NCBI GenBank assembly: GCA_963724765.1
Contig: CAVRVY010000004.1
Span: 1,472,001-1,536,000 of the forward strand
Reading direction: 5' to 3'
DNA from: an uncultured delta proteobacterium
GTDB lineage: Bacteria; Desulfobacterota; Binatia; Binatales; Binataceae
Length of the DNA stretch: 64,000 nucleotides
The notes beneath the pieces were generated by a model. That model had not been told where the DNA came from, searched no databases, and saw nothing but the letters and a program-made list of their open reading frames with translations. A program made the position numbers and the translations under genes. Below, one piece after another: positions 1-64,000 of this stretch; positions within the stretch are counted from its first letter, which is position 1; every line of letters starts with the position of its first letter.

Positions 1-1
1 C

Positions 2-97
2 GGCCCGATGGTGTTTATCGTCATAAGCTCGACCCTCAGGAAACAGAACGGCGAACTGGCCGCGCGCATCGATTATCGCTTCACGAATCCACTGTAG
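2..97 (+). CDS. 3' end of MaoC/FAS1-like dehydratase (partial, runs off window)
   Basis: Frame 2 reads GPMVFIVISSTLRKQNGELAARIDYRFTNPL*, typical of a hot-dog dehydratase C-terminal strand. Confidence 0.55.
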   Translation, partial: GPMVFIVISSTLRKQNGELAARIDYRFTNPL

Positions 98-114
98 CGC
101 CCGCAATCCGTGAT

Positions 115-685
115 CTAGCTCGGCGACGAGAGATTTTCGGCGGGAACCACGACGCTGGGGTTCGGCGTCTGGACTTCGACCTGGGCTTCGGCCTTAACTC
201 CGCTCGGCAGGTATGGTAGGACGCTGAGCCAGGCCAAAGGCGGACCAAGAAGCAGCGCTACGGTTGCGTATAGCCAGGGCACAAACAAAGCAGGAATCGT
301 GGTGACCTGCGCCGCCAGGGCAACCCCCACGTAACAGGCAAAGCCGAAGAAAATCCCTGGAATCAGCCCAAAGACCGGAATCCGCGCAAGGTAGAACAGA
401 CCGAGCGCCATTACGAATATGATGAGGCTGTTGGCGAGCGCCACCGAGCCCACGATTGGATCGATCTTGAAAGTAAGCGCGAAGAAGATAGCGCCGGCGA
501 CGGTACCGACGATCAGGGTCGGGTACAGCTTCTTGATGCCCTCCATGTTCGGAGCGATCAGAAAAGCGCCGGCCCAGGTGACGTAGGTCGCCCATTATCG
601 GCAGCTTGGTGTAGATGGAGAGCGGGATGGTGAGAGCTGCAAGAGCGGCGATAAACCATTCCATGGGAATGGGGTTCTTTTGCAT
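115..685 (-). pseudogene. DUF1097-like membrane protein, split by a +1 frameshift at ~595
   Basis: Removing one A in CCG ATA A TGG joins MQKNPIPMEW...KLPI to WATYVTWAGAFLIAPNMEGIKK...; hydrophobic throughout, with PGIFFGFACY motif. Confidence 0.65.
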
Positions 686-848
686 CGCGCAATTCTCCCT
701 TCTCTCAGAGATTCGCGGCGACCCCTGTGGAACCGAGTCTGTTGGCGCGACCGCGCGGCACGACCACGTCGTCGATTACTCGCATACCTACGTAGCTTCT
801 CCGCTTGCGTCAAGTGCTACGCAGCCCCAGGTTTAGAGCTGTTCGATT

Positions 849-1316
849 CTACTTCTTTGCTGGCGGACGGGTCATGCTGCCCATCGCCTGCGCCCCAGTC
901 ACTTTGACCGGGTACTGGGAATAGTTGGCCTTGAGCTCGATCATGTATTGATCCGGATCGAGAATATATATCGAGGTCCCGAACCCGGTCGCACCATAGA
1001 GTTCGCGAAGCGGTGAAGCCGTTTCAACCTTCTTCTCGGCCAGATATTCGACGATTTTGTTCATGTCGCCGCGAATGCTCAGGCAGAGATGATCGATGCC
1101 CCGCTGCGTTCCCTGACCCAGACTGGCGCCTGCGGGCAGCACGCAGAGGTCGATCAGGTTTCTGCCGCAACGAAGCTGATAGATGCCGACGTCATCGATG
1201 ATCCTTTCCAGGCTCAGCCCAAGTACGTCCACATAGAAGCCCAGGCTGCGTTTTATATCCGTCACTCGCAGGACCGCGTGATCGATTCCGTCGAATTCCA
1301 AAGGACGTGTCGACAT
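849..1316 (-). CDS. VOC/glyoxalase family protein
   Basis: IDHAVLRVTD, IDHLCL and YILDPDQYMIEL motifs. Confidence 0.9.
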   Translation of the reverse strand: MSTRPLEFDGIDHAVLRVTDIKRSLGFYVDVLGLSLERIIDDVGIYQLRCGRNLIDLCVLPAGASLGQGTQRGIDHLCLSIRGDMNKIVEYLAEKKVETASPLRELYGATGFGTSIYILDPDQYMIELKANYSQYPVKVTGAQAMGSMTRPPAKK

Positions 1317-1397
1317 GCCGACTTCCCCATTGTTGATGCCACATTGCCGGTCATGCGCCGACCGGGCTCTGCCGGATACCCTCTCCTGGCGTGACGT

Positions 1398-1871
1398 CTA
1401 CTTGAGTGCGACGACCAGTTGCTTGGCCCATCCTTCGTCATAAGGGACCGCCAGCCTCAGGTTGATCCGCAAGTGTTTATATTTCCACTGGCCATTGAGC
1501 TTTACGTACTCGTCCTTATATTGCAGCGCCAACCACCTCGCTTGTTGACCCTGACGAAACCTGAAAGGGCCCATGAAGTACCATTCGCCGGTCGCCGTGT
1601 CGCCATGGACTTCAATGATTGGATTCATGACATTGTGTTGCGAGAATTCGATCAGTTTTTGAAATCCCTGGAAAAGTTTGCGGATTTCCGCGTGCCCTCT
1701 GCCAGTCCCAAACTCGGCGCTTTCCCAGACCCCGTCCTCAGCGAACACGGAAGTGATTCTCTCTGGATTGTGGTCGTCGTCGCAGATCTCACAGTATCTG
1801 GCCTTAAGTTGTTTGATTGCCTCGATGTCTTCGAGGCGGGTCAATCGCCCCTCGATTCCCTCAAGATCCAT
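1398..1871 (-). CDS. SnoaL-like NTF2 family protein (LinA/BaiE-like)
   Basis: RLEDIEAIKQLKARYC, HNVMNPIIEV, YKDEYVK..GQWK; ATG at 1871 preceded by AGGAG. Confidence 0.88.
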   Translation of the reverse strand: MDLEGIEGRLTRLEDIEAIKQLKARYCEICDDDHNPERITSVFAEDGVWESAEFGTGRGHAEIRKLFQGFQKLIEFSQHNVMNPIIEVHGDTATGEWYFMGPFRFRQGQQARWLALQYKDEYVKLNGQWKYKHLRINLRLAVPYDEGWAKQLVVALK

Positions 1872-2241
1872 GCTTTGATCTCCTATGTTGGCATCTTTCC
1901 TTGCAGGCAAGCGGGGTTGCCGGGAAATGACCCCAGTTATCCACAGTCGTTCAGAGAGTGCCAGAGTCTCATCAACTGCAACCGTCGGCAATCACGCAGA
2001 AAATTTTCCTCCCGGCATGAGAAATAATTTCAAAGCATGGGTTCTCTTCTAACTCACTGAAGGCAAATGGAAGCAGACGAACGAACAGAGAATGAGTGCG
2101 CACTGACGTAAAGCAAATGCGCCAGTTCCAAGATTGTCGAAAGATCGACTGCAAATTTTTACAGCCGGGCACGTGATGGCGCGAGCTTCGCTCGCGATAT
2201 TCTGCATTTAAGTTCACAAATTGAGGCTGGCCTTAGCCTAT

Positions 2242-2257
2242 TGGCATGGTGTTTGCT
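2242..2257 (+). promoter_or_regulatory. sigma54-type -24/-12 promoter
   Basis: TGGCATGGTGTTTGCT (GG-N10-GC) about 30 nt upstream of the ExeA-like ATG. Confidence 0.65.
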
Positions 2258-2288
2258 CCAACCATCCAGCGGACAGGCACAAATTGCT

Positions 2289-3863
2289 ATGTACTACCAA
2301 CACTTCCGCCTGACGGGTCCGCCGTTCGAAGCCGCACCGGGTTCTGAAGCGCTCTACCTGAGTCGAGCTCATCGCGAGAGCCTGGCAGCGCTGGAGTGGG
2401 GTTTGCTGCACGAGCCGAGCGGCTTCACCACGCTCACGGGTGAGACCGGAACGGGCAAAACCACCTTGGTGTGCTCCATACTCGCGCGCAATTTCGCACA
2501 GCTGCGCGCCGCATACGTGATTAATCCGAGGCTCTCGTTCGAGGACATGTTACGAGTCGTTCTCGGACAGTTCGGCGTTCAGTATGCGGGAACTACCAAG
2601 CTGGACCATATCGAAGCACTTGTCGGCTTTCTCGAGCGTCGGCCGCCGCAAGAACGGCTGGCAATCATCGTCGACGAGGCCCAGGACCTGAGTGACGACG
2701 CTCTCGAAGAGCTTCGCCTGTTATCGAATTATGGCCAGCAGCTCGGCAGATATCTGCAGCTCGTCCTGGTCGCGCAACCTGAACTGGCCGTGCGCCTGAA
2801 GCTCCCGTCGTTGCGTCAATTCAATCAGCGAGTCGCCGCTCGCTCGGTGCTTAGCCGGTTGAGTTTCGATGAAGCTCATGAATACCTCGGCTATCGGTTG
2901 CGGGCGAAGAATGGACGCTCGAGGGACATCTTCGATTCGGACGCTCTTGCCTATCTGCTTCGCCACAGCGATGGCATCCCTCGGCAAATAAATGTGCTAT
3001 GCCACAACGCTATGCTGCTGGCGTATTCATCTGGAAAGCTGCGCGTCGATCGCGATACCGCCAGGGCGGCTGTGGCCGAGTATGGCGACTCGCTATTGAG
3101 CGGATTTGGAGTACCGGCTATTGCGCGAAAGTGGGACCGATCTATGTCCGTTGGCGCGGCTGCGTTGGGTCTGCTTCTGTTCGCCGGGTATGCCTACAAG
3201 GAGACGCCCAAGGATATGCCGCGGACCAACCGCAACGCGCCAGTCACAGTCGCGCTGGAGTCAAAAGCACCCCCCAAGGAGATAGCGAAACCAGTAGCGG
3301 TCAGCGCAGCGCCCTTGCCGGCGGCCTCGCCCGCCGCACGATCAACCTCGGAAAATCCGAAGCAGGACGCTTCGAGCAAGCGACCGGAAATAGCAACTTC
3401 CTACCCTCAAAAGACGCAACTGGATACCAGTGCCGCGATCATCCTGCCTGCTCTGTTGCCTGTCGAGTCAGCCATGGAGCAGGAAGAGGGCAGCGCCCGG
3501 CAAGCAGTTCACATATCGATGCTATCTCCTGCGCCAGTGGTCGATCAGAAGCGCGGCATTATGCAGAAGCGCGGCATTACGGTCAGGTATGGAGACACGC
3601 TCGAACAATTGTCGCTTCGGTATCTTGGCTCACGATCCGCAATGAATGAGCTCATAGACGCTAATCCGCAGATAACGGATATCAATAAAATATACGCTGG
3701 TCAGGAAATCCATTTGCCCGCCGGACCTCATTCAGGCGCCAGCGGGATATCCACTGCCCAGGCCACGCCTCGACGATCGGCTTCCTACGTCAGCGACACC
3801 GCGCGCGGCGATGGCCCGAATGGCTTCGATGCTACACGCACTGCCGGGGTTGACGAAAAATAA
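2289..3863 (+). CDS. ExeA/GspA-family AAA ATPase with TM segment, Pro/Ala linker and C-terminal LysM
   Basis: MYYQHFRL..PF, Walker A GETGTGKTT, IIVDEAQ, LVLVAQPEL, GIPRQINVLC; LysM TVRYGDTL..ANPQITDINKIYAGQEIHLP. Confidence 0.88.
   Translation: MYYQHFRLTGPPFEAAPGSEALYLSRAHRESLAALEWGLLHEPSGFTTLTGETGTGKTTLVCSILARNFAQLRAAYVINPRLSFEDMLRVVLGQFGVQYAGTTKLDHIEALVGFLERRPPQERLAIIVDEAQDLSDDALEELRLLSNYGQQLGRYLQLVLVAQPELAVRLKLPSLRQFNQRVAARSVLSRLSFDEAHEYLGYRLRAKNGRSRDIFDSDALAYLLRHSDGIPRQINVLCHNAMLLAYSSGKLRVDRDTARAAVAEYGDSLLSGFGVPAIARKWDRSMSVGAAALGLLLFAGYAYKETPKDMPRTNRNAPVTVALESKAPPKEIAKPVAVSAAPLPAASPAARSTSENPKQDASSKRPEIATSYPQKTQLDTSAAIILPALLPVESAMEQEEGSARQAVHISMLSPAPVVDQKRGIMQKRGITVRYGDTLEQLSLRYLGSRSAMNELIDANPQITDINKIYAGQEIHLPAGPHSGASGISTAQATPRRSASYVSDTARGDGPNGFDATRTAGVDEK
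3546..3581 (+). repeat. 18-bp in-frame tandem duplication (QKRGIM/QKRGIT)
   Basis: CAGAAGCGCGGCATTATG CAGAAGCGCGGCATTACG. Confidence 0.9.
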
Positions 3864-4042
3864 AACTTGAAGTTTGGCGTCCACGAACGCGCGCCGGGTA
3901 AAGCCACCAGGCCGTGTGGATGCTGACCGGGCGCATGAACGCGCCCAGCCGCATTGACGCGACGCTGTCATTGTCTGACGCTAGGGTCGAGCGCTGGATG
4001 GGATCATTTCGCGTTTTCCAGACTCCGAGATTCGTGCGCAGG

Positions 4043-5242
4043 TCAGAGCGACGAAAGCGCGCGCATTGTTCTCGCGACGGACTGTATCACTCCCGGTCCG
4101 AGAGCGTTGCTGAACTGCGAGCGGTTCCCCTGCTCTTGTCCCAGCCGCGCAAGATTCTCTCCCAGTTCCATTTGCGTCGGTTCCCAGTGACGCAATGCCG
4201 CAGCTACGTCGCGCCCATGCGCGCGCAGGCCGCGGCCTAGAGCGACGGCATTGGCACACGCCTTGTACGTGCTTGCCGCCGGGTGCGGGCGTGGAACGAA
4301 AGCCGCGTCGCCGAGCAGGCAGACGCGCCCAAAGGCCATCCGCGGCACCGAGAGATCGTAAATGGGCTGGATGAATGGTTCTGCTGTGACGGCGAACAGA
4401 CGCTGGAAGATTTCCGGTAAGACGCGAGCCGCCACCTCACGCTGGCGGCGCCAGAGCGCCGGTTCGACGGCGCCCTGGGGCACTGAGTAGTCGTGAATCA
4501 GTCCGCTTCGATCGGTGAGAGTTTCCCGAAGCTGTTCGCCTTCGGGCACATTCCAGTACCATACCCAGTTGACCCGACGCTCGCCCGCAGCGGTCTCACC
4601 CGCTGGCCCGGGAACGAAATAGCTCAACATCTGGGTATGTCGGGCGTGGAAGAAGGTGAACTTCTCCGCCAGGAGATCGCCCGCCCAATCGGTCACCTCG
4701 CGCTCGCCGACCATCCCGCGCCAGGCCACATAGCCGGCGTAGCGGGCAGCTACGTCAGGCAGCAGCAGGCGGCGCGCCGTCGAGTTTGCGCCGTCGGCGC
4801 ATACGAGCAGATCGCAGGCTTGCTCGCGGCCGTCCTCGAGGCCGGCGTACACCCGATCGATGTGCTGCCGGATTTCCATGAGCCGGGTTCCATAATGGTA
4901 ATGAGCTTGGGGAAAGGCGCGCTTGAGGTGACGGTAGAGCGAGTCCCAGGAGGTCATTAGCTGGGGGCTGCTCTCGGTCCAGGTAACGCTTCCGTCGCGA
5001 GCCAGAAGCTGTCTCGCCCACGAGCGCACGCCGAGATCATCGGGAATAGCGCCGCAGTGCTCCGTGACGAAGTCAAGCACCTCGTCCTGAACCACCAGGC
5101 CTGCGCCTCGTTCCTGCATTTCGCGCGGCGATTTCTCGAAAATCTCGACTGCGCAGCCGGCGTCACGCAGGACCAGGCCCGCAAAGAGACCCGCCATCGA
5201 TCCGCCGATGACTATAGCGTCGAGCGGTTTTGATTCGTCCAC
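4043..5242 (-). CDS. FAD-dependent monooxygenase (2,6-dihydroxypyridine 3-hydroxylase-like)
   Basis: IGGSMAGL, ADGANS, YAGYVAWRG, NWVWY, LLGDAAFVPRPH; GTG start at 5242 inferred. Confidence 0.85.
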   Translation of the reverse strand: MDESKPLDAIVIGGSMAGLFAGLVLRDAGCAVEIFEKSPREMQERGAGLVVQDEVLDFVTEHCGAIPDDLGVRSWARQLLARDGSVTWTESSPQLMTSWDSLYRHLKRAFPQAHYHYGTRLMEIRQHIDRVYAGLEDGREQACDLLVCADGANSTARRLLLPDVAARYAGYVAWRGMVGEREVTDWAGDLLAEKFTFFHARHTQMLSYFVPGPAGETAAGERRVNWVWYWNVPEGEQLRETLTDRSGLIHDYSVPQGAVEPALWRRQREVAARVLPEIFQRLFAVTAEPFIQPIYDLSVPRMAFGRVCLLGDAAFVPRPHPAASTYKACANAVALGRGLRAHGRDVAAALRHWEPTQMELGENLARLGQEQGNRSQFSNALGPGVIQSVARTMRALSSL

Positions 5243-5418
5243 GGCGAGGTCAAATCTCTCAACCCAGACCAGGAAGTTGAACAGGTACGAATCCCGGGCC
5301 ATAGTTCGCGCCGCACGGAAAAATGTCAAGTATGAGCGTTTATCCGGATCAGCGGACGGATGCAGGCGAAAGCAAAGGCTCGCTATACCACGAGCCGAGC
5401 ACAGGGTATCATCGGGTC

Positions 5419-7452
5419 GTGAGCGCCACGATCCGCACCATGTGTCCCATGAATTGCTTTCCCACGTTGTGCGGGATGCTGGCCGAGGTTGAGGACGGAC
5501 AGCTCGTCGGCGTCCACGGCGACCCGGACAACCCGGACAGCCGCGGCTTCTTGTGTATCCGCGGTCAGGCCTCGCGCGAGATCATTGGCAACCCGCGCCG
5601 CCTGCTGATGCCGCTCCTGCGCGCGCGACGTGGCAACGAGTTGCGCCGCGCCTCGTGGGACGAGGCGCTGGATCTCATCGCCACGCGGATGCGCACGGCG
5701 GGGCGCGAGGCCGTCGGCACCTGGGCGGGGCATGGGCTTTTCGCCAACAACTATGGCACTCGCGTCGGATCGCATCTGGTGCGCCGCTTCTCGAACCTCT
5801 ACGGCTGTCAGTGGTGGAACCCGACGATGATTTGCTGGGGCCTCGGCGCCTTCGGCCTGGGCCTCACCGGCATCCTCGAGACCAACACCAAGGAGGACAT
5901 GGGCGCGCACGCAGCACTGATCCTGCTCTGGGGCGCAAACCTCGCGAGCCAGCCGAACACGGCGCGCCACCTCGTGTCCGCCAGGCGGCGCGGCGCGCAC
6001 GTCGTCACGATCGACGTGCGCCGCACCGAAGCGGCGGTGCAGTCCGACGAGACGCTCGTGATCCGTCCCGGGACCGACGCCGCGCTCGCGCTCGGCATGA
6101 TGCACGTCGTCGTCCGCGAGCGGCTGTATGACGCGGAGTTCGTGGCCCGCAACACCGTCGGTTTCGACGCGCTCGCGGCGCACCTCGAAGAGCACTCGCC
6201 ACAGTGGGCTGCCGGCATCACCGGTATCGCGACCGAGCGGATCACCGCCCTCGCACGGCGCTATGCGACGACGAAGCCGGCGATGCTCGTCCTCGGCGGC
6301 AGCTCTATGCACAAGGGCAGCAACGGCTGGCAGGGGGCGCGCGCTATTGGATGCCTTCCCGCGCTCACTGGCAACGTCGGCGTGCCTGGCGGCGGCTTCG
6401 GCCCGCGTCACGGCAGCGCCGTGCATGGCCAGGCGCTCAACAACGATCTGCTCGCGCTCGACCGGCGCCCGGCCGGACGGTACAGCCCGAACCAGATGCC
6501 GCGCATCACCGAAGCTTTGCTCGACGGCGACGTGCGCGTGCTCCTGCTGTTCGGCACCGACATGCTGTCGTCCTACGCTGACGCCGGAAGCCTGGCTGAA
6601 GGGCTGGCGCGCACCGACCTCGTGGTAAGTTACGACCTCTTCATGAACGATACCGCGCGGCGCTTCGCCGACGTCGTCCTGCCGGCCACGGCATGGCTGG
6701 AGGAGCTGGGCTGCAAGAGTACCAACACGCACCTGTACCTGATGCCGAAGGTGTTGGAGGCCGCCGGTGAAACACGGCCTATCGGGTGGGTGCTGAGCGA
6801 GCTGGCGCAGCGGCTGGGAGTGGCGGACTTCTATCCGTGGAAGAACGCGGAGGGACCGATCGACGCTATCCTCGATCATCCGGCGACCGGCCACGCGACG
6901 GTGGCAGCGCTGCGGGCTGAAGGCGGCATCCGCGCGCTGAACATTTCGCACGTGGCCCATCCCGATCTGCGCTTCCCGACGCCGTCCGGCAAAATCGAAC
7001 TGTACTCGGAGCGCGCGAAGGAGCTGGGGCTGCCGGCGCTGCCAGTGCATGAAGAGCACGAAAATCTTGCGGCGCAAGGCTACCCGCTCAGGTTCCGCCA
7101 GGGCCGCACGCTGACGCAATTCCACGGCTTCTATGATCACGGCCGCGCGCTGCCGACGCTCGCCGCCGCGGACCCGGAGCCCTTGTTGTGGATCTCGCGA
7201 GACGACGCGGCCGAGCGCGGCGTGAAGGACGGCGATGCAATCCGCGTTTACAACCAGCGCGGCGAGATGCAGGCGCGCGCGTGCGTGACCGACGATGTCC
7301 CGCCGGGCACCGTCTGGATGCGCGACGGATGGCTCGGACTCAACACGCTCACCGACGGCGCTGCGGTGATCCCTGATGAAGCGGTCGATGTCTTCGGCTT
7401 CTCTGGCGGTCAGGCGAGCTTCGACGCCGGCGTAGAGGTCGCGCCGCGCTAG
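5419..7452 (+). CDS. Molybdopterin (bis-PGD) oxidoreductase, single subunit
   Basis: CPMNC..LC...C Fe-S motif, SWDEAL, IRPGTDAALALG, ADVVLPA, TPSGKIEL, C-terminal dinucleotide-binding domain. Confidence 0.92.
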   Translation: MSATIRTMCPMNCFPTLCGMLAEVEDGQLVGVHGDPDNPDSRGFLCIRGQASREIIGNPRRLLMPLLRARRGNELRRASWDEALDLIATRMRTAGREAVGTWAGHGLFANNYGTRVGSHLVRRFSNLYGCQWWNPTMICWGLGAFGLGLTGILETNTKEDMGAHAALILLWGANLASQPNTARHLVSARRRGAHVVTIDVRRTEAAVQSDETLVIRPGTDAALALGMMHVVVRERLYDAEFVARNTVGFDALAAHLEEHSPQWAAGITGIATERITALARRYATTKPAMLVLGGSSMHKGSNGWQGARAIGCLPALTGNVGVPGGGFGPRHGSAVHGQALNNDLLALDRRPAGRYSPNQMPRITEALLDGDVRVLLLFGTDMLSSYADAGSLAEGLARTDLVVSYDLFMNDTARRFADVVLPATAWLEELGCKSTNTHLYLMPKVLEAAGETRPIGWVLSELAQRLGVADFYPWKNAEGPIDAILDHPATGHATVAALRAEGGIRALNISHVAHPDLRFPTPSGKIELYSERAKELGLPALPVHEEHENLAAQGYPLRFRQGRTLTQFHGFYDHGRALPTLAAADPEPLLWISRDDAAERGVKDGDAIRVYNQRGEMQARACVTDDVPPGTVWMRDGWLGLNTLTDGAAVIPDEAVDVFGFSGGQASFDAGVEVAPR

Positions 7453-7492
7453 CGTTGTCGCGGTATACCCGTCGCGGGCGTGGCGCTGCAGC

Positions 7493-7867
7493 TCAGATCC
7501 AACTGCCGAGCGCGATACCCGCGATCGCGGCGACGCCACCGGTCACCACACTTCCAATCAGGTAGACCGCTCCCAGCAGCATTTCACCATCCTGAACCAG
7601 CCGAACAGATTCATACTCAAAGGTCGAAAAGGTCGTATAGCCGCCGACCACGCCAACCGCAAAGAAGAGTCGCCAATAGGGACTCAACGAAACGCGCTCC
7701 TGCGCGTAGGCAAGAAAGAGCCCGATGATAAAGCTGCCCGTCACATTGATCGCAAACGTTCCGTATGGAAACGCGGCGCCAAACCGGGCTGCAAACCATC
7801 CGCCCAGCAGATAGCGAGTAGCCGAACCGATGGCCCCGCCTAGCGCGACGAGCAATACTCCCAGCAC
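7493..7867 (-). CDS. crcB: Fluoride channel Fluc/CrcB
   Basis: GGAIGSATRY, PYGTFAINVTGSF, GGYTTFSTF signature. Confidence 0.96.
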   Translation of the reverse strand: MLGVLLVALGGAIGSATRYLLGGWFAARFGAAFPYGTFAINVTGSFIIGLFLAYAQERVSLSPYWRLFFAVGVVGGYTTFSTFEYESVRLVQDGEMLLGAVYLIGSVVTGGVAAIAGIALGSWI

Positions 7868-7893
7868 TCTTTAAATCCTTCCCTGCTTTTTCG

Positions 7894-9177
7894 TCAGGTC
7901 AGCAGCGCCCGCATCATCTCGGTCCGTCCCACGATCCCCACCAGCTCGCCGTCAGCGTTTATCACGGGCAGCCGCTTGACCCGTTTTTCCGCCGAGAGCG
8001 CCAGCGCGCTGGCGACCGGCATCTTGTCCAGCACGGTGATCACGTCGCGGGTCATAAAATCCTTCGCTGAGCGGGCGCGCAGCTTCTGAATATGCTCGCG
8101 CGACTCACTGCTGACTCTGCCGATTGGGACCTTCGAGATGAGAACCTCAATGATCCCCGGCCAGCTCTCGCGGCTTACCCTGGAGATCAGATCGGAGTCG
8201 GCGATAATCCCGACCACATGTCGCCTGTCATCAAGGACCACCACGCGCTTGTGCGACGACGATAACAGCAGTTCGAAGATTTCCTCGACGGTGGCTGAAT
8301 CGTGTACGGTTGGAACCTCGCGCGTCATCACGTCGGAGACTGTCGCCTGCTCACCGGCGGGATGTGCCGCGGGATGCCATTGGGGCAGATGGACGGCCGC
8401 GATGGTATTTAAAATGTCCAGTCGGCCCAGGATACCCATTAGCTTTCCATCGCTATCCACCACCGGCAGGCGTTTGAGATGTTTTTCGACCATCAGCCTG
8501 GCAGCCCGGGCAATAATGGCGTCCGGACCAATCGTCACCACTTCACGCGTCATCACCTCCGACACTTTGTGGTCGGGGTTCTCGAGCGACTCGTGAAGCC
8601 CGCGCACGTAGTCCAAATCGGTCGCCTTTTTCAAACTGATCGTGACGGTCATCCCGCCGCGCGTCAGCAGGTCATTGTCACTGACCATTCCGATGACTTT
8701 GCCCTGGTCGTCGAGTACGGGCACCGCGGTGAAGCCCTTGTCCAACAGCAGTTCAACGACCTTGGTGATTGGGCTGTCGGAATGCACCGTGGCGACTTCC
8801 CGGTGCATTACCTCTGAAACCTTCACGTCGGGCAGGCCTTCCTTGAAGGGCGCTCCGGATTGGACAACTTCCACCTCTTGAACCGTGATGAGCGCGCTCG
8901 GAGCCATTTCGCGCAAGGGGCCGATGATGCAATCGATCCGTTCGGGGCGGTCCACGACGATGATCACGACCGGGAGATCCATCGACAGTCGAAGGATCGC
9001 GGCAGTGTGAATCAGCGACGACAAGCCAAACCCTGCAACGCCGCGGACGACCGTGGCGCCGCTGCATCCCTCGCGCCGAAGCATTTCCATGATCGCCATG
9101 TACAGTGCCTGGTGATGGTATTTCTCGGTTTCGCTGATGAAGATGGTGAGTTCTTTGCCCCTTCCCGTGAACATCAT
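7894..9177 (-). CDS. DUF190 (PII-like) domain fused to four CBS domains
   Basis: GATVVRGVAGFG..IH...LS.DLPVVI then repeated VSEVM.REV.TV / RLPV.D..G..VGI CBS motifs. Confidence 0.88.
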   Translation of the reverse strand: MMFTGRGKELTIFISETEKYHHQALYMAIMEMLRREGCSGATVVRGVAGFGLSSLIHTAAILRLSMDLPVVIIVVDRPERIDCIIGPLREMAPSALITVQEVEVVQSGAPFKEGLPDVKVSEVMHREVATVHSDSPITKVVELLLDKGFTAVPVLDDQGKVIGMVSDNDLLTRGGMTVTISLKKATDLDYVRGLHESLENPDHKVSEVMTREVVTIGPDAIIARAARLMVEKHLKRLPVVDSDGKLMGILGRLDILNTIAAVHLPQWHPAAHPAGEQATVSDVMTREVPTVHDSATVEEIFELLLSSSHKRVVVLDDRRHVVGIIADSDLISRVSRESWPGIIEVLISKVPIGRVSSESREHIQKLRARSAKDFMTRDVITVLDKMPVASALALSAEKRVKRLPVINADGELVGIVGRTEMMRALLT

Positions 9178-9263
9178 AACCGACCTCCGGGCTCAGACTT
9201 TACGCGGGTGCAAACCTGCGCATCGTTCATCCGAAAGTCTACCAGATGCTGGATGTTGCGAAT

Positions 9264-9297
9264 CAAAAGGACTCTGTCCCTTCCGGCAGAGTCCTTT
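9264..9297 (-). terminator. Second hairpin/terminator in the fluoride operon leader
   Basis: AAAGGACTCTG-N10-CAGAGTCCTTT; the minus-strand 3' arm ends in TTTT. Confidence 0.6.
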
Positions 9298-9300
9298 CGC

Positions 9301-9336
9301 AAAGAAAAGCCCTACCCGTGTCTTACACCAGTAGGG
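9301..9336 (-). terminator. Intrinsic terminator overlapping the riboswitch 3' end (expression platform)
   Basis: CCCTAC..GTAGGG stem followed by CTTTTCTTT on the minus strand. Confidence 0.7.
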
Positions 9337-9386
9337 GTCATCAGCTCACGCGGAGGAGCGGTTCTCGGTGGAACCCCATCACCGTT
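9329..9386 (-). ncRNA. Fluoride riboswitch (crcB motif)
   Basis: GGTGATGGGGTTCCACC-GAGAACCGC...GCTGATGACCCCTAC matches the consensus; lies upstream of DUF190/crcB. Confidence 0.93.
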
Positions 9387-9537
9387 TGCGCCCATATCAA
9401 ACGATAGAATGAGCCCGGCAGTCAAGACACTGTTGACATAACGCACTTGGGTTCGGCCGAGATCGACGAGGCTGCCGGTCCATGAGTGTGATCACAATCG
9501 GGCGCGACGTTGGTGTTCAGGAGGCTCGGCCCTGCGG

Positions 9538-10710
9538 TCATTTGGTAATCACGGTCAGCTCGTCGGGAAAGTTGCTGAGTTCTTTCAGGCCGTCCGCCGT
9601 CACCAGGAAATTTCTCTCCCACAGGAAATTTCCTAGCGCAGTGGCCGTGACCCATTCGGGGGCGATGACCATGCCCGGTTCCAACGTGAGGCCTTTGGGT
9701 GAGCGTGTTCCGAACCACGGACGTTCGACCACCTCTGCACCCAGGCAATGCCCCAGGAAGCTGCCTTGCAACAGGTCCCTGACATGATGTTTCTCGAACA
9801 CTGCGGTGGTATCCGATGCGATCTCGGCGAATGGGCGGCCCGGCCGCCACGCTTCCATAGCCTCCTGATAGACATCCTTGAGCTGGGCGTGTGTCTTTAC
9901 CTGATCCATGGTCGCGTCGCCCCAGGCGATAAGAATGTCGAAGTCGCAGGTGTAGCCGTTGTAGGTCGCGCCGGCGTCGAACCATTGCAAGTCTCCCGGC
10001 TGCATCGCACGGCCTGGGATTTGAGCGCCGAAAATGGCGCCGGTTGGATGCGTGGTGGAGAGCACCATACCGATCTCGTTGGCCCCCGCTTCGCGCTGGC
10101 ACGACAGCATCTCGAATATGAGGTCAAATTCGGTCATCTTACGGGAGATTCGCCCGCAGAAGGTCCTGAACGCAGCGTTCTGGATCTCCACTGCCCGGCG
10201 CATGCATGCGATCTCAGCCGGCGTCTTGATCATGCGCAAGCGCCCGAACAGCTTGCTGACATCGCGCACGTCGAAGCCACTCAGTTCGTGGCGCAAAATG
10301 TCGAGCTCCCCCGGACTGACGCCGGAGGGTGAACCGATGTCGACCCCCACTGTTCCGGAGCGAATGCCCCGGCTCTCGAGTATCTGGCGAATCATGCGAG
10401 GCCGATCGGCAGGAGACATCACCGGCCGAATGTCGCCAAAGTGGGTCTCTTGTGCGTACGCCTCAGCAATCGCGGTAAGGCCGGTCAAAGCCGGCTCGCC
10501 GGTCAAAGGAAGGACAACTTTCGGCAGGATCACCTGCTGCGTGTACTCTGGGATTCGTCCAGCCCCGGAACCGCCACGAAAGCCGCTGAGCCAAAATTGA
10601 TTTCCCGGACTGTAACCGACAATCGCCTGAACGCCGGCCTCAACCATGAGCGTGCGGGCCCGTTGGTAACGCCCGTCGAACTCGCTTTTGGGGAAAATTG
10701 GTTCAGCCAT
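9538..10710 (-). CDS. M24 (Xaa-Pro peptidase/creatinase) family protein
   Basis: LRMIKTPAEIACMR, FDAG..YNGYTCD, GHCLG, LEPGMVIAPE, ERNFLVT. Confidence 0.85.
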   Translation of the reverse strand: MAEPIFPKSEFDGRYQRARTLMVEAGVQAIVGYSPGNQFWLSGFRGGSGAGRIPEYTQQVILPKVVLPLTGEPALTGLTAIAEAYAQETHFGDIRPVMSPADRPRMIRQILESRGIRSGTVGVDIGSPSGVSPGELDILRHELSGFDVRDVSKLFGRLRMIKTPAEIACMRRAVEIQNAAFRTFCGRISRKMTEFDLIFEMLSCQREAGANEIGMVLSTTHPTGAIFGAQIPGRAMQPGDLQWFDAGATYNGYTCDFDILIAWGDATMDQVKTHAQLKDVYQEAMEAWRPGRPFAEIASDTTAVFEKHHVRDLLQGSFLGHCLGAEVVERPWFGTRSPKGLTLEPGMVIAPEWVTATALGNFLWERNFLVTADGLKELSNFPDELTVITK

Positions 10711-10771
10711 CAGTCGGTACCTTTCCGCCTACCCACCGGCGAGCCTGGGTGAACTGTCGACGAAGCGGCGC

Positions 10772-10884
10772 ACGCATCTGGAGTGGGCGGGCGAGTATGG
10801 CGAGTTGCAGGCCGCGAATCATCGCCTGGCGATCGTGATACCGGTCGCGCTCTGTCTGATCATGGGCGTCCTGTATGCAGCGAC
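10772..10884 (+). pseudogene. Relic of CusA/CzcA heavy-metal RND efflux gene
   Basis: HLEWAGEYGELQAANHRLAIVIPVALCLIMGVLYAA resembles the periplasmic-to-TM8 segment of CzcA. Confidence 0.6.
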
Positions 10885-10938
10885 ACATCCATCAGCTTTG
10901 GGAGGAAGGTCACTCGCTCGTCGCCGCTCCCCCGCGAT

Positions 10939-12270
10939 TTACTTCAAGCTCAACTCGCTCAAGCACTCACGATCTACGACTGGTACGCGCTTAGCGCCCG
11001 GCGCCAGCTTGAGACTTCCGGGGATGCGCTCAAACGGGTCGAGAAGGCCTATCTCCTTTGCGTGCGCCTTAAGTGTGGGTATTACCTCCTGGGCGAATAA
11101 TCGCATGCTGGTACGGCGATCGTCATCGGCCACCGGCCCCTGGATACTCAGAATAATGAAAATTCCGATGCGCAGTACACTCATAATAGTCTTGATCTTC
11201 GGTATGATGGTCTCTGGCGTGCCGGCGAGCACCTGCATGTTCTGCTGCCCCCGCAGCAGCGCGGCGTGTAGCTTGCGGCGAATCTCAGCGTAATCGATCG
11301 GCCCGGCATCGGCGCCATGCATTTGCTCTCTTACTTTCTCGCCGCTAATACCTAACCACGCACTGGTCTGTTGTTTGGCGAGTATCCGGATTGCGGCCTT
11401 GGAGTTGTATCCCGGCGGCATCGTATACTGCGGTGCGGAAAAGGCATTCTGGCCGCCGCCATATACGAACCCTTCCGCCAGCGCTTGGGCTTTTTCCTCG
11501 GTTTCGGCCAGCACGGTCGCAACCATATAGCCGAAGTTCTCGGGACCTGCCTGGTAGCCATGTTTGGCGGCCTCGTCAGCGTAGAAGTCCCACAGGTCAC
11601 AGGTTGGCGCCAGCGGTGTGCCGAGACCTATGTATGGATAACGATGCTCGGCGCACCATTGCACGGTTTCGGGACTGAGCGTGCCCGGAATCCACATCGG
11701 TGGGTACGGCTTCTGGTACGGCAGCGCCCATGGATTCACGTGGCGGTAATGGAAATGCCTGCCCTCGTAGCGCCAGGGGCCGGGTCTTGTCCAGGCCTGC
11801 ACGATGAAGTCGTGCGCCTCGTTGAACATCTCACGATTGTAAGCAGGATTGGCGTTGTTGAAGAACTGCTCACTGCCTGCGCCACGCACCCATCCGGTGA
11901 CCAGGCGACCGCGCGAGATTAAATCGATCTCGGCCAGTTCCTCAGCCATCCGCAACGGATGTTTGATTACCGGCAACGGGTTGCCGATTAAAACGAGGCG
12001 CACCCGTTTGGTTCGATAGGCGAGCACGGCGGCCTCGACATTCATCACCGACCCCATGCATATTGGGTTGCCGTGATGCTCGTTGAGCGCGACTGCGTCG
12101 AAGCCAAGGTCCTCGGCGTAGCAGTTTTCGTCGAGATAGTAATGGTAATCGTCAGCCGCCTTTTCGCGGTCGTATAACCTATTGGAGACGGCGAAAAACC
12201 CGCCGTTTTTGAGAATCTCTTCTTCCGGCAGCCATCGATACGGACGTTCGGTAAAATAGCCTACCTGCAT
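10939..12270 (-). CDS. LLM-class flavin-dependent oxidoreductase
   Basis: LGFDAVALNEHH, HPLRMAEELAEIDLISRGRL, PYQKPYPPMW. Confidence 0.92.
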   Translation of the reverse strand: MQVGYFTERPYRWLPEEEILKNGGFFAVSNRLYDREKAADDYHYYLDENCYAEDLGFDAVALNEHHGNPICMGSVMNVEAAVLAYRTKRVRLVLIGNPLPVIKHPLRMAEELAEIDLISRGRLVTGWVRGAGSEQFFNNANPAYNREMFNEAHDFIVQAWTRPGPWRYEGRHFHYRHVNPWALPYQKPYPPMWIPGTLSPETVQWCAEHRYPYIGLGTPLAPTCDLWDFYADEAAKHGYQAGPENFGYMVATVLAETEEKAQALAEGFVYGGGQNAFSAPQYTMPPGYNSKAAIRILAKQQTSAWLGISGEKVREQMHGADAGPIDYAEIRRKLHAALLRGQQNMQVLAGTPETIIPKIKTIMSVLRIGIFIILSIQGPVADDDRRTSMRLFAQEVIPTLKAHAKEIGLLDPFERIPGSLKLAPGAKRVPVVDRECLSELSLK

Positions 12271-12313
12271 CCACGCACTCCTTTGCGAATCGTCCCGTGT
12301 GATCTTCCCCGGC

Positions 12314-13099
12314 TCACGCCGCGAGAAATTTGCGCACTATGCGATCGAATTCCGCCGGGTTTTCCATCTCCGGGCGATGTCCCACGCCTTCGACCAGCGC
12401 AACCTGCGCGCCCTCGATCGCCGCGTGATAGGCCTCGATACACCCGCGCGGCACGATTCGGTCGCGCGTGCCCCACATGAGTAGGGTGGGGATTTTCAGC
12501 CCGCGTAGCAGGTAGGGCAAGCTGGGATTGTGCATGAACGGCTCCCAGCCTATTCGAGCGGTCTCCGAACGTGCGTCCTCGAACGCCTCGAACTGCTCGG
12601 GCGTCATGTGTGCACCGTAGGTCGTCGTAAACTCTGGAGTGTCCGCGGCCTCGGCGACTGTGGCGAGCAGGTGGTTGCGAACCGTCAACGCAAAAATATC
12701 CAGAATCTCGCCGTCCACCGGCTTTATTCCCATCGGCGCGACCAGCACCATCCGCGAAAAAATCTGCGGATCGGCAGCCGCCATCTCCGCTGCGATAAAT
12801 CCGCCCGCCGAGAAGCCAATCACGTCGATTGGCGCGGCACCCAATTCGCGGATGATTTGCGAGTATAAGCCCGCCAGGTCACGATAGCTGCGGATCCAAT
12901 CTATGCGCTCGGTGCGGCCGAATCCGGGCTGGAGCGGAATTATCAGCGCGCGCTCCTGCGCGACGCGCTCATTCCACGAAAGCCAGCCCGGATAGCCGAG
13001 CTCGTCGTGTAGAATGAGCATCGATTCGCCGGCGCCGCCGCGAATCACAGCGATTTCCGCGCCCGCTGCGCGGACGATTTTCTCGGTCGGGGTCGTCAC
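12314..13099 (-). CDS. Alpha/beta hydrolase fold protein
   Basis: GFSAGG nucleophile elbow, WGTRD, GHRPEME. Confidence 0.88.
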   Translation of the reverse strand: MTTPTEKIVRAAGAEIAVIRGGAGESMLILHDELGYPGWLSWNERVAQERALIIPLQPGFGRTERIDWIRSYRDLAGLYSQIIRELGAAPIDVIGFSAGGFIAAEMAAADPQIFSRMVLVAPMGIKPVDGEILDIFALTVRNHLLATVAEAADTPEFTTTYGAHMTPEQFEAFEDARSETARIGWEPFMHNPSLPYLLRGLKIPTLLMWGTRDRIVPRGCIEAYHAAIEGAQVALVEGVGHRPEMENPAEFDRIVRKFLAA

Positions 13100-13383
13100 G
13101 ATTTCCTCCTCGGGCTCCTTCGCGCAAGCGCAATCCTTTATCGCGATTGCGGCCGCCGCGTGTCGGCGTATCGTCAGCTTGTTCGCAGCGGACGCGGTCT
13201 CGGATGCCCGGGTACAATTTCTGCACGCCGAAGAATCTCTCGCAGGAATCGATCACCACTGTCAAATACACCATGAGGTTTTCGATAGGCACAAAATCGC
13301 CGCGCGATAGGAATCAGAACCGGTTTGGTCCGGTCGGTTACCTTCCGCTGGCAGATTGATCAGACCGAAGTCAAAAATCGGCA

Positions 13384-14223
13384 TCAGGGGCTAGGTGCGT
13401 TGTCGCGATCTTCGCCGTTATCCGTATCGGCCGCGCCCGAATCGCTCGTATCGGTGTCCGTAGAGCTCGCGCTGGACGCGCTCGGGCCGGCCTCGGGGCG
13501 CGCTGGACCGGCGTCAGCAGCCGCACCAGCGGGATTGATGTAGCGGGCGGTATAGGCTGCGTGCAAATTCGCCTCTGCCGCTTGTGCGGCGGCCGAGGTC
13601 GGGTAGGGCCCGACCTGCAGCCGATACCAGGTTTGACCGTCAATCTGGCTCTGTACGATACGTGAGGTGTAGCCGACGGCGAGCAGTCGCGACGCCATCC
13701 GCTCCGCCGCTGCGGGGTCCATCGCGGCGTCGATCACGATTTTGTATCCGCGATGGCGAGTCGCGGCGCGCGGCGGCGGAGCCCTGACCGCGCCGTGCTC
13801 TACGTCGGTGCCTGTTTCATCGCCGGGAGCTGCAGAATCGTCCCGCCCTCCGGCGGTCGTCGGCCGACGTGCCGGCGGGACGCTCGCCAGGGCCAGATGC
13901 GGCGGGGCCTTGTACTCTTGCGCCGGCTTGGCCCGCGCCGCGGGCGATATGTTCTCGGAGGCGACCGCGGCTTGCAAGGGCGACTTTGGCGTTGCGGCAG
14001 CGACCGGAGCGGCCGGCGGCTGGGCCAGTTCATCGGCTTGCGACGGCGTAGCGGCGCCCGCACCGTTGGGCATCGGATAGATACTTACGTGCTGGCTTTG
14101 CCCCTGTTCGCTCTGCGCAATCTTGCGCTCGGAAATCATTCCCAGCAAGAACACCGCGCCCGACAGGACCAGCAATCCGACCAGGACGACAAATCCGCCA
14201 CCTCGTCCGATTTCAAAACGCAT
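13384..14223 (-). CDS. Membrane-anchored SPOR-domain protein
   Basis: N-terminal TM helix, Pro/Ala linker, WYRLQVGPY..AAAAQAA. Confidence 0.8.
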   Translation of the reverse strand: MRFEIGRGGGFVVLVGLLVLSGAVFLLGMISERKIAQSEQGQSQHVSIYPMPNGAGAATPSQADELAQPPAAPVAAATPKSPLQAAVASENISPAARAKPAQEYKAPPHLALASVPPARRPTTAGGRDDSAAPGDETGTDVEHGAVRAPPPRAATRHRGYKIVIDAAMDPAAAERMASRLLAVGYTSRIVQSQIDGQTWYRLQVGPYPTSAAAQAAEANLHAAYTARYINPAGAAADAGPARPEAGPSASSASSTDTDTSDSGAADTDNGEDRDNAPSP

Positions 14224-14276
14224 GTGTCTTTACTCGCCATCCCGGATCTTTGCGGCGGCTCTGTACACAAACTGTT

Positions 14277-14675
14277 TCAGTTGGAAGCTTCCGTTTTGAA
14301 ATCACTGGACCGTGGGCGATGCGCGGACGTAAATCGTTTCAAGCGACCGCTATGATTTTGGATGCCGGAGCGCAGGCGACCGGCGTTGATGCTTAAGGCC
14401 TCGCACACACTGACGAAGGCAAACGGGCCTGATTCCTCGTCGGAGCTCAGCCATTCGGCAGCCTCAAGGAACGCCGGGCTGTTGTCGAAAGCAGTTTCGC
14501 CACCATCGCGAAGATAACATCGAATTGCGTCTTCGAGCACTGCGAACAAGAGCCTTCGTTCGCCTTCCGAAATGAGGTTCTTCCGGCGCGTGTCGTTGTA
14601 TTGTGTCGGCAGAATGCCGATTTCATGAAAAATACTGGGCAGGTCGTCCGCCGCGGCATATGTGTCCATCGCCAT
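14277..14675 (-). CDS. Conserved hypothetical protein (ERRLLFAVLEDAI...W...F..VCEAL family)
   Basis: Compact ORF with RBS (GAGGAG) and an upstream sigma54-type site. Confidence 0.7.
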   Translation of the reverse strand: MAMDTYAAADDLPSIFHEIGILPTQYNDTRRKNLISEGERRLLFAVLEDAIRCYLRDGGETAFDNSPAFLEAAEWLSSDEESGPFAFVSVCEALSINAGRLRSGIQNHSGRLKRFTSAHRPRSSDFKTEASN

Positions 14676-14762
14676 GATGGCTCTCCTCGTTGATTTGACT
14701 TTTTTAATGGCTTTTCATGCGGTGAGAGCAAACATTCGTCAAGGCAACTCGACCAAACGCAA

Positions 14763-14778
14763 AGCATTCCGCATGCCA
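14763..14778 (-). promoter_or_regulatory. sigma54-type promoter
   Basis: TGGCATGCGGAATGCT (GG-N10-GC). Confidence 0.55.
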
Positions 14779-15063
14779 TCGTGGCGATCCATTGAAGTCT
14801 GAGTGAACTACGACTGCTTTTTACGGGTCGAATTTGGAAATTCTACGCTCAGCTCCCATTTTTGCAAAAATGTCAAGCAAATTATTTCGGCAGATTGTAA
14901 ACGCCGCCGAGATGACGTCGCCTGGTTTAGTGAACATGCCGTCGAAACCGCCCGTGACCAGCGAGGCCTTCACCGCGACCCCTCTACGCAATCCGTCAAA
15001 AAATCGTCGGCAAGCTGCGTTAGAATCCGGCTTTTTTAGGCAAGAAATTCAGGAATGTTTATC

Positions 15064-15079
15064 GGGCACAGTCATTGCG
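15064..15079 (+). promoter_or_regulatory. sigma54-type promoter
   Basis: GGGCACAGTCATTGCG (GG-N10-GC). Confidence 0.55.
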
Positions 15080-15204
15080 TGGCTCTGGCAGCGTCGCCGT
15101 GCCATGGCGACTAAAAGGGCAGATTAGTAAAGGAGGGGCGATATAGGGACAAAGACTTTGCCAATAACGAATCTCAAGCAGAACTTTTGCCGGGAGGAGT
15201 AACG

Positions 15205-15753
15205 ATGAAAGTATTTGCGATTGGATTCACAGCGCTCTTGTTCGCCTTGGGCGCCACCCAGGTGCTCGCCGTCACAACCGAGCAACGCTACATGAGCATT
15301 AAAGGCACAGCGGCCACTGCGGTCGGGGGTCAGTGCTCTGAAGGTTATGCTGATCAGTGCCCCACAAACAGTTGCACTTGCGTAGAGGTCTCCAGTGCCA
15401 CGGTCGCCAACGTGACCGGGGAGCCTAGTTTGGCCGGGAAGGGGACTGCCGACCTGTTCCTGACATTCGACAACGGTGCGGCCACCGTGAGCGGCGTCGA
15501 CGATTGCACACCCTTCTTTGGAGTCGCGGAGTTGACCACCACCCGCGGCGGAAAGGCTTCCTCGGAAACGCTCAACCTTGTCGGAGTGAACTGCTCTCCT
15601 CTAACAACCGCCAACAGTCCAATACTGGGAGGATTCGGGATTTCGACCAGCCCGGCTCCGGTAAACGGCGGAAAAGGCTACGGAAAAATCAGCGGGTTCC
15701 TCGATCCCTCGGGCAACGTATCGATCACGCTTCATGGCCCAATCACCGAGTAA
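15205..15753 (+). CDS. Secreted Cys-rich beta-strand protein (paralog 1)
   Basis: Signal peptide MKVFAIGF..VLA; GGAGG RBS; 6 Cys. Confidence 0.8.
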   Translation: MKVFAIGFTALLFALGATQVLAVTTEQRYMSIKGTAATAVGGQCSEGYADQCPTNSCTCVEVSSATVANVTGEPSLAGKGTADLFLTFDNGAATVSGVDDCTPFFGVAELTTTRGGKASSETLNLVGVNCSPLTTANSPILGGFGISTSPAPVNGGKGYGKISGFLDPSGNVSITLHGPITE

Positions 15754-15804
15754 TGGACCCGAGCGAGGAATCAACGCCTGAAGAGAGAGAAGAGAGGAAG
15801 GATC

Positions 15805-16371
15805 ATGCGCAAACAAATCACCTTGTTGGCAATCGCGATTGTGGCGCTCGGCGCCTCGCCGGCGCTGGCTATAAACGCGACGTTCATCGTTACGGGCCGT
15901 CTCGGGGTTACTACCACGGCCAGCAAATGCACGTCTTTGTCCTACCCTTCCATGTGTCCGTCCTCTGACAAGTGCGTCTGTTACACGGCCACAAAGACTT
16001 CGCTTCACACCGCAACAGGAGGGCCTCTGACCATTCCGCCGGGAACTACCGAGGTGGCCGTATCAGTAGACCAATCGGACAAGGCCAGCTCTCCTGGCTG
16101 CAGGCCCGCCTGGGGTGAGATTCAGTATAACCAGACTGGCGGGTCCGACACGGCGACGATCGAATTCTTTGCCTCACTATGCCAGCCACTTGCGGCTACC
16201 CTGCCCCAGAGCTTCTCTGGCGGTGGCGCCTTGACGAACGCTACGCTGAAAGTCGACGGAATCCCGATAACCGGAATTACCGGCTTCGGAACTGCTACCG
16301 GAACATATTCCGCGGCGCCTACCGGGAGTAACTTGACCCTGAATCTGACAGCGTCCGTTCCCGTTCCCTGA
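15805..16371 (+). CDS. Secreted Cys-rich beta-strand protein (paralog 2)
   Basis: Signal peptide MRKQITLL..ALA; same 6-Cys spacing as the upstream gene. Confidence 0.8.
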   Translation: MRKQITLLAIAIVALGASPALAINATFIVTGRLGVTTTASKCTSLSYPSMCPSSDKCVCYTATKTSLHTATGGPLTIPPGTTEVAVSVDQSDKASSPGCRPAWGEIQYNQTGGSDTATIEFFASLCQPLAATLPQSFSGGGALTNATLKVDGIPITGITGFGTATGTYSAAPTGSNLTLNLTASVPVP

Positions 16372-16428
16372 GATATCCAGGACTGCGCGTCACGGCGCAT
16401 AGCTGACATTACGAGCCCGGCCCGCTAC

Positions 16429-16465
16429 GGCGGCTCCAATGAAAAGTTGGAGCCGCCTTTCCTTT
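16429..16465 (+). terminator. Rho-independent terminator
   Basis: GGCGGCTCCAA-N7-TTGGAGCCGCC followed by TTTCCTTT. Confidence 0.75.
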
Positions 16466-16591
16466 CGCCCTGGCCTGCCATGAGATGCAGTTGTTTCGTA
16501 AAACGTGACGCTGGGACCCTTGACGACCAGGGGCGAAGGGTCGTAACTGGGTCCGAGCCCACGGCAGGCGCGCGGATTATCGAGGCAGGTT

Positions 16592-17383
16592 ATGAGCATC
16601 AACAAGCTCAAGGCGGCTCTCAAAGCAGGCGGCATCGCGCTCGGCACGATCGTTTGGGATTCCCGCGGACGCGGCGTGATGCATACGCTGGCCGCGGCCG
16701 GGATGGATTACGCCTGGATCTGCACCGAGCACTCAGCCTTCAACCTGGAGACCGTGGTCGACCTGGTCGCGCAGGCGCACGCCGCCGGGATCACGCCGAT
16801 CGTGCGCATTGCGGACCTGCAGTACGAGCACGTCACCCGGTTGCTGGACTCGGGATGCCAGAGCCTGATCTTGCCGCACATCAGGAGCGGCGCCGAAGTC
16901 CGCCGCTTCATCGAACTGGCGAAGTATTATCCGCAGGGCCGCCGTGGGATGGCCATCTACGCGGGCGCCAGCACCGACTACGAAGAGGTCGATTTGCCGG
17001 CGGCGATGGCCCATGCGAACGCCAACACGCTGCTCGCGGTAATGATCGAGACGCGCGAGGCCCTGGAGAACGCCGACGAGATCTTGGTCGACGGCGTGGA
17101 CCTCGCGATCGTCGGCCATCAGGACCTCACGCAAAGCCTCGGCATCCCGGGCCAGTACGACAGCCGCACTTTCCGCGAAGCGATCGAGAAGGTGCGGGCG
17201 CTGTGCGCTGCGCGCGGAATCGCGTTTACCGGGTTTGCCGCAAAGCCGGAAGACCTCAAGGCCGCGGTCGAGGGCGGCGCGCAGTTAATCCTCTATGGCA
17301 CCGACCTTATTCTGATGCGGCGCGAAGCAGAGCGCGCCGCGCAGGCGCTGGCGCCACTTCGAAAGCGCGCCGCCGGTAAGTGA
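16592..17383 (+). CDS. HpcH/HpaI aldolase family protein
   Basis: WICTEHS, IVRI, LILPHI, MIETREALEN, VGHQDL. Confidence 0.9.
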   Translation: MSINKLKAALKAGGIALGTIVWDSRGRGVMHTLAAAGMDYAWICTEHSAFNLETVVDLVAQAHAAGITPIVRIADLQYEHVTRLLDSGCQSLILPHIRSGAEVRRFIELAKYYPQGRRGMAIYAGASTDYEEVDLPAAMAHANANTLLAVMIETREALENADEILVDGVDLAIVGHQDLTQSLGIPGQYDSRTFREAIEKVRALCAARGIAFTGFAAKPEDLKAAVEGGAQLILYGTDLILMRREAERAAQALAPLRKRAAGK

Positions 17384-17424
17384 GCGCCGATGATCGCCGA
17401 ATCGATGGCCGAACTCCCGGCCGA

Positions 17425-18663
17425 CTAGCTTAGTTCGTTTTTATAGATGACCCCATCTTTCATGATGAGTTTCAGATTCTTCTCCGGCTGAGTCATAACG
17501 TGCACGTCATTGAGGGGATCCCCTTCTATGATCAGCAGATCAGCGTAGGCTCCAGGAGAAATCGTGCCTAGTTTTCCCTTTTGCATCAGCAAATCGGCGT
17601 TTATAGTCGTTGCGGACTGGATGATATTGACCGCGGAGTCCAATTCGATTCGCATCTCGAATTCCCGAAGTTGGGACTTTTGCGCTTCCGGTCCCCACAA
17701 ATCCGTTCCGAAGGCGATCGGGACGTGGCAATTTCTGGCCCACGAGTAAACCTGTTTTCCCTTGGCTACCGTCCGCTGGATATTGTCGACAATCGACGCC
17801 GACAAATGGGTTTCGCTCGCGCTTTCAATACGTTGAACGAGGGATATGAAGGTTGGATCGAAATAGGCATTGTTTTCCGCCATCATCGCGACGGTTTTCT
17901 CGCTCACGAAATTGGCATGTTCGATCGAGCGCACGCCGGCCTTGAGACATCGCCGCACCCCTTCGTCGGTATACACATGGGCCATGACGTAGGTGCCACG
18001 AGCGGCGGCCTCCTCCACGGCAGCTCGCAGTTCCGCTTCTGAAAATTCGTAGAGAGTCGAGTGGGATTCCGACGGAAACACGACGCCGCCTGATGCAAAT
18101 AGCTTGATCTGGGTTGCACCCTGACGCAGCTCCTCGCGGGCGGCCTTGCGCACCTCGTCGACGCCATCGGCAATCACCGACATGACGGAGAATGGGCTGA
18201 CATGACCGCATGGATCGATGTGCTCACTTGGGGTGCGAAAATCCGCCCCGCCGCCGGTCTGCGTCAGCGCTTTGCCAGAGTAGAAAAGCCTGGGCCCGAT
18301 TATGATGCCCTCGGCTATCAGTCGGGCGATCTGATAGTCCGCACCCCCCGCCTCGCGAATCGTCGTGAAGCCGTTCATGAGACTGTTACGCAAGTAGCTC
18401 GAAGCAGCAAAGGTGATCTCCGACGCAGAATAGGAAATGTTCTTAGGGCTGAGGGAAAGCCCGGTGATGTGTGCATGGGCGTCGATCAAGCCCGGCATGA
18501 GCGTTCTGCCGGCAACGTCGATGACCAATGCATCGGCATGATCGAGGGACCTCGGGGACACGGCGCTTATCAAGTTGCCGGTGACCAGAACGTTAAGGGA
18601 TGTCTGCAGATCTGCGAATCCTTCGCGAACGACGTTGGCATTTGTAAAGAGAATCTCAGGCAT
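17425..18663 (-). CDS. Metal-dependent amidohydrolase (Xaa-Pro dipeptidase-like)
   Basis: PGLIDAHAH, GFTTIREAGG, QIKLFASGG, AHVY, SIEH, FGTD, GAYADLL. Confidence 0.9.
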   Translation of the reverse strand: MPEILFTNANVVREGFADLQTSLNVLVTGNLISAVSPRSLDHADALVIDVAGRTLMPGLIDAHAHITGLSLSPKNISYSASEITFAASSYLRNSLMNGFTTIREAGGADYQIARLIAEGIIIGPRLFYSGKALTQTGGGADFRTPSEHIDPCGHVSPFSVMSVIADGVDEVRKAAREELRQGATQIKLFASGGVVFPSESHSTLYEFSEAELRAAVEEAAARGTYVMAHVYTDEGVRRCLKAGVRSIEHANFVSEKTVAMMAENNAYFDPTFISLVQRIESASETHLSASIVDNIQRTVAKGKQVYSWARNCHVPIAFGTDLWGPEAQKSQLREFEMRIELDSAVNIIQSATTINADLLMQKGKLGTISPGAYADLLIIEGDPLNDVHVMTQPEKNLKLIMKDGVIYKNELS

Positions 18664-19031
18664 GTATTGAATTCCCTGCGCCCACCGCTTAGCGCCTGTT
18701 ATCGGCCACGACCGGGCCATTGCGGCCTAATCGGCCCGCCCATGTTAGAACGTTTGCTTCGTAACTATATGCGACGCCGGACGGATCGGGATAGGTTCAG
18801 GTCAGACTTCGCCCCAGTGCGTCGCATCGGCGGCGATCATGAACTTCTTGCCGCTGCGCAGGCACTCGAGGCCAAGGTCGAAGCGCTGGTCGCCTCGGCC
18901 GTGTCCTGAAGTGATCCGATGAACGATTGGGTCGACGACTTAGGGCACACCGTCAAACGACGGTTATGGTTCGATATTTGAGGGTAGGCACTGCGGGATC
19001 CAGGTCTACATCGTCCTTTACCGTCGGAAAT

Positions 19032-19244
19032 TCATAGACCGCCCATCCAACGCAGAATCACATCTCTTCGGTATCGCCAATCGTTGCCGACGCGGAAACT
19101 CGATATCCTGCCGCGCTTGATCATCTTACAAAGCGTAGACGAGTCGATTCGCAGCAGCTCGGAAGCCTCTTCCAATGTCAGGATTTCACGGTCAGGGGCC
19201 GGGTTCCTGACGCGGACCCCGGGACCCAGTACCACACTATTCAT
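19032..19244 (-). CDS. Stand-alone excisionase-like HTH_17 DNA-binding protein
   Basis: ILTLEEASELLRI..STLCKMIKRGRISSFRVGNDWRY. Confidence 0.8.
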   Translation of the reverse strand: MNSVVLGPGVRVRNPAPDREILTLEEASELLRIDSSTLCKMIKRGRISSFRVGNDWRYRRDVILRWMGGL

Positions 19245-19304
19245 GAAGGCGCTCTCGAATGATTGGAAATGCTCTCCGCTGGCTCCGTTGGAAGATTTTG
19301 CCGG

Positions 19305-19538
19305 TCACGCGCGGTCTCGCATCACGTGCGCGCCTTCATTCTTGGCGCAGTCTGCACAGCAATAGATTTTACCGTCCTGCTCGGCGCCGTGACCGATAAT
19401 CCGGCAGCCGCAATGGGCGCAGGAGGGCGCCATCGCGTGGATGGCACATTCGAAGCTGTCGAAGGTCAACGTCCTGCCCGCCTGAGTGACGTTGAACGCC
19501 TTATCGTAGTCATTGCCACATACGTCGCATTTAGGCAT
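19305..19538 (-). CDS. Small Cys-rich putative Zn-binding (metallothionein/TRASH-like) protein
   Basis: CDVCGNDYDKAF..FDSFECAI..CAHCGC..CCADC; AGGAG RBS. Confidence 0.8.
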   Translation of the reverse strand: MPKCDVCGNDYDKAFNVTQAGRTLTFDSFECAIHAMAPSCAHCGCRIIGHGAEQDGKIYCCADCAKNEGAHVMRDRA

Positions 19539-19730
19539 GGCTTAGCTCCTGTCAACGGGTAAAGCAGGCTCGAGTCCGGCCATTCCGAATGTTTCTCGGC
19601 GATAAAAGGAACGTTTTTACCTTCATACGCCTCGGAGGTTGCTCCGCCTTACATTATTTTGAAAATGATACCGCAGCCCGCCATTGACCGATTTCAGATT
19701 TCCCTTGACGCTAGGCGCAATGACTATTTC

Positions 19731-19931
19731 TCACTGAGGCGCCTCCATAGTCTGTTCAACCATCCAGCGCTCAATCCTGTCCTTCAGGAATCGCCAATCC
19801 GCGCCGATGCGGAAGCTTGGAATCCTGCCCTGCTTGATCATCTTATAAAGTGTAGACGGGTGGACTCGTAGTAGATCGGAAACTTCCTTTACCGTCAGGA
19901 TTTCGGGATCGACTGCCATACGATTCATCAC
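19731..19931 (-). CDS. Stand-alone excisionase-like HTH_17 DNA-binding protein
   Basis: ILTVKEVSDLLRVHPSTLYKMIKQGRIPSFRIGADWRF; AAGGAG RBS. Confidence 0.85.
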   Translation of the reverse strand: MMNRMAVDPEILTVKEVSDLLRVHPSTLYKMIKQGRIPSFRIGADWRFLKDRIERWMVEQTMEAPQ

Positions 19932-19976
19932 GCGCTCCTTTCTTTGGATTAGCGGTAACTCCTTCGTTTCGAGCGC

Positions 19977-19992
19977 AGCAATAGGCGTGCCG
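19977..19992 (-). promoter_or_regulatory. sigma54-type promoter
   Basis: CGGCACGCCTATTGCT, near-consensus, about 45 nt upstream of the HTH_17 gene. Confidence 0.7.
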
Positions 19993-20294
19993 CCGACCCG
20001 CTTGCATTTATGGCCCTAAACCGTCGGCTCGAGGCGTGCTTAGCAAATTTTTCAGGCAAGATTTTCAGGTCTGCCAATAGCCCGATGGATATAGCCCAGC
20101 GACAAATCGCTTGCTGGTGCCGAGTACACTGACCCGAGGAAAAAGCGTGATGAGGACGGCGGAAACCCCTTTAAGTCCTGACTTGAGACTTTCCGGACCG
20201 CGCGCTCGGAGATCAAGAGTTTTTCAGCACGCGCCGCTCTCACGCAAAAAGGCGTGTCTGCGAGGTGGCAAACCCGGTCAGCCAAAACCTGTTG

Positions 20295-20853
20295 CTAGGA
20301 AGCCGGTACTATTATGGTTGGCGGAAATGGTGGCGTCACGGCAGGCGGTTCTGACGCAGGCTGTTTCAAGGGATGCAGCGGTGCTGGAATGAGTTCCGTC
20401 GAGTGACTGGGCTGCTGAACGACGGCTTTTTCATGAAAGTGGATGTTAGAACTCACAAGAACTCCGGGTTTCACGCCCACGAGCCTGTCAGACGAATAGC
20501 AGAAAGTCACCGGATGCTTTTCGTTCTTAGTTAAAGCCTCTGTCGGAGTGAGGACGATTTCGCTCAGGCCCAATGTAAGGACATCCGCCGTGCCCTCCAA
20601 AAGAGCAACTCCAGCCTTACCGCCAGCTCCGTAACCTCTCGTATAGAGACGGTACATCTCGCACTTCGTACCATCCGCCTCAAAAGCGCTGACCTCAGGA
20701 GCGCCCAATCGTTGGCGTACGGAACTCCGAGATTGTCCGACTTCGAACTTATGTAAATCTGTAGGTGTTGGTTGGGCGGTTCGCTTCCATAAACACCGAG
20801 CAACCGGATCCCGCAAAAACTACGACCGCCAGCCAGAGATTGTGCCATTTCAT
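20295..20853 (-). pseudogene. Lipoprotein (SmpA/BamE-like fold possible), frameshift at ~20770
   Basis: MKWHNLWLAVVVFAGSGC lipobox in one frame; PTPTDLHKFEVGQSRSSVRQRLGAP in another; CCAACCAA duplication at the junction. Confidence 0.6.
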
Positions 20854-21687
20854 GTAACTATCCGCGCCGATCAACGTCGGCACTTAGCCGCCTCAAGCAT
20901 TTTGGTCTGCTGCAGCTCGAGCATTCCGCAATGCGTCGGTACTCATTACGGTCATATCGCGCGATGGTATTTATGCGTCGCAACGTCTGGCGCTGCCCAT
21001 TCATCATTAATTCTCTGTCAACCCGCCAGAGGGGTTATCAGCTGGGCCACTTTTAAAGCTTCTTTAGCATTGCCCAATTCTGCAGTGTTCTGAAACTTGC
21101 TTGCTCTCGATCTGATGATAAACAGCAAAACAGCGTCCACCCTCGCTGGCCACGAGCGCGAGACAAGGGACCTATCCGCCAGCGAGTTTTGATTCTGGCC
21201 CCCTTTGTTAACGGGCGGCCATCAATGAAAGATCCCGTTTTGTAAATGTCGGACGAAAACGTGTCGTCAGGTTTTGTAAAATAGAGCCTGGCGGCAGGTT
21301 CTCGTTTATAGCGGATTCCCTTGTAGAAATTCCGCTCAGACACTCAAGGGCGAGCAATAGTAGGCTATCGCCCAAAAGGCAGGCGCAAAGTGATCTTTTC
21401 GGCTCGCGTTTTGCACGCCTCCTTATTCACATCTCCTCGAGGTCGTACCATGCCTGAATGGATTACGCTCTAACGATCGAAGATTTTCGCTAATCTGAAC
21501 GCAGCGGGAGCTTTCCGACAGCCGAAATCGGACAGTCGATGCGATTGTTTGATATTCAAGTCATCATTAGAGCATAGGCAAGACAACATACAATGGCGTG
21601 ATGAAGCCAGCTATTTTTCGGTGCCGTTAAGCTCTTAGTGGTGATATCGTTGAATCGTATTTACCGGCCCTGTCACAGGAGGACGTC

Positions 21688-23109
21688 GTGCGTACTCGCC
21701 TCATTCATCTCATCAATCCGAAAACGGATTCGCTTACGACCCGCCCCCTGTACATGAATCGAGCGTTGTACTCGCCGCTTGCAGGTCTACTCGCAGTTGC
21801 CGCATCCATTCCTCGCGACCAGTACGAAGTCGTCCTCACAGACGAGAACATCGAGACGATAGACTTCGATTTGAAGGCCGACCTCGTCGGGATTTCCGCG
21901 ATGACGAGTTACGCCAACCGCGGCTACGAAATCGCCGACCAATTCCGCGCCAAGGGTGTGCCCGTCGTCATGGGCGGGGTGCATCCAAGCTTCATGCCGC
22001 AGGAAGCTCTGAAACATTGCGACGCTGTCGTTATCGGCGAAGTCGAGCTCGTGATCGACAAGCTGCTCGATGATCTCAAACAAGGGTCGATGCGCGGACC
22101 CTATAAATCGAACACGCTGCATCCGATGGTCGGAATGCCGATGCCGCGGTATGATCTTCTGAAGAAGAACCGGTACGTGAACCGCACTTTCGTGCAGACT
22201 TCACGCGGTTGCCACCAAGGTTGTACGTTCTGCGCCGAACCCCTGATGAACGGCCTCAAGTTCCGCTATCGGCCGGTCGATGAGGTCATTTACGAGATGG
22301 AGAACTGCGGTGCGCGCACCATCTCGATCAACAACGCCGACTTTTTCGGCACGCCAGAGCGTCCGAAGGAAGTGATGCGCGCGTTGAAGGGACGCGGCAT
22401 CCGGTGGCAGGCCGGAGTGACCTCCAAACTCGCCCAGGACGACCGCATGCTCGAGCTCGCGGCCGAAAGCGGCTGCACAATGCTGAGCATCGGCTTTGAG
22501 TCGATCTCGCGCGCGACACTCAAAAGCGTGCACAAGCATGTCAATCGGCCGGAGACATTCGCCGCCCTGGTAGAGAAAGTCCACTCTTACGGGATCATGG
22601 TGTTCGGCTTATTCATCTTTGGCTTCGACGACGACGATCGTTCGATTTTCGACGAAACCGTCAACTTCAACATCGACGCCAAATACGACGCTTGTGCCTA
22701 TTCGGCGCTTACTCCCTATCCGGGCACCCTCACCTGGTACGACATGAAGAAGGCGAATCGTATCGTTTCCTTCGACTGGACGATGTACGATCAGGGCCAT
22801 GTCGTCTATTGCCCCGCGCAGATGTTGGCGGACGAGCTCCGCATCGGCCTAAGGGGCGCATACGAGGGTTTCTATTCGACATCGTCAATCGCCAGCCGAT
22901 TCCCGCTGCTGGGTAAACGGCATCGCACGCAATGGCTGATCTACAATCTTTTCATGCGCAAAGCGTCGCGGACCCTGAACATTGATTCAATCGCGGCACC
23001 GACGGCGGAGCCCGAGGTTGCTCCGATGCCCCCGATCCTGCCCGTCAAACGCGAATGGCGTGCGGCAGTGCTTGAGGCAGCAGGCGGACCGGGCCCACAT
23101 CTGAGCTGA
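21688..23109 (+). CDS. B12-binding radical SAM protein
   Basis: LVGISAMT, VVMGGVHPS, SRGCHQGCTFC (CxxxCxxC), IGFES, PYPGT; GGAGG RBS. Confidence 0.93.
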   Translation: MRTRLIHLINPKTDSLTTRPLYMNRALYSPLAGLLAVAASIPRDQYEVVLTDENIETIDFDLKADLVGISAMTSYANRGYEIADQFRAKGVPVVMGGVHPSFMPQEALKHCDAVVIGEVELVIDKLLDDLKQGSMRGPYKSNTLHPMVGMPMPRYDLLKKNRYVNRTFVQTSRGCHQGCTFCAEPLMNGLKFRYRPVDEVIYEMENCGARTISINNADFFGTPERPKEVMRALKGRGIRWQAGVTSKLAQDDRMLELAAESGCTMLSIGFESISRATLKSVHKHVNRPETFAALVEKVHSYGIMVFGLFIFGFDDDDRSIFDETVNFNIDAKYDACAYSALTPYPGTLTWYDMKKANRIVSFDWTMYDQGHVVYCPAQMLADELRIGLRGAYEGFYSTSSIASRFPLLGKRHRTQWLIYNLFMRKASRTLNIDSIAAPTAEPEVAPMPPILPVKREWRAAVLEAAGGPGPHLS

Positions 23110-23270
23110 AGCGACGTTCAACAAACAACAGACACTTGGAACACCGCAGTGCCGGGTAGCGGCGATACAGCAGTAAGTCGCCAATCCTCAGTTAGACATT
23201 ACCGCAGAGAATTGTTTCTCCTGGAACGGCCATGAGTCGCAGGGGCCGTAATAGCCATTCTACAGGGGAT

Positions 23271-23286
23271 TGGCCCGTCTGTTGCG
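23271..23286 (+). promoter_or_regulatory. sigma54-type promoter
   Basis: TGGCCCGTCTGTTGCG (GG-N10-GC) upstream of the ACAD operon. Confidence 0.55.
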
Positions 23287-23307
23287 TATGATCGATATAT
23301 CGATTAA

Positions 23308-23347
23308 CAACCGACAAAACCATCATGCAACCCACAAAACCATCATG
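23308..23347 (+). repeat. 20-bp tandem direct repeat (19/20 identical)
   Basis: CAACCGACAAAACCATCATG CAACCCACAAAACCATCATG. Confidence 0.85.
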
Positions 23348-23387
23348 GATTTTGTGAAAAAAAATCCAACCATGCCTTAATTACCAG

Positions 23388-24575
23388 ATGTGGAAAGGAT
23401 CAGTGACAAAAGATCAATGCGAGCGTGGCCTCGGCTGTCTGCCCGATCAGCTGAAGACCTCACAGATTGACTCGAATCAGCGAGCTCAGCGGTTGCTGGC
23501 ACAGCTAGTCGAAATGATACCGCGGATGGAGCGGAATGCCAGCGAACTCGACCGTAAAAGTGAATTCCCGACCGCTGAGTTGGACGAGCTGCGCGATATA
23601 GGGGCATTGGCGGCGGTGGCGCCGGAGCGTTTTGGTGGACTGGGCTTTGGGATCGAATCGAAGAGAACATTTGACCTATTCAATCTCCTCCGCCTGATAG
23701 GACGCGGAAATCTCGCGTTGGGGCGAGTTTTCGAAGGCCACGTAAACGCGTTCGGGTTGGTGGCGGTGTATGGCAATGAAGCGCAACTCGCCGAAGCGTC
23801 ACGCGACGCACGCGAGGGAAATCTGTTCGCGATTTGGAATACGGAACCGCCGGAAGGGTTGCGAGTGGTAGGCACAAGCCTGAAAGGGACTAAGGTTTTT
23901 TGCTCAGCCGCGGGCTACGCGACCAGGGCCTTGGTCACGGCAAAGACTGAGAACGGTGAATCCCGAATGCTGCTCCTTCCGTTAGAGCGCGGGAAGCGGA
24001 CGGAACCAATGGAGTTCCGTCCCCAGGGGATGCGGGCTGCAACTACAAAGCGGATGGTGTTCGACGGACTTTCCATACCTGCGAACGCATTCATTGGCCA
24101 TGCGAATGACTACGTCAGAGAGCCGGCTTTTTCCGGGGGAGCCTGGCGTGCGTCGGCAGTTACCCTGGGCGGATTGGAAGCTTTGATCGAAGAGACGCGA
24201 GTGCAACTCGTAAGACGCGGGAGACATCGCAGTTCTCATCAACAGACGCGGATGGGCCATGCGATTATCGCACAGGAGACTGCGCGCTTGTGGTGTCAGC
24301 AGGCCGCGCTGATTGCGGAAGGGTCTCTCGCCAACCCGGAAGAGAAGACCGCTTATGTGAACTTGGCCCGGACAGCGATTGAAACCGCCACGATGGATGC
24401 GATGAGACTTGTCCAGCGCTCAATCGGGTTGGCTGGTTTCCTCGAGCCGAACCCGATCGAAAGGCTTATGCGCGACTTGGGAACCTATCTGCGTCAGCCG
24501 GCTCCGGATGAGGCTTTGGCGGAGGCAGCAGGCTGGTTCTTCGAGAATGGCGGTCTGCCGCGCCTGGAATCATGA
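23388..24575 (+). CDS. Acyl-CoA dehydrogenase-fold protein
   Basis: GRVFEGHVNA, GTKVFCSAAG, GMRAATT, PIERLMRDLGTYLRQP; start codon uncertain. Confidence 0.85.
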   Translation: MWKGSVTKDQCERGLGCLPDQLKTSQIDSNQRAQRLLAQLVEMIPRMERNASELDRKSEFPTAELDELRDIGALAAVAPERFGGLGFGIESKRTFDLFNLLRLIGRGNLALGRVFEGHVNAFGLVAVYGNEAQLAEASRDAREGNLFAIWNTEPPEGLRVVGTSLKGTKVFCSAAGYATRALVTAKTENGESRMLLLPLERGKRTEPMEFRPQGMRAATTKRMVFDGLSIPANAFIGHANDYVREPAFSGGAWRASAVTLGGLEALIEETRVQLVRRGRHRSSHQQTRMGHAIIAQETARLWCQQAALIAEGSLANPEEKTAYVNLARTAIETATMDAMRLVQRSIGLAGFLEPNPIERLMRDLGTYLRQPAPDEALAEAAGWFFENGGLPRLES

Positions 24576-25309
24576 TTCGCGCCGCGGATATCTTTTCCCA
24601 CCTTCGAGCGCTTCCGCTGGCCGGACTCGATACGATTGCGAATGATGGCAATGTGATGGTGTTGGCACCGCATCCTGACGACGAGAGTCTCGGCTGCGGC
24701 GGACTCATCACTCAACTAGCAGCTAAAGGTCAGCCGCCGGTGGTCGTAATTGTCACTGATGGGACTGGCTCTCATCCTTCCTCGCGCAGCTACCCACCTA
24801 CGCGTCTGCGCGTTTTGCGCGAACGCGAAGCGCTCGAGGCTGTCACCATTCTCGGACTTCCCGCCGAACGGCTACATTTTCTGCGCTTGCGTGACACTGC
24901 GACACCGCAATACGGACCGGAATTTGATTCAACCGTCAATGTCATCGCAGGCTTGATGAGAGATAACGGATGCCGTGTGCTTTGCGCGCCGTGGATCCAT
25001 GATCCGCATTGCGACCACGAGGGTGCGCAATTGATTGCTCGCGCCGCCGCAAAGAACACGGGCGCCGCACTGCTCTCTTATCCTGTCTGGGGATGGCTAT
25101 TGGCGGAGGAGACGCCGCTGCCCGACACGACCTTGGAGGGCTGGCGGCTGGACATCCATGAACACTTACCGTTAAAGCGCCGAGCGATAGCCGCTCACGC
25201 CTCGCAGTATTCCGATCTGATAATGGATGATCCAAATGGTTTTCGATTGCCGCCCGATTTGCTTTCTGTATTTGAGCAGCCCTACGAAGTGATTCTTCGA
25301 AACTATTGA
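24572..25309 (+). CDS. PIG-L/LmbE family deacetylase
   Basis: APHPDDESLGCGG, RxRE, DPHCDH, AHASQ; ATGA overlap with the upstream gene. Confidence 0.92.
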   Translation: MIRAADIFSHLRALPLAGLDTIANDGNVMVLAPHPDDESLGCGGLITQLAAKGQPPVVVIVTDGTGSHPSSRSYPPTRLRVLREREALEAVTILGLPAERLHFLRLRDTATPQYGPEFDSTVNVIAGLMRDNGCRVLCAPWIHDPHCDHEGAQLIARAAAKNTGAALLSYPVWGWLLAEETPLPDTTLEGWRLDIHEHLPLKRRAIAAHASQYSDLIMDDPNGFRLPPDLLSVFEQPYEVILRNY

Positions 25310-25995
25310 GCAGACGACGCAAATCGTTGACTGCGGATTACTTTGAAGCTCTTTACGCCGTGGAGCCCGATCCTTGGCGATTTGCGACCAGCCGCTATGA
25401 GCGCCGCAAATATGCCGCGACGCTGGAGGCACTGGATGATCGTGAATTTCATGCCGCGTTCGAGGTCGGCTGCTCGATCGGTGTTTTTACCCGGCAACTC
25501 GCGCGCCACTGCCGCTCACTCCTCGCTGTCGACGTGGCAGAGCGAGCGTTGGAACAAGCGCGTCACAATTGCAAGGGGTTGCAACAGGTGCGCATCGAAC
25601 GGATGCAAATACCCGCGGAGTGGCCGGACGTTGAATTGGACCTGATTGTGTTCTCAGAGGTCCTTTATTACCTCAGCAAGGAGGATATCAACCGTGCCGC
25701 TGCACGCTCCGTAGTCAGTTTGGCGCCGGGCGGACTTATCCTGCTGGTGCATTGGACTGGTCAGACCGACTATCCATGCCAGGGACACGAAGCGGTTGCG
25801 CACTATCTCGAAGCTTGCGGTGACGAGGTCCGGCCTCTGCTCCATCGTCAAGAGCCGAGGTACCGCCTGGACTTGCTGATGCGAAAAGAGCCGAATCGAG
25901 GCCGCCGCCCTCGGCGCACGCATGCAAAATCTGGCGGGCTCGTTCGATCTCGTATTCAAGATCGACTACCGCAACTCTTCGCTTCACGAGCTTAG
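25306..25995 (+). CDS. NodS-like SAM-dependent methyltransferase
   Basis: DPWRF.TS.YERRKY, EVGCSIG, FSEVLYYL, VHW. Confidence 0.9.
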   Translation: MSRRRKSLTADYFEALYAVEPDPWRFATSRYERRKYAATLEALDDREFHAAFEVGCSIGVFTRQLARHCRSLLAVDVAERALEQARHNCKGLQQVRIERMQIPAEWPDVELDLIVFSEVLYYLSKEDINRAAARSVVSLAPGGLILLVHWTGQTDYPCQGHEAVAHYLEACGDEVRPLLHRQEPRYRLDLLMRKEPNRGRRPRRTHAKSGGLVRSRIQDRLPQLFASRA

Positions 25996-26973
25996 GACTC
26001 CGTGATTCAATGCGCGCCCAAGCTGCGCCGAAATGGGGCAATGACATTGCTTTTCGAATCTCTTCGGAAGGCATCAGCAGAGCTCGCGACAGTACCGGCA
26101 GGCGGGGTGCTAATTCCTCTCGTATTCCCCACGCCGCGCGGGCGAATTTTCGCAGACAGGCTCGCCAAGTGGCGTTGAAGGCTGGTTCCAGGCGATCGTC
26201 GAGCATCTTATCCGGTTGGATAATTCGGCGGCGAATCGTATCCGCCATACCACCTGCTGCACGCCCCACAATTCGCCCAGATACTACGACACGAACCTCG
26301 GGGGCGTGACGGATGCGAGCATCGACGTGCCGCAGCGCTTCGAAAAAGGCGCGGTCTTCGCCCAAAGCAACCTGCGGGATGCCGCCGGCCCGGCGGTATT
26401 CATTGACGGTCACGGCGATGCTCGCGCCAGAATGCTCGCTATGGCGAGGCCACGGGTCAATGGGATCGGAGTCGAGACGGGCGTGAATCTCGTCCAATAG
26501 GGCGGCGTAGCGCACTCCCGTGCGTCATCCTCGTGGAGCTTCGGCGGTATAAGTGCCGCGTCTACAGGATCGATCTCAATGCGACCGAAGACGGCGTCGG
26601 CGCCTTGCCGTAGTGCGAGAAGATTGCCGGCAATCCAATTGGTACAGACGCACGCGTCCGCGTCTGTTGTAAGCAACACTCCCTTGGGCGTTACAAGTTT
26701 TTCGGCAGCCTGCATTGCCAGACGGCGAGCGTAGCCGGCGGTCGCTTTTTCAGTAGGAAGACAGACCTCGAATTGGTGAATCCGAATGGGCAAATCGTGC
26801 GCCAGGTTTCTTACGACCAAAGCAGTATCGTCCGAGCAGTTATTGAGCAACAGCACGACTCGATGGTCTGATACGCCCGACTGCAGCGACAAAGCCCGCA
26901 AGCAACGCGCGATATGATCAGCTTCGTCCTTAACGGGTATCGCGATCACAACAGAAGGCTGTTCTTCGGGCAT
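25736..26973 (-). pseudogene. GT2 glycosyltransferase, -1 frameshift at ~26512
   Basis: IPVKDE, NNCSDDT, TTDAD in the 5' part; HSGAS, GEDRAF, VVVSGR..GRA.GG in the 3' part; junction GAG TGC GC^TAC GCC. Confidence 0.8.
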
Positions 26974-27064
26974 TTACAATTACAATCTGCCCTAGGAAGG
27001 CAGACTTCGCTCAAGCATCGCGACCGATAGGAATTTTTGCGTCATTGGCATCTTCGGTATATGC

Positions 27065-27080
27065 AGCAATTTTCCTGCCA
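27065..27080 (-). promoter_or_regulatory. sigma54-type promoter
   Basis: TGGCAGGAAAATTGCT upstream of GT2. Confidence 0.65.
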
Positions 27081-27319
27081 TCTATTCTGCCGCTCATCTT
27101 GGTGGTTACCGGACGCGATTAGACACATTTGCACGCGGGAGACGAGATGGTGGCCGCGTTACCGATGAAAATATATCTGACGTCAGCAAAAATCGCTTCT
27201 AAGAAAGTGAGGCCAGATGAGCGCCTGGTCAATGGCGCCGTAGAGGTGTACTGCTAACGGGCTACTGCTTTTGCAACTTTTCAATTCTTTATGCGTTTTA
27301 GCAGTGCCTGATAACTGAA

Positions 27320-27680
27320 AAGCCCTCTAGGAAAGTATCTCGGTGGTTTGTTGCCAGCCGGAATTGCTTCTTCAGGCTGCAGACTTTGTTTTATCGATCG
27401 GCATTATCGCTTGTTTGTTCTGAGCTATGTACAGATTCCTGCCGAAGGCCACAATAAAACGGCGTAATGTGTGGGTCAGCGCGATTGTGACTTCATTCCT
27501 TTTCAAAGTAGGGAAGCTGGGTATAGGCAAAAGCGCTGCCGGTTCCTCCTGCGGTGCTGCCGGATCAATGCTTGTGCTTTTGCTCTGCGTTTACTATTCG
27601 GGCTGATTTTTTACTTCGGAGCAGAGTTTACGAAAGTGTATACTTACCGATATCGCTCACGACAAATTGCAGGGCAATCG
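27320..27680 (+). pseudogene. Decayed YihY/BrkB family membrane protein (C-terminal half)
   Basis: Across frames: LLQAADFVLSIGIIACLF..MYRFLP and GAAGSMLVLLLCVYYS-LIFYFGAEFTKVY. Confidence 0.7.
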
Positions 27681-29957
27681 ACGGTGGAGCGATCCGAGGT
27701 CGTCAAGCGCAGGAGTCCAGAATCGGCTGAGCCAGAATCCGACCGAGCGAGGATGGTCCGAGATGAAACTAGGACGACCGGGGCCTACTTGACAAAGAGT
27801 GTGGCTGCTCCTGGCGGAACACAGAGAAACCAGCAGGTCTGTCGTTGGGTCGAGGGGCTTGTTCATGTGACGATCACAGCCCGCTTCCAGTGAGCGCTGC
27901 TGATCCTCTTTCTGTCCATAACCGGAAGCGGCAATTATTATCAGCCGACCGCCCGTCGGCTGTGCGCGCAACCTTCGAGCGACTTCGTAGCCATCAATAA
28001 CCGGCAGCCCGATGTCGAGCAACACTGCGTCGGGACGAAAATCTGATGTTAGCTTGATTGCAGCATCGCCATCGTACGCCAACTGCACTTCGAAACCCGA
28101 CCACTGCAGCAATTGAGCTACAGTCTGCGCCGCGTCTTGATTGTCATCCACCACTAAAACTCGAAGTCCATTGCATGGCGCCTGCGACACCTGCGGCCGC
28201 GCGGATTCAGCTGATGAAAGCCCCTTGTCATGCAACAGTGGCACTCTGATGACGAATTCACTTCCTTTATTAGGTCCAGCACTGTAGGCATCCACGCTGC
28301 CGCCATGTAAATCGATCAGATGTCGTACCAAGGTAAGGCCGACGCCAAGGCCGTCATGAAGAGAATTGGGTGGACGCTCGCCCTGAGCGAAAAGATCGAA
28401 AATGTTTGAAAGCATCTTCCTCGAAATCCCGGCGCCACTATCAGCCACTCGGAAAACTACTTCATTGTCCTCCTGATAGGCGGCAAGAGAGATCGATCCG
28501 CCTTCGGGAGTGTACCTCGCGGCGTTGTTCAACAAGTTGCCCAAAACTTGAGCGATGCGGCCCGGATCGGCTTTTATCCACAATGGCCGCGGCGGAGCTG
28601 AGATGGTGAAATGATGCCTGCGGGAGTCAAGCAGCGGTTTGCTGATCTCGACCGCAGTACGAATCGCTTCGGAGACTTCGAGAGGCTCGAGCTGGAGTTC
28701 AATCTTGCCGCGCGTAATCCGCGAGACGTCCAGGAGATCGTCGACTAAGCGTCCAAGATGCTTCACTTGGCGCTCGAGGACCCCTTGGGTCCAGCTCAAC
28801 CGCTCAGGATCCGAACCCACGACACGCAGCAACTCGGCAGCATTTCGGATCGGCGTCAACGGATTACGTAATTCATGGCCCAGCATGGCAAGAAATTCGC
28901 TCTTGTGGCGGTCTGCATCCTGAAGCTGCCGATATAGCTGCGCATTGTCCAAAGCGATGGCTGCGCGGCCAGTCAAATCCTCCAACAATAACAAGTCCGG
29001 ACCGCTGAACAAGCGAGCGACAGAACCCACGGCAAAGCACACCACTCCCACAATGCGGCTTCGGGCGCTCAGCGGAAAGATCGCTCCTGAACGAAGCGTT
29101 GGGACATCGGCCAATCGACCTTGATCGGCCTCTGTTCCGAGCATCTGCTCTCCAAACGGTGGGGTCGAATCGTTATTCTCGAAAAACTGCGGCTTGCGCG
29201 TGGCGAGCGCCTGTTCGACTCCCGGCCCGAGTGGCGCAGGAAGTATTTCGGTCGAGATGTTGCCCTGCAGCCCGCCCGCGGTTATCCACGCGAGTTCAGT
29301 CCTCTCGAGTCCGCCACGTTCCGTGACAGACGTGAAGCTGCAAAAGTCAGCCAGAGAAGGAACTACCAAGGAGAACAGTTCATGCACCGTGGTCCAGAAA
29401 TCAAGTGAACTGAAGAGCGCCCTCGTGGCGTCGGCCAGCAGAATGGAACGCCGGCTCGCCTCCTCCGCGGCCGCGCGCGCCGCCTGTTCTCTAACCAACG
29501 CGATGCGTTCGTCAACCTGCCGCTTGGCGGCTTGCGTCATACAATACAGATCGACGAACACTTTTACCTTTGTCCGTAATATTTCCGGGATCACCGGAGA
29601 AAGGATGTAATCAACGGCTCCTAGCGAGTATCCCTGCATGGTAAGCATTTCGTCGGGATAGGCAGTGATGAAAATAATTGGGGTATGCGCCGATCTTTTG
29701 CGTTTGCGTATCAACGCAGCGGTCTCTAGGCCATCGAGGCCAGGCATATTCACGTCCAGCAGGACGACCGCGAATTCATGTTCGAGCACTAATTTCAGAG
29801 CTTCCTCGCCGGAGCCCGCAGTGATTATCTCTTGTTCCAGCTCCTGCAGAATCGATTCGAATGCCAAGAGCTTATCCGGGCGGTCGTCTACCACCAGGAT
29901 TTTGGCGTCATGGTCTTCAGGGTCGTATAGCCGAGACCCACCAGTCATGGCTCCCAT
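27657..29957 (-). CDS. Hybrid sensor kinase REC-GAF-HisKA-HATPase-REC
   Basis: VVDD..LLDVNMP, GHELRNPL, NLLNNAARYT, DSGAGI, GLGVGL, LLDIGLP. Confidence 0.92.
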   Translation of the reverse strand: MGAMTGGSRLYDPEDHDAKILVVDDRPDKLLAFESILQELEQEIITAGSGEEALKLVLEHEFAVVLLDVNMPGLDGLETAALIRKRKRSAHTPIIFITAYPDEMLTMQGYSLGAVDYILSPVIPEILRTKVKVFVDLYCMTQAAKRQVDERIALVREQAARAAAEEASRRSILLADATRALFSSLDFWTTVHELFSLVVPSLADFCSFTSVTERGGLERTELAWITAGGLQGNISTEILPAPLGPGVEQALATRKPQFFENNDSTPPFGEQMLGTEADQGRLADVPTLRSGAIFPLSARSRIVGVVCFAVGSVARLFSGPDLLLLEDLTGRAAIALDNAQLYRQLQDADRHKSEFLAMLGHELRNPLTPIRNAAELLRVVGSDPERLSWTQGVLERQVKHLGRLVDDLLDVSRITRGKIELQLEPLEVSEAIRTAVEISKPLLDSRRHHFTISAPPRPLWIKADPGRIAQVLGNLLNNAARYTPEGGSISLAAYQEDNEVVFRVADSGAGISRKMLSNIFDLFAQGERPPNSLHDGLGVGLTLVRHLIDLHGGSVDAYSAGPNKGSEFVIRVPLLHDKGLSSAESARPQVSQAPCNGLRVLVVDDNQDAAQTVAQLLQWSGFEVQLAYDGDAAIKLTSDFRPDAVLLDIGLPVIDGYEVARRLRAQPTGGRLIIIAASGYGQKEDQQRSLEAGCDRHMNKPLDPTTDLLVSLCSARSSHTLCQVGPGRPSFISDHPRSVGFWLSRFWTPALDDLGSLHRRLPCNLS

Positions 29958-29998
29958 ATCATCGACCTCTCACCCAGTTCAGCTCCGATTCTTCGGGT

Positions 29999-32900
29999 TC
30001 AACGATGCAGCCAGGAGCGCAGGACGGCCAGCAGGATATCCGTGTCCACCGGTTTTGACAGATAGTCCCAGGCGCCAGCTTCCATGCACTTTTCGCGATC
30101 GCCCTTCATAGCCTTGGCAGTAACCGCAACGATCGGCAGATCCTTGCAATGCTGGAATTTGCGAATTTCCAGCATCGTGTCAATTCCGTCCATCTCCGGC
30201 ATCATAATGTCCATTAGAACGATGTCAACGGGCGATTTTTCCGCCAACAGTCGAATTGCATCGCGACCATTATCTGCGGAAACGACGTTCATACCCTGTT
30301 CTTCGAGCACTGAGGAAAGCGCGAAAATATTGCGCATATCATCGTCGACAATCAGAACGTTTTTGCCAGCCAGGATGTCGGTTGAATGATAGAGCGCGTC
30401 CAACACCTGGTACTGGGCCTCGGGAAGCTTTTCGAGTTTGCGATGAAGAAAGAGACTGACCTGATCCAGCAAGCGTTCCTTAGAATGGATCGGACGAATG
30501 ACGGGGCCACCAGTCGAGACGTGCAACGCGCTGCTACTAGCTCCGTTACAATCGCTGTCAGTTATTTTACTATAGGCAATAATCGGAAGATTGGAAACGA
30601 GCGACTCGGATTCGGACGATTGCATCAATGCCGCCAAACCAGACGTCTCTGGATTGACGATTATGCAGTCGATCAATCTTTCGCGTAGCATCTCGAGCGC
30701 GCTCGCTGCGTCCGGGACGCTGGTTATCTGTATATCCTCAGCCCTGAGATACTGCACAGTGCGTTCCCGGCTCTCCTCTTTTGGCTCAACTACGAGCACG
30801 CTTTTGAATTGCCGCGTTATGTAGTCGTTCAGGCGGGCCAGGAACGCATCCAGGATATCCTTGCTATGCACCGGCTTGGATAGGAACGCCAACGCCCCGC
30901 TGCTCAGCGCCCGTTCACGAGAATCGTCGATTGAGATCACGCATACCGGTATATGACGGCTCGTTAGATCGCTCTTGATGCGGTCCAAAACTCGCCAACC
31001 GTCGAGGTCGGGCAGATAGATGTCCAGGGTTATGGCGGAAGGTTTGTACTCCATGGTCAACGCCAATGCCGAGGCGCCGAGCGAAGTAACTATGCCTTTA
31101 AACCCTTTCTCGCGGGCCGCTCCAGTAAAAAGCGCGCGAAGGCAAGATCATTTTCCACTATCAATAGGACTCGGTCATCCTGCCGGATGCTGGCGCGATC
31201 GTCGCCGACTTCGTCAATAGGCTTGACGGTGTCGGGCGTAGCGGAAGCGACTGCCGGAGTTGTATGCGCCTCCAACACCTCATTTACACTTCCCACGACT
31301 TGCTGAAGGTCACCGGTATGATACACGTTGCGCTCGTCCGTTTATTCCCTCGCGTTGAGAAGCCGCCGGAGCAGTATCTGTACCGTTGTGGTAACCGGAA
31401 GTGGCTGGAATGGATTTGCGGAAGGCGCGCGGGGGTGAATAGGTCTGTGGCAAGTACAGCGTGAACGTACTGCCTCTGGCCGGAGTGCTGATCAGGCGGA
31501 TCTCTCCGCCCAGCAACCTGGATAGCTCACGGCTGATTGCCAGCCCCAAACCGGTCCCGCCATATTTACGACTGGTGCTCCCATCCGCCTGTTGGAAGGC
31601 TTCGAATATAATCTGCTGCTTGTCAGCGGAGATACCGATTACCCGTATCGGCGACCGAAAAAGCCACCACGTTCACGGCACGGTTGAGATCTTCATTTTC
31701 CGGATTCCACCCGCTTTGGACCGCCTCGATCGCCAGCTTTACCTGGCCACTCTGGGTGAACTTAAACGCGTTCGAAAGCAGGTTCTTGATTATCTGCTGC
31801 AGCCGTTTGGCGTCGGTCAGCATGGAGGCTGACAGTCGGGGGTCCAGACGGATCATGAAATCGACATTCTTGGCCTCTGCCACGTGGCGGAAAGTGCGTT
31901 CCACGTATTGCTGCAGCTCATCGAATTCCACCTCGCTCGGATCCACCATAACTGTGCCCGACTCGATCTTTGAGAGGTCCAGGATATCGTTGATGAGCAT
32001 CAGCAGCTCGTTGCCGGAAGAGTGAATAGTCTTGGCAAACCCGGTTTGCTTGGGGTTAAGATTTCCTTCGGTGTTTTTGCAGAGCTGATCGGAAAGTATC
32101 AACAGACTGTTCAATGGCGTGCGCAACTCGTGCGACATATTGGCTAGAAACTCGGACTTGTATTTGGACGTGAGCGCGAGCTGTTCGGCCTTTTCCTCGA
32201 GCGCCTGACGTGCCTGCTCCACCTCCTGGTTCTTGCGCTCGACTTCCTCGTTCTGATGCACCAGAAGCCGGGCCTTTTCCTGAAGTTCCTGGTTCGTCTG
32301 CTGTAATTCCTGTTGGCGGCTCTGCAGCTCCTGAGCGAGCGACTATGATTGCTTGAGCAAGTCCTCGGTCCGCATGTTCGCTTCGATGGTGTTGATGACG
32401 ATTCCAATACTCTCAGTTAACTGATCGAGGAACGCCTGGTGGCTCGAGTTGAAGCCTTCCAACGAGGCTAATTCCAGAATTCCCCTCACCTGGCCTTCGA
32501 ATGTGACCGGCAAAATCAAGATACTTTGTGGGAGCGAATCGCCGAGCCCAGAGGAAATCCGCACGTGATCATCCGGCACGTTGGATAGCACAATCTTGTC
32601 TTTTTCCAAGGCGCACTGGCCGATGAGCCCTTCGCCCAATTCAATATTTTTTCGAGTCCGATTCTGGCCCTGCGCCGCGTAACTGGCCAACAGGGTTAGC
32701 CGCTGAGACCTCCTTCATCGAGTCGAGCACGTAAAAGACCGCGTGCTGGGCTCTCACAACCGGAGCGAGTTCAGAGAGAATGAGGCGCCCGACCGTGTTG
32801 AGATCCTTTTGTCCCTGGAGCATGCGGCTGAATTTGGCGAGATTGGTTTTCAGCCAGTCCTGCTCAGTGTTCTTTTGGGTGGTGTCCCGGAGGTTGCGGA

Positions 32901-34192
32901 TCATCTCGTTAATCGTATCTTTCAGCGCCGCCACCTCACCCTGAGCTTCGACCGTAATCGACCGCGTCAAGTCGCCCTGCGTGACTGCGGTCGCGACCTC
33001 CGCGATAGCGCGAACCTGAGTAGTCAGATTGGCGGCGAGTTGGTTAACGTTTTCGGTTAACCCTTTCCAGGTACCCGCCGCACCCGGCACTTTGGCCTGC
33101 CCACCTAGCTTGCCTTCAACGCCAACTTCGCGCGCGACCGTGGTGACTTGGTCCGCGAAGGTAGCCAGGGTGTCGATCATGCTATTGATCGTGTCGGAGA
33201 GCGCCGCTATCTCGCCCATCGCCTCCACGTTCAGCTTCCGTTTGAGATCGCCGTTAGCGACAGCGGTGACCACTTTTGCAATGCCCCGAACCTGACTGGT
33301 AAGGATGCCCGCCATGAAGTTGACGCTGTCGGTCAAATCTTTCCAGGTGCCGGCAACCCCCTGAACCCGCGCCTGGCCGCCGAGGATACCTTCGGTGCCG
33401 ACCTCGCGCGCCACCCGGGTAACTTCGGAGGCGAACGACCCAAGCTGATCGACCATCGTATTGATGGTGTTCTTCAGCTCCAGGATCTCGCCCTTCACGT
33501 CGACCGTAATCTTCTTCGACAGATCGCCGCTGGCCACCGCCGTCGTTACGTCGGCGATGTTGCGCACCTGGGCGGTCAAGTTTCCCGCCATCGAATTGAC
33601 GCTGTCAGTTAGATCCTTCCAAGTCCCGGCGACGCCTTTGACTTTGGCCTGGCCGCCGAGCTTGCCCTGGTGCCGACCTCGCGCGCGACGCGCGTGACCT
33701 CTGAGGCGAAAGAGCCGAGTTGATTGACCATCTTGTTGACGGTCCTTGCGGTGCGCAGGAGCTCGCCTTGTAGTGGCCGGTCATCGATCTCGAGTGCCAT
33801 CGTTTGCCCGAGATCGCCTTGAGCCACAGCGCCAATCACCCGGGCCGTCTCGGTGGTGGGATGCACCAAATCGTCAATAAGACCGTTGACGCACTCAATC
33901 GAATCCCGCCAGAAACCGCTTACGTAGCCCACTGATGCGCGTTTGTTGAGCTTGCCTTCCCGGCCTACTACCCGGCTAAGGCGCTCCAGTTCTCCGGTCA
34001 TCCTTTCGTTCTGCTCAACTACGTCGTTGAACGTCTCCGCTATTTTGCCGAACATGCCTGTCCATTCCGGCGGCAAGCGCACCGAGGCATTACCAGTTGC
34101 AGATCGGTCAGCGCACTCAAGATTGCCGTCAGCTCATTGCGACCGGCAGGCTCTTCCCTCTCTACCCTTGACGTAACCGTCTCTTCCAGCAT
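29999..34192 (-). pseudogene. Poly-HAMP-GAF-HisKA-HATPase-multi-REC hybrid histidine kinase with about 7 lesions
   Basis: [18 protein letters not shown] repeats, [14 protein letters not shown] domains; frameshifts near 34097, 33668, 32705, 31640, 31340 and 31120 plus an in-frame TAG at 32343-32345; ATG at 34192 with AGGAG. Confidence 0.9.
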
Positions 34193-34506
34193 CTGAATCT
34201 CCTGATATGCCAACTGATGCGTCTTGCGCGGGTTTGGACAACGTTACAAAGATCTCCAGATCGAAACTCCTCAAAACAAACCCATACTGTCGGGGTGGCT
34301 GGGCGAGGAGCCAGTGACTCGGAATATTGCGTCGAGCCAAGCCGAAATTGAGAAGGTTTGTACGCATCCTCCCTTCGAGGAATTGCATTCAGGCTCGACG
34401 AACTGGCGCGCCATTCAGTCAGAGGCGCGAGGCAATTCGGATTTTGAGCCACGGGACGCAAGGCAACGAACAGGCCAGTTTCAAAAGGTCATAAAGGTCC
34501 TGATAG

Positions 34507-34540
34507 CTCCTAATATCATCTAATAAGATGATATTAGGAG
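34507..34540. repeat. Perfect 34-bp AT-rich inverted repeat (15-4-15)
   Basis: CTCCTAATATCATCT AATA AGATGATATTAGGAG. Confidence 0.95.
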
Positions 34541-34935
34541 AAAGCTTACAACCATGTTTTGCACCCTTTACAAATGCCACCAAGATTTCCACGGTCTAAG
34601 CGAAGGCTCGTGGAGTTCGTGATCGCTCCCGGCATGCGAGCACGCGGCGGCTGCTGTTCAACCAGCTAATGATCAGGCGCCGGTCGTTCTTGGTGATTCA
34701 GTGATTCCCGGCTTGATTCGGTGTTCCGCCGACACTTCTATGAAGATTTCCCTGGCGGAATTATTGGCGACGATGCTCTCGCAGGTGCTGCCGCTATGGC
34801 CGAAGCCCACGAAGGTTCCATGGAATAAAAAAGGTCCCGCGTCGCGACGCTTGGCCATTCCGACGTAGGCTGGAATTCCAGCGTGGTCCGCGCAGGTGAG
34901 CGAAAGGGCAAGTTGCAATACCGAATATCAGGGCC

Positions 34936-35166
34936 TCATCTTGAACTTGTGCCGGAGCCGATCCTGACCAAATGGAAGAGCGCACCTTCTTTGCTCATAT
35001 TTTGAGCATTCTGTATTGCTGCTGCCGCGTTTGGCGCAACAAAAGCTTCACCGGTTTCTAAATCAATGGCGACGTACTGGCCGAAAAAGCGCTTTTCGTA
35101 GATGCGCTTGTACTTGGCCTTGTAAATACCGTCGCCTTTTTCTGCGATCTCCCGAGGTAATGGCAT
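34936..35166 (-). CDS. Small hypothetical protein (DUF5678-like)
   Basis: GQYVAIDLETGEAFVA...A...RIG pattern. Confidence 0.5.
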   Translation of the reverse strand: MPLPREIAEKGDGIYKAKYKRIYEKRFFGQYVAIDLETGEAFVAPNAAAAIQNAQNMSKEGALFHLVRIGSGTSSR

Positions 35167-35458
35167 GACGCATCGTAGCATTTGTTCGTTGCGTTAACCC
35201 ACATCGCCGGCTGTACCGATCGAACTAAAGATCGCGCCGGCCGCCGAAAGGCTGGCAGGTGTAAATTGGTCGCGATGCTGCCCGACGAGCCTACCAACCC
35301 GATCCGCCGGCAGTGTTGAGGTCATGCTCGAGGCGGTACGGGTGAGAGCGCCAGAGAGAAAATCCCTCACTGAAGCAGCCGGATAGACCGGTTGCACCGG
35401 AGTAAAAATCCGGCAGCAATAGCCCATTTGCCGTGGAACGGCAGAGGTGGGCGGAGGG

Positions 35459-36958
35459 ATGAAGCGGGTGGAACTATACGCGCAGGTTCGACGAGCGGTT
35501 TACGTGGAGGGGCTGAGTCGGCGGGAAGCAGCACGGCGCTTTGGGATCGACCCGCGGACGGTGGCGAAGATGCTGGCGTTCTCGGTGCCGCCTGGTTATC
35601 GACGGAGCCGGCCGCCGGCGCGGCCCAAGCTGGATCCGTTTGTCGGGATTATCGACCGGATCTTGGAAGAAGATAAGTTACGCCCAGCCAAGCAGCAGCA
35701 CACGGCGAAACGGATTTTCGAGCGGCTGCGCGATGAGCATGGGTATGACGGCGGGATCTCGATCGTAAGGGCTTACGTACACGAGCATCGCCAGCGGCTG
35801 CGCGAGATGTTCGTGCCACTGCACCATGATCCTGGACACGCGCAAGTCGACTTCGGTGAAGCGCTCGCGGTAATCGCAGGTGAGGAGTGCAAGATCCACT
35901 TCTTCGCGATGGACTTGCCGCACAGCGATGCTTGTTTGGTGCAGGCCTATCCGGCGGAGAGCACCGAGGCCTTCTGCGAAGGTCACAACGTCAGCTTCGA
36001 GTTCTTTGGCGGAGTGCCGCGTTCGATCCTCTACGACAACACCAAGCTGGCGGTGGCGCGCATACTCGGAGATGGCACCCGTAAGCGCACCAAGGTCTTC
36101 AGTGAGCTGCAGTCCCACTCTCTGTTCGCCGATCGCTTCGGGCGGCCGGGCAAGGGTAACGATAAGGGCAAGGTCGAGGGGTTGGTCGGCTATGCGCGGC
36201 GCAACTTCATGGTGCCGATCCCGCGCGCACTCAGCTTCGCTGAGCTAAATGAGCAGTTGCTGGAGTGCTGCCGCCGTCGTTTGAAGGATCGGCTACGTGG
36301 TCATGATGACACCATCGGCGAGCGGCTGGTGAAGGACCGTGAGGCTCTCCTGCCGCTGCCGCCCGCACCCTATGATGCGTGCGAAAAGAGGCCCGCCTGG
36401 GTCAGCTCGTTGTCGCTGGTGCGCTACCGCGGCAACAACTACTCAGTGCCAAGCGCATACGGTCACCGCGAGGTGCTGGTCCGAGGTTACGTCCACGAAG
36501 TTGTGATCGCCTGTGCAACCGAGGAGATCGCCCGGCACGCTCGTTCCTACGAGCGCGAGGACTTCGTGTTCAACCCACTGCACTACCTGGCCCTGCTGGA
36601 GCGGAAGATCGGCGCGCTGGACCAGGCCGCGCCGCTGGTCGGCTGGGAACTACCTGAAGAGTTCGCAACGCTGCGCCGGCTGCTCGAAGCGCGCCTGCGC
36701 AAGCCCGGTAAGCGGGAGTTCGTTCAGGTCCTGCGCTTGCTCGAGGTGTTCGGTCTCGAAGACGTGGTCGCAGGAGTTCGAGAAGCGATCGATCGCGGAG
36801 TGATTAGCTTCGACGCGGTCAAGCATCTCGTGCTGTGCCGCATCGAACGGCGCCCACCGCGACTCGACCTGAAGATCTATCCCTATCTGCCACAGGCGAC
36901 TGTGAGCACCACCTCGGCCCGATCCTACCTGAGCCTGATGGCGGGAGCAGGTTCATGA
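35459..36958 (+). CDS. istA: IS21 transposase IstA
   Basis: N-terminal HTH, AQVDFG, ILYDN, KGKVEG DDE motifs. Confidence 0.96.
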   Translation: MKRVELYAQVRRAVYVEGLSRREAARRFGIDPRTVAKMLAFSVPPGYRRSRPPARPKLDPFVGIIDRILEEDKLRPAKQQHTAKRIFERLRDEHGYDGGISIVRAYVHEHRQRLREMFVPLHHDPGHAQVDFGEALAVIAGEECKIHFFAMDLPHSDACLVQAYPAESTEAFCEGHNVSFEFFGGVPRSILYDNTKLAVARILGDGTRKRTKVFSELQSHSLFADRFGRPGKGNDKGKVEGLVGYARRNFMVPIPRALSFAELNEQLLECCRRRLKDRLRGHDDTIGERLVKDREALLPLPPAPYDACEKRPAWVSSLSLVRYRGNNYSVPSAYGHREVLVRGYVHEVVIACATEEIARHARSYEREDFVFNPLHYLALLERKIGALDQAAPLVGWELPEEFATLRRLLEARLRKPGKREFVQVLRLLEVFGLEDVVAGVREAIDRGVISFDAVKHLVLCRIERRPPRLDLKIYPYLPQATVSTTSARSYLSLMAGAGS

Positions 36959-37731
36959 GCGATACGCCCCAGGTTCTGCTCACCCATTACTTGAAAACAC
37001 TCAGATTGCCCACCTTTTTGCGCGAGTATGACAAGTTGGCGCGCCAATGCGCCGGCGAGGATGTCGACTATCCTCGCTACCTGTTGCGCCTGGCCGAGCT
37101 GGAGATGATCGAACGGGAACGCCGGACCATCGAGCGGCGAATCAAGGAAGCCAGGTTCCCGGCGGTCAAAAGTCTCGATAGCTTCGAATTCGCAGCGCTC
37201 CCCTCGCTCAACAAGACGCTAGTGCTGGAACTGGCCCGCTCGGAGTATATCGCGCGCCGCGAGAACATCATCGCGGTCGGCAACAGTGGCACCGGCAAGA
37301 CTCATGTGGCTCTCGGGCTAGGTCTGGCCGCCTGCCAGAAGGGTCTCGCGGTCGGCTTCACCACCGCTGCCGCTTTGGTCAACGAGCTGCATGAAGCGCA
37401 TGATGAGAAGCGTCTGCTGCGCCTCCAACGTCAACTCGCCGGCTACAAGCTTCTGATCGTGGATGAACTCGGCTACGTCCCGCTCTCCCCAACTGGTGCA
37501 GAGTTACTGTTCGAAGTCTTCAGCCAGCGCTACGAGCGCGGCTCGATCATCGTTACCAGCAATCTGCCGTTCGATGAGTGGACCAGCGTGTTCGGCTCCG
37601 AGCGCTTAACCGGCGCACTGCTTGATCGTCTTACCCACCACGTTCACATCCTCGAGATGAACGGTGACAGCTTCAGGCTCAAACACAGCAAGCGCCGCAT
37701 CAGTGACGATCAACCGCGAGAATCCGGCTAA
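36955..37731 (+). CDS. istB: IS21 helper ATPase IstB
   Basis: GNSGTGKTH, LIVDELGY, TSNLPF.EW, ALLDRLTHH; ATGA overlap with istA. Confidence 0.96.
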   Translation: MSDTPQVLLTHYLKTLRLPTFLREYDKLARQCAGEDVDYPRYLLRLAELEMIERERRTIERRIKEARFPAVKSLDSFEFAALPSLNKTLVLELARSEYIARRENIIAVGNSGTGKTHVALGLGLAACQKGLAVGFTTAAALVNELHEAHDEKRLLRLQRQLAGYKLLIVDELGYVPLSPTGAELLFEVFSQRYERGSIIVTSNLPFDEWTSVFGSERLTGALLDRLTHHVHILEMNGDSFRLKHSKRRISDDQPRESG

Positions 37732-37994
37732 CACCACTAACTCCAACCCACAAAGCTAGATCTTTTCGACACAGTAGCGAGGGGGTGATCCCCCTCGCGC
37801 TCCCCCTGCCAGACGTCAACCTACCTGCCATCGGCTTATCCAAATGATGGACTTTTGCTCTGGCGCGCTGATGTACTTTCACTCCGGTGTTGACATACGG
37901 GTGAAGTACTCGTCGATACGAAGCCCGGTCAGCAGGTTCGCGGTCACGCTGGCCGGCGGAGTGCCCGATGCGCGGCGATCGATCCCAGGTTGGC

Positions 37995-38422
37995 GATTCC
38001 GCCTGATTACTCGCTGGTCGGAGCGCGTACCGTTCTGTATGACGGCTACCGGAGTTGCAGGATTTAGGCCGTTTTCGATGAGGCGCTGAGCGATCAGTGC
38101 AGCCGTTGCGATACCATATAGACAACCAAGGTTTGCCGTGCGCGTGTCAGCGAAGCCCAGTCGGGGTCCGGCTCTCCGTTCTTCGAATGCCCGGTAATGA
38201 AGGTTACGGCGCTCGCGTTGCCACGGTCAGTGAGGGAGATTCCGGCGGAAGCCGAGCAGGCCACTGCGGCAGTGATGCCGGGTAACACCTCGACGCGGAT
38301 ACCGCGGGCGCGCAGATAGCTCAGTTCTTCATTACGTCGGCGTATTGCATCACGCGAAGCGCTCGCAACGTCAGTAAATCAGGGTCCCCCGGTCCTGCAC
38401 CCACCAGATATACCGCACCTTC
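37995..38422 (-). pseudogene. cobA: Uroporphyrinogen-III C-methyltransferase relic with internal deletion and frameshifts
   Basis: [27 protein letters not shown] fused directly to [22 protein letters not shown]...TLVVYM; the RLKGGDP segment is missing. Confidence 0.85.
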
Positions 38423-38602
38423 GGTCCCGACCGACAATCGCAGGCATGATGAAGGTGGACAGCTCCAGTCTTAGATAGTTTCGAAGACGACGAAAGAGCT
38501 CGAATCGCCGATGCTAGTGTTCTGTCTCATAAATAGCCAGTAACATCGAGCATCTGCTAAATGTTTCCCATCAGCACAAGTTGGACAGGATGGAGTGAGG
38601 AA

Positions 38603-39826
38603 TCAGACGCTGACAGTGGTCCCACGATAGTAATGCTGCAAGATTTCTGTGTAAGTATTGCCCTCATTTGCCATGACTGCCGCGCCGATCTGGCATAGGC
38701 CGACACCATGTCCCCAGCCGGCCCCTCTCAAGACAAAGCGGCCAGACTCTTTGTCTACGACGAATGCAGAGCTGTAAAGATGCGTGCGCGATAAAGCGCG
38801 GCGAATTTCCAGTTCTTTACCGATGATCACGTGATCGCGTTCCCCGGTGATCTTCAGCCGATATATTCGGCCTGAAGGTCCGCGAGCGAGGGCCTGCACG
38901 TCGCGAATCGGACCAAGGCCCACGGCAAGCCTGGATCTGATCAGATCGGCGAGTTCTTCGGGCGTGTACTCGACCCGCCAGCGATAGAAATCACGGGTCT
39001 CCTGATCGAATCCTGGGAGAACACGTGAAAGGAGCTCCGAATCGTGGGTATTGCAGTAAGCGGGCGGGTTTGAGCGCATCCATATCTCAGGACTGTAAGA
39101 GCAGGATTGCGCCGGACCGTCGTAGACAGACTCTAGATAGGGAATATCTTCATCTTCCCAGGCGGTCGCATAACGCTCGGTTATTCCGCCGCAGGACTTG
39201 GAAAACCGTGCATCGCAGATAGCGCCGTTGTAACGGAGAAACTCGCCGGCTGTCGCGCGAACCGCTTCGGCTGCAGCCGGAGAGAACGCTTTCGTGATAC
39301 CCTGATACCGCTGGCAGTGGTCGTCGGCGCATACATCGAAATCCGGATGAGCTTCGCGGCCGTACCAGCGAAGGATTTCGTGAGAATCGAGACCCTCACT
39401 CTGCCCTCTCCCGGAGCGAGAGGGATGCGCTTTCGGAAACCACAGCCAGCTGCGCGAAATCACCGCGTGAGCTTTCAGCAGTTCAAGAGGACAGGACGCG
39501 CTCATCTCGGATGAAATCACGCTCGTGACGTACTCTTCGAGCGAAACATCATTAATCACCGTCAGACCGGCTTCTCGTTTCACGAGGCGAAAAGCCCCAC
39601 GGAATACCTGGCGCTCCTTGCGTTCCCAGTGAAATCCGATTCCTATCGTGACGTCGTCCAGCGCAAACGCGCACGACGCCAGGTCCGACGGAGTAAGCGT
39701 AACTTCAGAGGTGAATCTATAACGCCCGGGCCTGTATGGGTTGCCGGACGTATCCACAAACATGCCGCCCATCAATTCGACTTCAATGGCGGATTGTTCT
39801 TCAATCAGCCCTACAGATAGGTCCAA
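38603..39826 (-). CDS. SpoIID/LytB family lytic transglycosylase, no signal peptide
   Basis: INDVSLEEYV.SVISSEM, LKAHAVISRS, CADDHCQRYQG, GWGHGVGLCQ.GA, ILQHYY. Confidence 0.92.
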   Translation of the reverse strand: MDLSVGLIEEQSAIEVELMGGMFVDTSGNPYRPGRYRFTSEVTLTPSDLASCAFALDDVTIGIGFHWERKERQVFRGAFRLVKREAGLTVINDVSLEEYVTSVISSEMSASCPLELLKAHAVISRSWLWFPKAHPSRSGRGQSEGLDSHEILRWYGREAHPDFDVCADDHCQRYQGITKAFSPAAAEAVRATAGEFLRYNGAICDARFSKSCGGITERYATAWEDEDIPYLESVYDGPAQSCSYSPEIWMRSNPPAYCNTHDSELLSRVLPGFDQETRDFYRWRVEYTPEELADLIRSRLAVGLGPIRDVQALARGPSGRIYRLKITGERDHVIIGKELEIRRALSRTHLYSSAFVVDKESGRFVLRGAGWGHGVGLCQIGAAVMANEGNTYTEILQHYYRGTTVSV

Positions 39827-40716
39827 CGCTCGCTCTCCAGCTTCTCGGCGACTTCCCGAAACTGACCGTCAGCCAAAGTGACCTCGCGAAAAATTGCGGC
39901 AATCGCGTCACCCGTGATTCTTTCGAAATCGTGCGCCAGCGGCACGACAAATATTCCGCACAAATCAATCGATGCCGGACTCACCGTCAATTCGCCCGTG
40001 TGAAAGACCGCCGGCCGATGTTTTCCTCGCGGGAACAGATACGTGACCCACTCCCCTCTCTCTCGAAAGACCGCAAGGTTAACCAACGGTTCCGCTCGTT
40101 TGCCAGTCGTTTCCACGAGTAGATCGATGGCACGATCCATTCGATCGATCAAAGCAGATCGATCCCGTCCACGAAATAAGAACACATTTCTTCCGTAGTT
40201 CGGCACGGCAATGCCAGTCAGTCCAGCGGTGTCCTTTTCTATCGGAAGCAATTCGCGCGAGCCTGCCTGAAAGTGCATGTGGTCTGGTGCGGACGCTCCG
40301 CATTCTGGACCGTTATAGATGACGAAATATCCAGGCAGGGCTGCAGCAAGGTCCAGCATATTTCCGAAGTGGTTCGCGATGCGCTGCAAGCCGTGTTCTC
40401 TGTGAGCGATCGTAAGGTGACGATCCACGATTGGAAACGGATTGCAGTAGATCGTGAAGTCCTCATCAAACTGCACACCCTCCTCCTCCGGAGGTAAATT
40501 TCCCGCACATAGGAAGCAGGGGCGTTTCGCAACCGACTCCCGGTCGACAGACGCCGTTGTACTGCCCATACGATGGGGGATGTGACGGATGAAGATGTCG
40601 AACCAATCGATCCGTACCGGCCGTGTCTTCGCCCGCGCCAGGCCTTCAATGCCTTTCGCGAGTTGCGGCCATGCCCGCGCCTGCCGTTTAAACAGTTCTT
40701 CTAGTTCGCGGATCAT
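39811..40716 (-). CDS. DUF4922 protein (HIT/GalT-like nucleotidyltransferase-phosphorylase)
   Basis: RPCFLC, NPFPI, YNGPECGASAPDHMHFQ (HxHxQ), VSPASID. Confidence 0.85.
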   Translation of the reverse strand: MIRELEELFKRQARAWPQLAKGIEGLARAKTRPVRIDWFDIFIRHIPHRMGSTTASVDRESVAKRPCFLCAGNLPPEEEGVQFDEDFTIYCNPFPIVDRHLTIAHREHGLQRIANHFGNMLDLAAALPGYFVIYNGPECGASAPDHMHFQAGSRELLPIEKDTAGLTGIAVPNYGRNVFLFRGRDRSALIDRMDRAIDLLVETTGKRAEPLVNLAVFRERGEWVTYLFPRGKHRPAVFHTGELTVSPASIDLCGIFVVPLAHDFERITGDAIAAIFREVTLADGQFREVAEKLESERWTYL

Positions 40717-41987
40717 CGCCGTATTCGAGCCTGGATCTCGATAGTTCGGAGCCAGTCCTTGTACAGATCGTATCGATTCGCAACCTCGAGCGGCAGGGCG
40801 CTATCGCTATTGCCTTCCCAACGGCGGCAAAGATAAACGGAGTCGTAGATCCGGGCTATCTCATACTCACGGCTAATGCGCAGCGCTACGGCGTAATCCT
40901 CACCATAACTTACATTCGGAAATCCGATACGGCGCAGAACCGACGTATTGAATGCGCGCGGCGCGCCAAGTCCATTGACACGGAGCGCATTGTTTCTTCC
41001 GTTCTCGCGAGTCCACTCGCGATGGTCGATAAGACCGGGCGGAATCTCCTTCAACCCAAAATCGACCATTGTATAGGAACCTATGACCATCGCATAAGGT
41101 CCCGCTTCAAGTTCTGCAACGATCCGGCGAAGGACGCCGTCATTTATGTACAGGTCGTCAGAATCAAGCTGGATAGCGTATTGTCCGCAGTCCCTGGAAT
41201 AAATCGCCTCGTTCCAGCATCCGCCGATTCCCAAGTCCCGGCGCTCGGGAACGACGTGCTTAACACGCGAATCACTGATACCGCGCAGGATTTTCGTCGT
41301 CCGATCCGTCGAATGGTTATCGACGACGATCAAATTGAATTCGAAATCAGCACTCTGGGCGAGGGCGCATTGAACAGCGTCGAGAATTGTCCGCTCGCGA
41401 TTCCGAACTGGTATGACGACGCTGGCTTTTACCGGAAATGTTTCGGCTGCGGCTGGAACTTTCTCGAAGTGCGGCTGCAACCAGGCGCCGATTCGCTTTA
41501 GATGCGCCGTCGCGATGCGCTCCATTTCGATTTGATAATCGCGATTGCGCGGATCCACATAATCGAATTGCTTTTGACCCGTCGGCCGCGCATCAATCAT
41601 CGACGCGCTGTACAACGGTTCGGGAATCCGCACGATGGCGTGCTTTTCCGATATCCTTAACCGCAGGTCGTATAGTCCTCCCCATTTCCACGCGCTGTCG
41701 AGTCCCGACTGACGCGCGGCCTCAACGGACACACCAACTACCGGGCCGAAGTCGAAACCGTCGCGGACGCTCCCGCTTTGATAGTCGATACGAGGATGGC
41801 AGGCCGCGTCGGCATAAACCCAGCCGCCGCCGGCCTCACGTATGACCCGCGCCATTCGATCGAACATGCGCGGTCCGGGCTCGATGTTCACACGCGGATC
41901 CCCGAGAAAGAGGACATCGGCATCGGCGGCCTCGACGAGTCTCTGAATACTCGCGGATGAGTAGTCCTTTGGATAGACTATGTTCAC
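40713..41987 (-). CDS. Two-domain GT2 glycosyltransferase
   Basis: RDGFDFG, LYDLRL; SVVIPVRNR, VDNHSTD, QLDSDD, SYGEDY, RRWEGNSD. Confidence 0.9.
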   Translation of the reverse strand: MNIVYPKDYSSASIQRLVEAADADVLFLGDPRVNIEPGPRMFDRMARVIREAGGGWVYADAACHPRIDYQSGSVRDGFDFGPVVGVSVEAARQSGLDSAWKWGGLYDLRLRISEKHAIVRIPEPLYSASMIDARPTGQKQFDYVDPRNRDYQIEMERIATAHLKRIGAWLQPHFEKVPAAAETFPVKASVVIPVRNRERTILDAVQCALAQSADFEFNLIVVDNHSTDRTTKILRGISDSRVKHVVPERRDLGIGGCWNEAIYSRDCGQYAIQLDSDDLYINDGVLRRIVAELEAGPYAMVIGSYTMVDFGLKEIPPGLIDHREWTRENGRNNALRVNGLGAPRAFNTSVLRRIGFPNVSYGEDYAVALRISREYEIARIYDSVYLCRRWEGNSDSALPLEVANRYDLYKDWLRTIEIQARIRR

Positions 41988-42059
41988 ATTCCACCCCGCC
42001 GCTTCGCGCCATCTCTCCTCCGCGAAAAGGGAATTCGCCTCATCGATAAACGTGTCATC

Positions 42060-42791
42060 CTAGTTACTAACCGCAACCCGTTCTGTAGCCTCTTGCGGCC
42101 GCACCACGATGACGCCGGCCATTCGATTTGCTTTGAGAAACTCGCTCAATTCCTGTTCCACGACAAAGCCCCGGCTGCGCGACGCGTGACGCATAAGCAT
42201 GCTTTTGCCATCGTGCACGATGATTCCGGCGTGAAACACATCGAGATTCTTGCGTGTGGACACGAAACAAATCAAATCACCGCTCTGCAAATACGCTGCG
42301 AGCCGCGGCACTGCGGGCTTTGGTACACATTTCACGCGAGTCAGCTGTGCAGCGAGTCCGGGTACGACGTTCAAGACGCGTTCCCTGCTGAGTATCGGGA
42401 CCGCGGGCATTGAAACCGGCCTGATTATCCCTTCGCGTACATTGTTGCGAATCCAGAGCGTCATGTAGTGATTCCGCCGTTCCCATTGAATACGGCCTCG
42501 TTCATATCGAATCTTTCGCAGCCACTCGATAAAGTCATCAACGTTCGAAGCGCGCGCGAGAGCCAAAATTGTTTCAATGTACGTGACACAGTCGAATCCA
42601 TCGAGGGAAGCCGTGAACACTTCGGCTGTGTCGGCCGATCCAATCAGCGGATTTGGTTTGTAGGGATGTCCAAGGAAGTGGCGGGAGAGAACGTCAATTC
42701 GGCTACCGGCGGAACGCTCATACTTCGTTTCCGATAGAAGCTGCTCCACGTGGCGCCGGCTGAGATCTCGTGGTCGGGGATGCTTCATCAA
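42060..42791 (-). CDS. DUF1460 NlpC/P60-like N-acetylmuramoyl-L-alanine amidase
   Basis: FLGHPY, FDCVTYIE (catalytic Cys), RNHY, DVFHAGI, HAS. Confidence 0.85.
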   Translation of the reverse strand: MMKHPRPRDLSRRHVEQLLSETKYERSAGSRIDVLSRHFLGHPYKPNPLIGSADTAEVFTASLDGFDCVTYIETILALARASNVDDFIEWLRKIRYERGRIQWERRNHYMTLWIRNNVREGIIRPVSMPAVPILSRERVLNVVPGLAAQLTRVKCVPKPAVPRLAAYLQSGDLICFVSTRKNLDVFHAGIIVHDGKSMLMRHASRSRGFVVEQELSEFLKANRMAGVIVVRPQEATERVAVSN

Positions 42792-42820
42792 AATTTCATT
42801 TTAGCACGCACTTTCGAAAT

Positions 42821-43387
42821 TTATCCCTCGGCGCCTGGCGGCTCAAGCGGCAGGACGAATCCATCAGGGTCATGAAAGTCCGGTTTGTCGGCCGGATGGT
42901 GAAGCGCCCAGTACGAGAGCCCGTCGCTCGCCTCGATGACCGCCGAGAGCCCGATACGAAGAGAAGCACGCGCGTGGATAGCAGACAGGCCATTTAGGCG
43001 GACAAGGGTGTCGAGCTCAAGTCGGCTGCCAGTAGAGCGCACGTCAATGTCCGGGCGCATCATTTCGTTCGCGAGAGGACCGCCGTTACGATAGCCGCAA
43101 AAGGCGTAGACGGCCCACTCCCCCGACGGGGCAAAGTTGAACTCGTGGTACGCCGATTGCCCTTCCACCGCGATGAAGGCTTCGAAACAGGTGTGGCGCC
43201 AGAGCTGTGTAGCGATGCGCGGCGCACTCGGCGAAGGGACCAAGATCCGGCGAATATCTCCGTCGAGGCGGAAGGTCATCTGAAGTTCAGCGCTTGCCGA
43301 TCGGCGTACGAGCACCTGAATGGCTCGCACTGTCTCAGGGCGTGTCGACGGATGGCATCTGAGGTCGATCCAGTGTTTGACGGTCAT
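42821..43387 (-). CDS. DOMON-like domain protein
   Basis: LWRHTCFEAF, YHEFNFAPSGEW, SYWALHHP..KPDFH. Confidence 0.85.
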   Translation of the reverse strand: MTVKHWIDLRCHPSTRPETVRAIQVLVRRSASAELQMTFRLDGDIRRILVPSPSAPRIATQLWRHTCFEAFIAVEGQSAYHEFNFAPSGEWAVYAFCGYRNGGPLANEMMRPDIDVRSTGSRLELDTLVRLNGLSAIHARASLRIGLSAVIEASDGLSYWALHHPADKPDFHDPDGFVLPLEPPGAEG

Positions 43388-43671
43388 AACGGGCTCGATG
43401 GCCGCAGCGGCGTTGCTCTCCGACCGGAATATCGAAATCGCGACGCCTTGTATGCGAGGGACACCGACGGATTATGGCGCAGAGAGAAACTCGGCGAAAC
43501 CGGCGTGGACGCCGGGAACCCGATTCTCCGGTGTCCTTCAAATCATGCGAAAGCCGCAGACACGTTCGATTTCGTCGGTGTTGTCACAGAAGACGGGCAA
43601 TTCGAGACTCGACTGCCAATAAGTGATCGGTTCATCAAGTAATCACGACTAGCCGCATCTTCGCGCAAACA

Positions 43672-44691
43672 TCACGTACGCCCTTTTCTTAGAGCCATCC
43701 AAGTTGCGCTTCCAACCGCGAGTGCGGCTAATCCGAGCCAGACACGATGAGTAGTCGCCCAAAACTGCAGGCTACTTCCATGTGCCTGAGTGTCGAAGCT
43801 GCCGTGAGCGCCAGGATCCCAGGCTACAGGGGTGAAGAGATTGTCCGGTCGGTCGGAGTTAACCGGCTGGTTGGTTTGCTGGCCATTGTAGCAGGTGCGG
43901 GCAAGGTAGTGATCCAGTAGTCCGGGAACGATCTTATTGCCTATAATGGCCTCGACAGTAGGTTCGCCAACATAGATTTCGCGCCGTTTGTGATATGCGG
44001 CCCATACTATGGCCGCCGCGGCCACTTCGGGCTGAAAGATAGGAGGTACAGGCTGAGGATGGCGCGGTAGGCGAGTTTTGCACCAATCGAACTGTGGGGT
44101 ATTCAGCGCGGGCATCTGGACCATGGTAAGGTGGACTTTGCTGTGATCGTGCAGCAGTTCCGAACGCAAAGAATCCGTAAACCCCTTGATTGCATGTTTG
44201 GCGCCGCAGTATGGAGCCTGAAGGGGAATTGAACGGTAAGCGAGCGCGGAACCCACCTGGACAATGCAGCCTCGATCGCGTGGTAACATGCGTCGCAGCG
44301 CGGCCATCGTGCCGTAGACCGCACCCAGATAAGTGACCTCCGTCACGCGCTTGAACTCTTCGGCAGTGATCTGCTTGAAGGGTGATAGTACCGTTGTCAT
44401 GGCATTGTTCACCCAGATGTCGATTGGACCGAATTGCTCTTCGACTGCCGTTGCGGCGCTTTCTACCTCATCGGGACGCGATACATCGGTGGCAATAGCC
44501 AGCGCCGTGCCTCCGGATGCTTCGACGTCAGCGCGGGCTCCCTCCAGCCCGTCAGCTCCGCGAGCCAGCAGACCGATTTGCGCACCCCGTCTGGCAAAGG
44601 CTTGTACAGTCGCGCGCCCGACACCGGCTGATGCACCGGTCACAACAACCACATCACGTTTATTACTGCTGCCATTTCCGAGCGCACTCAT
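43672..44691 (-). CDS. SDR oxidoreductase with C-terminal membrane anchor
   Basis: TGASAGVG, NNA, YCGAK, NTPQF. Confidence 0.92.
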   Translation of the reverse strand: MSALGNGSSNKRDVVVVTGASAGVGRATVQAFARRGAQIGLLARGADGLEGARADVEASGGTALAIATDVSRPDEVESAATAVEEQFGPIDIWVNNAMTTVLSPFKQITAEEFKRVTEVTYLGAVYGTMAALRRMLPRDRGCIVQVGSALAYRSIPLQAPYCGAKHAIKGFTDSLRSELLHDHSKVHLTMVQMPALNTPQFDWCKTRLPRHPQPVPPIFQPEVAAAAIVWAAYHKRREIYVGEPTVEAIIGNKIVPGLLDHYLARTCYNGQQTNQPVNSDRPDNLFTPVAWDPGAHGSFDTQAHGSSLQFWATTHRVWLGLAALAVGSATWMALRKGRT

Positions 44692-44863
44692 GGAAAACTC
44701 TCCTCTAATTCAGGTTCGACACTGACCTCGGGTCGCCGTCGACGTCCAAAAACATTCACTGCCACCGCGCGGTCCGAGACGGTCCGAGGTTCGCTCAAAG
44801 ACCTGCGCATTCCAAACTTGTGATGTACCGGCCACGCTCATGAACCCGTGTCGAAGTCGATTT

Positions 44864-45976
44864 CTAGGAAATTGCGTAGCGCTGCGCATCCGCACGCTTG
44901 AGCTCCAAACCCAAGCCCGGACGCGAAGCGATCGGTTGCAGATTGCCGTCAATTGGGGTCAGCGCACCTTCGAACAACATGTGCTCGATCCGTTCGTGAT
45001 CGTGGAAGTACTCGATGTGCCGGACCGGACTCACTGCGCAGCAGGGATGGGCATGCAAGCTGGGCGAGGTATGGGCCGAGAGAGGCATGGATCGCGCTGC
45101 GCATAACGCGCCGACTCGTAAGAATTCAGTGATACCCGCGCAGCGCGAAGCATCGGCCTGCAAAACGTCCACTGCGCCCGTATCTAGCATGCGGCGAAAG
45201 TATGGCAGGTCGTACCCATACTCGCCTGCGGCGATATCGATCCCGGCCGGTGAACGGTCCCGCAATAAGCGCAGCCCCTCAAGATCATCGGAGCTCACGG
45301 GCTCCTCGAACCAACTCACCCCAAACTCCGTAAAGGCATGCGCGAAGGCGAGCGCTTCTTTACGGCTATAAGCGCCGTTTGCATCGACAAAGAGTTCCGC
45401 TTGCTCGCCGATCGCCGCGCGGGCGCCGCGCACCCGCTCGAGGTCATGCTCAGGCTGCCGCCCAATTTTCATCTTGAAGCGTGTGATGCCCTGCGCCGCC
45501 CAAGCCTCAAATTGATCTCTCAATTGTGCATCTGAATACGACGTGAATCCGCCGCTGCCATACACTGGCACGCTCGTTCGAACTCCTCCCAGCATTGCGA
45601 TTAGTGGTAAGCCAAGCAGGCGAGCTTTCAGGTCCCACAGCGCAACATCCACGGCCGCAATAGCCATCGATACAATACCGGGCCGACCGAGGTTGCGAAT
45701 GGCATGAACCATGGCTGCCCAAGCGCCCGGGATATCCATCGCATCGCGACCTTGAACTACTTCGGCGAGCATATCTTTGATGAGCAGCGCGGTCGCTGTG
45801 TCCGCATAGGTATAGCCGATGCCGATTTCGTCGCCGCCGGGCGCCTCGACTACGACCAGCGTGGTCGCCTTCCACTCGATGGTTCCATCGGACTCGGGAA
45901 AATCGGTCGGTATCCGATAGGCTGAAGCGCGCAGCGGACCGATTTTTATTTGCGGTTGACGCGTAACTGCTTTCAT
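44864..45976 (-). CDS. Mandelate racemase/muconate lactonizing enzyme (enolase superfamily)
   Basis: DVALWDLKA, KMK, VDAN, EEP, AGE, SAH. Confidence 0.9.
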   Translation of the reverse strand: MKAVTRQPQIKIGPLRASAYRIPTDFPESDGTIEWKATTLVVVEAPGGDEIGIGYTYADTATALLIKDMLAEVVQGRDAMDIPGAWAAMVHAIRNLGRPGIVSMAIAAVDVALWDLKARLLGLPLIAMLGGVRTSVPVYGSGGFTSYSDAQLRDQFEAWAAQGITRFKMKIGRQPEHDLERVRGARAAIGEQAELFVDANGAYSRKEALAFAHAFTEFGVSWFEEPVSSDDLEGLRLLRDRSPAGIDIAAGEYGYDLPYFRRMLDTGAVDVLQADASRCAGITEFLRVGALCAARSMPLSAHTSPSLHAHPCCAVSPVRHIEYFHDHERIEHMLFEGALTPIDGNLQPIASRPGLGLELKRADAQRYAIS

Positions 45977-46083
45977 CGATTACCTCAGATTAATTCACCG
46001 GCATCATTCATCGCGTGAACTCAACTATAATTTTCTGCGAGCCGCGCACCCATTCGAATCAATCAGGAGCTGACGGCATATAC

Positions 46084-47820
46084 TTACTTCAATCGCGGAG
46101 CGCCATGACCCCACGTCGCCGGAGGTGACAGGTCGCGCCGAACGGGTGGTCGCCCCATGTCGCGCTTATCGGCATTAAATATCTTTTCACCCTGCGCGAT
46201 CAGGTAATCGGCGGTGCGTGCGGCGAGCGCTTGAATCGTCAGTCCCGGATTTACGGAACCCTGCGTGGGCATGACGCTGCCATCGCAGATGAACAGATTC
46301 GCGATGTCGTGACTACGTCCATATCTGTCGACTACTGAGGTAGCCGGGTCGTTGCCCATGCGTGCCGCTCCAACCAGATGCGCGTAGCGCGCTTCCTGGA
46401 CAACTTCAGTGGCACCGGCCGCTCGCATGACTTCCATTACTTTGTTCTTGCCGAACTCGATCATCTTCTTGTCATTGTCATACAGATTGAAGGTCACTTT
46501 GGCGACGGGGATACCAAACCTGTCCTTTTCTGCGGCCAATTGAACCCGGTTGTCCGCATACGGCAGAATTTCACCCAGCAGCCCAAGCGCGGCCCAGTGA
46601 TTGTAGTCCATCATGACGCGCCGCAAGCCCCATCCCCAGGCCCCCTTCGCGGTCATCATCTGCTTGGCGAAGGCTATAGGCAGCGGCCCCACTGTCTGAA
46701 TCGCAAACCCGCGTGCGAAATCGCGCTTGCGGTCCGTCTCGTAGAACTCCTCGGTCATTGCATGGGCCGGTGGCGCCTTGTACATGCGGATCAGTTCATC
46801 GAAGTAGCCCATCACGACATTCCCTGCCTGCGCCATCAGATAGCGGCCTACGGTATCACTTGAGTTTGCAAGACCGTTTTCAAATCCGAGACAAGCCGAA
46901 TTAAGTAAAAGGCGCGGTGTCTCGATCGAATAGCAGGCTACGATGACGGCTTTGGCATTCTGGCAGTGCTCGCGGCCATCGCGATCGAAATAGGTGACTC
47001 CACTCACCCGCCCATCGGTACCAAGGTTAACGCGTGAAACCATGGACATCGGCCGAATTTCCGCGCCGTTCGCGATTGCGTCGGGCACGTGGGTGATCAG
47101 AGTGCTGGCCTTTGCGCCGACCTTACACCCTTGAATGCAGAAGCCTCGATAAATGCAGTGCGGCCGGTCGGCGCGAGAGCCCTGTAGGATGCCGACCGGG
47201 CCGCCGGCACTCACGCGGATGCCGAGTTTGGTACAGCCGCGAATCAACACATCGCCAATGGCTCCCATGGGATGCGGACCGAAGGCATATCCGTGAGGAT
47301 CGCCCCATGGAAAATACGCCGGTCCCGAGACCGGCATTTCCATTTCGATTAGCTCGTAATACGGCTTCAGTTCCTCATAACTGAGAGGCCAGTCCACGGC
47401 GACGCCATCTTGAGAATGCACGCGAAAATCCGACGGATGAAGGCGCGGGGTGAAGGCCGCCCAGTGTACCGTGCTACCGCCGACGCCTTTGCCACTATTG
47501 TTACTTCCGAAAGCGAGTGGATGAGCCCCGCCAGTGATGCGGAGATCCTCCCAATAGAGCTGATGAGAACCAGCCTCATCGCTTACCCAATCCCGTTCGC
47601 TATCCCAGAACGGGCCCGCATCGAAGCCAATGACCCGAAAGCCTGCCCGCGCAAGTCGTTGCAAGAGAACGCCGCCGCCCGCACCGATACCAACGATGAT
47701 GTAATCGACCTCTTGTTTCTCGGAGAACCGGCGCATCGGCGTTTCGAGCCGCTGCATACTGCCTAACATATGAGGCTGGCCGTTCGGCTTTTCGAACTCT
47801 CCGAGAATCGGGGATTTCAT
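46084..47820 (-). CDS. GMC oxidoreductase (gluconate/fructose dehydrogenase large-subunit-like)
   Basis: GIGAGG, VGGST, CIYRGFCIQGC Fe-S motif, HLVGAARMG, NPGLT. Confidence 0.92.
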   Translation of the reverse strand: MKSPILGEFEKPNGQPHMLGSMQRLETPMRRFSEKQEVDYIIVGIGAGGGVLLQRLARAGFRVIGFDAGPFWDSERDWVSDEAGSHQLYWEDLRITGGAHPLAFGSNNSGKGVGGSTVHWAAFTPRLHPSDFRVHSQDGVAVDWPLSYEELKPYYELIEMEMPVSGPAYFPWGDPHGYAFGPHPMGAIGDVLIRGCTKLGIRVSAGGPVGILQGSRADRPHCIYRGFCIQGCKVGAKASTLITHVPDAIANGAEIRPMSMVSRVNLGTDGRVSGVTYFDRDGREHCQNAKAVIVACYSIETPRLLLNSACLGFENGLANSSDTVGRYLMAQAGNVVMGYFDELIRMYKAPPAHAMTEEFYETDRKRDFARGFAIQTVGPLPIAFAKQMMTAKGAWGWGLRRVMMDYNHWAALGLLGEILPYADNRVQLAAEKDRFGIPVAKVTFNLYDNDKKMIEFGKNKVMEVMRAAGATEVVQEARYAHLVGAARMGNDPATSVVDRYGRSHDIANLFICDGSVMPTQGSVNPGLTIQALAARTADYLIAQGEKIFNADKRDMGRPPVRRDLSPPATWGHGAPRLK

Positions 47821-48584
47821 TTGTTGCTTCCCCGGCGTGCATGAGAGGGATGCTCAATTGGACTCTGTGCCGGTTCGTAGATGTCGGAGACGGAGGTTTC
47901 CGGTGCGCTCCAGGCGTAGCGCTGCTCGTTCGATTCCCAGGGCTCAGGTTCGCCATTTTCCAGCCGCATGTAGGCTCGCGGATAGGCGGGACCGCCGAAT
48001 CCGATCTCGTCCCAAGCCCACGGATGTGCGTAATACGCCTCCGCGCAATCCTGCACCAGCATCATCCAGAAGCGGTGCACCGGGAGGCGCGCCCAGATGT
48101 CACCGCCCGCAGCAGTTTTTCCGTCGTGCAGCGATTTCAGTAGCTGATCCTGCTCGAGTGGAGTGATATCAATGAAGTTGCGGCCATAGAGATGGTGCGC
48201 GATCTCTTCAATAGCCTGCAATCCCAGACGGAAAGCCTCCCGGTCCGGCGGCATATCCGCAAACCGATAGCCGTCGTGCCGATCTTCGTACAAGCGTTCG
48301 TCAATGCGCGGCACGATCGGGATCTTGTGCGCTTCATCGCGATCATTCTGTGGAATGATATGATCGCAGACGGACTGCATCAGACGCGCCTCAGCGGGGG
48401 AGAAAAAGCGGATCGCCGGGACGTTATGCACGCGATCGATAACCACTTGACGGGTTTTCGCGTCCCAGAATTTCTGTTGCGCCAGCGTGCTGAAGTCAGG
48501 ATAGTACCCCGGCTGAGACAGCGGACCGATCGGTTTTCCGCTGCGCCGGTTGATTGGACGACCGTCATCCTCCTGCCGCTTCAT
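47817..48584 (-). CDS. Gluconate 2-dehydrogenase subunit 3 family protein
   Basis: FFSPAE, HIIP, YYAHPWAWDEIGFGGPA; ATGA overlaps at both ends. Confidence 0.85.
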   Translation of the reverse strand: MKRQEDDGRPINRRSGKPIGPLSQPGYYPDFSTLAQQKFWDAKTRQVVIDRVHNVPAIRFFSPAEARLMQSVCDHIIPQNDRDEAHKIPIVPRIDERLYEDRHDGYRFADMPPDREAFRLGLQAIEEIAHHLYGRNFIDITPLEQDQLLKSLHDGKTAAGGDIWARLPVHRFWMMLVQDCAEAYYAHPWAWDEIGFGGPAYPRAYMRLENGEPEPWESNEQRYAWSAPETSVSDIYEPAQSPIEHPSHARRGSNK

Positions 48585-49579
48585 CGCTTCTCTCTCCTCA
48601 ATAGGCTCGCTAGAAGACCGATGAAGCCGGCTGCCGCGAACAGCAGTGGCGCGAAAATGGGGGGTCCATGGACAATATTGTAGAGCGGCATCTTCAATCC
48701 GCCAGGACGGCGCAGAACACCTCGCGCGTGATAGCCGAAGCCCACCGCACCATCCAGCACGGCCACGGTTGAAAGGGCTGGCAGCCAGGTCTGGGCGACG
48801 CGCTGATTCCTGGCGGCGCCCACGCTCGCCGCCACTAGTAGCGGCGCGATCACTACGGGCGTCCACTGTGCTTTGTAACGAAAATTGCTTTTGTAATGTG
48901 AATACCACGCTTCAAAACCGCTAAAGAGAGCCGACACGGCTGTCGCAACGGCCATGTGCTTTTGAAATCGACCTTCGCGCAGATCCTGCCGCCACTCGAT
49001 AGTGTCATGCTCATTAGTCAGAAGCCTCGCCCAATGTTTGGGATGTGCCGGGCGCGGAAGTGCCGCTGAGCTACTCGGATCATCGTCACGCTGAAGAAAA
49101 CTCGCGACCATGCCAAGGTATGCACTGGTGCCGAACAGGAGTGGCCCAAATACAGGCGGCCCCATGATGATGTTAACCACGGGCAGACGCCAACCTCCGG
49201 GTTTGCGCTGAATTCCACGTATGTGGAAGTAGGTGCCGATCGCGCAGTCGGCAAGCGTGAGAGCCGAGACCGCGGGCAAAACCGTTCTTGCGGCTCGGCG
49301 GCTGCGAAAGGCCAATACACCCGCTCCAAAGAGCGCGGCGCCCATGATTACGGGCGTATACATTACGCGGCGGCTGTAGCTACCGCGATAATGCATGTAG
49401 CTGACTTCCAGACCGCCAAGGGCGCTGGACAAACCCGCCGCGAGCGCGAGCCATTTCTGAAATCGTCCTTCGCGCACGCGCAGGTCAACTTCCCGTGCGC
49501 CGCACTCGATGCCTCTGACCACTTCCGGTATAAGCACGCTCTGTAATCTGTCTGCGGCCACTTCGGCTGCTCCCGTCAA
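48581..49579 (-). CDS. Polytopic membrane protein with internal duplication and conserved His
   Basis: Two repeats of REGRFQK..E....HY..TPV..D...G..[FY]H.RG...PGG..GPP.F.PLLF; TTG start inferred. Confidence 0.8.
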   Translation of the reverse strand: MTGAAEVAADRLQSVLIPEVVRGIECGAREVDLRVREGRFQKWLALAAGLSSALGGLEVSYMHYRGSYSRRVMYTPVIMGAALFGAGVLAFRSRRAARTVLPAVSALTLADCAIGTYFHIRGIQRKPGGWRLPVVNIIMGPPVFGPLLFGTSAYLGMVASFLQRDDDPSSSAALPRPAHPKHWARLLTNEHDTIEWRQDLREGRFQKHMAVATAVSALFSGFEAWYSHYKSNFRYKAQWTPVVIAPLLVAASVGAARNQRVAQTWLPALSTVAVLDGAVGFGYHARGVLRRPGGLKMPLYNIVHGPPIFAPLLFAAAGFIGLLASLLRREKR

Positions 49580-49580
49580 A

Positions 49581-51374
49581 TCATTGTTTATGCGGCACCA
49601 CGCTCTCGACGAATTCCCGAATCGACTCACGAATGATGCCGCCTTCGTTGGGATCGCCCTTGAACAACGTGGAGGCGAATTTTGCGGCCTGCGCCAGCGT
49701 GATATGCGGCGGCAATGGCGGCACGTCAGGATCGGTAATCGCTTCCAGCACGCAAGGACGATCGCTCGCTAGCGCTTCATCCCACGCCTGGCCTAAAGCA
49801 TCAGGTTGATCGACACGGATGCCCTTCAACCCCAGCAATTCGGCATAACGCGCGTATGGAAAATCGGGGATGTCCTGTGACGCCTCGAACTTTGGATCAC
49901 CCATCATCACCCTTAGTTCCCACGTCACCTGATTAAGATCATTGTTGTGCAGAACCAGTACGATAAGGCGCGGGTCTTTCCATTCGCGCCAGTACTTCGC
50001 GACTGTGAGCAGTCCACTGTTTCCATTCATCTGCATGGCGCCGTCGCCAACCATCGCGATCACCACGCGTTCCGGAAAAGCAAATTTTGCGGCGATGGCG
50101 TAAGGAACCCCGGGACCCATCGTGGCCAGGGTTCCAGACAAAGAGGCCATCATGCCGCGCCGTATCTTCAGGTCACGGGCGAACCAGTTGGCCGACGAAC
50201 CTGAATCGGAACTTAAGATGCAGTTATCGGGCAGCCGCGGGGAGAGCTCCCAGAACACGCGCTGGGGATTGATTGGTTTGGCTTCGCTCATCGCCCTGGC
50301 CTCGAGCACCTTCCACCATTTGGCAACCTCTTTTTCGATCGTTTCACGCCAGGATCGGTCAGCCTTCCGTTCCAGGTAAGGAAGCAATGCCTTTAGCGTC
50401 TCGTTGCTGTCGCCGACCAGGTTAACTTCGGTGGGGAATCGGATCGCCAGCATGCGGCCGTCGATATCGATTTGGACGCCGCGCGCCTGACCCTCCTTGG
50501 GCAGAAATTCGGAATATGGAAAACTGGTTCCGACCATCAAAAGCGTGTCGCACTCCATCATCATGTCGTAGCTCGGCTTGGTGCCGAGCAGCCCGATAGA
50601 TCCCGTAACAAAAGGAAGGTCGTCCGGGAGCGCCGCCTTGCCCAGCAAGGCCTTGGCAACACCGGCTCCCAGGATATCCGCGACCTCAATCACCGCATCG
50701 GTTGCCTGGAGCGCGCCTGCGCCAACTAACATCGCAACTTTTTTGCCGGCATTGAGTATTTCCGCCGCGCGTCGCAAATCCTCATCCGAAGGAATGACCC
50801 GCGGTGTCGAGTAGCCGGTGCCGGAATGGATCGTGTTATGCGCCCGGCTGGGTTCCTCTGCCTCCAGCTCTTGCAGGTCGTTTGGCACGATGATGCAGGT
50901 TACCGTGCGCTCCGCCTTGGCTATTCGAACCGCGCGATCGACCAAATGCCGAGTCTGCGCGGGGACTGAAGCCATATGGACGTATTCACCCGCCACATCT
51001 TTAAATAGTGTGGTTAGATCGACTTCCTGCTGGTAGCGTCCTCCCTGGGCCGCACGCGCCGCCTGACCCACGATAGCCACTACCGGCTGATGATCTCCCT
51101 TGGCATCGTACAAGCCATTGAGCAGATGAATCGCGCCAGGCCCGGAGGTTGCGAGACAAACGCCTACCTCGCCGGTGAACTTGGCGTGCGCACAGGCCAT
51201 GAAGGCGGCCATCTCCTCATGTCGAACCTGCACGAACTTTGGCTTGTTACCCGCGCGTTCGAGGGCGCCTAGAATGCCGTTGATACCATCGCCCGGGAAA
51301 CCGTAGATTCGGTTAATGCCCCAGTCCAAAAGACGCTTCAGAAGAAAATCGGCAACACTTTCACTCATGGACAT
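49581..51374 (-). CDS. Thiamine-pyrophosphate-requiring enzyme (pyruvate oxidase-like)
   Basis: GFPGD, RHEE.AAF.A, TSGPG, GDGAMQMNG..HNN. Confidence 0.92.
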   Translation of the reverse strand: MSMSESVADFLLKRLLDWGINRIYGFPGDGINGILGALERAGNKPKFVQVRHEEMAAFMACAHAKFTGEVGVCLATSGPGAIHLLNGLYDAKGDHQPVVAIVGQAARAAQGGRYQQEVDLTTLFKDVAGEYVHMASVPAQTRHLVDRAVRIAKAERTVTCIIVPNDLQELEAEEPSRAHNTIHSGTGYSTPRVIPSDEDLRRAAEILNAGKKVAMLVGAGALQATDAVIEVADILGAGVAKALLGKAALPDDLPFVTGSIGLLGTKPSYDMMMECDTLLMVGTSFPYSEFLPKEGQARGVQIDIDGRMLAIRFPTEVNLVGDSNETLKALLPYLERKADRSWRETIEKEVAKWWKVLEARAMSEAKPINPQRVFWELSPRLPDNCILSSDSGSSANWFARDLKIRRGMMASLSGTLATMGPGVPYAIAAKFAFPERVVIAMVGDGAMQMNGNSGLLTVAKYWREWKDPRLIVLVLHNNDLNQVTWELRVMMGDPKFEASQDIPDFPYARYAELLGLKGIRVDQPDALGQAWDEALASDRPCVLEAITDPDVPPLPPHITLAQAAKFASTLFKGDPNEGGIIRESIREFVESVVPHKQ

Positions 51375-51422
51375 ATCCTTTGGGCGAGCCTTGTTCTCGT
51401 GGTTTTGCTTCCCTATTCAGAC

Positions 51423-51438
51423 TGCAAAAGCTGTTCCA
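51423..51438 (-). promoter_or_regulatory. sigma54-type promoter
   Basis: TGGAACAGCTTTTGCA upstream of the TPP operon. Confidence 0.6.
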
Positions 51439-51657
51439 TCAGGAGCTCGGGCGCGACGTGTCACCGCATTTCGCCGCCTCCCATTACCATTGAACGTTAC
51501 GCTCATGGGCCAGATCCTCTCCAATACTTTGTTTCTATGGCGCCTATAGGCAAAGCCTATGGATTTTGCCGTTTCATTCGATCACGCACGCATGATGATC
51601 GCCCCTGCCATCGCGGCGTGATGATTGTCGACTCTTTGTAATTTGGTTCTGCGCTAA

Positions 51658-51844
51658 GTGAGGACGCGGCCACATTGATACACGCGAAGCCGCCAGAGGT
51701 GCCGGCGCGAGACCGGTCTGAAGGGGGCGCACGGTGATGGTCGCGGAACCGCGGGTTCCGACCATCAGGCGATGTCTCGACTAACTATCAACCTGGCGAT
51801 GACCGGCAAAGATATGAAAAAGCGAAAGGCCGGGCCCTAGACGG
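51658..51844 (+). mobile_element. Possible group II intron domain I relic (structured RNA fragment)
   Basis: AGGACGCGGCC (51661) pairs 9/11 with GGCCGGGCCCT (51828); GGTGCCGGC-GCGA-GACCGG-TCTGAAGG resembles IIC domain I; no domain V or RT ORF. Confidence 0.35.
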
Positions 51845-52291
51845 CTCCAGCCTTTCTGAGTCTCTGGTCGCGCGTAGGACAATGGCCTTGCTCCCGTTGC
51901 GCGACAAGTCTCTCGAATACTCTCAACATCACCACACTAATACTTGTTCGCGCTAAGGGGGAAGGTTTGCGACGGACTAAAGCTCGCGGTCGGTTCTCGG
52001 CGGAACAAAGGATGGAGCCTCGCGGCCTGGAAGGGAAGTCGGCGCGGTTCACGCCAGCGCCCTTTTAAAGGGCTGAAGTCAGGTTGGTAGTCTCGGCGCT
52101 CGCGATGGTCGCGGCGATAGTTGCCGCGTGCGTAGGGACTAACTGCTCCCATTTGCGCTCATGCGCTCGTGCGCGTTTGGCCGATGCGGATCTGACCGGC
52201 AGTTGACGCGTCAATGGACCAGCGCGAAAGATATTAAGGGTTGGGCTCATTTATAAACTACCCTCGCACCGGGCCCCCGGGAGAATAGACC

Positions 52292-52768
52292 GTGCGTAAA
52301 ACCGTAATCGATCCAGCTACCGTCCAAGCGGAGCCGCGCACCGAACCAAAATGGCTCGATCTCGAAGAGATGGCTAAAGTCGAAGTCACATCGGAGGATC
52401 CAAGCTCCCCGATTGAATCTGCCCTGGTCTCGGGGAATGGACCGGGCTGGCGCGCGGCGCAAAGAGGTAAGCAGGTCATCCGCATCATGTTCGACAAGCC
52501 AAGGCGGCTCCGCCGAATCAGACTTGAGTTTTCGGAGACCGAAATCGCGCGGACCCAGGAGTTCACTCTTCAGTGGTCGACCGAGCCAGGTGGCCCGTTC
52601 ACGGAGATCATTCGCCAGCAGTGGAGCTTCAGCCCGCAAGGCTCGACAAGTGAAATCGAAGATTATCAGGTCAACTTAGATGGCGTCTCAGTCTTGGAGC
52701 TGGCTCTCAAGCCCGACCTCACCCCGGCCAACGCATGCGCGACCTTGGCCAGGTGGCGCATGATGTAG
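52292..52768 (+). CDS. Galactose-binding-like/discoidin-fold protein
   Basis: WLDLEE.A.VEVTSED..PIESAL..GWRAA..G.Q.IR..FD.P. Confidence 0.7.
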   Translation: MRKTVIDPATVQAEPRTEPKWLDLEEMAKVEVTSEDPSSPIESALVSGNGPGWRAAQRGKQVIRIMFDKPRRLRRIRLEFSETEIARTQEFTLQWSTEPGGPFTEIIRQQWSFSPQGSTSEIEDYQVNLDGVSVLELALKPDLTPANACATLARWRMM

Positions 52769-53079
52769 CGCCACGTTGGGAAGGAGCCGCGCCACGCTTG
52801 TGGGCTCGCCTCGTGGCACGCCCCGTAGGAATTCCCCCGCGTACTCCCACGCGCCGATCATTCCGGTTGCCGCCGCGCCCAAGTAATGCGCGCGCCGTGG
52901 AAGAACGAGGTCACCTTTGGCAAACAGCGCGAAGCGGCGAGCCTCGAGCCGGGGTTGAGGATCGTAATCAGCGACGTTTTTCATTTGAATTTTGGCGCAT
53001 GGTGTCCTAAAGATCGGACAAACAAACCCAGCCTATGCGATTTGTCTCCAGGCTCTCCAAGCTGAGATGTCAACTTAGG

Positions 53080-53214
53080 ATGCCGGTTGTCCAAATCATC
53101 ACCACGGGCGGCACGATCGCGAGCCGGATCGATCCCGGCGGCGTGCAGCGGCTCGGATTGATCGAAGACGCAGGCGAGACCGATGAAAGGGATTGCGCCT
53201 GCCAGGAGAGATGA
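53080..53214 (+). pseudogene. L-asparaginase N-terminal relic
   Basis: MPVVQIITTGGTIASRIDP carries the TGGTIA active-site motif, then the ORF ends after 44 aa. Confidence 0.7.
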
Positions 53215-53216
53215 AA

Positions 53217-54644
53217 ATGTTGGACCTACTGATTCGCGGCGGTCAAGTCGTTACTCCCCAGGGCGTCGGGAAGTGGAGCGTCGGAGTCCAGGGCGAAAAG
53301 ATTGCCTTCATCGGAACCGATGAACACGCGCCCCAGGCGGGAAGAACGATTGACGCTAACGGCAAGATCGTGGTTCCGGGCGGGATCGAACCTCACGCCC
53401 ATCTCGATATCTACGACCTTACCAATCCCGACGCCGGCGTAAGCACCCTCGGTCCTGAAGAAGACACCCGTGGCATGGCGTTCGGTGGAACGACTACGCA
53501 CCTGGATTTCTGCTTCATCGAGCCGGGAATGGATATTACCCAGGGGATCGAGACACGGGCGGCGCGATGGAAGGGACAATCATATGTCGATTACTCTTTC
53601 CATGTCGGTCTGATGGGCGCGCTTCCGATTAGCGTATTCGATCAGATCGGCGATGTAATCAAGCAGGGTTTTCCGAGCTTCAAGATTTTTACCACGGATG
53701 TGATGCCGCCGCATCCCAAGCGCGTCAGGCTGCGGCTTGATATGGGGCGCGTACAGCTCGCAATGGAAAAGGTCGCGAAAAACGACGGCATCATGGTCGT
53801 GCACGCCGAGGACGACGACCTGGTCCAGTTCAATTACGAAAAGTTCGCCGCCGAGGGCAGGACCGAAGGATGGAACATGAATCTGGTCCATACCAAGCTC
53901 TCCGAGGAGCTCGCCTTCGATCGAGTCATCCGCCTGGCCCGCGCGAGCGGCGCCGGAGTGTATTTCGTACATACGTCCGCGCGTGAAGGGGTGGAGGCGG
54001 TGGCCGAGGCTCGGGGACGTAATCTGCCGATCTACTGCGAAACGTTGCATCACTATGCCTGCTTCTCGGCCGACGATTACAAAACACCCCGCGGCTTCTG
54101 CTACCACACCTATCCCTCATTGAAGGGACACGACGATAACAACGCGCTCTGGGACGGACTGATTAATGACGCGGTATCCACTACCGCGACGGACGAGTTC
54201 CCGACCTCGCTCGACCACAAGCTATCGGGCAAGCGAATTGATAACGTGACCGGCGGAAACCTGGGCGCTGAGGCACGGATGGGAATCTTCTATACCGAGG
54301 GCGTGGTGAAACGCGGGATGACTCTCCAGCGCTTTGCTGACGTGACCTCGACCAACGCGGCGCGCATCCTTGGGCTCTATCCGCGCAAGGGGGTAATCGC
54401 CGCGGGCAGCGACGCCGACATCGTGCTCATCGATCCATCGATCAAGAAGAAGCTGACCCGCGAGGACTTCCACGTGAGTGACTACAGCCCGTGGGAGGGA
54501 TGGCAGGTCGAAGGATGGCCGGTGACTACGATATTGCGCGGCAAGGTAATCGTCGAAAACAGGAAGCTCCTGGCAACCCTGGGTTATGGGCAACTCATCG
54601 CACGCAAGATGGATCCGGTCGTGCTGCGCCGTCCGGCCGCCTGA
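53217..54644 (+). CDS. Cyclic amidohydrolase (dihydropyrimidinase/hydantoinase-like)
   Basis: PHAH, GGTTT, SFKIF, VHAED, VHTS, ATDE, GSDADIV. Confidence 0.88.
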   Translation: MLDLLIRGGQVVTPQGVGKWSVGVQGEKIAFIGTDEHAPQAGRTIDANGKIVVPGGIEPHAHLDIYDLTNPDAGVSTLGPEEDTRGMAFGGTTTHLDFCFIEPGMDITQGIETRAARWKGQSYVDYSFHVGLMGALPISVFDQIGDVIKQGFPSFKIFTTDVMPPHPKRVRLRLDMGRVQLAMEKVAKNDGIMVVHAEDDDLVQFNYEKFAAEGRTEGWNMNLVHTKLSEELAFDRVIRLARASGAGVYFVHTSAREGVEAVAEARGRNLPIYCETLHHYACFSADDYKTPRGFCYHTYPSLKGHDDNNALWDGLINDAVSTTATDEFPTSLDHKLSGKRIDNVTGGNLGAEARMGIFYTEGVVKRGMTLQRFADVTSTNAARILGLYPRKGVIAAGSDADIVLIDPSIKKKLTREDFHVSDYSPWEGWQVEGWPVTTILRGKVIVENRKLLATLGYGQLIARKMDPVVLRRPAA

Positions 54645-54862
54645 GGCATCCCGGCGCGAAGAGGCCCGGGGTCGACCGCGGACTAGTCAAAATTTGCCGG
54701 CCGATCCTGGGCCGCGATGAATCATGAAAAGTTTCGAGAGATCGAGGCTCTGCTGTGTGTGGTTTGCAACCCGTGCCGAGCCTGGTGTATGCAAAGTTTC
54801 TGTCCGACTCTTGATGCACGCTTCAAGGTTTCCGGCCGATCCGGCCGGACTAGGAAGTCGCC

Positions 54863-55753
54863 ATGAGTGCCGCCAACAAACAAATTCTTTGCGGGTTTGG
54901 GATCGACGTCGACGCGGTCGCGGGCTGGCTCGGCTCCTACGGCGGCCAGGATTCCCCATTCGACATTTCGCGCGGCCTTTTCGCCGGCGAGGTGGGCACT
55001 CCACGGCTGTTGCGCCTCTACGACCGCTACAAGATCAAGACTTCCTGGTTTATCCCGGGCCATTCGATCGAAACCTTCCCCGAGCAGATGCGCGAGGTCG
55101 CGCAAGCGGGCCACGAGATCGGTGCACATGGCTATTCGCATGAAAATCCGGTCTCGATGACCCCGCGCCAGGAAGAGGACGTGCTTGCGCGATCGATCGA
55201 TCTGATCCATAAACTTAGCGGCCGCAATCCGCGCGGCTTTGTCGCGCCGTGGTGGGAGATGTCCTCCGTCACCGCCGAGTTACTGCTCAAATTTGGTTTT
55301 CGTTACGACCACAGCCAGGGCCACAACGACTTTCAGCCCTACTATGCACGGGTCGGCGAAAGCTGGACCAAGGTGGATTACTCCAAGTCCGCGGCGCAGT
55401 GGATGAAGCCGCTGAAGCGGGGGAAAGCCGTCGACTTGGTGGAGATTTCGGCCAACTGGTACCTCGACAATCTTCCGCCGATGATGTTCATCAAGGCCTC
55501 ACCCAATAGCCACGGCTTCGTCAACCCGCGCGATATCGAACAGTTGTGGCGCGATCAGTTCGACTGGGTATACCGCGAATACGAATGGGCGATATTTCCA
55601 CTGACTATTCATCCGGACGTATCGGGCCGCCCGCAGGTGCTTATGATGCTCGAGCGGCTAATCGAATACATCAGTGGACATTCAGGCGCGCGCTGGTGCA
55701 CGATGGAAGAAATGGCGGAAGAGTTCCGGCAGCGCCATCCGTTCAAGGGCTGA
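54863..55753 (+). CDS. Polysaccharide deacetylase family (PuuE/H. pylori PgdA-like)
   Basis: [39 protein letters not shown]. Confidence 0.9.
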
Positions 55754-55790
55754 TCCGAATCGCCTCACGCAAGAACCAATGGAGGCCGCG

Positions 55791-56192
55791 ATGAGCTCAG
55801 GAAAGTTCCCGGCCGAATACTACAAGGACATGGTGGTAAATAGGTACTTTGGCAAGGTCGATCGCAAAGACCTGGGCGGGGTCTTGCGCACCTTCGCTCC
55901 GGGCGCGGCCTTCACTATACAGTCCGCCTTCACCACACATGAAGGTCGCGACACCGGGATCAGGAAGATGTTCGAGAACCTGTTCGAGAACTACAAGATC
56001 ATCGTGCACAAGGATTTCACGCACATAGTGGACGTCGAGAGCAACGCCTGCTCGGCGCAGTTCAACGTCGAGCTGACCGATCCGGCCGGCAAACTTACCA
56101 AGCTGAGCAATTGCAAGTTTTTCTACCTGGACGACGCCGGCAAGTTCAAGCGCGTGTGCGTATACATGAGCGGGCCGAATGTGCTGGTCTGA
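55791..56192 (+). CDS. SnoaL-like NTF2 family protein
   Basis: YFGKVD..D, F..H..F.H.VD; GGAGG RBS. Confidence 0.75.
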   Translation: MSSGKFPAEYYKDMVVNRYFGKVDRKDLGGVLRTFAPGAAFTIQSAFTTHEGRDTGIRKMFENLFENYKIIVHKDFTHIVDVESNACSAQFNVELTDPAGKLTKLSNCKFFYLDDAGKFKRVCVYMSGPNVLV

Positions 56193-56238
56193 TCCGCCGC
56201 AAGGCGCACTTCAAATAAGTTGCGCTTCAAAGGGAGCG

Positions 56239-57231
56239 TCAGCCGGCACCCGCGCGCAACGTCTCGACCACACCCGCCATCGAATCCGGGCCGCTTTCGA
56301 CCGGCATCAGGATCGGCAGGGCAATCCCGGAGCGCCGATACTCGGCGATTCGTGCCCGCAGGTCGGTCGCAGTCCCAGAGGCGGTCAACGCGGCCACCAT
56401 CTCATCAGGAATAGCGGCCAGCGTGCGCTCGGTGTCGCCGCGCCTTGACGCCTCGACGATCGCATCCACGGCGGCGTCGAATCCTGCCTCCCTTGCAACG
56501 CGCTGGTAGCGCGGAAAATAACCCATGTAGAAGGCCAGCACCGGACGCACACGGTCGTAGGCGGTCTTGCGGTCTCGGGCAACACTCGCGGGCAGGAGCG
56601 AGGCGATTTCGATTTCCTTGGCGCTGCGCCCGGCGCGCGCGGCTCCGGCGGATAGGTGCTCGGCGGCGGCGCGCGTGGAATCGGGCGTGCTGAACACCAT
56701 CAGAAGGCCCTGAGCGATTTCGCCGCAGAGGCCGAGCATCTGCGGAAACAACGCGGAAAGATAAATCGGCACCGAAGTGTGGGCCGGTTTGAACCATAGA
56801 TCGAAATGCTCGATGGTGATGGTCTTGCCGCGAAAGGAGACCGCGCCATCGCGCAGCAGCGCACGAACCACCTCCACGGTCTCGCGCACGCGCGTCACCG
56901 GCTCGGTGTAGTGGACGCCGTGCTCGACTTCGACCTGGACCTTGTGGCTGGAGCCAAGGCCGAGCACGAAGCGGCCGTTGGAAAAATGATCGATACACGC
57001 CGCGGCCATCGCGATCGTCGGCGCGGTGCGTACGAAGACGCTGCTGATCGCCGTGCCCAGGCGCATCCGCGTGGTTGCGAGCGCGATCGCCGTCAGCAGC
57101 GAGAACTGGTCGCCGCCATGGCCTTCGACGACCCAGGCCGATTCGTATCCGGTTTGTTCGGCGAGCCGCGCGCATTCGACCGTGTCGGCGGGTGACAGCC
57201 CTGAGCCCAGAGCGATACCGAGGCGTTCCAC
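56239..57231 (-). CDS. LLM-class (Mer-like, possibly F420-dependent) oxidoreductase
   Basis: AWVVEGHG, LGTAI, SNGRFVLGLG. Confidence 0.88.
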   Translation of the reverse strand: MERLGIALGSGLSPADTVECARLAEQTGYESAWVVEGHGGDQFSLLTAIALATTRMRLGTAISSVFVRTAPTIAMAAACIDHFSNGRFVLGLGSSHKVQVEVEHGVHYTEPVTRVRETVEVVRALLRDGAVSFRGKTITIEHFDLWFKPAHTSVPIYLSALFPQMLGLCGEIAQGLLMVFSTPDSTRAAAEHLSAGAARAGRSAKEIEIASLLPASVARDRKTAYDRVRPVLAFYMGYFPRYQRVAREAGFDAAVDAIVEASRRGDTERTLAAIPDEMVAALTASGTATDLRARIAEYRRSGIALPILMPVESGPDSMAGVVETLRAGAG

Positions 57232-57239
57232 GGCGGCGC

Positions 57240-57878
57240 TCAGGATTTCAATTCTTCGAGGTAAGCGAGCGCGTCCGCGAGCGACACCACGTCACCGTAC
57301 TTGCTATCCATGTCGAACAGATTGGCCTCGTGCGGCTCCTGCGCGCGATCGCCGACCGCCTCGTGCGGGATGATAGGCCTGAAGCCGTGCGAGAGCGCGT
57401 CGACCACGCTGGCGCGCACGCATCCGCTGGTCGTGCATCCGGTGACAATGAGCGTGTCGACACCGCGCGTGACGAGGGTCGCGGAGAGCGGCGTTCCGAG
57501 GAAGGCGGAGGCGTACTTCTTTACCAGCAGCAAATCCTCTGGAGCGCGACGAATGCGTGGATCGAGTTCGACCAGGTCCGAGCCCAGCCTGAGTTCGAGC
57601 AGGGTGGGCGCCTTCTCGGGCCACAGGCCGCCATCGCCGGGCACCTTGGGGTCGTAGCCGACGACGGTGAAGACGATCGGCACGCCCTTTTTTCGCGCGG
57701 CCGGGATGAGCTTGTTTATCGCCGCGACTTGCGCGTCGAGGTTGCCCGCCAGCGGCGATTTCTCGGGCGCGGTAAAGCCGATCTGCATGTCGACCACCAG
57801 CAAAGCGGGCCGTTTGCCGTAGCCGATCCGATGACCCAGGCCGCTGCGGTTATAGATTGATCGTTTGTCATCGCCCAT
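57240..57878 (-). CDS. Isochorismatase family hydrolase (N-carbamoylsarcosine/maleamate amidase-like)
   Basis: LLVVDMQ, KKYASAF, GCTTSGCVRAS, DSKYGDV. Confidence 0.9.
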   Translation of the reverse strand: MGDDKRSIYNRSGLGHRIGYGKRPALLVVDMQIGFTAPEKSPLAGNLDAQVAAINKLIPAARKKGVPIVFTVVGYDPKVPGDGGLWPEKAPTLLELRLGSDLVELDPRIRRAPEDLLLVKKYASAFLGTPLSATLVTRGVDTLIVTGCTTSGCVRASVVDALSHGFRPIIPHEAVGDRAQEPHEANLFDMDSKYGDVVSLADALAYLEELKS

Positions 57879-57932
57879 GGCGCTGCCTCCCAGCGATAGT
57901 TGCAGCCGTGCGGCCGCGGAGCGCGATCTTCA

Positions 57933-59351
57933 TCAGCCGCGCGGCTTCATCACCTGCGCGACCGGCTGCCCGAAACCCTTCTTGCCCACGATCTCGCCGT
58001 TCTCCATTGCCAACTGGCCGCGCAGGAACGTCATCACCGGAGCGCCTCTGACCTTGCGGCCTTCCCATAGTGAGTAGTCAGTGCGCCCGCGGTAACGATG
58101 CCGGCCCAGGGTGACTTCGGCCTCTGGATCGACCACAACCAGATCGGCGTCCGAGCCCACTACGATGACGCCCTTCTTGGGATAGATGCCATACATACGG
58201 GCTGCGTTCTCCGAGAGCGCGCGGGCGATCGTGACGAGATCGATCCCGCGCCGGTTCACCGCCTCGTCGAAGATCAGCGCGAGCGTGTCTGCGACTTGAT
58301 TATTGACGCCAACGCGGCAGTCCCAGAAGTCGCCGCGCTCCTTGAAACTCGCGGTGTAGGTGAGACTGTCGGTTCCGATTACCGAGAGCGTACCGTCTTT
58401 GATCCCGCGCCACAGACGATCGCGATCCTTCTGAAAGCGGATCGGCGGCTGGATCTTCCCCTTGCCGCCGGCATTGATGGCATCCATCTCGGGCGCGGTA
58501 GTCGAGAGAAAGTAAGCGATCGTTTCGCCCACGATTGGCATACCCTGGGCCTTGAGCGAAGCGATGGTATCGACGCTCTGCGCGGCGCTGATATGCACTG
58601 GATAGAGCGGGCATCCGAGTTGGTTGGCGATGAGTCCGTAAGTGTATATCTGTACGCTCTCCGCCCACTCCGGACTGCTCTCGGCCCACGCGGTGAGGTG
58701 ATCGGGCCGTCCCAGGCGCCGCAGTTCGTCGATCAGGATTCCGCGCACGAAGGGATCTTCGGCGTGGATCATCGGGAACACCGGCCGCCCGGCGGCGTTA
58801 ATCGAGCGGCAGGCCTCGTAGAAGAAAGCGGGGCTTATGCCCTCCTTGCTCATGCCGAAGCCCTCGGCCTGCTCGCCGGCATAGCCGGTGAAAAACTTGT
58901 ATGACACGCCGCCCTGGCTCGCCACCGCGGGAATCTGCTTAACCTGGTCGAGCGTGTTGACCACGCAGGTGACCTTGAAGTCACACCAGCTGCGCGACTC
59001 GCCGCACTTGACCGCGCGCGAATAAAGTTGAGGCAGCGGTTCGCGGCCGATCAGCGTCGTGGTGGCGATCGTGGTGACGCCGCCGACCAGGCATTCGCGG
59101 GTATCGAACTCGAAATCCGTGGCCATCGCGTCGTCACTGAACGAGTCGCCGCTGAGGCCGAGGTGCACGTGTGGGTCGAACAGCCCCGGCATCACGATCT
59201 TGCCCTTAAGGTCGATTTCGCGCCGCGCGCTACCCAACGTCTCCTCGGCGCCGACGCCTACGATCCGCTCGCCGGCAATCGCCACGCCGCCGCGAATTGC
59301 GCCGCTCGGAGTGACTACCAGGCCATTCTTGAGAAGCAGGTCATTAGTCAT
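57933..59351 (-). CDS. Cyclic amidohydrolase (dihydroorotase/allantoinase-like)
   Basis: DPHVH, SYKFF, IHAED, PVHIS, GTDS, GSDADLV. Confidence 0.88.
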   Translation of the reverse strand: MTNDLLLKNGLVVTPSGAIRGGVAIAGERIVGVGAEETLGSARREIDLKGKIVMPGLFDPHVHLGLSGDSFSDDAMATDFEFDTRECLVGGVTTIATTTLIGREPLPQLYSRAVKCGESRSWCDFKVTCVVNTLDQVKQIPAVASQGGVSYKFFTGYAGEQAEGFGMSKEGISPAFFYEACRSINAAGRPVFPMIHAEDPFVRGILIDELRRLGRPDHLTAWAESSPEWAESVQIYTYGLIANQLGCPLYPVHISAAQSVDTIASLKAQGMPIVGETIAYFLSTTAPEMDAINAGGKGKIQPPIRFQKDRDRLWRGIKDGTLSVIGTDSLTYTASFKERGDFWDCRVGVNNQVADTLALIFDEAVNRRGIDLVTIARALSENAARMYGIYPKKGVIVVGSDADLVVVDPEAEVTLGRHRYRGRTDYSLWEGRKVRGAPVMTFLRGQLAMENGEIVGKKGFGQPVAQVMKPRG

Positions 59352-59699
59352 ATCAAAGCTCCGTTGGTAAAGCTCCGTTGGCTATGAAGCTTTCGTCAGC
59401 ATCCCGTACCAGCGCCGGCGGCGCAAACCCGAGGTTGCGCCGCCAGCAAATGGCGCGGAACTCTCCCACCGGACCTAACGATGGATCGATTCGAGAGCGC
59501 CTGGGTCGAACAACGCCTTCAGCAGTTGCGGCGAGTACCGTTCCATCACGGGGCCTTGCTGGCGAAAGACCGTCGCACGGCCATTCTGGACGTCGATTGC
59601 GCTCAGATGCCACCAAATAACCGCGTGGGCGCCATTCATGGTTTCGGCCCAGAAGCCGGGCTTGAATGCCGTCGGCCCGCAATCTGACCTGCGATGCGT

Positions 59700-59820
59700 A
59701 TTGCTCAGTGCACCGCAGGGCGGACCGGCGGGCGGCGTCGCGGGCGCGCTGTGGGTTGCCAAACAGGCCGGCTTCGACAACGTGCTCACGCTCGATATGG
59801 GTGGCCTCGACCGACACCGA
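59700..59820 (+). pseudogene. Hydantoinase A/oxoprolinase relic
   Basis: GPAGGVAGALWVAKQAGFDNVLTLDMGG, then frameshifted (T)STD. Confidence 0.75.
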
Positions 59821-60044
59821 CCCGCAATCCGAGAGCTCGACATCGGTGGAGGAACTCAAGCGCAACTGCCAGCAGGAGACTGGCCTCCCTGCGCCACGCT
59901 GAACCGGGGCCTCAAACGCGGCTTTGATGGGTCGCGGCGCGCGGTGGCGCGGCCAGCCGTGAATTTTTGGAGCAGGCGCCGTAGGCTGGCCGGCCAGCAT
60001 GCTCCCACTCATCACAGCGCTCTCTCCACTGCGCTGAGGCGGGA

Positions 60045-60467
60045 TTACTGCTGTGATTCCTCGAGCCCGTGTTTAAGCTGACTCTGGTAGGCGGCATTGT
60101 CAAAATGGCCTCGTGACTCGGCTATCAGCCCGTCAGCACCCATCTCCCATGTCTCGAACCCGCTGATGCGAACTCGCTTCCCGGTCCCGCCCGGCCCAGT
60201 GTTCGTACCGGCGAGTGTCCAATGGTAAACGATGCTGTCGCCCTCAACGCGGACGTCGTCCATCGTTACCTCCATATCCGGAAAAGCGGTCATGAAGCCC
60301 TGAGCGACCTCGCTGATCGCACTCCGCCCCACCGCCGGAGCTTCAGCGTTGACGCTGAGCGAGCCATTGCGTGAGTAGCACGCGGCCACGTTAGCGGGTT
60401 CTCTGCTACACCACGCCGCGGTGTAACGCTTTGCAAAATCGCGCAGCTGAGCTGGTTCAATTTTCAT
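60045..60467 (-). CDS. SnoaL-like ester cyclase
   Basis: YTAAW, AFPDM, WTLAGTNTGP, GLIAE. Confidence 0.85.
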   Translation of the reverse strand: MKIEPAQLRDFAKRYTAAWCSREPANVAACYSRNGSLSVNAEAPAVGRSAISEVAQGFMTAFPDMEVTMDDVRVEGDSIVYHWTLAGTNTGPGGTGKRVRISGFETWEMGADGLIAESRGHFDNAAYQSQLKHGLEESQQ

Positions 60468-60646
60468 AAGGTTCCTCCCGACGGAACGGCGTCGCCCTTT
60501 CTGATCAGACTCGCACGGTAAGGTATGCACCAGTTTAAAGCCACACATCGTGCAAGCCCAGTCTCCTTTAGCAGTCTTTTAGTGCGAGCCCGGAAACAGA
60601 TTTGGCTTTTGTAGTGGCAAACCTCAGGCTCTCGTCGTCAGAGCGA

Positions 60647-60662
60647 CGGTACATCATTTGCT
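60647..60662 (+). promoter_or_regulatory. sigma54-type promoter
   Basis: CGGTACATCATTTGCT (GG-N10-GC). Confidence 0.5.
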
Positions 60663-60749
60663 ACTACATATCGATTGTTCGACATGTACTTACAATATTT
60701 ACAACCAGTCGAGACAATTCGACCATAGAAACAAAAGAGGTGCTCTGCA

Positions 60750-61142
60750 ATGAAAACAAGTGATGTATGCGCCGCTGTCTGCGCAGCCTTGATGATCGTA
60801 ATGCCGATGTCGACTCCGGTATTGGCGCAAATGAATAGCGATTATCCTCAGAAACATGGCGGGGCGACGCCTGATAACCCCCGTGCGGCAAACAACCCTG
60901 ACGCAGTTAACGACACGACGTTGCACAAATCGGCCGTGGCGTATGTCAGGCTGCAGCGTCTCTCAAGCAGCAAAGCGGTCAGCCATTCCGACGAGGCAGC
61001 CGTGGTCCAGCAGGCGGGGTTGGAACCTTTGGCATACAAGCACGTGATGATGCTCGTTCAAACAGACAAGCCGTTGCGACACAAATTTATGAAGTTTGTG
61101 CAGCAAGAGGGCGGTCAACCATCATCCGCTATGCTTCACTGA
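60750..61142 (+). CDS. Secreted protein, DUF4168-like
   Basis: Signal peptide ending VLA-Q; VNDTTL...A.AY..L and AVVQQAGL...Y pattern. Confidence 0.6.
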   Translation: MKTSDVCAAVCAALMIVMPMSTPVLAQMNSDYPQKHGGATPDNPRAANNPDAVNDTTLHKSAVAYVRLQRLSSSKAVSHSDEAAVVQQAGLEPLAYKHVMMLVQTDKPLRHKFMKFVQQEGGQPSSAMLH

Positions 61143-61204
61143 AACCATGGTAGCCGGCGTTTTTTACGTAGGACGTTCGATGGCTTCCGCGGAAGGGCGT
61201 ACTA

Positions 61205-61330
61205 TAAGGGCGCTCGGGCGAGAGCCGACGCCTGAGAATATCGGCAACATTGGTCGCATTTCTGTGCTCGGATCGTGCCGCCAATATTTCCGGGCAGGTA
61301 ATGGCGGTGGACGGCGGAATCGTGCTGGGA
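61205..61330 (+). pseudogene. SDR C-terminal relic
   Basis: ALGREPTPENIGN / VAFLCSDRAANISGQVMAVDGG across a frameshift. Confidence 0.7.
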
Positions 61331-61430
61331 CGCCCACCACTCCGCGCGTGATGCGCTATCGGTTCACGCAAGTGCGCGTGCGATCCCAGGCCGCGTGGGA
61401 GAAACTTCGATGATGAAGGGCGCTATTGGA

Positions 61431-62720
61431 CTAGCCGTTCACCTTCCGCGCAAGTTCAACGCCGAACTGTTTGGCAGCGTTATCGCCCAACATGCGCGCG
61501 AGAATGGATTCGTCAACCCGAGCGCGCGTGAGCGTTTCGATCGCCTCGATCGCGGTGGTGGTATCGTGATGCGGATAACGAGATCCCCAAACGACCTTTT
61601 CAGCGAACTCGTTCGGCAGTTTCTGAATCTGGCGCTCTTCGGCATCGAAACCGAGCATCACACGTCCTTCTTTCCACAACTCTTCGGTGTCCGTGCGGAC
61701 AGGATAATAATGGAGCAGCGGGATCGAGCGGGTCGAGGCCTCCATCTTCTCGAGCACCTCCTCCATCCATGAGGCCTTGCCGTGGGCCACCACCACTTTC
61801 ATTTTAGGGTAGCGCTGCATCACCGTGAAACCGATCAAGGTCGACGCGACAAACATATGGTTGTCGAGCCAGTACGATAGAATTGGAGCGATCGGATGAC
61901 CGAGGGGCGGTGATGCGACGAAAGTGAAACCCTGATCTCCGCCACCTCCGGCATGTGGCCCGCCTCCCGCGTCAGCAATGATAGACCGCTGATTCAATCG
62001 GCGCTTTACCTTCTCAAAAAACTGTCCGTGCGACGTCCATTCGGGATTCCACAATCCAGTTGCGGAATGCACCGCCGCATTAATCCCGAGGCTTTCCAAC
62101 TCGGCCCAGAGGGGATCATAGTAGGGATGAGTGAAGTAATGCCCTTCGATAAACATGGGCCGGATGAACGCGCCGCGGAAACATGGAATCTTGGCGACGC
62201 GGCGCAGCTCCTCCACCGTGTAATCCATGTTCTGGAGTGGGACCATAGCCGCCGCAAACAGTCGGTCTGGCGCGGTCCTGCAGAAGTCCGCGATCCAGTT
62301 GTTGTACGCGCGGGCAAGCGCATACGCCACGTCCGGATCTTCAACCAGGTGGAAACCCTCGGCAAACCAGGTCGGATAGAGAAAGGCCTGGTCGATACCC
62401 ATTGCGTCCATATTGCTCAGGCGAGCCTGAGCGTTTGAAGCCCCTTCGGACATCGGATGACGCCGGCGCGGATCGAGCTCACCGACTTTGTCCCAGGTCA
62501 TCCCGGGCCGCCAGATCGCGTGGCGCGGGATATTTGAGTTCATCGTATCCCGGAAAACTTTGCCATTAACCTTGAGATAGGAGCCGAACTTCCCTTCTTC
62601 GCGCCAGAGAGCATGTTTGCCTAAAGTGCGGTATTCAGGCTCCAGGTACTTAGTCCAAAGTTCCGGCGGTTCCACAACGTGAGAATCGCCATCAAAGACC
62701 GGGAAGCGCTTGTTGGCCAT
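61431..62720 (-). CDS. Amidohydrolase-2 family protein with degenerate active site
   Basis: DGDSHVVEP, MDAMGID...YPT, AYNNWIADFC; WGSRYPH in place of GSDYPH. Confidence 0.88.
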   Translation of the reverse strand: MANKRFPVFDGDSHVVEPPELWTKYLEPEYRTLGKHALWREEGKFGSYLKVNGKVFRDTMNSNIPRHAIWRPGMTWDKVGELDPRRRHPMSEGASNAQARLSNMDAMGIDQAFLYPTWFAEGFHLVEDPDVAYALARAYNNWIADFCRTAPDRLFAAAMVPLQNMDYTVEELRRVAKIPCFRGAFIRPMFIEGHYFTHPYYDPLWAELESLGINAAVHSATGLWNPEWTSHGQFFEKVKRRLNQRSIIADAGGGPHAGGGGDQGFTFVASPPLGHPIAPILSYWLDNHMFVASTLIGFTVMQRYPKMKVVVAHGKASWMEEVLEKMEASTRSIPLLHYYPVRTDTEELWKEGRVMLGFDAEERQIQKLPNEFAEKVVWGSRYPHHDTTTAIEAIETLTRARVDESILARMLGDNAAKQFGVELARKVNG

Positions 62721-62741
62721 GACTGATTGTCCCTTTTCGAT

Positions 62742-64000
62742 TTAGCGGCTGCCGCCGACGCCTGGAGAGAATTCGGCTCGGGTCCGCAGAACCGCAGCCT
62801 CCGGTTTGAGCGATGCCTTCACCTCCTCCTCCGTTGGCCACCAATCGGGCCGCTCGATCTCGGTTACCCTGTCACGGATGAAGTTTTTCGGCGTATCGAT
62901 TCTATAGAGCTTCCGTGCGTTCTCACCCAGGAACTTCGCCTGATACTTCTCCGGAAGCTCGCACTTGCGCATGGTCTCGATCGCCCGCCACGCGTCGTCG
63001 CCGTCGTGATGATAGACATCAGACGACCACGCCAGAATGTTCTCGTAAAACTCCGGCAAGCGCGAAGGCGGCGCTTCGTCGCCTTCGAAACCGGTTACGC
63101 AATGCTCGAAAAAGGTCTCGCTCGGGAGACGCCTGAGGGGCGGCAATTGGCGATCATTGCGATAGAGGCGATAGTGCTTGTCGCACTCGTCGAGCACAAA
63201 GCTCAACCATGTCGAGGAGGCCTCAAAGACCGCAGCCCTCAGCTTTGAGTACCGTTCAAAGAAGCCTGACATCAGCACCATCGCTACCCATAGTGAGGCC
63301 TCCGCCTGGAAATCCTGCACGTTTATCAGGAAGGAGTGAGGCAGGCCTGCCGTTGAAGCGGTAAGCGCGATTAGTTCTGCGCCCGAATGTTGCTCGGTGT
63401 ACCCGGGCGGCTTCAGCGACCCGAAGGCCGGGAACGGATGCATCCCGTAGACCACGCCTGTTTCTTCCATCGCGCGCCACACGCGCTCGTACTTGGGCTG
63501 AATCGGATAATTGCCCATGGCATCGATTGGGCGGACCAGTCCGACACGACAACGCTTGGCCGCGACGCGATAAATCTCCTGCTGGGCGAATTTGGGATCT
63601 TGCATCGGCAACATCGCCGCGAAGAACAGCCGCTCCGGATTCTCCTGACAATATTCATAAGCCCAGTCGTTGTATGCCTTGCACATCGCCTTGGCGCCAA
63701 CCGCATTTTGCAGCCATGGATAAGTGTCGATGTCGGTAGGAATGATCATCACCTGATCGATCCCCTGGACGTCCATGTCCCTCAGGCGCGGCTTGGGCTC
63801 GTACGATCCCTTGTGATCGAGATAATCCGCCTGTTCCGCGGTTAGTGCGGTGTCACGCTTGAGATTGCGCACGTTCAACGCACGCTGGATATCGTGCTTG
63901 AGGCCCGGTCCGGCCAGGGAAAGCACGTTTACCATGCCAGGCGTGCCATGGATTCGTTGCGAGCCGAGTCCGCTTCCGGCCTTGCCATTTACGATTAGCT
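62742..64000 (-). CDS. Amidohydrolase-2 family protein (5' end beyond window)
   Basis: MDVQGID..IIPT, AYNDW, MHP, FEAS, SSDVYHHD, GENARKLY; frame stays open to the window edge. Confidence 0.88.
   Translation of the reverse strand, partial: LIVNGKAGSGLGSQRIHGTPGMVNVLSLAGPGLKHDIQRALNVRNLKRDTALTAEQADYLDHKGSYEPKPRLRDMDVQGIDQVMIIPTDIDTYPWLQNAVGAKAMCKAYNDWAYEYCQENPERLFFAAMLPMQDPKFAQQEIYRVAAKRCRVGLVRPIDAMGNYPIQPKYERVWRAMEETGVVYGMHPFPAFGSLKPPGYTEQHSGAELIALTASTAGLPHSFLINVQDFQAEASLWVAMVLMSGFFERYSKLRAAVFEASSTWLSFVLDECDKHYRLYRNDRQLPPLRRLPSETFFEHCVTGFEGDEAPPSRLPEFYENILAWSSDVYHHDGDDAWRAIETMRKCELPEKYQAKFLGENARKLYRIDTPKNFIRDRVTEIERPDWWPTEEEVKASLKPEAAVLRTRAEFSPGVGGSR

Follow-up and report, generated by a model that had tools for sequence, protein, structure and literature searches.

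A five-gene cluster encoding predicted cytoplasmic enzymes

The window analysed here, a 64,000-nt stretch of DNA from a soil bacterium of the Binataceae, carries at positions 38603-43387 a cluster of five ORFs that are all co-oriented on the minus strand. From its 5' end, this cluster encodes p188, a 188-aa DOMON/CBM9-like beta-sandwich protein with no signal peptide (42821-43387); a 243-aa AmiA-like (DUF1460, NlpC/P60-type) amidase of family PF07313 (42060-42791); a soluble, two-domain GT2 glycosyltransferase of 424 aa (PF00535; 40713-41987); a 301-aa DUF4922 protein (PF16269; 39811-40716), which is a HIT-superfamily HxHxQ enzyme; and a signal-less SpoIID/LytB protein of 407 aa (PF08486 and TIGR02669; 38603-39826). 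The GT2 and DUF4922 genes overlap by 4 bases and the DUF4922 and SpoIID genes by 16 bases, and such overlaps of stop and start codons point to translational coupling within the trio; spacers of 29 and 72 bases separate p188 from the amidase gene and the amidase gene from the GT2 gene, respectively. The coordinates agree with the initial annotation, which had described five co-oriented genes, three of them overlapping, and the catalytic motifs it had called intact (SSEM, CADDHC, DCVT with its His, HMHFQ and DSDD) were all located in the translations.

The cluster recurs beyond this contig: the same five genes occur in the same order at 31 loci among the 40 closest (L001-L040), and the GT2-DUF4922-SpoIID trio occurs at 71 of 80 loci, which span four phyla (Binatota, Acidobacteriota, Bacteroidota and Ignavibacteriota). 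Three of the nine loci with no SpoIID match terminate at most 230 bases past DUF4922, and the five genomes tested for the remaining six all encode the orthologue elsewhere (5/5; E <= 1e-198). RNA-library contigs of relatives (~88-92% identity) span the cluster and run across each of its gene junctions (4/4), which is weak operon evidence because such libraries can contain DNA. We infer that the five genes form one operon in this organism.

It could be argued that p188 and the amidase are instead a separate pair that only happens to border the trio in Binataceae and shares no pathway with it. This would fit the 72-base amidase-GT2 gap, the Bacteroidota trio loci, which have neither a p188 nor an amidase gene (0/40), and the p188 homologues in our phylum sample, all of which come from genomes without DUF4922 (8/8), showing that p188 is not specific to the trio. 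However, the amidase gene lies immediately upstream of GT2 at 35 loci among the 40 closest, three of them acidobacterial loci that have no p188 (L034, L036 and L037), and the RNA-library contigs, although weak evidence, bridge the amidase/GT2 junction as well; we consider two unrelated units distinctly unlikely.

In agreement with the initial annotation, none of the five proteins has an evident signal peptide. This call relies on a hydropathy heuristic rather than on SignalP: over 15-residue stretches of the first 50 residues the Kyte-Doolittle mean peaks at 0.13-0.93 across the five proteins, and over 19-residue stretches of the whole length it peaks at 1.10-1.71. The true starts might lie upstream and carry export signals, but in all five genes the 3-28 in-frame codons back to the preceding stop contain no ATG, GTG or TTG. 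By sequence, all five proteins are predicted to be cytoplasmic, and a hydrophobic N-terminus is absent from the SpoIID-like protein of the window and from 28 homologues in four phyla.

The three enzymes of the trio are also joined covalently. Among the 120 longer DUF4922 homologues listed, precomputed Pfam domains place 87 in fusions with a SpoIID domain (66 GT2+DUF4922+SpoIID and 21 DUF4922+SpoIID), with 32 GT2+DUF4922 proteins and one GNAT+DUF4922 protein making up the rest; re-scanning of four fusion proteins, including P0299 (1272 aa, 1247 member sequences), confirmed their domains. These findings bear on the location of the SpoIID-like enzyme. SpoIID proteins that have been characterised are lytic transglycosylases acting outside the cytoplasm, as PDB titles also indicate, and the SpoIID/LytB protein, perhaps together with the amidase, might be exported unconventionally and act on the cell's own sacculus, with GT2 and DUF4922 as unrelated neighbours. 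The Tannerella forsythia lytB gene is annotated 'amidase enhancer precursor' in the accessible text of PMC5388701. The absence of a hydrophobic N-terminus throughout the four phyla, the suggested translational coupling and the SpoIID fusions, most of which include GT2, all speak against this scenario, which we regard as highly improbable.

Horizontal transfer from Bacteroidetes had been raised as an origin of the linkage. A recent transfer from Bacteroidota finds no support in a quick tree in which the window GT2 clusters with Binataceae and Acidobacteriota, separate from a Bacteroidota/Ignavibacteriota clade (SH-aLRT 99 on both sides), in the presence of DUF4922 in 47 of 81 Binataceae genomes, or in the G+C of the cluster (0.56-0.57), which equals that of the surrounding DNA.

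The trio adjoins peptidoglycan-salvage genes in other phyla

In Bacteroidota and Ignavibacteriota, genes for AmpG and NamZ adjoin the trio; across loci L041-L080, a same-strand AmpG-like gene follows in 25/40 and NamZ in 15/40. The order in Bacteroides is a secreted 621-aa protein, GT2, DUF4922, SpoIID, AmpG and NamZ, and ignavibacterial loci contain an additional BadF-type kinase gene and GH3 gene, as well as a GNAT gene between GT2 and DUF4922. No gene for a flippase, a polyprenyl-phosphate transferase or an exporter was seen beside the trio in the loci inspected.

An identical order of these three enzyme types is seen in the peptidoglycan-scavenging operon Tanf_08345-08370 of T. forsythia (ampG, ybbC/namZ1, running into murTKQ), given in the accessible text of PMC5388701 as 'xanthan lyase, gtf, gtf, lytB, ampG, ybbC' and as co-transcribed with murTKQ; we equate the trio with 'gtf, gtf, lytB' from the gene order of Bacteroides relatives. 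The function of the gtf pair is given as unknown in bioRxiv 10.1101/2021.12.02.470905. The linkage of the trio is not new, being already in print for this operon with no function assigned. In contrast to the T. forsythia operon, the window trio has no adjoining AmpG, NamZ or murTKQ, belongs to the phylum Binatota, and is accompanied by an AmiA-like amidase and a DOMON-like protein; the joining of the Binataceae trio to these two proteins is new.

The amidase and its DOMON-like partner

The amidase matches PF07313 (AmiA-like, formerly DUF1460) with E 3.3e-41, and its relatives in the PDB are 2p1g (4.7e-16) and 4h4j/4q5k/4q68 (6.1e-15). Its DCVT (67-70, with Cys68) and VFHAG (185-189, with His187) motifs align with 2p1g, and the Cys and His residues likewise align with Bacteroides uniformis AmiA (4h4j/4q5k), a member of the same family. 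According to the accessible text of PMC4600125 (mBio 2015), B. uniformis AmiA specifically hydrolyses GlcNAc-1,6-anhMurNAc-peptide, and the authors assigned the AmiA domain of B. thetaiotaomicron to the periplasm, whereas the window amidase has no signal peptide. We propose that it is a cytoplasmic N-acetylmuramoyl-L-alanine amidase, an analogue of AmpD.

For p188, searches of Pfam and NCBIfam gave nothing above threshold (top Pfam match CBM9_2, E 0.12). Its AlphaFold (AF2) model (pLDDT 95.5) matches DOMON/CBM9-type sandwiches in Foldseek, namely 4jpq (TM 0.69-0.72), 2ivf_C, the gamma subunit of ethylbenzene dehydrogenase, and the CBM9 structures 7nwn and 1i82, and its homologues are labelled 'DOMON-like domain-containing protein' by NCBI. 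Outside Binataceae, the amidase and the DOMON-like protein occur fused to each other: five of seven longer p188 homologues are fused to PF07313, and one is fused to NamZ_N. An APH/NahK-like kinase adjoins the homologue in 4/8 cases of the phylum sample and NamZ in 3/8. These fusions and neighbours connect the DOMON-like family with both the amidase and the salvage of MurNAc/HexNAc, and we propose p188 as a glycan-binding helper of the amidase, directed to the reducing or anhydro end. Together with AmpG and NamZ beside the trio and the reported specificity of AmiA, they uphold the earlier suggestion that the cluster is connected with peptidoglycan-fragment salvage.

Few known recycling enzymes were found in this genome

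The genome, which is 97% complete, encodes AmpG (TIGR00901, 476.5 bits, cut-off 350) and an S66 LdcA-type peptidase. In Binataceae AmpG does not adjoin the cluster, and here its gene is found on the contig at a distance of ~1.1 Mb, with unrelated genes around it. Our searches of this genome detected no AnmK, GH3 (NagZ), GH20, Amidase_2 (AmpD), NamZ, BadF/MurK-like or NahK/AmgK-like genes, and no MurQ above cut-off. In E. coli and Pseudomonas, presumably the same substrate enters through an AmpG-family permease and meets a cytoplasmic amidase, but that amidase, AmpD, is a zinc enzyme rather than a cysteine NlpC/P60-type one, and the families acting downstream (NagZ, AnmK, MurQ, AmgK-MurU) differ from those of the cluster. 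Because AnmK, MurQ, AmgK and MurU were not found, the salvage route must differ in this genome, as the initial annotation had held in calling it distinct from AnmK/MurQ and AmgK/MurU.

In counts that ignore genome relatedness, DUF4922 and AnmK are negatively associated, both in 81 Binataceae genomes (15 with both, 32 with DUF4922 only, 25 with AnmK only and 9 with neither; odds ratio 0.17, or 15/32/20/9 and 0.21 minus the five unpublished genomes G228, G192, G171, G215 and G194) and in 201 Bacteroidota genomes (15/19/121/46; odds ratio 0.30). A wider phylum sample gave 0 co-occurrences where 1.6 would be expected, too few to be informative. AnmK is nevertheless co-present in 15/47 DUF4922-positive Binataceae, 15/34 Bacteroidota and 4/9 other trio genomes; the trio is not a clean AnmK substitute.

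The enzymes of the trio

The GT2 protein consists of a truncated N-terminal GT-A-like domain (1-~170) and a canonical GT-A domain (184-424; PF00535, E 2.2e-19, residues 189-327) whose DSDD motif (275-278) is invariant in a 42-sequence alignment with 79 invariant columns. Its AF2 model (pLDDT 89) aligns over residues 1-424 with chondroitin polymerase K4CP (2z86; Foldseek E 2e-17, VIA Z 21.7), and residues 184-424 align with 6p61, WrtF, PmHS2 and TarP (Z 18-21.7). The tandem GT-A layout and canonical C-terminal DxD domain thus resemble the glycosaminoglycan synthases K4CP and PmHS2 (8vh7), but identity is ~17-18% and the window N-terminal domain is truncated with no evident DxD. Compared with its Bacteroidota counterpart, this domain lacks ~65 residues in Binataceae and Acidobacteriota, making a second canonical nucleotide site doubtful here.

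The DUF4922 protein (PF16269, E 1.1e-51; weak GalT matches in NCBIfam) has an HMHFQ motif (146-150) invariant in 39 sequences, and the sole PDB match of its profile is the yeast Ap4A phosphorylase Apa2 (4i5t; E 2e-4), with HxHxQ motifs aligned. It is probably of the NDP-sugar phosphorylase/nucleotidyltransferase type, yet its sequence similarity to the HIT-superfamily enzymes Apa2, VTC2/GGP (GDP-L-galactose phosphorylase), GDPGP1 and GalT is marginal and, unlike these, it invariably forms a pair or a fusion with GT2. In a literature listing, the term DUF4922 appeared in three papers, all on GGP or GDPGP1.

The SpoIID-like protein (PF08486, E 4.8e-24; TIGR02669, 178.5 bits, cut-off 83.3), whose gene is present in one copy in the genome, shares with the SpoIID structures 4rwr, 5i1t and 5txu the SpoIID/LytB domain, the SxEM catalytic-Glu motif (SSEM 105-108, aligned with ASEM of B. 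anthracis SpoIID, 4rwr) and a C-terminal GHGVG block. It differs from sporulation SpoIID in having no membrane anchor or signal, an additional N-terminal domain in which an FHWE motif is invariant, and subfamily-invariant C166, H170 and C171 (CADDHC 166-171; 29 sequences), and it scores far below the cut-off of the spore_II_D equivalog (143.8 against 234.75 bits). A characterised relative requires peptide-free glycan and, to our knowledge, the bond at C1 of (anhydro)MurNAc is the only bond type that the SpoIID fold handles. The initial annotation proposed cleavage of imported fragments, but the disaccharide brought in by AmpG offers a canonical lytic transglycosylase no MurNAc-GlcNAc bond.

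A candidate kinase-independent salvage route

GT2 enzymes usually run in the synthetic direction, and the trio might use salvaged amino sugars to build a glycan or glycoconjugate in the cytoplasm, the cell wall being linked to it only as a supply of sugar. DUF4922, with GNAT in some lineages, would make UDP- or NDP-HexNAc from HexNAc-1-phosphate, the double GT-A enzyme would polymerise or transfer it as two-domain glycosaminoglycan synthases do, and the SpoIID-like enzyme would trim or release the peptide-free product. The alignment of GT2 with K4CP across both domains is consistent with such synthesis, as are the GNAT-DUF4922 fusion and the ignavibacterial GNAT gene, which recall GlmU, hint at UDP-HexNAc synthesis and sit less well with breakdown. 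The T. forsythia operon is moreover termed 'glycosylation related' in the accessible text of PMC5388701, its regulator affecting S-layer glycoproteins. However, the second nucleotide site is doubtful, the genes around the trio encode import and degradation functions (AmpG, NamZ, amidase), with no flippase, polyprenyl-phosphate transferase or exporter seen in the loci inspected, and a negative DUF4922-AnmK association is not expected of a biosynthetic trio; we consider this reading unlikely.

We favour instead, with a probability of roughly 55%, a cytoplasmic, kinase-independent salvage of GlcNAc-anhMurNAc-peptides from wall turnover, its substrates, reactions and directions being inferred for the whole cluster. 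AmpG, encoded elsewhere in the genome, would bring in GlcNAc-1,6-anhydroMurNAc-peptides, from which the AmiA-like cysteine amidase, replacing AmpD, would strip the stem peptide while the DOMON/CBM9-like protein assists by holding the sugar moiety. The trio would then convert the peptide-free disaccharide without NagZ, AnmK, MurK or AmgK: the SpoIID-like enzyme may act at C1 of (anhydro)MurNAc, with GT2 and the HxHxQ enzyme as a coupled pair acting on UDP- or other NDP-HexNAc and HexNAc-1-phosphate. Through this coupling, the sugars would return to metabolism in the form of sugar-1-phosphates or of nucleotide sugars, with the energy of the glycosidic or anhydro bond conserved.

Layout and surroundings of the gene cluster

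Five consecutive ORFs on the minus strand (38603-43387) make up the cluster, as the initial annotation had proposed. In transcriptional order they encode p188, a 188-aa DOMON/CBM9-like protein labelled from its ORF and structure model (42821-43387), an AmiA-like amidase (42060-42791; PF07313), a GT2 glycosyltransferase (40713-41987; PF00535), a DUF4922 protein (39811-40716; PF16269) and a SpoIID/LytB protein (38603-39826; PF08486 and TIGR02669), with Pfam and NCBIfam models backing all of these labels except that of p188. The GT2 and DUF4922 genes overlap by 4 bases and the DUF4922 and SpoIID-like genes by 16 bases; the remaining intergenic gaps measure 29 and 72 bases. In agreement with the predicted cytoplasmic location proposed at first reading, a hydrophobic N-terminal segment or membrane-span-like stretch was found in none of the five proteins (0/5), and upstream of each gene no alternative start was found as far as the next in-frame stop.

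The G+C content of the cluster equals that of its surroundings. A scan of positions 38000-44000 returned two promoter-like and three terminator-like sites, not above the level of shuffled sequences, and we therefore give no operon boundaries. Contigs from RNA libraries of relatives (four libraries, three studies) span the cluster and bridge all gene junctions, although these libraries may contain DNA and the contigs are no proof of a single transcript. Immediately downstream of the SpoIID-like gene lies a plus-strand IS21-family element (35447-37731), comprising IstA with a Mu-transposase C-domain followed by the IstB ATPase. In the related locus L004 this position is occupied by a gene that, judged from sequence only, has a radical-SAM-like CxxxCxxC motif, and the insertion is thus specific to the genome containing the window, G000. 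The genes upstream are unrelated (SDR, enolase-superfamily, GMC-oxidoreductase and TPP-enzyme genes), and include a separate co-oriented minus-strand block (46084-51374) of a GMC oxidoreductase, a gluconate 2-dehydrogenase subunit-3-like protein, a membrane protein with no Pfam match and a TPP-dependent enzyme.

Family assignment and catalytic motifs

All the catalytic motifs listed in the initial annotation were recovered, and were invariant across alignments of 29-42 homologues. The SpoIID-like protein matched PF08486 with 85.3 bits (cut-off 23) and TIGR02669 with 178.5 bits (cut-off 83.3), and its SSEM motif (residues 105-108) aligned with ASEM of the solved structure 4rwr. Residue E107 of this motif, invariant in 29 sequences, corresponds to the catalytic Glu of SpoIID. 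The protein also keeps the Cys/His cluster, and carries an extra N-terminal domain with an invariant FHWE. It is not sporulation SpoIID proper, as it lacks a hydrophobic N-terminus and scored 143.8 bits against the TIGR02870 equivalog model, below the cut-off of 234.75. It is assigned to the SpoIID/LytB domain family, its lytic transglycosylase activity on peptide-free glycan being predicted only.

The DUF4922 protein matched PF16269 with 175.1 bits, and its HMHFQ motif (146-150) was invariant in 39 sequences. Searched as a single sequence it matched none of the solved structures; searched as a profile it gave a sole match, to the yeast Ap4A phosphorylase Apa2 (E 2e-4), with the HxHxQ motifs aligned (DHKHLQ in Apa2). 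The three papers in which a search listed the name DUF4922 concern GDP-L-galactose phosphorylase and GDPGP1. On the basis of these two lines we place DUF4922 in the HIT superfamily, within its transferase/phosphorylase branch; with both the family model and the HxHxQ motif present, the protein is a predicted GalT-branch HIT enzyme, with putative NDP-sugar phosphorylase or sugar-1-phosphate nucleotidyltransferase activity.

The GT2 protein matched PF00535 with 70.4 bits, has an invariant DSDD motif and shows a GT-A fold. In its structure model (pLDDT 89), the C-domain (184-424) is a canonical GT-A domain, with Z scores of 18-21.6 to soluble TarP, TarS, WrtF and PmHS2, and the N- and C-domains together align, as modeled, to the tandem GT-A enzyme K4CP. 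Approximately 65 N-terminal residues found in Bacteroidota are missing from the N-domain in Binataceae and Acidobacteriota, and in the ESM Atlas the N-domain matched GT2-like clusters weakly, at 0.94. A complex prediction for GT2 and DUF4922 scored 0.00 against a mark of 0.32, a result that speaks neither for nor against binding.

The amidase matched PF07313 with 141.4 bits (cut-off 27) and the sequence of the Bacteroides uniformis AmiA structure at 6.1e-15, and its Cys68 (of DCVT) and His187 aligned to 2p1g. A Cys-His-His triad is described as typical of the PF07313 family (PMC10318531), and B. uniformis AmiA, of the same family, is reported to cleave GlcNAc-1,6-anhMurNAc-peptide (PMC4600125). 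The window protein is assigned to the AmiA-like/DUF1460 NlpC/P60 family, in which specificity for this substrate is known for B. uniformis AmiA alone.

Conservation and fusion of the GT2, DUF4922 and SpoIID-like genes

The DUF4922 protein has 554 confirmed relatives, of which 80 loci were kept: the 40 closest and 40 of Bacteroidota/Ignavibacteriota type. The nearest of all, at up to 94% identity, are from MAGs that carry the label Candidatus Binataceae or "delta proteobacterium". The GT2 gene lies directly upstream of DUF4922 in 79/80 loci, the remaining locus being cut at its end, and a SpoIID-like gene lies downstream in 71/80. Three of the nine loci without a SpoIID match end less than 230 bases past DUF4922; of the six that remain, five were examined, and each of the five genomes encodes a signal-less SpoIID orthologue elsewhere (E <= 1e-198). 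This trio occurs in Binatota, Acidobacteriota, Bacteroidota and Ignavibacteriota, with cross-phylum identities of about 50% for GT2 and SpoIID and about 37% for DUF4922. Among the 40 closest loci, 35 have the amidase gene ahead of GT2, and in 31 p188 also lies ahead; neither gene was found in the 40 Bacteroidota-type loci. Counting DUF4922 as a measure of its spread, the trio occurs in 34 of 201 sampled Bacteroidota genomes (B. thetaiotaomicron being positive in the control) and in 47 of 81 Binataceae genomes.

We listed 120 longer DUF4922 homologues from precomputed Pfam assignments, comprising 66 GT2+DUF4922+SpoIID proteins (~1070-1295 aa), 32 GT2+DUF4922, 21 DUF4922+SpoIID and one GNAT+DUF4922. 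Re-scanning one protein per fusion kind confirmed these architectures, including that of a 1272-aa protein representing 1247 member sequences. The fusions argue that the three enzymes act together, and the trio should therefore constitute a single biochemical unit.

The main rival to a salvage role is that this unit is biosynthetic, a reading favored by the GNAT-DUF4922 fusion, by the K4CP-like architecture of GT2 and by the label "glycosylation-related" in the literature. Besides the fusion protein (cluster P0376), a GNAT gene lies between GT2 and DUF4922 in four ignavibacterial-type loci (L051, L056, L058 and L064), a pairing that recalls, by analogy, the acetyltransferase-plus-uridylyltransferase GlmU.

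In a quick unrooted GT2 tree, Binatota and Acidobacteriota form a clade apart from that of Bacteroidota and Ignavibacteriota. This topology argues against a recent acquisition from Bacteroidota, which we accordingly reject on this tree; the initial annotation had considered horizontal transfer from that group.

Cell-wall recycling context

In the 40 Bacteroidota/Ignavibacteriota-type loci, an AmpG-family permease gene follows on the same strand in 25 and NamZ occurs in 15 (the AmpG of locus L047 was checked against NCBIfam); in ignavibacterial loci, genes for a BadF-type sugar kinase, a GNAT and a GH3 enzyme are present as well. Neither AmpG nor NamZ was found in the flanks of the cluster in the window or in the 40 closest loci.

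The order in Bacteroides (a secreted 621-aa protein, GT2, DUF4922, SpoIID, AmpG, NamZ) is the printed order of the Tannerella forsythia operon Tanf_08345-08370, which, according to PMC5388701, is co-transcribed with murTKQ under GppX control. From this order we infer that the trio is the counterpart of T. forsythia gtf, gtf and lytB. A later preprint (10.1101/2021.12.02.470905) states that the function of the two "gtf" genes is unknown and names Tanf_08360 a putative lytic transglycosylase. Further papers describe T. forsythia as having no predicted AnmK, and say of the fate of anhMurNAc that it "remains to be explored" (PMC7670621). They also describe it as being without glmS, glmU, murA and murB (PMC5790795), and as having another MurNAc kinase gene immediately upstream of the scavenging operon (PMC10465942). 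Unlike in the T. forsythia-type operon, the trio in the window is not adjoined by ampG and namZ on one strand. Our literature search, which covered sources outside subscription journals, found no publication that attributes a function to the trio.

Recycling enzymes in G000 and a survey against AnmK

The G000 assembly (97% complete) encodes AmpG (TIGR00901, 476.5 bits, cut-off 350; G000:C4, ~387-389 kb) and an S66 LdcA-type peptidase. Searches of this genome detected no AnmK, GH3/NagZ, MurQ over cut-off, GH20, Amidase_2/AmpD, NamZ, BadF/MurK-like kinase or NahK/AmgK-like kinase. On these sequence criteria the cluster is the only recognisable candidate in G000 for the cytoplasmic steps that follow import and, since it contains no kinase, phosphate or nucleotide chemistry would be favored. 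At G000:C1:778809-780820 (locus L105), the S66 LD-carboxypeptidase gene adjoins an ORF resembling the C-terminal, non-GH3 part of an ignavibacterial GH3 fusion, and may mark a second small muropeptide-recycling locus.

Across 81 Binataceae genomes of at least 85% completeness, 15 had both DUF4922 and AnmK, 32 DUF4922 only, 25 AnmK only and 9 neither (odds ratio 0.17, Fisher p 3e-4); leaving out five unpublished genomes (G228, G192, G171, G215 and G194) gave 15, 32, 20 and 9, respectively (odds ratio 0.21, p 0.002), and 201 Bacteroidota genomes gave 15, 19, 121 and 46 (odds ratio 0.30, p 0.002), all p-values that overstate the case because related genomes are not independent. By genus, 9 of 28 Binataceae genera had DUF4922 only, 9 AnmK only, 10 both and none neither. 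A wider sample of the phylum (151 genomes) had DUF4922 in 12 at E <= 1e-40 (17 at E <= 0.001) and AnmK over cut-off in 20, with no genome holding both where 1.6 were expected, numbers too small for a conclusion. AnmK was also present in 4 of 9 further trio genomes. A strict model in which the trio replaces AnmK is ruled out, as many genomes hold both, and this common co-occurrence leaves the trio as at most a partial alternative. G196, from the same genus, retains DUF4922 but has only a fragment of AnmK, interrupted by three in-frame stops (G196:C2:21990-22373), which may represent degeneration of AnmK in the presence of the trio.

The p188 family and its probable link to amino-sugar salvage

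No sequence model matched p188 over threshold, the best being CBM9_2 (E 0.12; 12.6 bits, cut-off 25), which reached E <= 0.01 in 3 of 52 family members; NCBI labels its homologues "DOMON-like domain-containing protein". The predicted structure (pLDDT 95.5) has a DOMON/CBM9-type beta-sandwich, for which Foldseek returned 4jpq (E 1e-6, TM 0.69-0.72) as well as 2ivf_C, 7nwn and 1i82, and the ESM Atlas returned unnamed clusters only. The family is large (4234 representatives at E <= 0.001). Seven longer homologues comprise five fusions to an AmiA-like domain, one to NamZ_N and one to an SDR; like the five fusion clusters with PF07313, a palsa MAG has a single 434-aa ORF (L024, 5412-6716) that covers both p188 and an AmiA-like domain.

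Among 150 further genomes sampled from the phylum, 8 contained a p188 homologue, and none of these 8 carries DUF4922. Its same-strand neighbor was an APH-family kinase in four cases (L086, L088, L090 and L093), NamZ in three (L089, L091 and L092) and neither in one. These kinases have no NCBIfam name; the one compared with the PDB is a full-length relative of the N-acetylhexosamine 1-kinase NahK (2.4e-53). Such neighbors and fusions suggest that p188 itself marks MurNAc/HexNAc salvage, and its family looks like a component of amino-sugar salvage that has gone unrecognised. CBM9 modules bind reducing ends, and we read p188 as a putative sugar-binding helper; more speculatively, a mutarotase-like role would also suit the Glu, His, Trp and Arg residues that are invariant in the family.

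A candidate route for salvage of peptidoglycan fragments

As a general reading of the cluster, we consider cytoplasmic salvage of peptidoglycan fragments probable, at roughly three in four. A stepwise scheme, which as a whole we hold slightly better than an even bet, would begin with de-peptidylation of imported GlcNAc-anhMurNAc-peptide by the amidase, assisted by p188. The SpoIID-like enzyme would next act at C1 of the peptide-free (anhydro)MurNAc, and the GT2/DUF4922 pair would shuttle HexNAc among glycosidic bond, nucleotide and phosphate.

A bolder version of this scheme, which we regard as improbable, is a kinase-free route that would conserve bond energy, with lytic-transglycosylase ring opening run in reverse onto phosphate and a UDP relay replacing NagZ. 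Here, the SpoIID-like enzyme would act on peptide-free GlcNAc-anhMurNAc and, without ATP, open its 1,6-anhydro ring onto an acceptor such as phosphate, the HxHxQ enzyme would convert HexNAc/MurNAc-1-phosphate to a nucleotide sugar, or phosphorolyse one, and the coupled GT2 would handle the GlcNAc-beta-1,4 bond via a UDP-GlcNAc intermediate. The trio would then stand in for NagZ, AnmK, MupP, AmgK and MurU, and p188 would be a new cytoplasmic module, MurNAc-end-binding or mutarotase-like, with NamZ and NahK-type kinases also among the enzymes it serves.

The trio and its AmpG context are already in print, without a function. New from the window are the arrangement in Binataceae, where the cluster includes a cytoplasmic amidase of its own, the link of a DOMON-like family to salvage, a genome in which no searched canonical downstream enzyme was found, and two family-level surveys against AnmK. 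How anhydromuropeptides are processed in importers without NagZ, AnmK or AmpD is an open question on which the trio bears. G000 is a clean case, with an amidase in the cluster itself and LdcA as the one canonical cytoplasmic recycling enzyme that the searches detected, and the cluster proteins are therefore good candidates for in vitro reconstitution. Were the chemistry phosphorolytic or via nucleotide sugars, it would constitute a new recycling pathway, and salvage by the trio would be relevant to how gut Bacteroides release muropeptides, and hence to host sensing, as well as to the turnover of cell-wall carbon and nitrogen in soil.
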